A stretch of 63,891 nt of DNA, counting the filler, from Reticulomyxa filosa (taxonomy: Eukaryota; Protista; Foraminifera), in assembly GCA_000512085.1 (NCBI GenBank). It is 24 parts of 24 records of this genome, joined end to end, with 100 filler letters (N's around TTAATTAATTAA, not from the genome) between each part and the next. Parts side by side here need not be neighbours in the genome. Positions count along the whole stretch, not along the records: positions 19,625 to 32,699 come from ASPP01006036.1; 23 more parts are not named here. One strand, given 5' to 3'. Shown one piece after another: positions 1-63,891 of this stretch. The translations under genes and the position numbers were made by a program. The stretch's first letter is position 1; every line of letters starts with the position of its first letter. The notes under the pieces were generated by a model. It was not told the DNA's origin. It saw only the letters and a program-made list of their open reading frames with translations, and ran no database searches.

Positions 1-1055
1 TGGTCAAGAAAGGTGATTTTTTTTTTTTTGACTAAGTAAACAAGATGTTGAACCTTTTCAAAAAAGATACCTGTATATAACTCTAATCACTTGCAAATGC
101 ATTTGTTATCTCCTTACACGTTCCAGCAGGACTACCATTTAAGGCCGTTTTTTTGTGAAGGGTATATATATATCCAATCGCCGAGTAAGTGTAATGTTGT
201 TGAAGCGATATGCACATATCAAGAAAATGAGGACTGTTTGCCAAATGAGTTGATTCACTCGCACACTCAAGTCTCAGTCCGCCCTTTATGTTAAAAAAAA
301 AACATTTGTGCATACCTCGAGTTATTGTGAAGTGACCATTGAAATGGAATTGTTCCAAGGATAGTATTGATATAAACTCTTTAATAACAAAATATGTGTA
401 TGCATACCATAGGGTCACTGACATTCATTTCAGTGATAATACCAAATTGCCCCATTCGCTCAAACTCTTTCAGATCAATGCCTGAGCTTGCTTATTGACA
501 ATCTCAATTATTTGGGAAGAAAAGTGTATTCAGTGTTTTCATTGTCAGTGTATCCATTTGCGCAAGAAGAGTTCATGTTCATGTTTGACAATGTTCTCAA
601 AACGACAGCGCTGACATCAATTTGTTCTTGAAATAAACAGTATCATGACCTTAGTTTTTAAAAATTTTTTTAGTACTACTGAAACTTCGCCTTGTAAATT
701 GTTCAACAACATTTTTATTACAAAATAATGTCTTAAAAAAAGATTATAAAATTTAGTTTAGAAATAATGTATTCTGAAAATATCAACGAAATTTTCTTTC
801 TCTCAAAGGCACAACAAATCGCAGTATTTCGTGTAATTTAAAATTAAGGGGGAAAAACATAACTACAACGTTTTTCACATATTTTTTTTCAATAGCCTAT
901 TGTTTACAGATATAAATTGATATAAACTTTCAGGTGGAACATCAATTCAAAAATAACAAAATCCAATTTGCAAAATTTTTAGTTAAAAAAAACTCTAAAA
1001 TTTTAAACACCCCTACATCTTAATTTTGTCACAGCCGTCAAGTGAAAGTTAAAAC

Positions 1056-4000
1056 ATGGACAAGAGAATAAGAACAAAGAACACTATTGCTTATGCTCGA
1101 AGAGCAAAACAAAAAACAAATGAAAAGGTTCTAGTAAATGAAACTTCAAGACCAAAAGAAAAAACAAAGAAATAAATGAAAAAATTTATACAAACAAAAC
1201 TTTAGAAGCAAAAAAAGATAATGAAAATGAAGAGCTGAATACAACGAAAGAAAAATTAAAGCAGCATTACCAACCACAAGACAAGTTGGCTCCATTATTC
1301 GATGATCCTGAACAATCCATTGATACTTGCTACATTCAATTGGCTCTTTTGACTCAACAACAAAAAGATAAACTAATCAACAATCAAGAAAAACAAAAAA
1401 GTGAAGAAAATGGAAAATATAAAGGTTATAAAGAAGAAAATGGAAAATGGAAAAATTCATTAAATTATTCATTAATTTGTGGAAATCAAACTGAAAATAT
1501 CGAATTGCAAGTCAATCAAAAGTACACCATATTAATATTTGAGGAGAAGAAGGGAGTGGAAAAAGTGTATTGTTTCAAAGGATTGCATACTTATGGAGAA
1601 ATCAAAATTGTATGAGATATTGTTAAAAAGCTATATGAAATGAAATTGGATGAAGTCAAATGGATTGAATAGCAAATTAAATGAAAACAAGATATTTAAT
1701 ATGTTTGAAATGGAAATGGATTATTTATCTCAAATTGGGTGGGAAGGATTAAAATGTGGACAACCAATCATTTCTTGTGAAACCCAACAAAGAATATTAA
1801 ATATGATAAAAATATATCAGTAATATTTCAATGATTTCGAATCAATTCATTTGGATTTCTTTAAATATTTGATTGATTGATTATCCGATGAAAAAGGAGA
1901 CAATGACGTTCGTATAAATGTGCAGAATTAATTAGAAAATCTCAATGAAATGGAATGAAAACAATTGGTTCTGCTTTCAATTTTTTAATAGATATATTCA
2001 ATGACATAGATTACTCTTATAGTACGTTTTGCGATGTACGTAATGTAATTGCAGCATTACAGTGAAATTTCCTGAAAGACAATTCGATAATGCTTTTAAT
2101 TATTTAATTAGTGGATTAAATTGTAAAAGGATAGATAAATACGCTGATTTACTTAAAACGATTGCACAGAGATTGATGAAAAACAAGTCAACATTGTATT
2201 GGATTACTTTTTGGATAAGTTAAATGATAAAAAGGAACACCAAAATATTCGTATCAACTGCATTCAATTACTTAAAGAAATTTCAAATAAATGCAATGGA
2301 TAACAATTGAATAATGCTTTTAATTCATTAATGGATATACTTACTGGTAAAAATGATAATGCAGATGCGTAAGGAATGTGCAGAATTACTTGGGACAATT
2401 ACACTTTCAAAGAAATAGAATGAAAAACAATTGGATATTACTTTTCAATATTTGGTTGATGGATTTCAAAATATGAATGGATATCATTGTGATACATCTT
2501 GTCGTTTACTTGAAGAAGTTGTAATGAGTTCTGTTTTCACATATTTGATCAATTAATTCAAATATAATAATGAAAAGAATCGTGAATTATACGCAAATTT
2601 TATTGGATATCTTTCAATGAAATTAAACACAAGGTATTTGGATGACGTTTTCGAATGCTTGAATGGATTAAAAAATGAAAATGAATGTATTCGTTATGTA
2701 GAAAATCACTTGAAACAATCTTAACAAAATTGAATGATCAACAATTGGATAGAGTTTTCAGTGCTTTCATGCATAAATTAAAAGATACAAAGAATGGCTT
2801 TCATGTGCAGAAGCACTTGGAATAATTGCAACAAAAACGAATGAGAAACAAATGTAAAAAATTTTCAACTTTTGATGAGTGGGTTAAAAGATAAAGACGT
2901 TTATTGATCATGCGCAAATTCAATTTGGAAAAATTTTAAATAACAGATGGAAAATACAATTAACACTTTGATAAAAGAATTGTTCATGAATCATGTGCAG
3001 AATCACGTGAAATGATTTTAACGAATTTAACTGATAAACTGGAACATTTTGATAAGTGGGTTAAAAGATAGAGATGTTCGTGGAGCCATGTGCAAAATCA
3101 TTTGGAGTAATTTCAAAGAAATTGGATGAAAGACTACTGGAAAATGCAATTAATACTTTGATCGATGGATTAAAAGATGAAGATTGTATGTTCGTAAATC
3201 GTGTGCAGAATTACTTGGAGTAATTTCAACGAATTTTACTGATAAACAAGTAGAAGGAGTTTTAAATGCTTTGCCAAATGGGCAGAATGGAATTACTTTT
3301 GTCATATGAAAAAGCACTTAAAGAAATTTCAACGAAATGCAACGAAAAACAATTGGAGAGGGTTTTCAACGATTTGATATTTGTTTCCAAACATTCGATG
3401 AACACAAACAACAACACAAATAAAGATAAATCATAGATAGAACTACTTGAAAAAATATCAATAAAATTGAGTGACAAACAATTGTATTTATTGATGATAC
3501 ATTTGTTGGAAAGAGCGAAAAAGAAATATGAACGAAGATATGTGGAAACGTGCAACAATTTATGGATTGAAAGAAAATATCCAAATGAAAAATAAAAATA
3601 AATTGATGGGCAAAGCGAATTCAAATAACCGCATTTGGAAAACAGCCAATGACAAGGACATTGAATTATTGATATTTGGTTTGACGACATTCAATCCTTG
3701 CATTCAATTGAGCTGTGATGATAATAATGCTAATTTCGATGCTTTACATGAGTTAATTAGATATTGTAATAAACAAGCCATTAGATGGAAATTTCCAACT
3801 CATCAATCAAAATGGGCTAATGATAATAATTGCAATGATATTCCATATCCTTGTTTGAATAATGAAATTGAAGAAGTTTCTAACAATGAGAATATATATA
3901 TATATATATAAAGAATGTTACACTATTGTCCATGAAGCAGCAAGATCAGAAGATTTGTCAAAATTCAAATTAATATTGCAAAATTATCCTAAAATTGATA

Positions 4001-4550
4001 TAAATGATTCATGTAATGAACATCGACAAACTCCATTGCATTTGACAATTAATCATCAATATTGTGATATTGCTCGTTATTGCATTGAACAAGGTGTATA
4101 CATTGATATCAAAGAAGGTGCTGTCAACTCTCTCATCTTAAGAACCCTTTTGAAAGTATAATGGAATATATTATGAAACATAAAAAGAACAAGAATACTA
4201 AAGAATATTTAGATGCAATGGAGATTTGTAAATGGATATTAAAACAAAGGACAATGTATCCAATGAAAAGAATTGAATATGCGATTGATTATGTAAAGGA
4301 TAAATTGATTGATAAAGATGGGGTAATCAGGAATAATGATGAGGAGAGTTATGAAACATTATTAAAGGAAGGTGCAACACCCTTGTTGGGAGTGGTCAGA
4401 AACAATTAAAAGAAACATTAATCAACAATAATTTATTATATTGGCCCGTGGTCGAAATGTCATATCCATCAATGTAGAAAACTCAATTGAAAAAATAATA
4501 AAGGATTGGATCTTTCATCATTTTTGACATTTCGAATATTTTTGTCCTTA
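1056..4550 (+). pseudogene. Decayed NACHT/STAND NTPase - HEAT repeat - ankyrin (NLR-like) gene
   Basis: Pre-NACHT segment LKQHYQPQDKLAPLFDDPEQSIDTCYIQLALL. Walker A GEEGSGKS at 1543-1566 in a shifted frame, preceded by an in-frame TGA. Most of the NACHT core, including Walker B, is missing. HEAT-like repeats (LKDxDxxVRxSCAxxLGxIS) lie at about 1900-3360 and ankyrin repeats (IVHEAA; RQTPLHLTI) at 3910-4140. Many stops and frameshifts. Confidence 0.8.
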
Positions 4551-5199
4551 TTTGTTTTTTCTGTTTAGTCTCATTGTGTGATTGTTGTTATCACTGTAGT
4601 CAAATGTGTGCATTCTAATTGTTGCTGTTTTTCAATATAGTTATATTTTTGATATCTTCTTTCATCCTTTGTTATTATCAATGTCTGAACCAGTTGATTG
4701 AAGCAAGTAACTCAAATAAGGTTGAATAAATTGTTTCTTTTCTGCAGTCTAAAACATCTTATCTCCAAGTGTTTCTTAATTTTTCTATCTCACTAAACTT
4801 GTGCGATGAATAATGTTACTTGAAAAATTCTTTTCTTTTTAAAAATGATCAAAAAAGTGAAAAGATAGCGGAATATGAAATATTTTTTAATGTGATCCAA
4901 CTGATCGAGAAGCATTGGGAACAAAAAAATAAACAAATGAGACTCACAATAAGTTAACATATTTCAAACAACGTATACAAAAATGACACATACTTATCAT
5001 CAACAAACGCACGTCTCTCTGAATTTGAAGATGAGCAAAATAAAAGAAAGAAAAAATTTTTATTTGATAAAATGATCTTATTTTTTTTCATAATTTGTTG
5101 AGGTTGAGATTTTCATTTTCCGTCGTGGCAACACTGTTCCTGCCATTTTCCTTTTCTTTATCTGGGAAAACATAGAATATAGTCATATTCGCTATGCTA

Positions 5200-5447
5200 T
5201 TCTCACTCTTTTGGTCTTGATTTCAGATTTTTCCAGTCCTCGTTGTTGTTCATATCTAATTCTTTTTGTCGCTGTCATCTTCGTCGATGAACTTTTTCCA
5301 ATCAATTTTCAGAGGTCTTTTTTTTTTTTTGGTTCCATTTTTTTTTTTAAAGAACGGAAAGACGCAATATTGTATTATATGTAGACGCCAACAAAAAAAA
5401 AACTTTATGCTTTTTCTTGTCTTCTTCTGCCAACAAATGGGGCCACC
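5200..5447 (-). CDS. p23/CS-domain Hsp90 co-chaperone-like protein, 3' fragment
   Basis: Minus strand reads WPHLLAEEDKKKHK-[GT..AG intron]-LKIDWKKFIDEDDSD, matching the p23/Sba1 signature WPRLxK...KxDFDKWVDED. Truncated by the spacer. Apparent 1-nt frameshift at about 5265. Confidence 0.55.
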
Positions 5448-5547
5448 NNNNNNNNNNNNNNNNNNNNNNNNNNNNNNNNNNNNNNNNNNNNTTAATTAAT
5501 TAANNNNNNNNNNNNNNNNNNNNNNNNNNNNNNNNNNNNNNNNNNNN
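5448..5547. other. Artificial contig-joining spacer (N44-TTAATTAATTAA-N44), first of 23
   Basis: Identical 100-bp spacers with stops in all six frames start at 5448, 8251, 13820, 15070, 16175, 17298, 19525, 32700, 34354, 38411, 41962, 43535, 44935, 46185, 48968, 50127, 51903, 53003, 54741, 57339, 59366, 60498 and 62488. Confidence 0.99.
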
Positions 5548-6071
5548 ATTGCTTGACGTTAGCGGACCAACTCGTATTTTTGCGTTTGAAACCGATGCAA
5601 CACACTCCAATTTTTTGGGAGATTTAAATCATCGACTGACTCCAGTCTTTGCATCCATGGACCAATTTGGATTCACTTCCTCACTCAATCGCGCTTTGGT
5701 ACATGTAAAAACTGCTATCTATCACTTATCATGCAATTGGAAGGTCCTGCCAAGTGAAATTTGACCGGTTCTTAGAGCAATCACAATTTGATGAAAAACG
5801 TAATGCAGTGCAAGAGTTAATTGAAAAGTCTTTAACTGCCAGTGATCAGGTGCAAAAGGAAGATATGATCCTCTGTGATGGAGTACAAAAAGGTATTGAG
5901 TCTTCGGCTTATAAGCGATTTCGTAGTCGATATGCACCACAAATTGAAAGTCCTTTGTTCCAATTCAATCGAATTTTCCAAACACATTGGATTACATTTT
6001 TGAAAGTTTTGTCGATTAAATCTTTTTTTATTTCTAAACTTGGTATTTGCAACCACATTTTTTTATGCTAA
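5548..6071 (+). pseudogene. Choline monooxygenase-like Rieske oxygenase (catalytic-domain fragment) with an internal deletion
   Basis: ...YHLSCNWKV is joined directly to GPAK/VKFDRFLE and then SDQVQKEDMILCDGVQKGIESSAY...RYAPQIESPLFQF, which is CMO C-terminal consensus. The NYLDGGYHV..AH iron-ligand region is absent. Confidence 0.72.
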
Positions 6072-7419
6072 ATTTTCAAATTAATATTGGACCAAGACAA
6101 TATATTTTTTATAAACTTTTCTTTTTATTGCTCATATATTTGTCAATTGTTTTGGGTGCTGAGCTAAGTCAGTATGTATTTAATTTTTTCGATATTGACT
6201 TTTAATCTCATTCTATTTTATAAGTTATTTTTCTTGACAACATGTTGTAAATTTGAGAAACATTTACCAAATTATTCTTTGTGTTGTTTTTTTTAAATTA
6301 TTAAAAGATCACTCAAAATGTAGCATTTATATCTTTCATTAAATAGAACCAATAAATACGATTCAATTCAATTTTTCATGAACCCTTTGTTGATCTTAAC
6401 AAAGTTGAAGCATCATCCAAGAGAGAAAAATAAAAGAATGAACATAAGCTTATCAATTAATATGTCTTTGTAAAATTCTAAAAAAGCAAAATAACTTTAC
6501 ATAATCTCATTGGGCTGAGATTATACAGATGAGAGTATATCTCAACAATAGAAATGAGATGTAATGTCGAAAACTAAATTATTTCATCTAGAAAGTGATT
6601 TGACCAAAAAGCAAATAAATTGTGATCTATGTTATGTGGACAGTTCAGCTGTTTTGTTTTGACTGTTACTTTATTGTGGCTTTGAAACATTTCTTTCAAT
6701 TAGACTTGCGCATAAAGATATAATTAATTCTGTATCATCAAATGTATCTACTTTAGGTGTTTCAAATATTATTTTGAATCCCTATGACTTATAAAAGAGA
6801 TTATAAAAAAATCATAAATCTGAGATAATTTATTGATAATTTCGCTTGTTATTAGAACAATTATTTATACAACTGCTAATTGTTCCTTTCCATAAAACTC
6901 TATGTTTGTCATCAGAACATAACGATTGTATTACATCAGACAAGAGTGTCACTTTCGCACGTGATTTGTGTGTACAGGGCCAACACAGTAATTATTATTT
7001 AAAAAAAAGAGGAAGTTGTCTGAAATAAAAATAACACAGCACGCGAAACTGAGCCATTAAAAATCATCGACAAAAACGCTTAAGAAAAAAATACAAGACC
7101 AAACAACATACAACTTTGGATAGCAGCCAAATGATCGAGACGTTTCTTAAAAGAAAGATACAAACGATATTTGGCTGGTTAATTGACAATCATCTGGCAA
7201 TCAACACCGTTGTCTGAACAGACGTTAGCAATAACATAGGATAGTTAACATTGCAAAAAAAAAAAAAAAGATACGGACAACAACAAGGATGGAGAGTACA
7301 TGTATTATTTTTTATCTCGTGTCTATTTTTTTCTTTTTTGCCTAGTTCTTGCATTGGCACTCCATCCACTATCTAACCACTGAATGTAAGGGAATCGCAC
7401 GTGCAACACAAATGTCTCA

Positions 7420-8250
7420 AATTATTTCCATACACAAAGACAACCATTTTCGACGCCTTTCAGGAGCAAGACTCGTTTCCGAAGGTTTGATTTGAGAGTA
7501 TGGGATTAGCGCGGCTCAGCAGCAGCAGAGTCGACTTTTTCTTCGGTTTGTGACAAAGTGACAATGGGAAGTTGTCGGTCATTCAATTTCGGTGGATTGT
7601 AGCCGACAGAAGATGACGAGGAATGAATCCCTACCATTTTTGTGGATAACGATTCTTCGTCATTCGAAAGCACGGGTCCACCTTAAGAAAAAGCAAGTTA
7701 CACAAAAGACGTAATTGGCCGTCGACAAAGAATATATATACATATATATTATCTTTCAAACATAAAACATTACAAACAACGTTCTACCGACCATGGAAGC
7801 TAAAAATCTTGTTCATTTCCGAGGGCCCAGTTTCGACAGGATTCAAATGAGAGTGAGGATTTTCGTCACTGAGAGACCCCCCCGACGATCGCGCCACAAT
7901 GCAAGACAGTGAACAGCAATTGCACTTGGTTGGTGTGGAATGTGATGCCGTTCATGAACGAGTCGCAACAGGATACGACGGTGATGCCGCTCCTAAGTGA
8001 GATCAACTGTAAGCCGACGGTTAGGTCCACCGCCTTGCTGCTCTTCGATAGGAAGTGGTTTGTGATCTGCTGCCAATATCACAAAGCCAAAGCTCAGAAA
8101 GCAGCAATCCGCCAAACACGCCCGTGTGATGTTGGCTAATATCTGGAGATGGCAGCTCTTTTTTTGCGGCGCAGTAGCCAAGTCGGCTTATCGACCACTT
8201 TGATTTTTTTAGGAGCGTCGTACGCCAACTGGAGCTTTACTTCCGCTTTT
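7420..8250 (-). pseudogene. Unidentified GC-richer coding-like remnant with a probable intron
   Basis: GC content is elevated against the flanks. Protein-like stretches (LSDENPHSHLNPVETGPSEMNK; GPVLSNDEESLSTKMVG) are interrupted by stops and frameshifts. A (TA)-rich intron-like segment lies at about 7685-7790. No recognisable domain. Confidence 0.25.
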
Positions 8251-9612
8251 NNNNNNNNNNNNNNNNNNNNNNNNNNNNNNNNNNNNNNNNNNNNTTAATT
8301 AATTAANNNNNNNNNNNNNNNNNNNNNNNNNNNNNNNNNNNNNNNNNNNNGATGGAATAAAACTCATTTGAGTATTGTTGATTATATATAAGTTAATTAT
8401 TTCTAATGTGATATCCCACATCATGGGATAATGAATTCGTTTTTGGGATTTTCGATCAAATAAAGAATCTAATCGTGGCTGATCAAATTATCACAATAAA
8501 ATTTGTTGAATACATTATCTTTTTTTAACAAGATAAATGTTTTCTTTTCAAATTTATTTTTAACAAATGTATCTTAATCAAGCAGTCAAATGCTTTGTCC
8601 AAATTGCAAATGATATAACACGTTGTGTGACGTCTGCTGATAGTATTGGTGCACTAACTGTAATACGAGAGGTGTTTCATAACACGAAAGAAATTTAAAT
8701 AATAAAACAAGATAACAAAAGAAAAGTAAAGAAAAGCAAGAAAGTAAGAAGTAAGTTTGTTGAGGAAGTTTAACATACTGGGGATTCCTCCGTTCCCTTG
8801 AGATTCAGACACTCGTAATAGGGACTTACCCTACAACATTTTGAGCCTCGAATTTTCACAGCTTCTCCATTGCTATAAATTCTTTATTTGATAACAAAAA
8901 TTTCAATATTTCTTTAGATAAAATATAGTGATTTTGAGAACACAGTATTTATGTTAAATGTAATTTTGAATATGTTGAATTTTCAGATTCATTTCAACAG
9001 TATCTGTGTATTTTTGATTATTTGTGATATCTTCGTAGAATTTTTGAAGTTGTTGCCTGTTTATGTCATTATACATTTCACTGCAACAGAAACATCATTT
9101 CATTTATCAATACAATTTGACAAATTTATATATGGACAGTACAAGGAATATAGTACTTACGTTACTCTCTGGCTCAATTAAGAGCTCCTCCAAAAATACT
9201 TTTTGGAATCACAATAATCGCCTTGTGACATGATTTCATAAGAAAACATAAATTCTCACAATCTTGGAAGTATTATCACTTATAAAGATATTTTAACAAG
9301 TACTTTTTTTTAATTTGTACAAGGAAGATGGGTTACTTTTGCTTTCAATCTTTTTGGATTGTTCAATGAATTCAATAGTTTTTTTGTTGGTATTCCAAAA
9401 CTGTTCAACGCTTTGTGAATAATTTCGTTTCCTCATTCCATTTCAAATGCATACTCTTATCTCAACAAATTCGCGCATTTAAGCTTGTGCAAAAACTCAT
9501 TTCTCTAAAAAAAGGTAAAAAGTCTAGTCGTACTCAAGTAAGGGGAGTTAATATAAGCCTTAGCTCTTTTTCATTTTTTCCTAGTTAGCTCTTGAAAGTG
9601 TTCAACAGTAAA

Positions 9613-10673
9613 ATGCACGATACCAAGACAAAACCAACAAGAAATCAAAGTATACTATTATATTTTGTTGGAGTTTCTTGTGTGCTGCTGTTTGTAACAA
9701 ACGTGCTTGCGGTCACCCTTTTCGTTTCCTCAAAAGACAGTTTGAAGCAGAATGTCTTTGTGATTGAGGGTGTGATTGCAGGGATGTACAAGAGACAAAA
9801 GAGCTGGGAGTACGAAAAATACTTTGACATTACAACGAACTTTATATCACCCGACCCAAGTGATGGCAGACCTCGTGTTTCCTTTCCGGGGGCAACGATA
9901 CTGCCATCGTTGGATGAAAGAGTTGAACTTGGATATTTGCTCTTGGATGAGAATAAGACTGTTGGCATCGAAGTTGGGGTGCAAAGAGGTGCTATTCAAA
10001 ATTCTTTTTTTTTTTAATGGATAACAAAACGAAACAAAAGAGGAGGGAGGAGAGATCCGAAAAAACGACCCAAAAGAAAGGGGATTATAAAAAAAATAAT
10101 ACGTATACAATTTTAAATTAAAAAAAAAAAGGCGATTTTTCTAATGAAATACTTAAAAGATGGACAACTTGTCAAAAGTTCATACTAGTTGATCCTTGGG
10201 TGAATCAAAGCAATTGGAAGGATCATGCCAATGTAGATCAAAAATATCAAGACGATAATTTTGAGGCGACAAAGGGGCTTCTCAAACAGTTTGAGTCTCG
10301 CTCCCCTGTTCCCGTGGAACTGGTATTTCATCGAAAATTTTCGAAGGACGCAGCGCCATTAATCCCTAATGAAAGTGTCGATTTTATATACCTTGATGCC
10401 AGACACGACTATTCCAGCATTGTGGAAGACTTGCATTTATACTGGCCCAAACTTAGGGCCAACGGTATCTTCAGTGGACATGACTTTATCAATGCACCAG
10501 AAGCCTACCAAAAATGGGGCCAAGACTGGTGTTTGCAACCTGACGGTACCAACTGTGTTCGAGGCAAAGCTGTTCAAGCTGCAGTTGAGGAATTTGCTCG
10601 TAAAGTTGGCAGGCAGTTCACCATTACTAAGAAAGAAGCTATTTTCGCTTCGACGTGGTACATGAGAAAGTGA
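9613..10673 (+). CDS. Class I SAM-dependent methyltransferase (Methyltransf_24-like) with an N-terminal TM anchor; 2 exons
   Basis: Exons 9613-9988 and 10132-10673 splice to VGIEVGVQRG|DFSNEILKRW...LVDPW (motif I). Also VDFIYLDARHDYSSIVEDLHLYWPKLRANGIFSGHDF. Hydrophobic N-terminal helix. Confidence 0.88.
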
Positions 10674-11039
10674 GATTTGTACGTCTCTCAATGTTCAAAA
10701 AGGTTCATTTTTAAAGCTTTTTGCTTTGTTGTAAAAAAAAGACCTAATTTTACTTTTTCACAACGTGCATTTTTTTTGTTGAGGTACATTTTGTTTGCAA
10801 AAAAATGGCACCCACTTCAAGAGGAAAATTGCCTGCACAATTAAGTTCTTAAGAACTTGAAAGAAAACATCAAAATTTACATGTTTATCCAATTGGATGT
10901 TGCATTCACGTTAAACGCAAAACTAAATGCTTACCCACAATTATCTTAATCTCAATGTGCTAACTTTTATGGTGTTGAAGTACAAATTTAATTAACACAA
11001 AATCATAAATAAAATCAAGTGAACAAATTCACCGAAAAA

Positions 11040-11095
11040 GCACGAGGTGGGACTCAACCCGTCGGAGGCAAAGTGCCAAGGAAATCTCTTTTCCT
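11040..11095 (-). pseudogene. Degenerate type II (Leu/Ser-like) tRNA 3' half
   Basis: Minus strand reads AGGAA-aagagat-TTCCT (anticodon-like stem), GGCA-ctt-TGCC (long variable arm) and GGGTTGAGTCCCAC-CTCGTGC (T-arm lacking C56, plus 3' acceptor strand), then TTTTT. No recognisable 5' half. Confidence 0.35.
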
Positions 11096-12003
11096 CCAAA
11101 CTTTCTTTCACTCTTTCTCTCAGCTTCTTTTTTCTTGTTTTTTGTTTTGCCTATCCGATTTATTTCCGTTTTGAAATTTGCCGAAAGGGTATAACTTTTT
11201 AGAGTATATTTATGCGGCACTAGCCTGCACTATTCTTAAATTGTTTCAGGTATGATTACTATTTGTCTTCTATGATTATAAAAATATATATGAGTTCAAT
11301 GACATATATCAGTAAGCAAAAAAATTTTACAATGAAAATACCATCATATAAGACAGGCAATTCTATGGAAAATTAGATTTCAAAATTTTAAAATTGTCAC
11401 GTGTTTCAGTTTCAAACAGCAATAAATTTTTCTCGTTAATTTTTAAAAGAGGTATGACAAAAAATGAAAAAATTAGTTTCAATTGTATGTTGATATGTGT
11501 TGTCAAAAAAAATAGTTTAATTGAAGTGTAATAAGAGTCCATGCGTTATCGTTCGTGCTCCATCGCTAACAAATTTTGCTCTTATAATTTTATCGTCATT
11601 AAATTGTATCAGTCAACAAATATTTATTAAATTCTTTTGTCAAATTTCATTAACCTTTAGCTATCATGCTGATGTAATTAAGTACAATTTAATTATCAAC
11701 GAATAAATATCAATTCCAATATAAAGTGCTATACTTGAAAATTTGCCAAAATCTAAAGATAAATAGTCTGTTGTTTTTAGAAGGTTCTTAGCTATCCAAC
11801 AAAGCAAATGATAAAAGGTTTAGCAAATTGATTTTAAAGGAGATACTTCATTGAAGAAAAACTTAGTGATAGGCATGATTTTGTTGAATAGATACCCTTA
11901 ATTCACAATCAAAGAAGAAATATCAAACTCTTACTCGTAGAAAACATCACATTTTAATTCTTTATTTTTATTTTATGTTTTGCAACCTTAAAAATGTTTC
12001 AAT

Positions 12004-12671
12004 TTAGTTTGGTGCTCTGTGAGGCCACAACATTACCCTAACTCGTTTCCCAAACGCACGTGTGGGGACATTTGGTTTGAAATTTACTCGCACAGTGCCA
12101 TTATTTCCGTGTGGCCCAGTAATTTTGCCACTGATCACACGCAATTCACGTTTTCCAGTTCTCGAGTCAATTTTTTTTGCTGCTCTGTAGATGTACAACA
12201 CTCGATGTCCCAAATAATATCGTGCATCTTTTCGTGTTTTCACGTTTTCTATTTTCACTAAAGCGCGGTTTGGATGTATGTTCAAACGAGAGCGCCTGTT
12301 GTATTCAAATAGTAGACATATAAGAAGAAAAGAAGCGGTTTAATTTCTTTTTTTGATTTTTTTTTTTTTGCGAAATTACGTCAATTAACACTGAGAAGAA
12401 GCACAGACAAACGTAACCTGTATGATAGCACCACTCCTCGCAAATACAACCTATTTTTAAATGTTAGTCACAACCACATTTTTTATCTTTTAATCTGTTT
12501 TTTTCATTTGATACGCAACTTGACAGGGTCTCTGAAAACTCCCTTCCATGGTTCTTTGCTTCTTTTCTCTCGTCTGGCTTCGACCCATGACTTGAATTGT
12601 TGCTTTCGCGACGGTCGCAAACGTGGTTGGATATTTCGTCTTTGGAGAGCCTTAGGTGCTAATTTCGGCAT
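12004..12671 (-). CDS. RPL35A: 60S ribosomal protein L35a (eL33), 3 exons
   Basis: Spliced product MPKLAP...RDPVK|LYLRGVVLSYR|RSRLNIHPNRALVKIENVKTRKDARYYLGHRVLYIYRA...GKITGPHGNNGTVRVNFKPNVPTRAFGKRVRVMLWP; two GT-AG introns. Confidence 0.95.
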
Positions 12672-13170
12672 GTCTTCAATTTTATTTCACCGTTTACCTG
12701 ATTTGATTGCAAGGTGCGGTTGAAGAATGTTAATGAAAAGCGAGGACAATATCAAAATTCTTCTAAAAATTTTGTATCGTCCCCTTTCTTGTTCTAAAAC
12801 AACACTTTATTGTGTTATTTTGCATATATTCTGCAGATTTATGATTAATGCGATACTGTGATACTCTTCTTTTTATTTTAACTTAATTAAGCATTGTTAG
12901 TGATTTGCAAAAATTCAATTTTTCTTCGTGCACAGCAAATATGAGATTAATTGATTTTTTCAAAAGCGAATAAAATGCAACAAACAAACACTTTGAATGC
13001 ACCCAAGTAAGAAGCTGCTAATAATTTCCGAGTCACACACTCGAAAACAAAAAGTAGAAACTCCTGAATAATCCAATAAGATGAGGGTCAGAGCAAGGAA
13101 CTTTTTTTAGTTCCAATGTACATAATTGCTCATGGTTTGTCGCATTTATTTTAAGAAGGTAACAAAAGTA

Positions 13171-13786
13171 TTACCATTCTTGCATACGGACTCTTCCAAA
13201 GGCCTGGTCCTCACTTGCATCATAATAGGGTTGTTCGAAGTTTTCATTGTCAAATTGTTGATTAGAGTATCCTTGATCAATCATAACATCAGCAGCGGCC
13301 CAATCGTCCAATACAGCACGAGGAGGTTCTTGATCCCAGGCTTGAATTTGTTCAATTCCAAAGCCACCTCTAGCAGCGGCATCAAAGGACTCAGCACCTT
13401 GATCATCGTATTCTTGTTGCGCTTGGCCAGTTTGTTCAAGTTCTTGTTTTTTAGCCTAAAACACAAAAAAATGAAAAAATTATACATAATCAGCCATATT
13501 TCTAAAAATAATAAAAATGAACGACTAACTTTTTCTTCTTGAGCTTTCTTGATTTTACTGGATTGCGATAAAAGAATAAATCAACTGGGGCAGCATCCCA
13601 AGGTTTGTCACGTGGAATTTCTTTTTTAATTCGCAACATTTCTCGGGCGAGCAACCAAAACATCAAACCCAAGGATAATTTACCGCGGTTGTTGCATGGA
13701 ACTGCGCAATCAACAAAACGAGTGTTGTTGTTCACGCCACATAAAGCAATGACCGGGATGCCAACATAACTGGTTTCTCTCAAAGC
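13171..13786 (-). CDS. RPSA: 40S ribosomal protein SA (uS2), 3' part
   Basis: ALRETSYVGIPVIALC...VDCAVPCNNRGKLSLGLMFWLLAREML...VDLFFYRNP. An acidic tail ending QEW* is recovered after a 1-nt correction at about 13560 and one intron. The 5' end is cut by the spacer. Confidence 0.93.
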
Positions 13787-14044
13787 CTTTCAAAAATAAA
13801 CACAAATAAAAAAATAAATNNNNNNNNNNNNNNNNNNNNNNNNNNNNNNNNNNNNNNNNNNNNTTAATTAATTAANNNNNNNNNNNNNNNNNNNNNNNNN
13901 NNNNNNNNNNNNNNNNNNNTTTTTATGTTGTTGCATCCTTCCCTTCCCCCCCCTTTTTTTTTTCTTTTGGACTTTATTACTGAACAACAAAGAAGAGATA
14001 AGGAAGCTTTACTACTTTTTTTGTTGATATGATTCAATGTATAG

Positions 14045-15069
14045 CAATACAAAAAGGCACGCGAAATATTTTTGAGTAGACTGAGGGAATTTAACCAAAT
14101 GAAACAAACGCTCTCGAAGCATGTGAGTGTGAATAGCATTGACATTGATATTGACATCGACATTGACGTGGACGTGAACATGAGTGCAAATGAGAATATG
14201 CACATATTCAACACACAGACTAGTGACCAAGGAAGCTCATGCTTCGCGTCGATGTCAGCGTCGATGCCAAAACCCACGTCCGTGGACTTGTTTCATTTGT
14301 ATTTGCTGGTAACCAAACGAGGGGGATTTGTTGCAGTTTAGTTCATTACTATTGATCGAGAGAGAGAGAGGGGGGGGGAAGAGGATTGGAGAAGGGGATG
14401 GGAAAAAAAAAAAAAAGTTTACATTTTTTTTTTTTTTTTTTAAATGCAAAGACATGTGAAAATAAAGGTTGGACGGAAATTGTAGAGGAAATAAAATTTT
14501 CGATTGATATGGAGTTGCAGTGCCGAATCCATTCCGTGAAACAAATTTACGAGGAATACTTGTGGACTTATGAACAGGAGCATTTTAATAGAGACAACGA
14601 TGACGTGCACTACTTGGAACATGATCAAGATGTTCTCTCCATTCTTACGTCGTACCCATTGCTGACAATGCAAAAACACAATAATGATGATAATAATGAT
14701 GGTGATGATAATGATGGTAATGATGATAATGATACTGATGGCGATGAAAATAGCAAAGAAAAACATGCCAATCGTAATGACCCCCCGAATGCATGTCCCA
14801 AGCTTTTCATTCAATTGCCTTCGCTGCACAATTCGAGCAAAACTGTTGTCGATGTGCAGACGTTTGTTCGAACTTTGGAGGGGGATCGCCATTTCAATGC
14901 AGTTTATATATATATATGTATATGCACATATATAAACTTGGTTTGTGCATGTTTCGATTGCAACACTGCATTGAATGAATTGCTGGGGGGGTATATACTT
15001 ACTTATCGAACAGGAACAAGAGGAAGAAGAAGAAGAAGAAGAAGAAGAAAATGAAGAAGAGGAAGAATA
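14045..15069 (+). CDS. ARID/BRIGHT DNA-binding domain protein (partial)
   Basis: Exon 14045-14335 plus an exon from 14452 give REIFLSRLREF...VDLFHLYLLVTKRGGFVA|TCENKGWTEIVEEI...SVKQIYEEYLWTYE, the ARID consensus. D/N-rich and E-rich tracts follow. Confidence 0.8.
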
Positions 15070-15307
15070 NNNNNNNNNNNNNNNNNNNNNNNNNNNNNNN
15101 NNNNNNNNNNNNNTTAATTAATTAANNNNNNNNNNNNNNNNNNNNNNNNNNNNNNNNNNNNNNNNNNNNTCTTTAATGTTTTTCTAATGCCAACTGAAAC
15201 TTTCACTTGCAGCCACGAAAACTTCATCGCTATTCCTTAACAAGAGTAAACAGGTATGAGAGACTTGTGGTTTGTCCTTAAAAGACAGACATTACATCTT
15301 TGAAAAT

Positions 15308-15875
15308 AAAAAACTGGAACTAAGCTCGCCCTTGTAATCTATTGTTTTGATATAATCTTTATTTTACAAAACAAATCAAAATACAACAACTAGATCACAT
15401 TATTAATCCAAATTTTTTAAAAAATAGTTTTTTATTTTACAATAAAACTGGCCCATTTTCAAAAAACAGATTAAAAAAAATAAAAAATGACCCACAATCT
15501 TAAATATTCGTAAATATCAAAGATTGTGTATCCTGTTACTTTTTAAAAAATAGTTGATGTGAAATTTGATACGACACCTGATTATTGTAATCTTATCATC
15601 ATTTTTTATTTATTTTCATGTCAATGCATACGTCATCCAATAAAAAAGGGAAAAAAGTTCCGTTGATTGTATTGAACATTTTTTGATTAAAATTAGGATG
15701 CTAAAGGGAGATTTAGTTCAATTTTTTCTGTCATACCTCGCAAAAAAACTCCTTTTAAAATTAAATGCCTATCAAGTACCAATTGTGTGTTATTTAGTTA
15801 TTTATCAAACCAAAATTATATCAAAAATAAATTAAAACAATGAACCACAAGGGAAGACTTAGTTCCAGTTTTTTT
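15308..15875. mobile_element. Candidate MITE / non-autonomous DNA transposon bounded by imperfect inverted repeats
   Basis: AAAAAACTGGAACTAAGctcgCCCTTGT at 15308-15335 matches the reverse complement of 15847-15875 (AAAAAAACTGGAACTAAGtcttCCCTTGT). Similarity extends inward (ATTGTTTT..GATATAAT). No ORF; no TSD identified. Confidence 0.45.
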
Positions 15876-16274
15876 ACGTCTGTACGTGTGACGTCTTTCC
15901 TTTGATAGCAAGTAAACTACATCTTTGCACAGAGAACTTAAATTCCTTTCTTAGAGTAGTGATTATTTCTTTGTAAAAAAAAACAAACATCATCGTCTTT
16001 GAAAAGAAAAGACAACAAATTCTTGGATAATACAAAACTCTTTTCATTGTTCCTTCAGAATGGAAAAAAAAAGATTAGTTGATATCTGAAGAAAATTAAA
16101 TATCACATAAATTGTATCTACATTAAAAAAAAATTCAGTGACCTAAAAGATATCTTTGTTCAGTTTCACAAACGNNNNNNNNNNNNNNNNNNNNNNNNNN
16201 NNNNNNNNNNNNNNNNNNTTAATTAATTAANNNNNNNNNNNNNNNNNNNNNNNNNNNNNNNNNNNNNNNNNNNN

Positions 16275-17297
16275 GATCTTTATGCAATGATTGTTTGTTG
16301 CCAGTGATTGTCATACTTTCCTATCACTCTTCGATTGTTCTAATGCAGTCATACACAATGGAATTCTAAAACCAAATTCATTCGCTATCTTCACACTTGT
16401 AATGAGATACACGCTTTGACCTTGGATGAATGTCGTATTGGAAATTCTTGCATCTGTGAGTGCAGTTCGACACAATCTTTTTGGACAATTGTTGGCATGT
16501 CAAAGTCCAGAAACTTGTGTTCACCTACGTTGATGACAAATAAGTTCTTTGGCGATTTTGGTTATTGAATCGCTTCTTGCGTTTGGAAATACGTAAAGTC
16601 AATAAAGCCTGCCGATTGGTTGTTGTTTTTTTTTCCGTTTAAACAAATAATCGTCATCATAATCCTCTTTCTCTTTCTTGCTTGCTGGGTCCTGTGAGTT
16701 TCGAACTAAATTGAATCACTCATGCATCATAATGTCCACATCGTTTTTACTTTGCACCATTAAAGCTTTCTTCCATATTTGGCGGCACCATTGTCTGCGA
16801 TTGAGCTGATAGAATCTTGCCAACTGTTCAAACTACATATCGCATCGCAATTGCCAAACATTGCCAAACTCATTTGCAGTTTCCATTGGGGAGCGATTTG
16901 TGAAATTTGTCCAAGCATTCGAGTAGCGAATTTGCGTGCATCCAGAATAAAGATCATTTCACCAAATTCAACTAAGACAGCACACTTGTTGTTTTTTTTC
17001 AACTAAACCTAACGGTGATACGTACTTTTTTTTTCTTTCTTTTCTTTTTTTTTTTGTTTCTTTTTTTTTTCATATCTTTTTTTTCTCTTTTGCATTTTTT
17101 TAATCTTTTTTTTACTTTTTTTTCTTTTTTTCTCATTGTCATATTTTTTTATTTTATTTTATTTTTCTTTTAAATTTTTTAACATTTATTTTTATTTTCT
17201 TATATTCTTAAAAAAAATTTTTCAAAATTAATTTTCCCATTTTCATTTACCCATTTTCCCCTTTTCCCCAATTTATTTTCCAAATTTTCCCAACTTC
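16275..17297 (-). pseudogene. Decayed copy of a multi-copy unidentified element with an A/G-rich leader
   Basis: The reverse complement of 17020-17297 resembles 53880-54200 (GGAAAAT repeats; AAAAAA(T)ATGACAA(T/C)GAGAAAAAA). It is followed by stop-ridden coding-like sequence. Confidence 0.35.
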
Positions 17298-17397
17298 NNN
17301 NNNNNNNNNNNNNNNNNNNNNNNNNNNNNNNNNNNNNNNNNTTAATTAATTAANNNNNNNNNNNNNNNNNNNNNNNNNNNNNNNNNNNNNNNNNNNN

Positions 17398-17432
<35 letters not shown>

Positions 17433-18331
17433 GGAGGGTAGAAAATAAAAATAAAAATTGGAGACAATCATTATTAGCTTATTTTTTTTAAAAAAAAAGA
17501 GATTGCAGGAGTGATGGAGCAACACCGCTCTGAAAATAATAATGAAAATATGTTTTTCCTGTTTGTGTTGTTTGTTTCCGCTTTTTTGGTTCAAACGTTG
17601 TTGCTGGTTTTGTTTCTTACATTGTTTCGGGAAAATGAGGACTGCTCATTCTGGCCTCGTGTTAAAAACTTTTGCCAAAAAAAATGGTCATCTCAAACAT
17701 ACGACGATACTTGGTCCAACTTGTTGCATGGATTATTATGCATACTGACAAACACAGAGTATCTCTTCATTTTCCTGAAATAAAAGAAAACGCAAAAGCA
17801 TTATTTGGAAATATCGTGCAAATCTGAATTTTTTTTTAGATTTTTAAGTTTATTTAAATAATCAATTCTGATGTCAACTAAGTAGCTTGAACTCAAATTC
17901 CTGGTCTATATGATACACTACTGACAACCAGTTGCTCGATTGACACATGAGGCTTACGTATTCAAAAACAAATCTCATATTATACACAACAACATTTTGT
18001 AAATTGCATTCAAACTCACTTTCGTGGAAACTTTTTACGTGAGGTTTGTAGACACTTCCAAATATTGATAAAAATGTTTCAATGTTTGTCTTGTTGAAAA
18101 ATCTTCAGGATTTTTCTTTATTGTTCTCTCCGTAGTCTTATCTCATATTTGCTTTTTTAAACTTTAAAATTAGTAACATTTTACTTTTAAATTTTGTTAT
18201 TTGATAGACTTTTCATCATTATGCATAAAAAAAAATGAATGCAACATTCTTTTGTTCTTTTTTTGCCATCTTACTTAATTATAGGAAAAAAAGCCAGAAA
18301 ATCTCAACTTAAGCAAAAATTGAAAGATCTT

Positions 18332-19524
18332 TCAGTTTTTGCTTATCTCCAAAATACGAATAGGGCCTTGTGATGAGCCATAACATAAGTTCAAATTATG
18401 AATATCATTATTTGTATTTCCATTGTTATTCTCCTTCTTTTTCAATGATATAAACTTAAGACAAAATATTCCATTATCTTCTTTATCTCCTTCGATCACA
18501 TACAATTCATTCTTATTTGATCGAATATCCCAAAAACGAATAGTATTATCCAATGACCCAGAACATATCACACTTGAACTGCTACCAACTTTAATGTTAT
18601 TTGCTACAAATGGTGAATATTCAACAGCACATACTCGATCTGTATGTCCATTGAAGAATTGGATTTGTTGACCAGATCGAATATCCCACAAACGGACACT
18701 TTTATCATATGATCCAGATAATACTGTATTCAATAATTCATTTGATCCATATTTTACACTATTTACATATGCTTCATGCCCTTTGAATATAATCAATTGC
18801 TTATTCGTTTCAATATCCCAAATACGAATGATTCGATCAAATGATCCAGAACAAATAGTATAACCACTACCGCCAATGACACCAATATCATTAATTTTAT
18901 TATCATTATTGTTGTTATTGCTTTGTAATGGTGACATATCAATACACCAGACAATATCTTCATGTCCATTGAAAACATATAACGATTTGGATATTTCGAC
19001 ATCCCACAAACGAACTGTTTTGTCAAATGATCCAGAACACAAATATCGACCACTATTAAATGAGGAAAATTCAATGCCAATAACACCACCAGTGTGTCCA
19101 TTGAATACTTGTGATAATTGATTATAATTGATATCCCAAAAACGAATGATATTATCATATGATGAAGAACAAATCACATTACGGCTATGGTTATAATAAC
19201 GATATAACGAAAATTTCACACAAAGCACAAAGGATGAATGACCGAATGATTGAATTTGTTTATTATTGTCAACATCCCATACACGGACTGTTTTATCTCC
19301 TGATCCAGAATAAATGAATTGATCACCATCAAATGTTGAATAATCAATACTCCACACAATATTAGAGTGTCCAGTGAATGCATTAAGTAATTTAAAAGAA
19401 CGTACCAATTTAAAATTAAAAATAGATGGTGTGTTAATACTTGATATTGATAAATTATCATTTCTATTGTCTTCCTTTTGTTCATTAATCTGCTTATATT
19501 GCTCCAATTGTTGTTTCAGAATTG
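18332..19524 (-). CDS. WD40-repeat protein, intronless, 5'-partial, with an upstream coiled coil
   Basis: 391-aa ORF with about 7 WD40 repeats (GHxxxVxxxxxS...ICSGSxDKTVRLWD), highly similar to one another. Confidence 0.93.
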
Positions 19525-19624
19525 NNNNNNNNNNNNNNNNNNNNNNNNNNNNNNNNNNNNNNNNNNNNTTAATTAATTAANNNNNNNNNNNNNNNNNNNN
19601 NNNNNNNNNNNNNNNNNNNNNNNN

Positions 19625-21249
19625 TTTTTTTTTTTTTTTTGGGACACATTAATAAATAAATGAATACCATATTGTTTTTTGCTGTCCTCTTTGGCAATAT
19701 GTTGTAGAATTTGTTTCTCGTCATCTTGGTCGGCATCGGAAATAGTAAGCTCTTTGCCATCCAAATTGGACAGACCATGTTGCGCCAAATACGAATCACT
19801 TTCTTGTGGTAAAAAGTCGTGGACGATCCACTTAGCGACGGCTCTTTCACCTTCGTTGGTCTGTTCAGTGTTTTTGCTGGCATCGTTCAAATAAGCTCTT
19901 CGAGCATTTGTCGCAATGGATGTAGTCTGCGACAGTGTGCTCATTTCTCCGACAGTGCCGACATCGTCTCCAAACGGCAGTACTGACGTCGAACTAGTCC
20001 CAACTATGCCAACCGCGGCCGAAGACGACAGACAGGAGTTCATTTGAGTTTGTACCTGTTGCAACATTTTCAACACATGTTCGATCTGTTGCACGCTCTC
20101 CACGCTTGCCTCTGTTATTGCCTCGTTATTGGCTTTGTGCAATTTGCCAAGCATTTGACTTGCTTGTGCCAACACACGTCGCTGCGTTTCCATAGCGTGA
20201 CGCCAGTTGTCTACGCTGTCCGCACTTCGAGCGCTGGACGCACTTCGAATGCTGTGTCTCTTGGCATTTGGATTCGTTGAATTGCCATTCGCGGCACGTA
20301 AGGACGAGCGCAAGTACTTCAAACGACTGGCGGTCAATGTGAATCCAGTTGCGTTTGCCCCGCTGCCGGGATGGCCGTTGTTGCTGTTCCGCTGAACGCG
20401 AGTGGCTTCCCAGTCCGATGTCATTTCTGGCATTTCCTCGTATCCTTCGAGGTCCGATCGGATGTGTTCAATTTGATTGGACATGTTTTGTTGGACCATT
20501 TCGAGCTCGTGAAGGGCTAAAAACACAATCAATCACACGTTTGCACGACAACACTTGCAAAAAAAAAAGCCTGCGCCTTTCCGTGTGAGGAAACAAACAG
20601 ACACAATGAACACGAACATTGCGAATGAGGATCATCGTGCGATGGGTGTTGTCCCAAAGTGGACAATTGTTGCACCGCTTGGCCAATTTGGATTTGGTAA
20701 TTTTCCAAACTTTGTAATATACTTGCTATTTCTTGCTTTCTGTTATCGACCTCTTTTTCAAGGTACTCCACCTCATTCAAAAGGCTTTGAACATCTACGT
20801 CATGGTGGCTTAATGGTTCTTTTCTTTTTATGTGTGCGTTATTTTGTTGGAAAGTTACAAATAATCTAAAAAAAAAAAAATATATATGTATATATATATA
20901 GTAACGATGGGTCTTTGAGGAAATTTGCAAAGCGATTGGTTTCGCTACAGCGCAACGCCATGGCAAGCATCTCTTTTGCTTCTTTGATTTGCTTCGTCCA
21001 AAGCAAACGCACTAAATACCTCATGCAACGTGTGGCGTGGAGTTGTTTGGCATACACGTCCTCCCCGCCCGTGGCCTTGCTACGCTTTGGTGAAAATGGC
21101 GACTCATGCAACAGAAATTTTTTGAACTCGGTATGTGCCTGCTCATACATTGGGTCCAGTTGGATTGCAATTTCGTAATGTTCGCCTGCTTCGTCATAGT
21201 TGTTCATGTTGTGCTTTAAAAAAAGTGCTGTCACGGGAGTCACAATTTG

Positions 21250-21280
<31 letters not shown>

Positions 21281-22380
21281 AAATTCAAAGACAGAAAAAA
21301 AAAAGCTACGACTGCAGTAGAAGAGCAAATGGAGTCCATTGACAAAAGAAAAGCACACCATAGTTGAAATGTCGCGTTGCATTTTGTGGGTCCAATTTGA
21401 TCGCTTCTTTGTAATGGTAGTTGGCGGTGGTGTATTCCTTAAAGTGCTTCTTCAACAAGTTGGCTATGTTGGGTGCGCTCGTCCATTATTGGCATCGAGT
21501 TCGAGTGCCGCTGCAAAATTTTTTCGTGCCTCATTGTAGTTATGTAACTGCTGTTCGAGCAGCAGTCCATAATTGTTGTAATAGGCTGCGTGCTTCGGTT
21601 TCAATTCGATAGCTTTGCGGTAATGCACTTCTGCTTGCCTATAATCACTAGTACATTTATACCACAAACAGTAATCCATTTTTATTTTTTTTAGGGGACA
21701 CGTGAAAGTCTGCGGTAATAAAGGTTCTCAAAAAAAAAAAAAAAAAAAAAGTTGTGAAGGTATACGTATATTGAAAACGAATAAAAAAAACTGAAAGTAA
21801 TTTTTATAAAGAATTGCCCAATTGTAATGGGCACTTGCATTCTGTGGGTCGTCTTGGACACAAAGTTGGTACTGTTGTAATGCATCGGCGTGTCTTTGCA
21901 AGTGATCGTGCAGCAATACTGCATACAAATTTCGTACACGCGATCGAAACAATCGCAGCTCACGAAATAAATCCCCTCTTGGCGTATTGCTGTTGGATAG
22001 ACTACCTTCTACTTCTTCATTTACGTTTGCATAACTGTTGTTGATTTTTGCATTGCTTGTGTCTCCACCTGTCGTTTCTTTCGGTGATCCTTTCTGTTGG
22101 ATTGCTGTTGTTGGAAATCGTAATCGCTCGAATTGGGTATTCACGTGTTGCAAGTTGTTCAAACACAATGTCTCACATTGGTTATACTCGCGATGTCGAA
22201 TATAGTTCTTCCATTGCCGAAGAAATTGGAAATACAAATCTTGGTACTGTTATGTACGATTGATTGTTTCGTGCTTTTGGAGTTACTGTTGTTAAAAAAC
22301 TTACTCCTCTCTTTTCTAAAAAAAAATAATCCCAACACCTCTTGAGTATGCCTTGATGTTTTCCTGGAGCGGCGATTCAT
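19625..22380 (-). CDS. TPR-repeat protein with coiled coil and possible C-terminal SAM-like domain (multi-exon, 3'-partial)
   Basis: TPR units AHYNWAILYK..., AEVHYRKAIELKPKHAAYYNNYGLLL, ARKNFAAALELD, HYKEAIKLDPQN and HYEIAIQLDP. Coiled coil LLNEVEYLEKEVDNRKQEI. GT-AG introns. 1-nt frameshift at about 21472. Confidence 0.82.
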
Positions 22381-22857
22381 CGTTCTTACAAGTTGCTAAA
22401 ATCTGAATCTTTTAGCTCTCCTTGTCAAACCAGCTTGTTTACCCTTTTCCCAAAACCTTTCGGCAAAAAGCTGTCTAACCTTGTACATAAAAATATTAAA
22501 ACACTTATTTTACACCTTCCCTAAATTTCAAAGTAGCAACTTAAAAATAAACGGATTTACAGTATCTTAGGCTACTTTTAATATCGATAATTTTGCATCC
22601 CCTCAATTAGTTAATATACAACTAAATTAATAATTACACTACTAACAAATATTTTATAACTAGCTTTCATTTTGTTTTCTTTTAAGACACTATTTAAACA
22701 AAAATAAGTTAATTTGATCTTTTAAAAAATTTTTAATAAATGAGAATTTTGCAATTTAACAGTGAAATAGTAGGTCAAATTTTTATTCTCATCAACTGTC
22801 TTGCAGAATGCACTACATAAAAAATGTTTACAGTAATATATTTGCTAAAATAATAGG

Positions 22858-24149
22858 TCAATCTATACACTCTGAAGGGACGCCAAAAGCAATTGTTTTG
22901 CATCTTTTATTGTGTTTTTTTGGCAATCTAACAACAACGACTTCACCGTTTGTGCTGCCAACGTATACAATACCATTACAATAAGAAAAAGTGTTAATTG
23001 TCTTTTTTAATGCAATTGATTCTTGATAATGTGAAAGCAATTGATGTTGGTACGAATATTTTGGAGTGCCACAAGAACACCATTCCCAAATTCGTAGGTT
23101 TTGATCCCTGGAGCCAGAAAGTATATTACAATTGTGTAGTTTTGGAACAAGAGGAACAAAACAGCATTTTGAAATTGCTTGATTGTGTCTGGAAAAAGTA
23201 TAAAGTGGATCTTTCAAATTACGCAAATCCCACAATTGTAGATCGCAGCCATGTCCTTATTCAGTTATTTATAAAAAATCTCGAAATAACTAGATGCTGT
23301 TTTTAAAAAAGGAGAATAAAAAAAAAATACTATTCACATACCATTAAATCCATTAAAACCAACACACAACATGTTCCTATCTGCAACATCAATATCCATG
23401 GTCAGAGGTATTTGAACATGTCCAATAGCATAAGTACAATGTGAACATGACCTTGCGTCCCAAAAGTAAAACTTCAAATCTTCAGAGACTTGAATCAGGG
23501 ATTGATTTGGCAATATGCACATTGCACGAGCTAAATTTCCATCGTTACTACTGCTGTAGATAATTTTATTTGTTTCCAAATCCCAGTAGTTAGTGGTACA
23601 ATCCCGTCCACTAGACCAAAGCCTCTGATTGAGTTCATCCACAGCAATGGATAAAACTCCAAGCGAATGTCCGGATAATGTTTTGCTGTGACGAACGTTG
23701 TATTCATATCTGTTACGATCGACTGGCAGCTGCCACATTTTTATATCACCGTCACGAGACGCGGATATTAGACAATGCATCTGTGAAGAATACTTCAATT
23801 GAGTTATTGCTCCCTTATGTCCATTTACGTGTGTATGCTCATCCACTTTGGTGGTCCATTTGTTCAAAACTATATGTCCGTCAATGTCACCAGAGACATA
23901 GCTGTCTAAGTTTATTCCGCAGATGTCTGTGATGGTATCTGTGTGAAAAGATGGAAACATTTGTCCACAGCTATTTTTTTCAATTTACTTCCACAAAACA
24001 TTGTTGTAATCAAGAATTTCTTTTAAAATTTAAGAAGCGGGTATTTTCTCATAATCTATCTAGGATTCTTGTTTTCATTGTGCAAGTCAATTATTGTTCA
24101 CTGTTATGTAAACAAACATGTGCATCACATCATCTGAGGAGCTGCTCAT
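22858..24149 (-). CDS. WD40 protein, WDR31-like (3 exons)
   Basis: MSSSSDDVMHI|CGQMFPSFHTDTIT...GHKGAITQL...SASRD...GHSLGV...SSGRDCT...LIQVSEDLKFYFWDAR...NGFNG|HGCDLQLWDLR...HNQAISKCCFVP. Repeat order and the QxSED and NGFxGxGCxxxLWDLR motifs match WDR31. Confidence 0.75.
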
Positions 24150-24562
24150 TTTTCAAATCTTCTATAATTTGTTAAGTTTTTGAGGTCACTTTTATCTTGG
24201 CTTTCAATTTATTGTGTAAGCGCTGCCCAGACACCAACTTATTTTTTTGCCAAAAAGCAGCAAAACACATTTTCGTGTTTATGTTCAAAAATTGAAAGAA
24301 TATCTTAAATATTCAAAGTATATTATGAGTAATATTAATATGATCTAGATATTTTTGTTCTTTAAATTCAGTAAAATAAACATATACATAACCAACTAGA
24401 AATTGTCATTAAAAAATTTCAATATAATGTAATATAGCTACACGTCATCTAAAACTTTAAATCATTTTTCAATAAGCTTCGGTAAAACTGAAAACCCAAA
24501 CTTTAAAATTACTGTTGAAAAAATGTGTCAAAAAAGAGAAATACTCAATAAACAGCTTATTT

Positions 24563-27500
24563 TTATTTATACCATTTCTTGACAATTCTTTCAACTTCAG
24601 CATTCTGCTTGATTTCTGCGTTAATGGTAGTGCACATCTTCCTTGCCACAATCAATTCCTTTTCTAAACTTTCGATTTGCTTTTCCAAAAATTGTTTTTC
24701 ATTTTTTGTGTCTAAACATTCCATGACAAAGACCCAATCAAAGCAATATGAGCGCAGTTTACAAAACAAATATTTTTTTTTTGCAAAACGATAAACACCT
24801 GACAGCTGTAATTGAAGTCTATCTGCCAGTGCTTGCGTTTCAGCTTGCTTCAGACAGAGTTCTTTAATTTCGGCCTCTCTTTCACAAAGCTTGCTTTGGT
24901 TCGTAACATTACCAAAAAAATCCAATGAAAAATTGGAACTCAAAGAGAAAGCAGAAAAAAAACAACAGTAGGAACAAAAAAGAAACTAAACATAGAAACG
25001 CTTTCAAATTCTTTGGAAGTTTTCATTAGCACTCGGTTTCGGATTTGCGTATGGCGAAACTGTTGTTGCAGTTGCTCCATTTCCGCTTCCTTTTCTTTTA
25101 ACTTAGTTGTAAGTTCTTTTGCTTGCTTTTGTAGCACTCGAAATGCCGGCAAATCATATTTGTCAAATATAATGTTATCCTGTTTTTGTTATGATTGTTT
25201 GTTAATCCCTCAGTTGACATCACTTTCGTTATATAATTACAGATACGTATCCCTCACATAATACCATGTTATCTTGTTTGCTCATTTGGGAGGTTAATGT
25301 AAGTAATTTGTGTTTCAAATTGACATTCTTGACCGTTAGTGACTGATTTGTTTCTTGAAGTAGTTCAATTTTTTTATGTAGCAACACTATCTCTTTGTCG
25401 TATTCTCCAAAAATATCGCTGTAACATGGTTTCTGTGCTTTCAATCTTCGCAATTCTTCTGCCAACTTGCAATTTTCCAATCGCAAATTCGATATCTGTT
25501 TCATTGCGTTCATCAAAAAAAAAAGTTCATCCAATTGCAAATAAATGCAAAAAAATAATTAAAAAGGGATCAATTAACGTGCACATTTTTTGGGGGGGGG
25601 GGAGGATACACATTTGCTGCTGTCTCTTGCACCTCAAGTTCTAAGCAAGCCGCTTCGTCCATCTCTTGTGATGGGTCCATTAGATTCTCAACTTTTTCCA
25701 TCATACTTGCCGAATCATCTAATTCGGCACTTTGGCAATCTGATCCGCTTTTGCTTCTTGTGTCATGTTGATCGACTTCTGTTTCATAGTTTGCGTACTC
25801 ATCCGTCCTTGACGTTGTCTCATTTTCAATTTCTTCTTGTATTGTCTTCAATTGTTTTTCCGAATTAGCAATATGTGATCGTATTAATTGTCGATTTACT
25901 TTCTAGAGTTTTGTTGTATGTTTGTTTTTGTTGTTGCACAAAACCAATTGGAGCTACCAGTTTTTTTTTGAGATCATGATCACTGCTTTTTAACTGCATT
26001 TTGTTTTTGATCCATGGACATGAATAAATCCAGGTTTTCTTCTTCAGGGACACAGTACTACAAGCAAGTTTTTATTTTTATTTTTATTTGTTCTCCCCTT
26101 TACACGACTCAACAGAAATATCGAACTGATGAAGAAGATGCCGAGTGCCATTGGTGTGAAAAAGCATCAAAACTTAGCATTGTTGATGAGGGTACTAGTT
26201 CTTTTTTATTAAAACGTGTTTTTACACAAGGCACATGAATCGCAAGTGTTCTAAATTAATTTTGTTAAATCATTTTTTATACTTTAATTGCAAATCAAAA
26301 AATAAATCGTATTTTCTTTCATAAATGACAAAATGTTCAATTTATACCTCGAAAGGGCTTGAATTGTTCTCAAAGTGCTTTGATACTGTAGCAAATCATC
26401 GAAAACAAAGCCGATAAATAACGTTTCGCAATTATTTGTAATAATGGGTGCAATTACTTGATTTAATAAAGTTTCGTGAATAACACAATTCATGATATCA
26501 GTAGGATGCTTTATTGAAGCTTCTTCATGTTTATTTTTTTTGACATGCACTTTTGGACTAGATCTACTATTGCAAATAGAAGAATTGTGAGACGTTCGAG
26601 AGTGAATATTACAAAGAAAGTGTAGCATTTTGTTAAATGAGAACAAGTTTATATTTCTTTGTTTGTTTTGTTCTACTGTTTTTCGAGATATCATCGTTCT
26701 ATTAGAGGTACTTGAGTAATGGTATCCAACCAGGTCAATAAACTGTTCTGATATAAAAAAAATTCTTTTTGAATGTATTTTGGCTTTGTTTTGTTTTCCT
26801 AACATGTAAAGAAGCAACGGTGTTGTTAATGCAATCATATAATTTAAGTCTCACAAACATTGCAGCTTTGCTCGGACGTGTTGAAAAAACCTCTTCCTCT
26901 GTTCGGATACATTGTGTAGTGTTAAACAGTATTTTGGAGCGAGTGTCAAAAGGGCACATACATGAACTTTAAAAAATAAAAAAACAATACTGTTGATTTT
27001 TTCTGAATTCGTTTTACCTTTTTTGAAATTTGAGCTATTTTCTCGGCACATGTCCCAAACATAGCAAACTTCACTCCAGGTTGAGGTTTGGACAACTACG
27101 GGTTCAAAAGCGGTACTGCTCTTCGTCTTGTTGTTTCCTGAAAGATTAGCAGCCGAGGTAGACTTTTGCAATAGGTCTTTTATTTCATTACTGTTGTCTG
27201 AGATTTCCCAACAAGACAAGACGAGGACATATCGAAAAGATGGCTCTTCGTCGATTTTACGAAATATGTTTGCAACGACAGTCCCAAACAAACCGTCACA
27301 AGATAGAACTTGGGACCCATTTGGGTGGCCAAAAAGGAATGTGGTTTTGCCCGATTGGACCACACCATAAGTGACAATGTTTTGATTGAAGCCATCCAAC
27401 AAATTGGAGGTAATATCCGTTGCCATTTGTGCAAATATTCGTTCATTGGATACTGAAGAGTTGTAAAACCGACTAATTTCATAACTACGCGTGTCGTTCA

Positions 27501-27764
27501 AATTGGATGGGTTTTGTACCTTAATTGTTGTGTCGCTTTCTTCAAATCGTACTTTATCTGCACTTGTGCCATTAAATTGCAGGTCTTGGCTTCTACAAGA
27601 TAAAAGGGGAGATATTTAAATTTTAAAAAAATACGAAATGCAACCACAATTTCGGCAAACCTTATAAACACTAAAAAGTTTCCTAGTTTCACATTTCTGC
27701 TGCCCCCAAATGAGTTTAGCTCGTTTGTCAAATCCAACAATTCAGGATCTAGGCAATCATTCAT
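24563..27764 (-). CDS. Highly divergent kinesin-like protein (N-terminal motor domain plus coiled-coil tail), multi-exon
   Basis: NFLVFIR; LLDGFNQNIVTYGVVQSGKT (P-loop); LVLSCWEIS...IKDLL; ASLH|FIDLVG; NINLFSFNKML; ETLLNQVIAPIITNNCETLFIG...STLRTI. The motifs fall in kinesin order. A long heptad tail runs to the stop at 24563. Confidence 0.8.
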
Positions 27765-28458
27765 CAATGTGCAATATATGCAAGAGGCTTTTAAAAATGT
27801 TCCCACTGACGACTTTAATATCATATTATAACTCAGAATGTTAAAGAATCTGATGGGTTTTGTAGTTATTAATTGTTTGAATGATAAAAGTTTCAAATTA
27901 TAAATTTTAATTCCATTTCTCTCTATTTTCTGTTTAAAAAATTGAACAAAGTAAAACTTTTCTGGTTTTTTTCTCATTTCAAAATTTTGATTTTTTCTTA
28001 CAAAAAAAGAAATAAAAACAAGAAAGCAAAATGGTTAGTAAGTGTAAAAAAGATTTTCGTGTTTCACAAGAACTTTCATTATACTTTTAGAGTGCTGTTC
28101 TCCACATTTTAAACTTTTTTGAAATAGAGCCATAGAAAATTTGGAGTCGAATGACAACACTACCTCATGATCCAGTACAGATCCATCAGACGTACAAATA
28201 ACGCAAAAATAGCTCCCAGTTTCTACCAAAAGTCTTATTTAAATTTTAAATAGTTTGAAAATAATAGAGCGAAAGAAAGTTAAGACCATCACAAAAGACT
28301 TGCGTCATCTGGCAAAGTGCAGCACGATGTGCTTTCGTTTAAAAAATGTAGGTTACGCACGTGTTTAGTAAAAAACACAGAACTTGCAGCAAGTCAAGTA
28401 AACACAAAACACGCTCCACAAAAGGGCGCCAAAGCTACTGTCAGAAGCTGCATAAAAC

Positions 28459-29893
28459 ATGATCAAGTCAGATGAAGAGGATCTCACGTTATCCAGACGT
28501 TTTTCAATGGGTTCGCCCAGAACGGAGATCGTGTCAGATATCCAATTTGACCTGACTCAAAAATTCGCCCAGTACTTGCTCCCTTCCGACAAGACCAAAC
28601 TTGAGCGTCAGCTGGAGATGCAGTCAAATGAATTGCAAAAGCAGGTTTTTCATTTAAGACCTTTTTTGTGCACACATATGTCATGAACAAAAAAAAAATT
28701 ACAATATCAAAAACAAACAAAAAGTGGCAATTTTATCGTCATATTAGTGGACTGATTAAAGTAGCAGGTGAAACAACGGACGAAGCACATGCTCGTAATT
28801 GTACGAACAAAGCCTTGGGATACCTGAGCGTATTCAAAAAGCAAGTTGATGTAAACTTCCATGGACGAGCAGACGGATGGACGTATTTGCATTTGGCCTG
28901 TTATTTCGACAACGTGACCTTCCTTCGATTTATTCTATTGGTTTTCAAAAATATTGAAATTGATAGCTTGGATAAGTTTGGGCAAACTCCATTGGATTTG
29001 GCGGTTGAACGACAAAACAATGATGCCATTGCTGCTTTGGAAGCTTTCAAGGTTTTCTTTTTTTTTTTGTGACGTCCAATCTCTGAATCATATTTGAGAA
29101 CGAGGACGGTGTATTTATACATGCTATATGTATATGTACCAAAATTTTTTTTTTAATGTCTTTTGAAAGAACTCGAACGAAGAGAGTCGTGACATTGAAA
29201 GTTTCACCGAGGAATTTGAGATCCTTCAGTCAAAATACAAAGTGTTCAAGTCCACGTTAACTGACGTATACAATCAAGACCAAAAAAAAGTGGATGAATT
29301 TATGGGCACTTTGTGTGAAGTCATGAGTCGGTTGTTAGAGACAAGAAAGCCCTTTTCCGGAGATTTACTTTTCTTTGCAATGAGTCATGAATGCGAAAAC
29401 GCGAGTAATGTGGTGTTGTCGACAGAAGAGAATAAGGAAAAAGAAAAGAAAGAAGAAGAAGATAAACAAGTGGTTCATGTTGAACATGCATTAGATAAAA
29501 AGATTCAAGACATGTTGAATATCGAAACATTGTATGAAAACTGTTGTGATTACGTATGGTTGTCTGAAAATTTGTTGAAGAGCCCCATCTGGTTGCTTAA
29601 GAAAGCCAGCAGCGACTTAAAAGCGACGAGCAATAACTCCAAAGGCTTGTATGACGGTATGGTGTCTCGAGCAAAGAGCGAACAACGAAAAGATCAGTCC
29701 TCGTTGCAAATGGATGTCCGGGCCATTGCTAACAATGATCTCGAAAGCTATCGCGCAATTGTGAACTTCAACGTGCGCAATTCCAAGCATGTAACCAAAG
29801 AACAACAGCGACAAGATAAGATCGTGTATGGAATCAAAGGTGAATTGACCGAGTCTGAATTGGCTTATGTGTCACTGTACAGGTTTGTTTTCA

Positions 29894-29925
<32 letters not shown>

Positions 29926-32002
29926 GTCAATAACCAACGTAAAATGTCTAAAGCTGTCTGTGCACTAATCCGATATACTCTTTGACAGCACTGACATGCT
30001 TTTCAACGCTTCTCAAATGTACGATTTGGACACATATTTGTCGCAATTGTTGCTGCGCGCTCATATTTTGAATACCCCATTTCAGCAAACCGTGCTGTCG
30101 TTGTTCGACAAGAACTCGGATCACGCCAATGGAAAAAATGTGTGGGTTGAGTTTGGTCCCGTCAAAAAAGTCAAGCGCTGTCGTGAAAAGGCTGAGTTGG
30201 AATGTATGTAACATGTGTTGTGTATTATTGCTTTGGCTTTATTAAAGGGCTAAATCGGGATCAAATTAAATAAACAGACAATGGGTTCCCATTCCCGACC
30301 AGTGCTCATTTGTTGGATTTGCTGAGATGCACGTTGATATTTGACAACTTTAAAGACATGCTAAAGGGTATTCACACGCTTTTGACTTATTGCAAAAAGT
30401 ATGAACATGTCGTCAATCGTAAACACCTTTCGACAAAGTCTTTGGTCAAATTCTCCATTTTGCGCGTAAAAAATGGATTCAAAGGGTACATTGACACTGT
30501 GATGAAAAAAAGAAAAACTTCTAAAACAGATATTCAAACGACGTCACAAGAAGAAAAAAAAGAAGAGTTGATTGTTCCTGATCGTCTCTGTGATATCAAG
30601 TTTAACATCATTGTTACCTTGTTTGACGAAGATTCCAAGCCTATCAGTTTGATTGGTGAAGTTAAGAGATCAAACCAACAAAAAATTTTTTTTTATTGGT
30701 TTGGTTTGTTTACGTGCTTTCAAATTGAGCCTAATGTTGGAATAGATTCAAGTGCTACTACAACGAATGGCACAACACAAAGCCAGAATTCACGAGTTGT
30801 ATGAAGTCGAACGTATCGAAAGCTTTTTCATCAAGTGCGATGAAAAGATAAAGTCAAAGTCCATTGAAAAAAAAATATCCATGGCTGGCATTCGAGCTCC
30901 ACTCTTGGCGCCTTTGATCGTCAATCATCCGTTCCAATTTCAAGACTTTTTGATCAAGCATCTTGTTCAGCAATCATCCAGCCAAAATGATGACGAAAAC
31001 AAAGTTTACATTTTTTAATTTTCATTTGAAGAAAAAAAACACACATTACAGCTGTGGTTTATTTATACAGCAAGAAAATTTCTTATTAAAAATGCTTAAA
31101 CAACCATCTCTTCAATCGAATTTATTAGACAATATGCTATCCTTGATTCCAGAACAACGAATTCCAGGATTGTTGCTGCTACGCGATAATGTATGTTTGT
31201 TTTGCCACTTTTCAAAATATATGGAGGGTGGTACATATCCAAAAATTGGTTATATATACGTATGTGCGAGCAGGATCAACGAACGACGCTACATTATGTG
31301 TGCTACTATCAATCAAAAAGTAATATTGAAGTTTTTGTAAATATATGCCGAAAGCAAGCAAATCCTTCTGGATGGCAACAGATCGACTCCATAACATTCC
31401 GGTGATGTTGGCTTTCAATGCTAACAAAAATACTCCAAGTATTGGAGCATTGTTAAGATGTATGCCCGTCGATATCGATTTTTGGAATTGTCGAGATTCT
31501 GATGGACGAAATGCTTTGGCTTGTGCATTTCATCAGCGCTATGACTTGATCAAAATTTTAGAAGAAATTCCCAAAACGTTGTCTGACGAAGAGTGGTTTT
31601 GGAAATGTACTGTGAATCCTCAAGTTGATTTTGAAATTTTTTCTCTCTTTTTTTTCCTCGAATAATGCTATATTTGTATCCAAAAAAAATGTATCTTAGA
31701 ACTCCGAAAATCCTCTGCATTTGGTGTTTAAGTATCTATTTCGAACAAATCCAATTGAACCCTTAAAGCCTTTGCTGAAAATACTACCAAAATCGGTGTT
31801 TGTTGCTTTCGTAAATCAGAAAAATCGAGTTTTGGAATGAAAAATACTGTTTTTTATTCTTATTTTGTGTTCATTATTGAATATATACAAATATCTTATT
31901 TTTTATTTTGGTGAATAGGAGGGTAGGACACCTTTGGCTTTGGAAAAGGAAAAAAATATAACAATACTGGAGGATCACCTCAAAAATATCGAAAAAGCTT
32001 GA
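28459..32002 (+). CDS. Ankyrin - RelA/SpoT-like nucleotidyltransferase - ankyrin protein (multi-exon)
   Basis: N-terminal ANK (DGWTYLHLAC; FGQTPLDLAV). Spliced core GPVKKVKRCREKAELE|YNGFPFPTSAHLLDLLRCTLIF...ILRVKNGF...DIKFNIIV...LIGE|IQVLLQRMAQHKARIHELYEVER. C-terminal ANK-like units (QRTTLHYVC, GRNALACAF, ENPLHLVF, GRTPLAL). Stop TGA at 32000-32002. Start codon uncertain. Confidence 0.78.
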
Positions 32003-35000
32003 TCAGCGCATGTTTTTATGTTTGCACTATTAAAAAATATTAGTACTGACATTGACAGTCTCAGGCGTTGTGTTTTACTATCTCAACAAAGTGGTAGACA
32101 GTTAATTGAATAATGCTGCCTACCATCTTGTTAGTGAATGAAATAGATTAAACATGTTACCCTTTGTTTACATTATGCTGATACCAAAGTAAAACAAAAT
32201 GAGAATTCTGTAGTTGAAATCTGTGTCTTCTTAATTCCGTTAATCCTTAGGCAACATTAAAAAAGAACAAAAGATAAATACTATTGGCAAGTAAGGCTCA
32301 AATTTGATATGAAAATTTTTGTCCCACGAATTAAATTTCAAGTTAGTTAAAAAGGCTATACAGTCGAGTATATTCTAACTTGTCAGTAATCTTTGCATAA
32401 TTGAAAAATAGAGTGCTTATAGTCTCTAAACAGAAACACAAAAGAATTGGGCAGATTGGAGAGCATGTAATAAAAAAACTCATTAACATTTGAGAATATC
32501 TTTGTTCGTCAATTTACATTCATGAATCAATCACTGTTTGCAGAACTCTTGAATTTTTTTTTCCAAAGCAACAGGATTTGCACCCAGCAGAGCAGCCACT
32601 GACTTTCCGTTTTTAATAAATTCAAACGTCTATGATTTGTGTTTGAAAAGTCAATTGTGGATGTGCACATAAAATGTCTGTTTGTCACAAAAGAAAAAAN
32701 NNNNNNNNNNNNNNNNNNNNNNNNNNNNNNNNNNNNNNNNNNNTTAATTAATTAANNNNNNNNNNNNNNNNNNNNNNNNNNNNNNNNNNNNNNNNNNNNA
32801 TTTTTAAAAACAGGTTCAAAAAAATTAAAAAATGACCCACAAGCTCAAGAAAATGACCCACAATAGTAAATCTTAGTGAATATTCCTTTGCAACATTTCT
32901 ATACAAAATAGTCACTTTGAAAGTTGATATAATACTAATTATTTTGCTCTTCTTGTCATTTCTTTTCTTTGTTTTCACGCGTTGTCAAACAAAAAAAAGG
33001 AAAAAAGTTCCTTTTTTGAAAACTGTCATCAATTTTTTGATAAATTGTGAATTTTATATATTGATTGTTTATGCATATCTTAAATGCAAAAACATGATTT
33101 TGATTGTTAAATATTAGTATTGATTATATGAAATACCAAAATTTGTATGATTGATATTTTTTACTTCATCCGACTGAGGAACAGTTTTCTTTGATTCAAT
33201 TACAAACAAAAAACGACAATGGGAGTTCTAGTATTTTTAGATTGGAATCACTATGTGAGATAACAAAAAAAAATACTTGTCACAAAAAAAAATCTAGATC
33301 CTTTCTTCTATTCAATATATATTTTTTTTTGAACAAACTGATAAAAGAGTTCAACGATTTTTTTAACAATTACAAAAATACGATTGATGTATCAAAACAT
33401 TTTTTGATTAAAACTGGGACATAAATGTTGCTTTAATTCAACTTTTTTGGTTATATTTATCAAAAAAACTATTTTAAGCAGGCTTAATTAGAAATCTGCA
33501 CATTAGAACAGTTCATTGCAAACTTTAATTTGATCAATAGCAGCCCTATCGTTTTCTTTGAACAGAACTTAGTTATGAGATATCAATCAGTAAACAAAGA
33601 AAAACATATCATTTTCTATGTTATCACCTAACAAGTACTTTTCCAAAGACGATGTATTTTTTTGTTCAAGTCACATCCATCATCGATGGAAAGTACTGAC
33701 AATCATTGCTTAAGAGAAAAACAATAATTTACATCAAATGACTATGCAGAGTCAAGAGAAAGTATTGTTATTAAATAAGCAGTTATTTCGCAACATACAA
33801 ATGTCAATTACTCCATTTTTCACTTAATTATCAAAATTATTTGCGTATATTCTTTATTAATTCATTAAATGATTTTTTATTAATGTAAAATCATTTATGA
33901 TTGGATTGCAATCCTTGAAAATCGTGTTACTTTTTCGTTGTTACAATGTATAGACACTTCTTCTTGTTAAAGCATGTCTCCTTTATCGCTAATCAGCTTA
34001 GACTCGCGTTTGAAATTGGCTTCGTCCAACAAATAAACTTCTTCCTGTATTTACAATACAAGTTTTTCATTTCAATACTGAGTCAAAATAATTCATACTT
34101 TGATGCTTTTGAAATAAAGTTTTTATGGGAAATATATTTGGAATTTGTCCTGTATCAGCACGCATGCTGATCATTTTCATGTTTGTACGAACACGAGTGT
34201 ATAATTTACATAACGAAGAGTCCAATTGCAAAATACACATACGAAGTACAAGAATTATATTTGCATATCTTACAGTATGAGATGTTTTTGATATAGAACT
34301 GCTATCACTGTTTCTTTTTCAAAAAAATATATTCTATTAAACAGACATTTTCTNNNNNNNNNNNNNNNNNNNNNNNNNNNNNNNNNNNNNNNNNNNNTTA
34401 ATTAATTAANNNNNNNNNNNNNNNNNNNNNNNNNNNNNNNNNNNNNNNNNNNNCAAACAGCATACCAACAGCAACTCTTTTCTTAAAAGCAATTAAACGT
34501 ATCATTATTTTAAATATCAAAATTTTGAAATATCAATTAAAAATATCAACAATAAAGAAAATTAGCAACAAAAAAAAAATTTAATATTTAAAAACTACAA
34601 GATTAGTAGATATTTTTTTAAAAAAATTAGGTTTAAATCTTTATTTTTCATGGAGAAAATCGATTCTCTTCATATACTGCCATTTAGATATGCCGGTTTT
34701 TTTTGCAATCTACTGTATTATCTTTAACTTTGCTTATTTTCTTGAAAAATAATAATATGTACAAACTTACTTATATAATCAAATTTTCTTACTAATTTTT
34801 TATTTGTGTGAAACATATTTTTTCAACATTTTCAAATAATTATAAAATAGATCATATTCAATGAAAAGGCAAGCATTTACAAAAGATAATTAATGTAAAC
34901 TCCAATTTCTTTTTTGACAAAGAAAATTATATCTATCATTTTGTATTTTTTGATTTTATCATTACAGATTGTGTTTACAATTAGCAACTGTTGCAAAAGA

Positions 35001-36602
35001 CTCAAGCAATTGCAGACAAATAATAAAAAAAATGGAATCATTATCTTTTTGACAAAATTTCTGCTAACATTTTGTCGCAAATGTATTCGTGCATAATATC
35101 GAAATTTTTGTCCGCATTATTGCATTTGTTGCCGATATTTTCTTCAAAAATTTAGCTAAACGAGTGTGCAAAACTTATGCTGTTGTGATATGATAAACTT
35201 CAAAAATTGTCAGGAATAGATATGAATGAATTAAATGTTTGACAGATCATTATTCATTGTAAAAAAAAATTTTATCAATAACTTTTGAGGGACTTGTTCC
35301 AGTTAGACTTTTCACATTAATTTTGCTGTTTTCATCCACTTTTTTTTTCCTCTTTGCCACATAGACACACAGAAACATATAAATCAAAAAAATGTTGCTC
35401 CAGTTGAACACATTTACAAAAAAAACAAGAGTACTTTCAAAGAATGACATTCAATTTCAATAAGGAATACAAAAAATAATCAAACTAAAATTCTGTTGAA
35501 AAAAGTAAAGATAAGTTCAGACGTCCAAAAGGGTGCTCAAAAAGGGGTTGGTTCCATTTTTTTAAGTTTTTTACTTGTCATGTTTGTACTCCTTTCAAAC
35601 ATTTGGGCAGTGAACAGTAACTACTTTATTCTTAGGACATTAAGAAAGTCCCTTGCAATGACAAAGTGAAAATCAGTCAATCAGTTTGTTATCGTTCTTT
35701 CAAAACTTATTGATTATATATAATTACTTCGAACATTTAGTTTTTGTTTGGAAGTCCATATTTGCAAATTTCTGATTTCTTTGACCGCTCCAGAGGCTTT
35801 GTATCGCATGGATGAAACGAAAAAACAATTGTCACTGTCAACTTACTTGTAGGTGCATGTCTTGTTTGTACAAAAATATCAAAGCAGTTGTTTGGTCAGC
35901 ACTAAGTGCACAAAAAGAAATACTGTGTTTGACAGTCATCAATTCCGATTGATTAAAATAACTGTTCAAAAAACTCTTTTTTTTCCAAGTCAAGTCGCAT
36001 AAAAAAAGTCTCTACAGAAAAAACTTAAATCTATTCGTCTTTTTAAACACAAATTTGACTAAACGTTTTAATTTTTATCTTAGATTTTTTCTTGGCTACG
36101 CACAACCCAACAGTTGACGACTGGTCCGTCAAATGTCACAGAAAGATACTCCTTCAAGCAGGTCATGCTTTGCTGAGATTATCCGGAAAATTGGCTGATG
36201 TAACATACAAGTTCTGCATTCGATTGATGTACATGTTTTCCAAATAGTAAGTTGTTTGGAAGTTTAAAAGGTCACTAAAAATTTACAATATGATATTCTG
36301 ATATTGCCAATACCATGTTAGCAATAGCAAGAAAAATCTTTTAAACAGTTATTTTTGTATGTATAGCTACATATTGAAGCAGCCAAAGTCTTGGAAATTT
36401 CAGAAAATTACTTTATAAAAACGTTAAACATTGCTGAAAACTTGGCAAAATAATGAAATAACACTGTTTACCATTTTTGTTAACTGTTTTTGAAAATGGT
36501 TTCTTTCTACCAGTTTACACTTAAGTTATATGTTACCAACAAAAAGAGCCTTTTTCGAACTTCATATGGTGTATATTGAAAAGTTCCAATCATCTTCCAA
36601 CA

Positions 36603-37493
36603 ATGCAGGACGAACTTCTTCTTCAGGAAGGAAAATCAAAAAAAAAATCAATTCTATCTCTTGCGGCTGACGTTATGGTAATATTAGCATTTTTTTTTTT
36701 TGACAAGTGTCCTTTCAACCAAAGAACATTTTAAGTTGAGGGATTGGATTTTGAAACAATTAATATTTTTCAGTTGGCCGGAGCTTGGTGTTGTGTCTTA
36801 ATTGCCTTGATTGTCGATTCAATTGCCACAGCTTCTCTAAAGTTTTCTGAAGCAGGCATCACATACGAATATGACTACGTTAGGTGCTCAATACAAAATT
36901 ATTGAAAAGAAAAAGGGCGAAAGTGATCCCTCTTTTTTTTAAAAAATAGGGGGTACGTCATATAAACATGTGCAAATATAAATGCAATAGATTTGTGGGT
37001 GGAAAACCGCAAGAGACTCTGATTCAGATGCAACCTATCAATCATGTTGCGATAATGATAATTACTGTTGCGAAATGCAAGCGCAAGGGAAGACATGGCT
37101 GGGATTTGGCATTATAGCTCTCACAATAGGGCTGGCGGCAATAATTGGAAAACTACGAATACGATATCAGTACCAAAACAACCCATTGCTTGTGCTCTCC
37201 GGGTATATCATCTTTTGCATTTGTTTGGTAGTCCCTGCCATTGTCACAGCCGCTGGAAATCAGTGCGATCAAAATTGTTATGATGGATCTGATAGTGCTA
37301 CGGAATATTCTTGCCACCAGTACATGGGAGTGTATGTTTTTTTTTCAAACAAAAAAAAAAAAAAAAAATAGGGTAGGGCACGGTATGAAATGGACTTTTT
37401 TTTTTTTATGCTGTTCACAGATCATGGATACTGATAGTGTTGGGACTAGGTTTTGGTATTATTGCCACTATTGGAACTATAATTACAAAATAA
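36603..37493 (+). CDS. Four-TM claudin/PMP22-superfamily-like membrane protein (4 exons)
   Basis: Spliced product MQDELL...ADVM|LAGAWCCVLIALIVDSIA...YDY|ICGWKT...CCDNDNYCCEMQAQGKTWLGFGIIALTIGLAAIIG...LVLSGYIIFCICLVVPAIV...MGV|SWILIVLGLGFGIIATIGTIITK*. Four hydrophobic helices, a Cys-rich first loop and GxSW before TM4. Confidence 0.62.
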
Positions 37494-38233
37494 ATATACT
37501 CTTCGCACATACCCTCTTTTTTTAAAAAATTGGATGATGAAGCAAATTTTTTAACAATAAACTGTTAATTTCAATTGTTTTTGTGATGATAATTTTTTTT
37601 TTAGAAATTAATGGGAAAAAGTGGTAGACTTTTGACAAAATTACACAAAACAATATTGATTTTGCTCAAGTGAAGCTTGAACTTCTATCTAATTTGTCTT
37701 CTTTCCGCTCAATATCTTTTCCTTTTTTTTGGTCTATGCTGCGTCTTTGCAGCTGATAAAGGACAAAAGCAAATGAATTTTACATCTTGCTTTTGCTTTG
37801 TTGTTGAATGTAATCTGACGCAAATGAACAAGCAAAAACAACACTTGTCTTGCGTAAAATTTGCAAAGATTAAGTACGAGAACCGTTACAAGAGCTTTGA
37901 GACAGAGAGTCAGTATTGGCAGACCCTTTTTTACTCCTTCCTGCAAAAGACTTTTTTTTGAGAGAAAAAAGGGGTCTAAACTATATGCAATCGTACACGT
38001 ACAAAAAATAAACAAGACAATGATGATATTTCCCAGTTTATCAAGGAAAGCGTTTGAATATTTTTTTTAAGAGACGGATTCAAATTGTTTATAGAGTTAT
38101 TGTTACTTTCGTTTTCTCAAGTAGACCAGAAAAAGGTTTTAAAATTTTTTCCCCTCGAATTATAGGCATTAAAAAGATAAGCTATTATTTACAGCACACT
38201 GATAGACACTGAGAAGGGAAGCAATAAAAGTAA

Positions 38234-38410
38234 ATGACATTGCAAAAGAGTGTCTGGCCAGCATTATTACTGTTGGCGACGTGGTTGGGTATTGCAGCAG
38301 CGGCATTTAGTCGAAACCCCAACCTGAGCCAACACACATGTTCTGTGTTTGAAAAACCAACACACAAAAAAAAAAAAAAAAAAAACAAGAACATATCTAA
38401 AGCAGTGTCG
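38234..38410 (+). CDS. 5' fragment of a putative secreted protein
   Basis: MTLQKSVWPALLLLATWLGIAAAA looks like a signal peptide. A likely intron follows, then the contig end. Confidence 0.3.
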
Positions 38411-38619
38411 NNNNNNNNNNNNNNNNNNNNNNNNNNNNNNNNNNNNNNNNNNNNTTAATTAATTAANNNNNNNNNNNNNNNNNNNNNNNNNNNNNNNNNN
38501 NNNNNNNNNNTATTATATATATATATATATATATATTATTTTTTTTTTTGAATTAAAACAAATAGATAAATAAATAACTACTGTATTCATTTGCTTATTT
38601 TTAAAAAAAAAAAAAAAAG

Positions 38620-41600
38620 GTGACTCAAGAGACTCCAGAAGGCCAGAAATTGGCTCGAAATACAACGACGGAAGATTTCAAAAAATTGCGCGAAAAAATG
38701 TGGCACATTTTTGAATCCCTGTGGGAAGACTCGAAACACACAGATGTTCGCAGGGCACTGCTGAGAAACTCGGTCGAGTTCATCCAATTCTTTGGCACCG
38801 ATTCGGACGTGTTGCCTCGGCTTTTGACTTTCTTTAATGAAAATGATTGGCAATTGCGAGTCGCGTTTTTAAACGTCGTCGTGGGCATTGCCGTGTTAAT
38901 CGGTAAACGAGAGTTGCAAGATTACATTTTAACGTGTTTGGAAGAATGTCTAAATGATGCCCGACCTGCTGTGGTGGAAAGGTAAACAAAATTGTATTTA
39001 TTATATATTTATATATGCATATACATATATATATATGTATATAAAATACAACTTTTTTTTTTTTTTTTGAATACTCCATTGTCTGTTCTATCAGATGTTT
39101 AGAGGCATTCACGTCATTGACAGAGATGAAGTCCTTCCACAACCAAGTGTTGTTGAGCGTGACATTGAAAATCGCTCCGATATTGGTTCACTACAGTCCG
39201 TGGGTAAGAAATGCATGTGTGAACTTTATGTTGACAGTGGCCAAATTGTTGGGAGAAGTGCGTGCGCATTGCCAGCTATGCCCCAGGGTAGAGCCGTTCT
39301 TGAATTTCAACATTGTATTTTTTAACCGAGAAAACCTGACTGCCGCATTAAAGGCTCCATTGACTCAGTTTAGTATTTGTATATTATGTATAAACATATA
39401 TATATATATATATATGCATATGCATGCATTTTAATCTTGCATGAGGAGGGGCAATGGTGACACATACATGACATGCACGTTAGACAAAACTTCAACTTGT
39501 TGCTTGACAATTGGCGAGACCCAGATTTTAACAAGATTGTAGCACGTGAGTGCCAGCAGTTATTTGAGGACCAAATATTGTTCGACGCGGTAATGCCTTA
39601 CATAAAATCGGTGAAATTGAGTACGCGGCAGCCGTGTCCCGATGACCGACTAAGCGACTCAAAGATGGACAAAGACAGCGAAATGGACTTTGAGAAGATT
39701 GGTGGTGGTAAGATCAAGGCGCCTCGCGTGTATTACGTGCGTGTTGAGCCGACAGCCCCAAATGCATTGGTCTATCCCTCCGTGCAAGGTCACACCTATG
39801 TGAACAGCAATGAGATAGACGAGTCGGAAAAGAACTGGCAAGAGTTACAAGAGTCGATTAAGACCGTGGCTTCCAATGGACTGATCAAAAACATGCCGAT
39901 TCGTGGAGATCGTCAATCTACATTATCCGACCTGAAAATCCGAGAGGCATTGGACTTGCCAACGGTCCCACCCTTGCCGATGGACGCATTGGTGCAGTCG
40001 CAGATATCAACGTGTTCGTTTTATAAGAATCATCAGCCTCCTTACATGTCGCATTCCGTCTCGTGGAGACCCCGCGGTCGAGTGGTGGCGCAGCTGACGG
40101 AGCACAAAGACTCGGTCAATGTGATGCGAGTCAGTCGCGACAATACGTTTGTGGCCACGGCCAGTAGCGACAAAACGGTCAAGATTTGGAGCTGCTCCAA
40201 AATTCGCAACAATGCCAATGTCAAGTGCGAGCAAACGTACACACATCAAAAAGGCGAAATCATTTCAATGACGTTGCTGGACAGCTCGCATACCATTGCT
40301 TGCGGCTCTCGCGAAGGGACGATTCATTTGTTTCGGGTCGAACATACTCGATCCGAACATAGCGGTGAAATCTTTGGCGCGTTGCAAGACAAGTTCAAGC
40401 TGGACCCGGAAGAAGGTGCTGTCGTGTGTATGGAGCACTTCAACACGACGACCGAGTCGATGCTCGTATTTGGCACGCACGCAGGCAATATCCACGGCTG
40501 GGACATTCGCAAGAAGGCCAGCGCGTGGACTCTCGAAATGGAGCCTGCCATGGGTCCGATCACCGCCATGTGCGTTGGGCCCTCCATTTGGAGTTGCGTC
40601 GTTGGAACAGCCCGAGGCTTCATTGTCGTCTGGGACTTGCGCTTCGAATTCCCTGTCCAAATGTGGCATCATTATGATCACTCACCGATTGTATCTTTGA
40701 CGATTTTGGACTCGCCTACAGTCATGCGTTATGTTTATATATATATATATGTATATATATGTATACATATATGCATATATACATATACCATATAATCTAT
40801 CTTGTAGCAATGAAACCCAATGTAACGGCCAACTATGGTCCATCTCGTCGAACTGGTGCCCCGCATCGGTCAGGTCCACTGCTATTTGTCTCAACGGAAC
40901 GCACAAATGAATTGTGTGCTTTTGATTTGATTAGTGGACAATGTGTAATTCGTTTCCGAATGAGCAAAGACGGGTCGACATTGGACACTCCGAACCTCTC
41001 CAGTGTCAACGAAAACATAGTGAAGACGGGGACTTTGAGAACGGACACGCTCGACAGTAACAACACTCCGAGGACCAGTGACAAAGCAGCGAAAGAGTCG
41101 CTCGAAAATGATATCGCCAATAGCATCGACAACTTGGACAGAACTGTCCTTTCCTCCAAAACCTCCACCGGCAATATTCAGTCGGGCTCCACCTCCGCCT
41201 TGGGCTTCAAAATCCCCCATCTGCCCATCGTCTACCCTCCCCACTTGCAAACCGCGCCGGCCATTCATCACTTTAGCAGAATCTGCACCGAACCTTCGAT
41301 CATCTCCCCGAACCGCTTTTTGTACAACTGCGGCTACGTGCCGACGATATTGAACTCGCAAATCCATACTGGCAGTATCACCAAAGAATTGGAGTCACTC
41401 TGTGCTGACTTTGGCCGAGAAAAAGGCGGAGTCACTGGAGTCCTCATTAGCAAAGACAATTTTGTAGTTACCGCCGGAAGGGATCGTGTTGTTCGATATT
41501 GGAATCTGGTGTCTCCACAAAAGTCCTTCCGCATTTCGTCTACTGAGACCTCACATCAGACTTATCGATATCAAGCGTATCGTGACGAAAAATACGATGA

Positions 41601-41933
41601 AATTGTCTTTGACGAATTGATCGACGCACGTTTCGTTTGTTTGTTTTTTTTTTAAAAAAAAAATGCAAGTCTCTATTAAAATTTAACAAATAATCAAAAA
41701 AAAAAAAAAAACAAACATGTTTTTGGTTTTATTTTGTTTGCATAGCCAACGTTGGATCGTCCTTAGACTACGAACACGAAAGCGAAAAAGGTACCCAACG
41801 ATGGAAGTCAATGAGAGATGGCACGCTGAAAGCACAACACCAAGATGTCATCACTGACTTGAAAGCTGTGGAATTTCCCCAAATCATGTTGTTGACTGCT
41901 GGCAGAAACGGTGTTGTAAAAGTGTGGATTTGA
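38620..41933 (+). CDS. VPS15: Phosphoinositide 3-kinase regulatory subunit 4 / Vps15 (HEAT + WD40 part, 5'-partial)
   Basis: LLTFFNENDWQLRVAFLNVVVGIA...LNDA (HEAT). WRPRGRVVAQLTEHKDSVNVMRVS..ATASSDKTVKIW. VVGTARGFIVVWDLRF. C-terminal HQDVITDL...LLTAGRNGVVKVWI*. Confidence 0.92.
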
Positions 41934-42107
41934 ACACTCTTAACATATTTTAAGTTCCTCCNNNNNNNNNNNNNNNNNNNNNNNNNNNNNNNNNNNNNNN
42001 NNNNNTTAATTAATTAANNNNNNNNNNNNNNNNNNNNNNNNNNNNNNNNNNNNNNNNNNNNCCCCCCCTCTCCCTCCCGTTTTTTATTAATTGCCAACCA
42101 AAAATAG

Positions 42108-43430
42108 AAACAATTCAGCAATTGAAAATGAAGGAAATGAGAGTGACGTCAGTGTAAATTATACAATCGAAAAGCTATTGCCAATGGTGGAAGCGTTTGA
42201 GATGATAATTGAATATGACGGGGATGGGGAGGCGGAATTCGATGTGAATAAGAGCAAGGATAAGCCATTGGGCAACAAGACGGAGCACAAACGAGACCAA
42301 CTCAAACCAAGCAAGACAATGGAAGCGTCCACACCTTCGCCTCTCCCGAGTGATGACGAAAGTGACGCGACTGGAAGCAGCAACAAAGTCGAACGTAAAA
42401 CACCTACGCCGGTACCAATCACAATACAACCGTCCACATCCGCCTCCACACCAACAGAAACAAAGGCCAAAAAAAAAATCCCAGCCACGCCAAAAGATGA
42501 CTATACTGCCGAGCCGATCCAAGGCAAGCTGTTCGATGATGTCAAAGATCCTGTCAAGCCGAAAGAGGTTAAAAAGAAAGAGGATAAGCCCAAGGGTGGA
42601 TTGAAAGAGCCTACAAATACACCATCCATTGCTACTTCCGTGTCCAATCCAAGTCCTAAATTTCCCAAAGGTTTTATTATATATTTATTTATATATATAT
42701 ATATGTATGTATACATATATGTATATGCATATTATACATGTATATATGTGTATAATGTCCTATTCGACCTGGTTCAATGCCTATTTTTTTTTTTATCCTT
42801 CTAACGTTTTTTTTTTTTTTTTTTTTTTTTGAATGACTACTCAAATGTGACTGTGTGGATTCTGCTGGACACAGATGTGTCGAAAAGTGCGAATACAAGC
42901 CCTCGAAAGAGCAATATTGAGACCAAAAAAAAAACGTCACAACAACTGGGGGCAAGTCCATCTCGAGCGTCTGCCTCGGCAGCGGCGTTGGATACTGGCG
43001 CGGCGCTGCAGTCGAGACGAGCAAAGACATCGTTTGGAGTGACCCAAAAAAAGAGTGCTATTGACAATAACAACAGCAACAATACTAACGATAACAACAA
43101 CAACAACAACAACAACAACGACGATAAAAAAAAAAATCGCCATCGTGATCGAAACACCAAAAAAGGTAAAAAAATCATTGAGGGCGACAAAGTGCTCGTG
43201 CAAAACAAATATGCGGCAATCATTCGATACATTGGAAGAGATGAGGCCAAAAAAGATGCTATTTACGGTGTGGAGCTGCTCGACAAAGACGCAGTGGGGG
43301 AACACAATGGAACCGTTGATGGCAAGACATATTTTTCATGTCCAGATAAAAAGGGTTTGCTCGTTACCAAAAAAGATTTCAAGCCTCTTCGAGATGTCCC
43401 TGTTCATAACCAGCAAAAATATAATGTTTG
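42108..43430 (+). CDS. CAP-Gly domain protein with a long low-complexity linker (partial)
   Basis: GDKVLV...AIIRYIG...YGVELL...GEHNGTVDGKTYFSCPDKKGLLV, preceded by a P/T/K/S-rich region and poly-N encoded by (AAC)n. Confidence 0.85.
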
Positions 43431-46379
43431 TGACCAAACAATCGACTCTTTTTTTTTTTTTTTTTTGGAATCTAATTTGAGCCGATTGATAGGTAGGGGT
43501 TTTGTTTTTTTTTGTTTTGTTTGTTTTTGTTTTTNNNNNNNNNNNNNNNNNNNNNNNNNNNNNNNNNNNNNNNNNNNNTTAATTAATTAANNNNNNNNNN
43601 NNNNNNNNNNNNNNNNNNNNNNNNNNNNNNNNNNTTAATTTCGCTTTTATATAATCATGCAAATTGTGTAAAAAAATGATTAAGTATTTTATAAATTATA
43701 CACTATCAATATAAATATTTCTCTAAATAGTACTAAAAGAAAAAATATTTGTATTATATTATCTGAATCCTGAGTTTTTTATTGATAGTAAAATCTATTA
43801 ATAGAAAAGTGTTTTTAGGGATCTGTGTACAACTTGTTATGACGACTTATAATTTTGACAATTAAAATTGTCAAATTATTTATTTACCAAATATTTTGCA
43901 TGAAACAAAGTCAAATAATATACATTATGACATTGCAATAGATTAATATTTCAAATTAAATCAAGTTTATGTTTATATCAAACTGATTATTAAAAAACAA
44001 TTATATCTACATAAATAAACTATTTGTTGTATGATTTTCAAACTGCATAGCATAAAACTATTTTTTTTATGATACTTTAAGGGACAAAGTGCATGTTGAA
44101 AAACTCTTGAATACCAAAAAGCAAGACACAATAAAGAAAAGCTAAGTATAATGGATAAAAGGTAGTTTGTACTCTTACTGGGAGATTGTGATGTAACGGT
44201 CCATACACTGTGACTGCTTTCATTTATGTAGCTACACTATTTGACAGAATTGTGATATTTTCAATGATTATGTATAATGTATTCATAAGTATCATCACAT
44301 CTGGTTCACTTATTTGTGGTAGAGCTTTATGGATCATTCCTTTTTTTTAAAGAAATAATTTTTTTATGTATCCTCTTTTTTTTTATGTATAGTTAAATGT
44401 TAATTTTTTGCTGCACTCATAAAGACACCTGCTATTCCTAATACATTTATCAACTCATTACCATAACAAGTAGCTGTGTTTTCTGCTTTTCTGACGCTTA
44501 AAAGAAAAGGATGTTCCATACAATGATCATTAAACTTGTTTGTAGACTTAGAGATAACGCAAACAAACTTTGCTTCTTGTGTTGTCACAATAGGTAGAGA
44601 GTGCTTCTTATATATATATTTTTCGTGAAATTGCAACCAAATTTGTAACTGTTTTTTTATTGCATTTACTATTTTTAGAAAAAGCTACTTAATTGCAATA
44701 CAGGTAGAAAATTCGATGAAACATTATAAAAATGTTGATATTGGGTATCATTTGGATATTTCTTGTTTTCACAAAATACTAGCTATGACAACAAAATATT
44801 ATTGACATGCACGATTGTACGAAATAAAGGAATGTTGTTGAACTATTTCAATAGAAAAGGTGAAATGTAGTGGAGGCATGCAGAATAACAATCATGATGA
44901 TACAAATGAAAAGGATCGAAAATACAATAGATTGNNNNNNNNNNNNNNNNNNNNNNNNNNNNNNNNNNNNNNNNNNNNTTAATTAATTAANNNNNNNNNN
45001 NNNNNNNNNNNNNNNNNNNNNNNNNNNNNNNNNNTTCCAAACATGTTTTCTTCTACAAAAAAGAAATATACTAACTTTATAGTATTAGCAAGCATAACAA
45101 ATTTCTCTGCCTTGCTTATGAAACGAAAACTTTTCTTTTGTCGTGGGGTCCTCGCAAAAAATCAACCCGTTTTGATAATTACTTTTAAATATCAGTTAAC
45201 ATTTAAAAATAATTCATTCAATAGCATCATTATTATTTAACTCGTATTGCTAATAAAAGCGATTTTTAAACTGAATCAAACCAAGTGTTTTACATAGCAA
45301 CTTGAAACCTTTAGTAATTTGAACAGTGCAGAGACTGTTTCATTGACAACAATCGAGCAAAATCAAAATTTTATTTATAATTAGATTTGCGAGTCGTATT
45401 TGTATCTTGAAGTGCCAACGATATGTTATTGTGCTGTTGCTCTCCAAGTAATCAGAAAATGTCGTTTTGCAAGTGGTAGCAAGAAAACTATTCTTATTAT
45501 CGTTTCTTAAAACAACTTTTTAAAAAACAATGGAACAAATTGCATTAAAGTGCTTTCTTATGTTTACGTTGAATAAAATCAAATAATGAATTTATTCTCT
45601 CTTTTTAAAAGAGAATAAGGACTGGGAAAGATGCTCGGTATAAAAAATGATAATGTCAATAACTCCTGCTCAACACCTAGCTTGCTCGCTACAACATGGT
45701 ACATCTAGCAAGAGTAACTCATTCTTTTTATATGACCTGAACTTGAAGGAACGATTGGACCAGAATATCCTTTACGAATTTGGTGAAAAGAAAATAAGGT
45801 ACGACATGTCGTTGCGGCATGTCGAATAGTCAGAAAAGATAGTATTGTGATGACAGCGCAGCACCAGAAGCAAAGCTGTCCAAATGGGCTATTAAAAAAA
45901 AAATTATGTGAAATTAAAAGAACGGAAATCATATGTGCAAATCAATATCAAATAAACAGGTTAGGACTACTATTTGTTGTTGTTTAAAACATCTCTAAAT
46001 TTTGATATGTGACACTTATGCTAGATGACAGTGACGAGAAGCTCTAGTATAATCCAACAAAAAAGTGCCAAGTGAAAAAAAAGAGATGGTCATATGCTCA
46101 CTAACAAAGTAACCATTTTTTTACTTCAAAAGCATCATGGTTTCGTAGTAATTGTGTTATTTGATTGTTGAACCTTTTTTTTTTNNNNNNNNNNNNNNNN
46201 NNNNNNNNNNNNNNNNNNNNNNNNNNNNTTAATTAATTAANNNNNNNNNNNNNNNNNNNNNNNNNNNNNNNNNNNNNNNNNNNNCAAAGCCACAGTGGCG
46301 AAATCGGTATCTTACTTTCATTCCACTTTTTTTTTTTTTTTATTTTTTTTTTTTTTTAACTTATGTATCGTTGTTTAGA

Positions 46380-46816
46380 TGTGCCATCGGGTCAGAGAAT
46401 AAATATATCATACATACACATACCTCTCTCCCCCTCCCCCCCCCCCCCTTTTTTTTTTGTAACGTATACATAAAATGTATAACGTACATGCATGTGTATG
46501 TATGTATGTGTGTTGGGGAAATATAGTGTTTCGTCCGTCAATGCATCGAAAGCACAGCCCAATCCCGAGCTCAACACAACTGGGCGTACCGACGTTCAAG
46601 GTGTTGAACAGCGACCCCACCAAAGTGTTGCGAATTAAAAAACAAGGAAAACACTCGGAAAATTCTCGCTCTCAATCTCGTGAAAACTCGGCCAATGACT
46701 ATCCGTCCCAAGAACACGATCCTGAACCTCCAGTCAAGCGTGATGATGATGATGATATCGCAGACATCGATTATCAAGGCCGAATTACTATTTCCGTCAA
46801 TGAAGGATTGGACTGA
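46380..46816 (+). CDS. 3' exon(s) of an unidentified protein
   Basis: The exon after ATATAG reads VFRPSMHRKH...NEGLD*. It is GC-richer than the flanking introns. No domain recognised. Confidence 0.35.
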
Positions 46817-47680
46817 ACTGTAATTTTTTTTTTTTTTTTTTTCCCCCTCTCTCTCAACATATTCACTGTTTTTGGTCATTTGTTTATACGTCATATTATC
46901 TAGTTTTGGATGCAATTTGTTTTTAGGCTTGGGATAATATTTTTGTGTTTCAAATGCTAATACAAAAATAATAATAATAACTATAAAGTGGGGGACATTT
47001 TTTTTTTTTTTTGGATCAAACAAAATTCAAAAGCTGACAATTGAGAGAGAGAAATTGTATTTGAGAAATGTTTGTACTGTAACATAAATGAAATTATATT
47101 TGTTAAATTGTTGTCATTACATTTTTCATTATTATTCACATTTACATAATATGTAATACGAGCGGTTATATCACACGAAAACAGATAAAAAAAACTGTCA
47201 CACATTTACGGCTTTTTTTATAATCGTAATTCGGTTCATGTCATGTCACACCGACGTGAATCAGTGGCCCATACCGTGGAACTTGTTTAAGATACATTAA
47301 ATCTCCTTTTTTAATCACCAACAAAAATATGATCAAATTCTATACTCGACTTAGTAAAGTTTATGATAGTTGTCATTTTGGACAATTTACATTAGATCAA
47401 GGGTTTTTCACTAGACAATCCAGAGCCGTTTTTAAATTCAGTCCGAAGAAAGTTTTACAAATGTTGAAAACATTAAAATTATTCATGAAAAAAAACAATC
47501 ATGTTTTAAAAATACATATCTCATAAACTAAGAGAAATACAGGTTGCCTCTAAAGTACGGTCATTAAAATGAAAAATTTGTTGTGTGGGTAAAAGTTCAT
47601 AAGCATCATCATTCATCAACGAAAAGTCTTTATATTGAATAAAAAACCACTAAAACCAGCAAAAGAACAGCAAGAAGAGG

Positions 47681-48967
47681 ATGGGAACGTCTCCGAGCGG
47701 AGATTTAAGCTGCGATAATTGTGGTAATGCGTTGGGTGAGCCAAAGCCTCGACAATGTCCTCGTTGTCATCTGCATTTACAAACAGCGCCAACAAAGAGG
47801 CATTGGTTTGGAAATCAGCCCAAGTAAGATGTGTCCTTTTTAAAGAGCGCATTGACATCTCTTAACTGACAAACAAACAAACAAACAAACAAATGCATCA
47901 CATTGTTTTTTGTTTTTTTTTTTTAAATCCCTTTTTATCCCTCTCTTCCCCTCGTTGCACACGAAAATGGTTCATTCAGTAGCAACCCAAGTGAAGACCA
48001 TACCCAGTTGAATAAACACAACCAAAGAAACAAAAGCTTTGCTTTTGTTTCTTTGTTTGTCTTTTTTAAAAAAGTTATTTGATAAAAATAAAAGACAAAA
48101 CAAAAAAAAGATTGCCCTATTTGAAACATGTATGGATCGGAACTTTTGAAGACTCACTGGTGCATTGCGACGAGAAGGAGACAACATGTGACTACTTAAT
48201 CAATAGCTATTTGAAGCCTTACTTTGCCAATCACCCCACTGAAATTGTTCACAGCGGTGTGCATTTGGTTATCAACAATGTCCATTTCAAGGCTTACAGT
48301 TGCTATCCACCCAAAGGTAGCTAACTTTTTTTTTTTTTTTTTTAGTAGACAAGGAAGGGGAGAGGGGGGGGTGTTTATTAACTTTAAAAAAAAAAAATGC
48401 GCGAAACCGCGTGCATCAGTTTCAAGTAGATAACAAAACAAAACAAAAAAAAAAAACAACACAACATTGATTAAAAACATGAATCAAATAATTCATGTTT
48501 CTAAAATCATATACAATATACAATATACAATATACATATATATATGTATATTGTATATGTATATATATGTTATATACAAATGTGAAAATAATTTCCAAAA
48601 AAAAAAAAATGTGAAGGGAAAGTGAACAGTGAGACGAGGTACCATTTGGACGACGAAAATGCAAGTAGTGAGACGGTGCTGAAGTTGCACGACCATTGGA
48701 TCGAGCGCATTCACGTGTTGCCGACGGCCGAGTCGTGCAAGAAGTTGAAGAAGACGAGAAGTGACCCGCAGCAGCAGACGCAGGAGCGGAGGAGAGAAGA
48801 AGACCAGTCTGTGGAGTTTAATAGCGAAGAGGTATTCAATAACAATATCAAGCCGTTTCTAAGTGGAGTGGACTCGTTCCGAATTTATGGAGGGATGTCC
48901 ATGCCATCATCGAATTATGGTAGTGATCACAAGCATGATAAAACAACAACAACAACAACAACAACAA
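47681..48967 (+). CDS. Zn-ribbon protein with tandem CDC48/p97 N-subdomain (CDC48_2)-like repeats, 3'-partial
   Basis: Exon 1 reads MGTSPS...CDNCG...CPRC. Repeat 1: LPYLKHVWIGTFEDS...LINSYLKPYF...IVHSG...VHFKAYSCYP. Repeat 2: ERIHVLPTAES...VFNNNIKPFL. Compare p97 KRIHVLPIDDT...LFEVYLKPYF. Confidence 0.62.
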
Positions 48968-49067
48968 NNNNNNNNNNNNNNNNNNNNNNNNNNNNNNNNN
49001 NNNNNNNNNNNTTAATTAATTAANNNNNNNNNNNNNNNNNNNNNNNNNNNNNNNNNNNNNNNNNNNN

Positions 49068-49111
<44 letters not shown>

Positions 49112-49159
49112 GTACATATATATATTAATGCATATGTAATGACAAGTCACAAATGAACA

Positions 49160-50078
49160 AAACATCTTCGAATAAAGGCTTGCATAAAACATTTCCAATT
49201 TTTTTCTTCATAATTCCGTTAATGCCATATTCTTGTGGAATGACAAACGAAGCGAGCCAATCGCAGAGTCTCCACAGGACTCCAAATCCAATCCTTCCAA
49301 GCAATGCCTGTTGTGTAGCAAGTCATAGCGACAGCTGTCAAAGACATCCGGAATTTTGCTGCAGTCGAAGATATCCTTTTTCTCGTTGTACAGCTCTTCG
49401 ATGATCTTGTCCCAGCGCTGTTTCATCACCTCTCGACTTTCGTCCAGATACGGTTGAATATCGGACCGACTCAAGTTTTCCTCTAATTTCTTTTGCAGTT
49501 TCAATATCATGCGATACATGTCACGGCACTTGGAGGTCGGGCTTCCAATTACCGTCAACGCACGTTGTGACCATGGTAATAGTTTATCTGTTTTGTGAAA
49601 AGGGGAGGGGGAGGGGGGGAGAAAAAAAAAGTTCAGAATATGCACGTCATAGAGTATATGTATGTATGTACATATGTATATACATAATATATATATATAT
49701 ATATGTGTTTATATATAAAACAAAACCAAACTAAACCAGATAAATCGAATCCATAAAAAGATGTCTTGTGTGGCCTGTCGTTATCGGAGGAGGAGGTTTT
49801 GTGTTCCTCTTCGACTGAAGTGGTGGAGGTGTCGGAGTCAGGTTTCATGGAGGTTTCATCGCAACTGGAGCTGTCGGGGACCATGCAATATCGCAAAGGC
49901 AAGCTCGTCGACGAGGACAAGGAGGACTGACTGCTGGACTTCAAGATATTGTCCTTGTGTTTCTTTGTTTTCCGTTGGCTCTGCAAGTAGTTGATATCCA
50001 TTTTCTCCTCGCGATACTTGGCATCGTAGAATAAGCGTTGAATTTCATCTTTCGATTGGTCAATCCAATCTTTTACAC
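49160..50078 (-). CDS. PPIP5K/Vip1 inositol pyrophosphate kinase-phosphatase, internal fragment of the phosphatase domain
   Basis: MKQRWDKIIEELYNEKKDIFDCSKIPDVFDSCRYDLLHN and, after a 1-nt correction at about 49278, LASFVIPQEYGI...IG..LCKPL. These are PPIP5K/VIH signatures. Confidence 0.88.
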
Positions 50079-50088
50079 TATTAAAAAA

Positions 50089-50126
<38 letters not shown>

Positions 50127-50226
50127 NNNNNNNNNNNNNNNNNNNNNNNNNNNNNNNNNNNNNNNNNNNNTTAATTAATTAANNNNNNNNNNNNNNNNNN
50201 NNNNNNNNNNNNNNNNNNNNNNNNNN

Positions 50227-51902
50227 TAATACATATTTTGCAATGCTGTCACCATTAAAATATTGTCTCCAAATATCCTGTGTTTTTGCAATAGGTGTTT
50301 TTATATTGTCTATTTTCAGTTCTAATTTTTCATTGACATGTTTAATCTCCATTTCCATTGTTGGATCCAATTTACTCCAGATATTATCGTATTCATATTC
50401 TTTATAATCATTTTCTGTTGCAACTTGGCTTCCTTGAAAAAACATTTCAAAAGCTAAATCTTGACAATATTGTTGAAATGCCAATTTTATTTTTTTAAAA
50501 TTGGTTTGAACTCTTAATTCTGATAATTTATTTGAAATATTTTTAACATGAATATCAATCCATTGTTCATTAAATGCTTCATATACTTGTGCTTTTAATA
50601 TTTTAGTTCCAATAAAATCTTGTTTCATTAATGATGGTAATACAGTTAATATCATTCGAAGTAAAAATGGCTCTTCCATCATTTTATTCAAATTTGGAAA
50701 ATTTTTAAATGTTGTTTCATATTGTTGTATTTCCAATCCAAATCATTCATTTTAATTTTTTTTCATTTATTTTTACAAATTTATCAATATATCCGTTTAT
50801 TTGTTCTTTTGAAAAAGGCCATAAATATATCATTGGCGTTACAAGATTTTTCGGACCAATTAAAACTTGATTAACATCTTCATCACTTAATACAAGACTT
50901 CGACAACTAACAATTATTTTTGCGTTCCATTCATTTAAATTGAAACGATCATAAAAATATCTTTCATTATTGTTATTATTTTTATCGTATTTATCAAATA
51001 TTTCATCAAATCCATCCAAAATAAATACAAATGACATATTTTCACGAACAACATCCATTAGATCTTTGTCTATCTGTTTCATTTGTAAAGCTTGAGAAAT
51101 GATTTGGTTTTTTCATTTTAATTCATTATAACATTTTGGTAATGAGATATAAACAGGAACCGATGTTGTCTGATCACTTATATATGATTCCCACAATGTC
51201 TCTTCTAAATGACGACAGAATAAACTTTTTCCTGATCCTGATTTTCCTTGTAATATTATTGCTTTTTGTTGGTTTTGTTGTTCATCTTTTTTTTCTTCTT
51301 TTTCTTTCTTTTTTTTCTAATAAATCAATAATATGTTGATGACAATCATATGCATTACTATTTTTATCATCGTCATTATCAATGTATGGATAATTGTTTG
51401 CCTGTAATGGAATGTACATTTCGAGGGCTTGTAGCATTGTTGTATCTTCTTCTAATTCTTGTCTCCTTGATTCTTTTAATAATGATATAACATCAGCGCA
51501 ACTTGCTGGGTTCATTTCACCAATAATGTATCTCTTGAAATATTCAAATAAAATAACATAAATAGCTTTTCCTTTCATTTCCTTTGGATTGAATTTGCAA
51601 AGTTGATCATAAACAAATTTAGTCAATTTTAATGGGATATCATTCTTTGCATTTATTTCTTCTTCATTTATTCCTTTTAATTGTGGAGGTTTCAATATTC
51701 GAATTTCGGAATGTGATTTATAACGATTTGCAATTTTTTTGATTTCTTTTGCATCAATCCATTCACAAATTATATCATTGACTTTCATTAATGTCTCATC
51801 ACTTGCTTGTTTTAATTCATCTCCTTTTGACGAATTGTTAGGTTTCCATGATCGAAGCTGTTCATAAAACAAATGACTTAATTTTGGATTTTCAATGACA
51901 GT
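50227..51902 (-). pseudogene. NACHT-family STAND NTPase (NLR-like), intronless, frameshifted, both ends cut
   Basis: Walker A IILQGKSGSGKS at 51224-51247; VPVYISL; Walker B FVFILDGFDEI; KIIVSCRS; LWPFSKEQI; EPFLLRMI. Three frameshifts, all in A-runs, so this could be an intact gene with sequencing errors. Confidence 0.8.
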
Positions 51903-53879
51903 NNNNNNNNNNNNNNNNNNNNNNNNNNNNNNNNNNNNNNNNNNNNTTAATTAATTAANNNNNNNNNNNNNNNNNNNNNNNNNNNNNNNNNNNNNNNNNN
52001 NNAAAAAAAAAACACAAACATCATCAACAACTTGTTCCGTTTTGACCATAAGCTTGAACTCTGGATTCAGAAACGAAATCGTCAAAACAGTTGATCTGCT
52101 TTTTAATTTGATCTAAATCAAATTATCATCATTTTTTTTTCCAAGATATGCTTTCTTTACTAAAGTCTCCTATCTGCCACAGAGAAAGTTACAAAGTCTT
52201 CAACTCTTAGGCTATGATGAATGCTGTAATATTACGTACAGTAGATGAAAATTGGCAAATAACAATTCCAACTGCAAGAAAAGTACAATACGAAATACGA
52301 TGGAACAACAACACATGCGAGTGAACAGTAAATATAAAATATCTTCAATGTGAACACGGAAACAAATGCAAAGAGAGCATTATTATATAACTTATGGAAT
52401 ATTACCAAAAAAAAAGGCATACAATATTGCTCAATGATTTAAGTTCAGATTTTATAATTGACGATTGAGCTTTGATTGTGTAATAAAATATACATGCAGT
52501 TTGCAATACAATTATGCGTATGATTTGTAAATAGTAGTTTTGATATAATGATAACGTATACGCACACTTTCGCAACTGCAGCTTATGTGTATTTCATTCG
52601 TTTTGGAGAAATAAATGCTCCAATAATAATAATAATAATAAAAAAGGTGGAATTTATTTCGTAATTGGACAAATGAAATGTGATGATTTAATACGAGCAT
52701 GAGAATCTCGGAGAAAGGAAAAGATTACATGTGGTGAAGGATTTGCATTTGGCAAAAAAAATGGAGTGTCAAGTTGTATTTACAGTATTCAATGTTCACA
52801 AAAACCATATTAATCTGCCAGATTTCCTTGTGTTTTTGCAAGTTTGAAATTGAATTTTGTTTTTTCAACTAATCAACATTAACTTTAGCCATTTTTGGAG
52901 ATGGATCGTGCATAATTTCATAATCAATTTTTGTCCAAGAAAAAAATTATGACTGGCACCTAAGTTGCTTTTCTCACCGTTATAATTTAGAATTGTACAA
53001 TANNNNNNNNNNNNNNNNNNNNNNNNNNNNNNNNNNNNNNNNNNNNTTAATTAATTAANNNNNNNNNNNNNNNNNNNNNNNNNNNNNNNNNNNNNNNNNN
53101 NNTTTAAAAAAAAAAAAAAGTTTTTTTTTTTTTTTTTTTTTTTTTTGGTTGTATCTTCGTACCGGTCCGTAATTGAGTGTATTCGCACTATCTACCAGTA
53201 TGTCTTTTTTCTATTTTTTAAATACTTTTCAAATTAAAAGAAGGTTGTTGTTTTTTTTGAATAGACTCAGCACTTTGCAAAAAAAAAATGATTATTTTTG
53301 TGTTTGGATGCAATGCATCATTCAGCAAAAGAAAAAAAAAATGTATTAGATATGGGGTAAGGCCCCCCGTCTCCTCAAGGAGCTACAAAGGTTTGATATT
53401 TATTTATATATATTTTTTTTTTAACATAATCAATTTTGTCTGTTTTTGCAACTACAGCCGCAACCCGTCGGTCCAAAAATAAAAAAAAATGTTTACGTAT
53501 CCATCCCCACTCCCTACACACAAAAACTTTGGGGTTGAAGCCTCCCCGCATCAAAAACAAAACTAAATGGTTTGTATTTTTTATTTTTTTTTATTTTTAA
53601 ATTTTTTTATTTTATCAAATGATGTATGTTTGCAATAGGCATGCCTCCACCAAAAAAATATTATATTTGCCCCCTCCCCGTCGCAAAAGAAAAAAAAAAT
53701 AGATGTTGGAATTGGAGCTTCAGCTCCACCGCAAAAGTATGTTTGCGTATATTTTTAAAATGAAAAAATTATTTAAATTATGATTATGTTTTTATAGGTC
53801 CAATGGTCAAAGAAGATTGGAAAAGTTTTTTTATTTTTTATTTTTTATTTTTTTTACTTGTATTTGAGTGAGAGGGTAG

Positions 53880-54740
53880 GGAAAAAAATAAGGGAAATTG
53901 GGAAAATAATTGGAAAAAAAATTAATTGAAAAGGGGGAAATGGAGAAAAAGGGGAAATTTAGAAAAAGGGAGAAAAAGGGAAAATTGAGAAAAAAGGGAG
54001 AAAAAGGGGGTTGGAAAATTTTTTTTGAGAAAGAAAATAAAAAAATGAATAATAAAAATAAAAAGAAATGGAAAAAAATTAAAAAAAAAATGACAACGAG
54101 AAAAAAGGTAAAAAAAAAGAAGAAAAAGAGCAAAAATAAAAAAAAGATAAAAAAGAACAAAAATAAAAAGAGAAAAAAAAATGTAAGAAATTTGCAAAAG
54201 AAGGGACATCGCTCCCCGAACTTGGAAAGAGTGCGTCGGCCACACGCACTAGTAATTGATAAAATAGAAGTGGCCAAACATCGTGAATGCAGCGAAACTT
54301 TCAAGATCGCTGGCAACGGAGGAGAAAGAGTTGGAGCTGAAAGAGTGGAGGAGAAAGAGCGGAGGAGAAATAGTGGAGGAGAAATAGTGGAGGAGAAAGA
54401 GTGGAGAACATTTCAAAGTTTGGTATTTTTAAAAAAAAATGGTTTGAATTACTTTGTTTAGTTTTGGAATGTCTACTGACAGGTACCGATCGTTGTGGAA
54501 CTTTTATTAGCGCAGAGATTGCGCAGAAACTGTTTGTGTGCGTACGCACATTCGCAGCTTGGATTTTGCACCATGAGTTCGCTGGTGACTTTGAGAATTG
54601 TTGATTTATGAAGAAAGAGATATAGCTGGTGTGCATTGCGTTTGTCGAGCAAGTGCCTATTAGCAATGCTGAACTTCTTTCAAGATCGATTACGGAATAC
54701 GGACGACGTGTTGTTGGTACTCAAGAAAGCAAAAAAAAAA
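53880..54740 (+). pseudogene. Decayed copy of a multi-copy unidentified family with an A/G-rich leader
   Basis: 54487-54567 aligns by eye with 57889-57986. The leader resembles the reverse complement of 17020-17297. Confidence 0.45.
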
Positions 54741-54840
54741 NNNNNNNNNNNNNNNNNNNNNNNNNNNNNNNNNNNNNNNNNNNNTTAATTAATTAANNNN
54801 NNNNNNNNNNNNNNNNNNNNNNNNNNNNNNNNNNNNNNNN

Positions 54841-55027
54841 GAAATAAATAAAAGTTAACTAATACACATAATTTTTTTGTTATTATGTGCCCGTTTGAAC
54901 TTTTTATATTACTACCAATATTGACTTTTTTCCAATGTCAATGTTGTTACTGAATACTCGGAAATAAATAAAAGTTTAGTACATACACATCATTTTTTTG
55001 GTATTATGTGTCTGTTCGAACTTTTTA
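54841..55027 (+). repeat. Imperfect direct repeat, about 65-bp unit, about 121-bp spacing
   Basis: GAAATAAATAAAAGTT...ATACACAT..TTTTTTTG.TATTATGTG.C.GTT.GAACTTTTTA occurs at 54841 and 54962. Confidence 0.75.
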
Positions 55028-57438
55028 CAATTTTTTTAAAATAATAAAAATATATTCATTTTGTTTGTTGTTACAGGTAACATATGTGAATTGAATTTCC
55101 CAAATTTTTTTTTCCAACGGTGTTGTGGGTGGTGCAGCATTGATTGTGCTATAAAAAAAATCTTACATTCAATTTCTTCTTCAACTCCATTTTGTAGTGA
55201 TTCTGCACCTACCTCTCCATAATCTTTTTCCAAAGCGGCCAAATCTTCTCATCTGGCAATCTTGCATTGCGAGAAAAGATCAGACAAAATGATGTTATTT
55301 TTACAACTATTTTTTTTTTTTTTATTTTGAGATTTGATATGCTCAAAATAGCACAAATCACCACCAAAAAATATCACATTTCAACGTCTTTAGTAGGGAA
55401 TGCGGCTCAACATGCAGCAAGTGAAAAAGAGTGTCTGATTGTTTACAATATGTTCCAAGTCAACTTCAAATAAGTTTTTGTATTCCGTCAAACAATCAGT
55501 CTCTGGACAACGCCGGTTTTTATTGGATTTTTGTTTATTCAAAGTGTTTAGACATTGAAATGCTGCTTTCACGAAATTTTTAAATAAAATATAAATTTGT
55601 TGATGATTTTTTTAAATTTATTTCATTCATATAGATGGCAACAATAAATTACTTGTTCTCTCAACTATAAAAGTACGATTCAAATTTTCTACTTCACTTT
55701 TTGAATTGAACTAATAAAAGTCTTCGAATTTTGAGACTGTGATAAAGACAATATGATATTCTTAATTTGCTAATAAATTTCTGGTATTTTCAATTGTTGA
55801 TCTTTTTATTCAGTTCTTGTCAATTTGGAAGAAAAAAAGATATTGTTCCATTGACTAATTTATTTTCAAATTCCTCTGAAAAAAGAAATGTATTTTGTTT
55901 GGGCACACCTTTGCATTTGCTCGAAAGAAAAAAAATAATTTGTCAATGAAAAGAAACTGATTTTTGCTTCAAAGGAAGCAAAGCAACACACTAGGGCACA
56001 CTCAATATGAAGGCAATCAAACCCTTGCAAATGATGAACAATGTAACAACTGAAGTGATAGTAAGCGATGTAGTCTATTAAATGAATAAATTTCGATAAC
56101 TAATATTCAATTCTCAAGTAGTATACAGTACAAAAGTAACGTCAAACAAATTTACTATTTGACACGAGTTACTCCATTATACAGCAAACTTTCTTATCTT
56201 CGAGTGTTTACTTGATGTTGATAGCAGATAGCATGTTCTCTCGTTTTTTTAACTCAAAAAGGATATTACTTACATTGAAGGGACAACATTTGAAAGTTTT
56301 AAGGAAAAAAAAGATAGAATGTTTTGGGTTTGTTGAAGAAGACAACAGAAAAGATAGAACAGCTTGTCTTGTTAAACGGCAGACTGATAATTAAAAAATT
56401 GAACATTATTTCAAAATTTTTTAGTAATAATGAAGCTTGTACAACGTTTTTTGTATTAAATCAAAAAAAGTTGAACTGAGCGCGTTCTCCCCTTTTTCCG
56501 AAACAGTTCGTTGTTGTTCGTGTCAGACGTTGGTGGTAAGAAGATTAATATTGCTATCTTCGTCGCATTCATTCGAAAAAAGTTAAACAAGCACTTTTTT
56601 TTTGTTTTTTAGAGACTTGAAAGTTTGGAGTTACAAATAAAAATAGGTGTCGACGATTAGCTTGTGGAAAGTCGTAGCCAGTGGAGTCGTGGAGTCGTGT
56701 AATCGTGTAATCGTGATTGTGATAGAATACGTGATAACGATTGGTATTGAGAGTATGAGTTCCAGGTTATTTAGTTGCAGATTGGTATTCATGGTGGCGT
56801 ATGGGTGGTGGGTTCCAGTAAGAAAGGAGCCAGGTCAGCCGCTAGTGCATATAATGCACTTTATTACAATAGCGATGTATCATCGCAATAATGCGTGCAA
56901 CGGGGGCGCGTCGGTGAATTGCAGCAAACAGTGGCCACATGACAGATGTTTGCACGGAAAGCATCACCGACAATTGGAATTTGCAGGACTGGTATGGCAG
57001 TGTGTCCATCTAAGGATGGACATTACAATAATGTCTCCCCTCCCCCCCTTTGGTGTTACCGGCCTGGTATGGTCGTGTCAACAAAGGGCGAAGCGAGAGA
57101 CAAAGTCATAATATCAAAGGCGCCCATTTGTTCGGCTGACGGACGGTCGTTTTACGAAATCATTCCGTATTTCAAGTTATTTCTTTGCAGTCAATGTCTA
57201 TCTCTTGCATTTTATATACGTAAATTACTTGTGTGTTTTGTAAATAGACTGGTGTAATTATCGATCGATCGTAGAATTTTGACTGATGTGGAATTAATTG
57301 TCCCAAATTGCTCCAGCTATCTTTTTATTATTATTATTNNNNNNNNNNNNNNNNNNNNNNNNNNNNNNNNNNNNNNNNNNNNTTAATTAATTAANNNNNN
57401 NNNNNNNNNNNNNNNNNNNNNNNNNNNNNNNNNNNNNN

Positions 57439-59365
57439 CAGCAGTCGAGCCCCCCCCCCTCTCTCATCTCAAAGAAGTCGACGCTGTGGATACAAACGAA
57501 TTTTTCGGTTACCAAAAACCGAATCACTTGAAATCGAAAAGTGGAATGGTCTGCCATTGACAGGACCGCCACTCAAAATAATGGTAGCTCAACCGAAGGA
57601 GTGAATGGCGATGAAAAAAAAGAACACAGGCGCTGTTAAAAATAATTCACATTGAGATCGAGCAAACGACTACATCAGAAAAATCGTTCAATGTTAGAGT
57701 GGCTCAATTCGATATAGGAGTTGCGCGGAACTCGCGTCAAAACAAGCAGCGGCAACCTGAAGCATTGGCAAGAACGTTTATCATCGACATATGCGCACAA
57801 AAGTCTATGCGGATTACTGTTGGCACGGAACAACACCAAAGAAGGCATTGAACTGCAACCCACCGGCGCCAACGAACAAAAAAACACTCGATCGTTATGG
57901 GATGACGCTAATTTTGTGAACGCAGAGATTGAGCACTCGTATCGGAACTAGTTGTGTGCGTGTGCACATTCGCAACTTTGGATTTTAATCCGTAAGTATG
58001 ATGATGGGAGGAATCGTGAAGAAGAACAACAGCGAATACGTCCAATAATGAAAAATGGTACCCTTCCTCATCGGATTGCTAATCCAAAAATTGTAGAATG
58101 GACTCATGGTATGATGTATGCGAAAATTTCCAATAACGAGTATTATCCAAGGCTAAAGTGTGTCCCTCATCACAATGGTGACGAAAAAGTAAGAATTTGA
58201 TATTTACAAAACATCAATTATATGGTGACATTGGACCCGTTCAAAAAAAATTTTTCCAGTTCAATCGTGGGCGATTTGGATCTTGGTACTGTCCGACAAA
58301 GAAAGCAAACTTGTAAGAAGAAAGAAAAGATTTGATAATATCGTGCAAAATAGAAACGATAGTGTGATATTGTGGTATCGCAACGACAGCAGCGACTGGT
58401 TTGGCCGAAGAAATCAAAAACAATGAAGAAGGCGACGTTGTATGAAATAAATGATCATACCATGGCGATCGAGTGAGCAAATCTCATATTGAACTATTCT
58501 TCTCGATATCATAACTCAGTTTGATGGATGAATTTTGCGAAAAAGAACATTCCGAGGATACTTCGTTGGATTTGTTTTAAAAAGAAAAAAAGACCGCCCG
58601 TCGACTCTATTTTCATTATGAAATGGCTATTCACACTCGCGGGTGGCGACTTTGCGCACTCTAAGACATGGATTAATTTTACATAGTGCGCAATCAATGG
58701 AAGCCTCTTGACGGGTGTGACAATGCCAAGCGCTGTGTCAATGATACTTATGATGACGACGACAACAACACGCAGTCCGTGTTCTATTCAACTCATTTAT
58801 CAATTGTTTTACACATTGGACTAATGTTGTGTGTGCGTCAATATTTGAGTGGTGCTGATGTATTCCACAATTCGATTTGGTGTGCGCGGAAAAACTAATG
58901 TTGTTGCGCATTTGTTACAAAAATCAACAACGTCGTACCAGTCGATAATTGGATCAACGATTCAAAGACCACTCCATTATTTGGCGCATCAAGAAAACAG
59001 CTTGGATATTAGCAATGTGTTGGTGGCACTGGGCCCTGCTGAGTGAATACGTAGAAATATTTTATGCCAGCAGTTGAACCCCCCCTCCCCTCCTAAAGAG
59101 GTCGTCGCTGTTGTTACCGATTATTCGGTTACCAAAAATCGAATCACTCGTGTTCGAAAAGTGGAATGGTCTGATATTGACAAGACCGCTACTCAAAAAA
59201 ATAGTAGCTCTAGGGGGAAGAGCCTTTCAATGATACCAATTTCCTTCAAGTCCGTCAGTCGTCCAAAATAACGGAATACTTGATGGGAATTGTGTCATTG
59301 AAATCGAAGTGTATTCACAAGAACTCAAGGAGTTGCGGTTATTTGGCTGATCGTTTGTGCGCCTG
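57439..59365 (+). pseudogene. Decayed multi-copy gene family member containing a ~150-bp direct repeat ~1.62 kb apart
   Basis: 57439-57590 resembles 59068-59210. The intervening DNA is coding-like (CACAHSQLWILIRKYDDG...PHRIANPKIVEW) with many stops. Confidence 0.55.
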
Positions 59366-59469
59366 NNNNNNNNNNNNNNNNNNNNNNNNNNNNNNNNNNN
59401 NNNNNNNNNTTAATTAATTAANNNNNNNNNNNNNNNNNNNNNNNNNNNNNNNNNNNNNNNNNNNNATTC

Positions 59470-60236
59470 AATATTGTGTCCTGTGATCCAAAAAACAAGA
59501 AATGCAATTTGCGGTGAACAAGTGAAAACAAATTTAAGCAAAAATCCAATTGCACAAAAATTAAGTAAATGAACAAGTGAATAACAATAGAGGCAGATAT
59601 TCTTACACACAAAACAAAGGTCAATCGGAAGAAATCAAACAATTGAAGGACCAAATTGCATTATTACAAGTAGCAGTGCAGTAATTATCATGGAATTTAA
59701 GAAGTGGATCGAAATTGGATGAATGGAAAAAGAACTTGCAATTGTGGAATCGAGATGATTACAGGTAAAGTGTGATTAAATGGATTCCTGTTCAAGTCAA
59801 AAGAGCTTATTCATCAGATTGTAAATGGTGTAAAAATGAAGAAGAAACTGTGGAACATTTCCTGATGGAATGCCAGCAATTAAGAATTTGTTGCCGCGTT
59901 TTCAATTCAACACATCGAACCTGAGAAGTTTGATTGGGAACCCGAAACAAGAACAAAAATTGTCAAGAACTTGTGAAGTTCGTGGCAACTGAAAGAATTA
60001 TTTAAGATATTTTTATCAAATTTTTTTTTTTAAATTATTGCAAAAAACGCCTGATTTGTTGTTTGGTTTTATACTTGTATTTTTCTTTTGTTTTATTTAG
60101 TGCCATGTCCTATTTTGGACCAGGTACTTTTTCAACTTGCTTTTGTTTGCACTTTGGGGCTAAAAATAGTGATGAGTTGAAGCAAGGAGTAGTCTGACAC
60201 CTTCACGCCCCCCAGTGCAAAAGCTTTAAAAAAAAT
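59470..60236 (+). mobile_element. Non-LTR retrotransposon (LINE) remnant
   Basis: MITGKV*LNGFLFK..AYSSDCKWCKNEEETVEHFLMEC at about 59750-59875 is the CxxC..ETxxHxLxxC zinc motif found at the end of LINE ORF2. An upstream CDPKNKKCxLxGE fragment is knuckle-like. A short A-run lies at about 60228. Confidence 0.62.
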
Positions 60237-60597
60237 CCCTTCATGCAGCGAATTAATGCTGATGCTTTTCTAATTGCAATTTCCTTCGCAATTTTTTTTT
60301 TTTTTTTTTTTAGATGATAGCTTCAAAGCCAAAGGTAAAAGTTCCCTTTCCAAGTTAAAACGAAGCACCTCGTCAAAAAATTTAACACAGTACTTCGTAA
60401 AAAAACAAAACAAGGAAAGTCTCACACTTTCAAACGTTACAATTTTGTAGTAAAGTGATAAAACAAAATAAAAAATGAATTTTATTAGAAATTTGAANNN
60501 NNNNNNNNNNNNNNNNNNNNNNNNNNNNNNNNNNNNNNNNNTTAATTAATTAANNNNNNNNNNNNNNNNNNNNNNNNNNNNNNNNNNNNNNNNNNNN

Positions 60598-61500
60598 ACA
60601 TGTCAAAGTCAGGTATTTTGAAACATTAGTCCAAAACATGGACAATTGCTTGCCATCAACGGAGGATCTTTTAGCCTGGACTTTCCATAGTTTCCCAACG
60701 AACAGCACGGCAGTTGTAACGGAAATGATAAAGTCCCAGCTGCACAGATAAGCGTATGCCCAGGGAGGAGCGGCCGTCGCGCAAAAGTGCGCTCCAAAAG
60801 CCGCCACAAACACGCCGTTCCAAAACATAAAGATTATCACTTGCTCGGTTATAAACGACAGCATAATTAGTCCGTACAATACTGCAAATCCACTCAATGG
60901 AATGCGGTATTCGTTGCTGTAGCGAAATGCAACGTCCAATCGGCTTACGAAGAAGAAATATGTACCTATATACATTATACGGTTGTCAACACACATACCA
61001 TGCATATTCGCACCGGCCAAAACGTATCCAATATGTATGTATGTGTTTTTTTTTTTGGAGAAAGAGTTGGCAAAGAGAGGAGCGCGGGAAAGGAGAAAAA
61101 TTTATAAACAAACTCCAAAAAAAATTCTTTTTTTTTTTTTTTTTTTTTTGCGAGGTAAAGGGAAGGAAAGAAAACCAAATAACGCACATAATCGGCCTGC
61201 GGACCAGAGAGAGGCAAGTAGGCCCGATTGAAACGCACACGTGCCGAGCGCTGAAATCCCAAAGGACACTGGAAAGCGGGCCAAATTGTACAACCCATTC
61301 ATAAAAAGTCCTGCTAGGGCAGAATAGTTCATTAAACGCACGTGCAACTCTTTGCCGTGCACTGACACTACTCCGCCCCTTTTCTTTCTTTTTTCAGAAA
61401 ATTGGTGTATTAGACAACCAAAGAGGGTAAAACAATTTATGGCAGCTACCAATACACACACTCTATCCATCCAAATTGTTCCATATGTTATAAAAGGCAT
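60598..61500 (-). CDS. Multi-pass (7TM/GPCR-like) membrane protein, 3'-partial
   Basis: At least five hydrophobic helices. Cys precedes TM3 and lies in the ECL2 position. FFVSRLDVAFRYS follows TM3 and DFIISVTTAVLFVGKL forms TM5. One intron at about 60965-61185. Confidence 0.55.
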
Positions 61501-61881
61501 GACGTTTTATTTCTGCAGTTATTTACTTTTTAGAGCAGAAAGCCCTTGCAGTTGGAAAGAAAAACTTGTTAAAGAGTGAAAATGAGATGTCGATATTTTA
61601 AATTGGAAACAAAGAACATCCGTCTAAAGTTGTAAAAACTGTTTTGTTCAGTCCAATACTGTCGCTCTTAGATCTTTTTTTTCGTCGAGATAACTAGTTA
61701 TGTTTATATTGCATACCGCCGTAATGAAAACAATACGCAGATAGAAGGTGAGACATTTACTTTTTTTTTTAAAGATGAAGAATAAAATGTAGTTCAAATT
61801 ATTAATGCAATAATAAGTTACGCTGTTTAGTCGAACAGAAAGAAGGCATGGCATTGTGTAATTATTTGCAACGAAACACTA

Positions 61882-62460
61882 TTATACAACTTTCGGTTTT
61901 TGTTTCTTTTTTTGTGCGAGTTTGTTTTTGAGTTGAAGAAGTCTGCGTTGTTTAATGAGTTGATATCTTTGTTTGATTTGATTCGTTTGTATATTTTGTG
62001 CCCTTTGTTTAATGAGATCAGCAAAAGACAAGTGCTTGATATTGACCTTTCTTTCGGTAATATCAGAAGAATGGTGATTGCCATTGTCCTTTGCAGGATC
62101 AACATATCGAATATTGTCCCTTTGGTGTTCCTTTGCGTGAGTTTTTTTCCGGCTTCTTTTATTTTCATTGTCAAACAAATGCAATTGCGGTGGAGCACTG
62201 GTTTGCTCACCAAAGGCAATGGTTTCCCTTTCTGGTTTCCAAATTTCCTCATCCTGTGCCTGTTTCTTTGATTTTTTTTTATGTTGATTGTATCTCGACA
62301 TATTCCATAGCCGTTCATTTTCGGCCTCTTCTTTGTCCATGGGTTGCTTTTCGCCAATCTTTTGAAAGGTGTTTGCATTTATTGATCGTATTCGATCCCT
62401 TTCTGCTTTTTGTTGCAACTTTAATCGACGTAATCTTTTCTTTAATTGTTTTCTATTCAC
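61882..62460 (-). CDS. CCDC137-like basic coiled-coil protein (5'-partial)
   Basis: K/R-rich. ETIAFGEQTSAPPQL resembles the CCDC137 motif FGEVxxxPPxL. C-terminal IKQRYQLIKQRR. Confidence 0.45.
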   Translation of the reverse strand: MNRKQLKKRLRRLKLQQKAERDRIRSINANTFQKIGEKQPMDKEEAENERLWNMSRYNQHKKKSKKQAQDEEIWKPERETIAFGEQTSAPPQLHLFDNENKRSRKKTHAKEHQRDNIRYVDPAKDNGNHHSSDITERKVNIKHLSFADLIKQRAQNIQTNQIKQRYQLIKQRRLLQLKNKLAQKKKQKPKVV

Positions 62461-63891
62461 GCATACATAAACATGTAAAAAAAAAAANNNNNNNNNNNNN
62501 NNNNNNNNNNNNNNNNNNNNNNNNNNNNNNNTTAATTAATTAANNNNNNNNNNNNNNNNNNNNNNNNNNNNNNNNNNNNNNNNNNNNACAAAAAATAAAA
62601 TTTAAACACATATTATTAAAGAAAAGCATGTTAATGTTGATATTGCCATTTCAGCTTTTTAATGAAAACTATCTCAATTTTGTTCATATTCTTTCTTGTT
62701 AATCGACTGTTCATTTTGAGTGTTTCGTTTATTATCTTGTATATATCTGATCTCGCACAAAATCGCAATATCAGATATCTGAAAGTTTCAACTAGTTAAA
62801 AAAAATTTCTTTTTTAGTAGTTTGAAAGTATTTTCTTTGTATCTTTGTCTTTGTTTCTGTTTTCGCCACAATCTTGTTGACGACGAAAATTGATAATAAT
62901 CGAAGATTAACTTCGAAATTCTTTCAGATACTGCTAGATGTTGCAGTATCTAGTTGTTCTGTGCTTGTCTTCCTTCAAAATACAACTTTTTTTTTCAAAA
63001 GTTTATCTAGATGACCAAGGATTTTTTTTTCCTTTATTTGTTTGGACATTCTTTCAATGTTGCTTGAAATAAGTCTTAGGTCTGATTTGTTCTTCCATCT
63101 CCTTGCTTGTAGGAGCTTCATTACCTCATCAAGTTTTGATAATGTTACAATAACAATTGTATTAATTTTTCATTCGCTGATAAGCTCTTTGGCTTGAATT
63201 TGTGTGATCACTAACGTTGGAAATGAAACGTACATGAAATTTTACCTAATTCTCGACGTAAATTTCCATATGTTATCAAATTGATTTTCTCATCATTCTT
63301 TTTCTCGTTCGCTTCAGGTTGCACAGCAATTTGCATTTGCGAAATTTGTTCATTTGTTCTTCTTTTCATATCGGTAATTCTGAAAATTTTATTTCTTTAC
63401 CTTGTTTTTTGATGTATCCATTGCTGATTGTTGATCTTTGCGATAATGGAAATATTAATGCCAGTATCAAAATTGCCAAATAATCCAATCAACATAATTC
63501 CAAATTTCAATTTCCCATTTTACAAAAAAAATATCAACCCCCTTTGCATCATTAAGATCAAACTTAAACGAGTAGTTAATAAATATTTTGAAATAAAGGT
63601 GGATATGGTCACCTCCGTAGGTATGTCTGCTATCTCACTCAACATGTGGATCAAGATAAAAGAAAAGTTGTTATGCTTTCAATTTTGTTTTAAATTTTCT
63701 TGTTTTATCATGGCAGCATTTTTTTGATGTTGCGAAGTTTGATGAATTTACCTCTCAGACATATCGACATTCACATTTCTTTTGGTACCCTGACCTTCTC
63801 TCTGACCAGTAGGATAAAAAAGAAAGTTGACACCTAAAATATCACCTTATAGAGATGATTGTGTTTCTCCATGAAAAGAAAACATTTTAAT

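What the first reader, a model, noticed from the sequence alone, without database searches (positions are those of the whole stretch)
28459..32002. Eukaryotic RelA/SpoT-like (alarmone-synthetase-type) nucleotidyltransferase flanked by two ankyrin arrays
Seen: joining GT-AG exons over about 30150-30810 gives GPVKKVKRCREKA...LLDLLRCTLIF...RVKNGF...DIKFN...GEIQVLL...K..IHELYE. Two ankyrin repeats lie upstream and about 4-5 ankyrin-like units downstream. Known: RelA/SpoT synthetase domains carry the ordered motifs R/GxxKxxxSxxxK, DxxxxR, GYxSxH/GYRD, ExQxxT and a terminal HxxxY. This protein keeps the Syn1 lysines, the Syn2 Asp/Arg, the Syn4 ExQ and the H..Y helix. The GY before DIK is replaced (RLCDIK), and a ~35-aa charged insert follows NGF. 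There is no HD hydrolase, TGS or ACT domain and no obvious transit peptide, so it does not look like a plastid-type RSH. Inference: it is an intron-containing sensor-plus-enzyme protein that may make (p)ppGpp or (p)ppApp, or pyrophosphorylate/nucleotidylate a target, when the ankyrin repeats bind a ligand. That would be a candidate nucleotide second-messenger or defence system in a non-photosynthetic protist that also carries NLR-like genes.
Basis: partly seen in the sequence, partly recalled or inferred. Interest (0 to 1): 0.85.

Follow-up and report, generated by a model that had tools for sequence, protein, structure and literature searches.

The report
Diverged alarmone-synthetase-like enzyme in Foraminifera
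This Reticulomyxa filosa gene, annotated only as "hypothetical", encodes an ankyrin-repeat protein whose centre has the fold of bacterial RelA/SpoT-type small alarmone synthetases. It belongs to a small family that standard domain databases do not recognise and whose named members are all from Foraminifera, so alarmone-like nucleotide chemistry in a non-photosynthetic protist can now be tested.

Summary
The window piece is a Reticulomyxa filosa contig. The gene is RFI_07638 (ETO29486.1), annotated "hypothetical".

**Observation.** A paralogue has an intron at the same GE|IQ position, and other homologues encode that junction without a break. The public annotation retains part of that intron. 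Upstream ankyrin repeats are confirmed. The downstream "ankyrin-like" exons are only weakly supported and contain a frame break.

**Family.** The core belongs to a family of about 40 domain copies. Named members are all Foraminifera (Reticulomyxa, Bolivina, Nonionella); the rest are unnamed marine assemblies. No member matches Pfam RelA_SpoT, NCBIfam or any PDB sequence significantly.

**Fold.**
- AlphaFold models of a paralogue core and of this protein match small alarmone synthetases first.
- The only PDB sequence hit of the family profile is Tas1 (E 0.85).

**Residues.** The putative Mg-Asp, Glu-x-Gln and helix lysines are about 95% conserved or more. The first Syn1 arginine is proline. This paralogue has Leu in place of the acceptor-loop Tyr.

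**Verdict.** The fold claim is supported. The chemistry and any defence role remain inference. No RNA evidence could be obtained.

The parts
28459..28644 (+). Whether it belongs to the gene is unresolved.
   Evidence: It is an open frame. No strong canonical donor and acceptor pair joins it in frame to the ankyrin exon (own reading). The public model P0001 starts at the ATG at 28683 instead. Pfam finds nothing.
28767..29051 (+). Exon encoding the N-terminal ankyrin repeats (2-3 units).
   Evidence: Pfam Ank_2 E 3.3e-8, Ank_5 5.2e-8 and Ank_3 1.8e-7, all above the gathering scores. The same hits appear on P0001 residues 47-119. The donor GT is at 29052.
29170..29882 (+). Exon encoding the family-conserved all-helical extension that precedes the core (motifs D-x-x-W...L.S.IW and RQD....G).
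   Evidence: tblastn matches to P0010, P0012, P0013, P0017 and P0007. Alignment A4. The model is helical with pLDDT mostly 75-94 and does not superpose on the HD domain of long RSHs.
29883..29988 (+). Intron (106 nt, GT...AG, long T tract).
   Evidence: Boundaries. The phase is consistent (AG+C gives Ser), and the join matches P0001.
29989..30203 (+). Exon encoding helix alpha1, strand beta1 and the Syn1-like motif GPVK-x3-RC-x2-K (GPVK at 30155-30166).
   Evidence: tblastn matches. Conservation: K 28/29, R 29/29, K 28/29, P 26/29. Aligned to Tas1 residues 275-312.
30204..30277 (+). Intron (74 nt, GTATGT...CAG).
   Evidence: The join T+AC gives Tyr in ...AELEYNGFPFP..., as in P0001 and in the family consensus D/E-Y.
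30278..30660 (+). Core exon. It encodes DLLRC (putative Mg-binding Asp at 30316-30318), RVKNGF (30463-30480), a 36-aa charged loop insert, RLCDIKFN (Leu at 30586-30588 where the family has Tyr) and G-E (30655-30660).
   Evidence: phmmer against 1.84 billion representatives found 16 hits; the window's own protein is 100% identical. Conservation figures. Strand positions from the models.
30661..30745 (+). Intron (85 nt, GTTAAG...TAG) that splits the Glu-x-Gln strand. The public annotation partly retains it.
   Evidence: P0001 reads GEVKRSNQQKIFFYWFVLLQ here, while the homologues read GE(I/V)Q(F/I)LL. The paralogue has an intron at the same place. The retained stretch has pLDDT below 50 in the model.
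30746..31003 (+). Exon encoding I-Q of the Glu-x-Gln strand, the H..YE..R helix (30791-30814) and the conserved C-terminal helices (MAGI...PLIVNHP).
   Evidence: tblastn matches to P0002 (65% identity), P0007, P0010 and P0011. Conservation: Q 35/39, H 30/32, Y 29/31, R 29/30.
31071..31999 (+). Putative C-terminal exons with degenerate ankyrin-like units (about 31071-31187, 31274-31614, 31700-31837, 31919-31999; stop at 32000-32002). The model is uncertain and has a frame break between about 31330 and 31405.
   Evidence: Frames. Ank_2 reaches only E 0.04. There are weak matches to the C-terminal repeat regions of P0007 and P0012. The public model differs here and ends at 31340.

Best explanation
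RFI_07638 encodes a multi-domain cytosolic protein. In order it has N-terminal ankyrin repeats, a family-specific helical extension of about 270 aa, a very diverged RelA/SpoT-homologue synthetase (SYNTH) domain, and probably degenerate ankyrin-like repeats at the C-terminus.

The SYNTH-like core is closest to the small alarmone synthetases (RelQ, RelP, exported synthetases) and, in sequence detail, to Tas1/Apk1. The most likely mechanism has three steps:
1. ATP-Mg binds at the donor site. This site is formed by the Lys/Arg/Lys of GPVK-x3-R-x3-K, the Asp that opens strand beta2 (DxxRC) and the Glu-x-Gln of strand beta5.
2. The beta,gamma-pyrophosphate is transferred to the 3'-OH of a phosphate-bearing acceptor, most likely a purine nucleotide, giving a (p)ppApp- or (p)ppGpp-like product.
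3. The acceptor is held by a basic pocket (R-x-K-N, D-x-K-x-N, K, H..Y..R) and by an enlarged beta3-beta4 loop.

The repeats and the helical extension would target or gate the enzyme.

**Shown here:** the gene structure of the core, the family, its restriction among named sequences to Foraminifera, the fold, and residue conservation.

**Inferred:** residue equivalence with RSH enzymes, the chemistry, and the regulation. This particular paralogue and its sister RFI_28712 have Leu where the family has the acceptor-stacking Tyr, so they may use another acceptor or be weakly active.
For: **Fold**
- AlphaFold2 model of the paralogue core (pLDDT 75, pTM 0.67): all of the 50 best Foldseek PDB matches are RSH synthetases, best E 5.3e-7 at probability 1.0.
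- Exhaustive VIA against 48,161 chains: ranks 1-8 are all RSH.
- BFVD: the top matches are proteins named RelA/SpoT, YjbM and Tas1.
- The Atlas's independent model, and the Atlas search with my model, both reach PF04607 clusters.

**Sequence**
- The 39-sequence family profile has one PDB hit among 177,635 sequences, and it is Tas1. The alignment runs over GPVK..R..K..DY...D..R.
- The best hhalign path to six plasmid-borne small alarmone synthetases is colinear. It pairs K/K, D/D, Y/Y, E.Q/E.Q and H/H.
- Conservation over 40 domain copies: D 37/38, E 38/39, Q 35/39, K 28/29, R 29/29, K 28/29.
- These positions correspond to the FaRel2 donor-site residues K66, S70, K74, D90, E145 and Q147 described in PMC11782079.

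**Selection and splicing**
- pN 0.24 against pS 0.83 versus the paralogue over 177 codons.
- The splice junction is conserved in the paralogue.
Against: - There is no significant sequence match to PF04607, NCBIfam or any PDB chain. The Tas1 hit has E 0.85 and hhalign gives P 0.28.
- The first Syn1 Arg (R64 of FaRel2, which contacts the adenine, the ribose and the phosphates) is Pro in 26 of 29 copies.
- The Gly-x-Arg of Syn2 is replaced by Arg-Cys, and the Arg-Thr after Glu-x-Gln is lost.
- This gene has Leu at the G-loop Tyr. A Tyr-to-Phe change there is already used to cripple RSH enzymes.
- There is no RNA evidence for this gene and no biochemistry for any family member.
Confidence: 0.6

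Rival explanations
1. Pseudoenzyme. The SYNTH-like fold is kept as a nucleotide-binding or scaffolding module, as with the inactive synthetase or hydrolase halves of some long RSHs, and has no catalysis. This could apply at least to this paralogue and its sister.
For: Pro replaces the first Syn1 Arg family-wide, and Leu replaces the acceptor-loop Tyr in exactly this protein and RFI_28712 (2 of 39 copies). A 36-aa charged insert sits in the acceptor loop. Sequence similarity to active RSHs is undetectable.
Against: About twenty polar or charged positions that line the predicted cleft are conserved at 85% or more over roughly 30%-identical sequences, including Asp, Glu-x-Gln and three basic helix residues. 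That pattern fits a working active site. Tas1, an extremely active enzyme, shows the same A-P-I-K...R...K and D-L-A-R variants in the aligned stretch. Purifying selection acts on both paralogues.
Confidence: 0.2
2. Toxin-like effector acting on a macromolecule. The domain would pyrophosphorylate the 3' end of tRNA or another RNA, as CapRel, FaRel2 and PhRel2 do, or modify a protein. It would be released or activated when the ankyrin repeats meet a ligand, as part of a cell-death or defence response.
Against: The small alarmone synthetases that make free nucleotides score higher than CapRel or FaRel2. No NACHT or NB-ARC module, immunity gene or other defence signature was found in the protein or its neighbours. 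Nothing was tested biochemically.
Confidence: 0.12
3. Not an RSH relative. The resemblance would be a generic Pol-beta-type nucleotidyltransferase fold, or a prediction artefact from a shallow alignment, with the motif order a coincidence.
Against: RSH proteins lead in every library, with 40-55 more aligned residues than other nucleotidyltransferases. Two different alignments and target sequences, plus an ESMFold model made elsewhere, all agree. The single sub-threshold PDB sequence hit falls on an RSH protein, Tas1, although such proteins are well under one in a thousand of PDB sequences. The order and number of secondary-structure elements match RelQ one for one.
Confidence: 0.06

Closest known systems
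Small alarmone synthetases RelQ/SAS1 and RelP/SAS2 of Bacillota (PDB 5DED, 5DEC, 6EWZ, 6FGK)
   Different: Sequence identity is 12-17% with no significant profile match. Pro replaces the first Syn1 Arg, DxxRC replaces DxxGxR, Y-x-D-x-K-x-N replaces G-Y-x-S-x-H, and no Arg-Thr follows Glu-x-Gln. The family has a long, variable beta3-beta4 loop. It is eukaryotic, contains introns, and is fused to ankyrin repeats and a 270-aa helical extension instead of standing alone as a homotetramer.
Tas1/Apk1 (p)ppApp synthetase toxin of the Pseudomonas aeruginosa type VI secretion system (PDB 6OX6), and the related exported alarmone synthetase SaEAS (PDB 8VX3)
   Different: The sequence link is not statistically significant. 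Tas1 is a secreted bacterial toxin with an immunity protein, and SaEAS has a signal peptide (PMC12691689). The foraminiferal proteins have neither, and they carry ankyrin repeats. The product is unknown.
toxSAS enzymes CapRel, FaRel2 and PhRel2 (tRNA 3'-pyrophosphokinases)
   Different: No pseudo-zinc-finger antitoxin domain and no antitoxin gene. FaRel2 scores lower than the nucleotide-making synthetases. The G-loop Tyr that toxSAS enzymes need (PMC11782079) is Leu in this gene.
Fungal NLRs with an N-terminal RelA_SpoT effector domain (Dyrka et al. 2014, PMC4986451), and the divergent eukaryotic SAS group divRel[S] (Atkinson et al. 2011, PMC3153485)
   Same: These are non-plastid eukaryotic proteins with an RSH synthetase-type domain. 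In the fungal NLRs the enzyme is joined to ANK, WD40 or TPR repeat sensors.
   Different: The fungal and divRel domains are recognised by PF04607 or RSH HMMs, whereas this family is not. No NACHT or NB-ARC domain lies between enzyme and repeats. The lineage is different (Rhizaria); Atkinson et al. list fungi, Dictyostelium and diatoms only.
Long RSHs (RelA, SpoT, Rel; plant RSH1-4)
   Different: No HD hydrolase, TGS or ACT domain. The helical region before the core does not align with the HD domain. No transit or signal peptide is evident in either candidate N-terminus (own reading; not tested with a predictor).

Membership tests
RSH synthetase (SYNTH) domain, Pfam RelA_SpoT PF04607 | Significant match to the family's sequence profile | tested here: not met
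   No PF04607 hit at E up to 10 for the exon translations, for ten full-length homologues or for 17 core domains. NCBIfam gives nothing relevant. hhalign to RelA and to six small alarmone synthetases is not significant.
RSH synthetase (SYNTH) domain, Pfam RelA_SpoT PF04607 | SYNTH fold: central mixed beta-sheet framed by helices, closest to solved RSH synthetases rather than to other Pol-beta-type nucleotidyltransferases | tested here: met
RSH synthetase (SYNTH) domain, Pfam RelA_SpoT PF04607 | Catalytic Asp at the start of beta2 (Mg2+ ligand) and Glu-x-Gln on beta5 | tested here: met
   Asp 37/38, Glu 38/39 and Gln 35/39 across the family, and all are present in this gene at 30316-30318, 30658-30660 and 30749-30751. 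They sit at the start of beta2 and on beta5 in the models. The colinear, non-significant hhalign path pairs them with the SAS Asp and Glu-x-Gln. Three-dimensional geometry could not be measured because no coordinates were returned.
RSH synthetase (SYNTH) domain, Pfam RelA_SpoT PF04607 | Syn1 motif R-x-K-x3-S-x3-K (donor triphosphate binding) | tested here: not met
   The family has G-P-V-K-x3-R-C-x2-K. Both lysines are kept (28/29 each), Ser is replaced by an invariant Arg, and the first Arg is Pro in 26/29. Tas1 shows the same A-P-I-K...R...K variant in the aligned stretch.
RSH synthetase (SYNTH) domain, Pfam RelA_SpoT PF04607 | G-loop Tyr that stacks on the acceptor base (G-Y-x-S-x-H) | tested here: not met
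   The family has Tyr in 33, Phe in 4 and Leu in 2 of 39 copies. The two Leu are this gene (CTC at 30586-30588) and its sister RFI_28712. The role of the Tyr is taken from PMC11782079.
RSH synthetase (SYNTH) domain, Pfam RelA_SpoT PF04607 | ATP-dependent 3'-pyrophosphokinase activity | not testable with these tools
   No biochemical data exist for any family member. No paper mentions Reticulomyxa together with ppGpp.
Long RSH (RelA/SpoT/Rel, plant RSH) | HD hydrolase domain before the synthetase domain, and TGS/ACT regulatory domains after it | tested here: not met
   No such Pfam domains in P0001 or its homologues. Long RSHs align with the model only over their synthetase domains.
Tas1/Apk1-like (p)ppApp synthetases | Detectable sequence kinship with the Tas1 toxin domain | tested here: inconclusive
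Tas1/Apk1-like (p)ppApp synthetases | Delivery module (type VI secretion, signal peptide, polymorphic-toxin N-terminus) and a cognate immunity gene | tested here: not met
   The architecture is ANK, helical region, core, ANK-like repeats. The neighbouring genes encode kinesin, WD40 and TPR proteins.
Fungal-type NLR with RelA_SpoT effector | Central NACHT or NB-ARC NTPase between the effector domain and the repeats | tested here: not met
   No NTPase domain in P0001 or in ten homologues by Pfam.
Ankyrin-repeat proteins | Pfam ankyrin models above the gathering score | tested here: met
   N-terminal exon: Ank_2 34.4 bits (cut-off 27.3), Ank_5 33.5 (27) and Ank_3 31.3 (22.3). The C-terminal exons reach only Ank_2 14.9 bits, E 0.04.

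The most novel reading that the evidence does not exclude
Foraminifera, and possibly other protists whose unnamed Atlas clusters share the fold with ANK or TPR fusions, use a Tas1/Apk1-like pyrophosphokinase as a cytosolic, repeat-gated effector. When triggered it would flood the cell with (p)ppApp-type nucleotides or drain ATP. That would be a eukaryotic alarmone-based immune or cell-death switch with no plastid or bacterial context.
Probability: 0.15. Interest if true: 0.9.

Novelty: new variant of a known kind. Interest (0 to 1): 0.62.

Why it matters
**What is known.** Outside plastids, RSH-type synthetases in eukaryotes are known only sporadically: divergent SAS genes in a few fungi, Dictyostelium and diatoms, and the effector domains of fungal NLRs. 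None of these has been characterised biochemically in depth.

**What this adds.** This finding defines a family that the profile libraries searched here (Pfam, NCBIfam) do not recognise. Among named sequences it is restricted to Foraminifera, with at least four paralogues in Reticulomyxa filosa. It keeps the putative catalytic Asp, the Glu-x-Gln and the basic residues of alarmone synthetases, and it shares its unusual motif variants with the (p)ppApp toxin Tas1.

**What it makes testable.**
- It gives specific constructs, and specific Asp, Glu and Tyr/Leu positions, for asking whether a heterotrophic protist makes alarmone-like nucleotides in its cytosol, and with which acceptor.
- It corrects a public gene model in which a retained intron destroys the catalytic strand.
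- It shows that structure-based searches are needed to map this enzyme class in protists.

Tried and rejected
**Sequence searches that found nothing**
- Exon-by-exon Pfam and PDB sequence searches: nothing for the core.
- Pfam on full-length homologues and on 17 cores at E up to 10: no RelA_SpoT.
- NCBIfam: nothing relevant.
- The 17-sequence profile against PDB sequences: no hit.
- hhalign of the family against E. coli RelA alone, against RelA fragments plus six plasmid-borne small alarmone synthetases, and against those six alone: never significant.
- tblastn of a family core against the phage and plasmid collections: chance hits only.

**Searches for more family members**
- The search for related loci with single proteins and with alignments in IMG/VR, 185,579 prokaryotic genomes and JGI metagenomes: no relatives. 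Two alignments were too diverse to use.
- The search for homologous proteins with one paralogue recovered only one new member, because of its word filter. The search with E. coli RelA returned only close RelA fragments and no small synthetases.

**Ideas tested and rejected**
- The helical region before the core is a degenerate HD hydrolase domain. Long Foldseek alignments to RelA and RelSeq suggested this, but VIA aligns long RSHs only over their synthetase domains.
- The family is of giant-virus or bacterial origin, because the ENA contigs carry long intronless ORFs. Their neighbours carry PH+ANK and SAP domains and no viral or prokaryotic relatives were found, so this is not supported.

**Steps not available or left out**
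- The joined spliced protein of the window was never sent to a search or fold tool. It was searched exon by exon, and the public protein P0001 and intact paralogues were used instead. Exons were joined only inside a local script, for the codon comparison with the paralogue.


Full report
**Origin and gene.** The usable piece (19625-32699) is a 13,075-bp contig of the foraminifer Reticulomyxa filosa. A phmmer search of 1.84 billion representative proteins with the core exon found a 760-aa protein that is 100% identical. Its records name it hypothetical protein RFI_07638, ETO29486.1, X6NU17_RETFI. The region is AT-rich, 31-41% G+C, and has short GT...AG introns.

**Checking the observation.**
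- Three-frame translation and the splice-site context give exons 28767-29051, 29170-29882, 29989-30203, 30278-30660 and 30746-31003. The introns are 118, 106, 74 and 85 nt.
- The joins are supported by comparison. tblastn of seven homologues lands on exactly these exons.
- The R. filosa paralogue RFI_28712 (contig ASPP01024808.1) has a 100-nt intron at the identical GE|IQ position. Its flanking exons are conserved and its intron cannot be aligned.
- Over 177 aligned codons, pN is 0.24 against a saturated pS of 0.83.
- RFI_24241 encodes the same junction without an intron. So do proteins in the EukProt sets of Bolivina argentea and Nonionella stella. Those species have been studied by transcriptomics (PMC8153729), but I did not verify that these entries derive from transcripts.
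- The public model P0001 retains part of this intron: 14 residues stand in place of Ile-Gln. That breaks the strand carrying the putative catalytic Glu-x-Gln.
- The N-terminal ankyrin repeats are solid: Ank_2 E 3.3e-8.
- The C-terminal "ankyrin-like" exons are weak. Ank_2 reaches E 0.04, and there are small matches to the repeat regions of two homologues. They also contain a frame break near 31330-31405.
- No read evidence could be obtained.

**The family.**
- The single-exon search found 16 proteins. A profile search added 23 more, giving about 40 domain copies.
- Every sequence that carries a name comes from Foraminifera: R. filosa RFI_07638, RFI_28712, RFI_24241 and RFI_29956; two from Bolivina argentea; one from Nonionella stella.
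- The rest come from ENA and MERC marine assemblies, including a Tara scaffold.
- Motif searches found no relative in 185,579 prokaryotic genomes, in IMG/VR or in JGI metagenomes.
- Members commonly carry ankyrin repeats on one or both sides, and one has two cores.
- A helical region of about 270 aa before the core is also conserved.

**Sequence relationship to RelA/SpoT.**
- By sequence statistics there is none. Pfam RelA_SpoT is not hit by any exon, full-length homologue or isolated core, even at E 10. NCBIfam is silent.
- hhalign against E. coli RelA, and against an alignment that includes six plasmid-borne small alarmone synthetases fetched for the purpose, is not significant.
- Two weak signals point the same way.
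  - The 39-sequence profile has exactly one PDB hit among 177,635 sequences. It is Tas1, the (p)ppApp-synthesising type VI toxin, at E 0.85. The family's GPVK-x3-R-x3-K-x3-DY...D-x-x-R aligns to Tas1's A-P-I-K-S-R-E-R-A-M-Q-K-I-N-N-D-Y...D-L-A-R.
  - The best, non-significant hhalign path to the small synthetases is colinear over 118-181 columns. It pairs GPVK with GRVK, Asp with Asp, Tyr with Tyr, Glu-x-Gln with Glu-x-Gln and His with His.

**Structure.**
- An AlphaFold2 model of the intact paralogue core (RFI_24241 residues 215-445, 17-row alignment) has pLDDT 75 and pTM 0.67. Its order of elements is that of RelQ.
- Foldseek against the PDB returns RSH synthetases in all 50 top places: RelQ, RelP, Tas1, FaRel2, RelSeq and an exported synthetase. 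The best E is 5.3e-7.
- A search of all 48,161 representative chains that does not depend on Foldseek puts RSH proteins in ranks 1-8.
- The viral library leads with proteins named RelA/SpoT, YjbM and Tas1.
- The ESM Atlas's own model of RFI_24241 also reaches a PF04607 cluster (TM 0.57/0.69). It lists unnamed eukaryotic clusters (diatom- and ciliate-labelled), some fused to ANK or TPR repeats. These are leads only.
- The helical region before the core is not an HD domain.

**Residues.** Over 40 copies (RFI_24241 numbering) the following are conserved at 85% or more:

| Element | Conserved residues |
|---|---|
| Syn1-like helix | P267, K269, R273, K277 |
| Start of beta2 | D297, R300, C301 |
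| beta3 | R339, K341, N342, F344 |
| beta3-beta4 loop and beta4 | Y360, D362, K364, N366 |
| beta5 | E384, Q386 |
| Following helix | K396, H400, Y403, R407 |

- The FaRel2-ATP-analogue structure is the reference (PMC11782079). There R64, K66, S70, K74 and R77 hold the triphosphate, D90 holds Mg2+, E145 and Q147 read the adenine, and the G-loop Y128 holds the acceptor.
- Mapped by strand register, the family keeps K66, K74, D90, E145, Q147 and Y128. It replaces S70 by Arg and R64 by Pro, and it moves the Syn2 Arg two places.
- This mapping is inference. No coordinates were available for a superposition.
- The gene in the window keeps all of these except the Tyr, which is Leu in it and in its sister paralogue only. 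It also has the longest insert in the acceptor loop.

**Interpretation.**
This is a very diverged, intron-containing, ankyrin-flanked RSH-type synthetase domain without hydrolase, TGS or ACT domains.
- I consider an ATP-dependent pyrophosphate transfer to a nucleotide acceptor the most likely chemistry for the family. The whole donor-site set and a basic acceptor pocket are under strong conservation, and the odd motif variants recur in the highly active Tas1.
- For this paralogue, the Tyr-to-Leu change leaves altered specificity or low activity open.
- The rivals are a pseudoenzyme, a toxin-like enzyme acting on tRNA or another macromolecule, and a merely generic nucleotidyltransferase fold.
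- Nothing here tests ligand gating by the repeats or a defence role. The protein has no NACHT or NB-ARC domain, and its neighbours are ordinary cytoskeletal and repeat genes.

**Comparison with what is known.**
- Eukaryotic non-plastid synthetase-only RSHs were reported in a few fungi, Dictyostelium and diatoms (PMC3153485), and as N-terminal effector domains of fungal NLRs (PMC4986451). Those are recognisable by HMMs.
- No paper in the library links Reticulomyxa with ppGpp.
- The foraminiferal family is therefore best filed as a new, highly diverged variant of a known enzyme kind, with a new architecture and lineage. It is not a new kind of system.

**Limits.**
- The models have moderate confidence and rest on shallow alignments.
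- There is no residue-level superposition, no transcript data for this gene, and no biochemistry.
- Both ends of the gene model are uncertain.
- The joined spliced protein of the window was not submitted to any search or fold tool. The step was replaced by exon-wise searches, the public protein and intact paralogues.

Noticed in passing
window 30661-30745 (and P0001 residues about 561-574): The public annotation of RFI_07638 retains part of this intron, putting 14 residues in place of Ile-Gln. It also uses different splices after 31003 and ends at 31340, so the deposited protein lacks the Glu-x-Gln strand and any C-terminal repeats.
   Followed up: yes
window 31321-31405: The reading frame shifts between the two halves of an ankyrin-like unit. 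Either a 35-nt GT...AG intron (31321-31355) or a one-base indel or assembly error would restore continuity. The intron reading would delete a helix-like segment.
   Followed up: partly
window 19627-27501, minus strand: The neighbouring exons on the other strand encode ordinary eukaryotic genes with no defence signature: a kinesin motor fragment (26854-27501, E 3.8e-15), WD40 beta-propeller pieces (22861-23960), TPR repeats (20869-22237) and coiled-coil segments.
   Followed up: partly
L009:1886-6607 (Tara Oceans metagenome scaffold): A 1573-aa uninterrupted ORF carries two copies of the same SYNTH-like core separated by a large ankyrin array. The adjacent ORF encodes a PH domain plus ankyrin repeats.
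   Followed up: partly
P0010 residues about 300-360 (L010:3271-6612): One family member has a Cys/His-rich insertion that looks like a zinc finger (C-x-C ... C-x2-C ... H-C ... C-x2-C) inside the helical region before the core.
   Followed up: no
ESM Atlas clusters: Several unnamed clusters labelled Bacillariophyta or Ciliophora, and clusters fused to TPR_10/TPR_12 or ankyrin repeats, share the fold (TM 0.53-0.67). This hints that undetected SYNTH-like domains are wider among protists. No sequences could be retrieved to test it.
   Followed up: no
window 29887-29926: A run of about 40 T occupies most of the 5' half of the intron between exons 29170-29882 and 29989-30203. Shorter T or A runs mark the other introns.
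   Followed up: no
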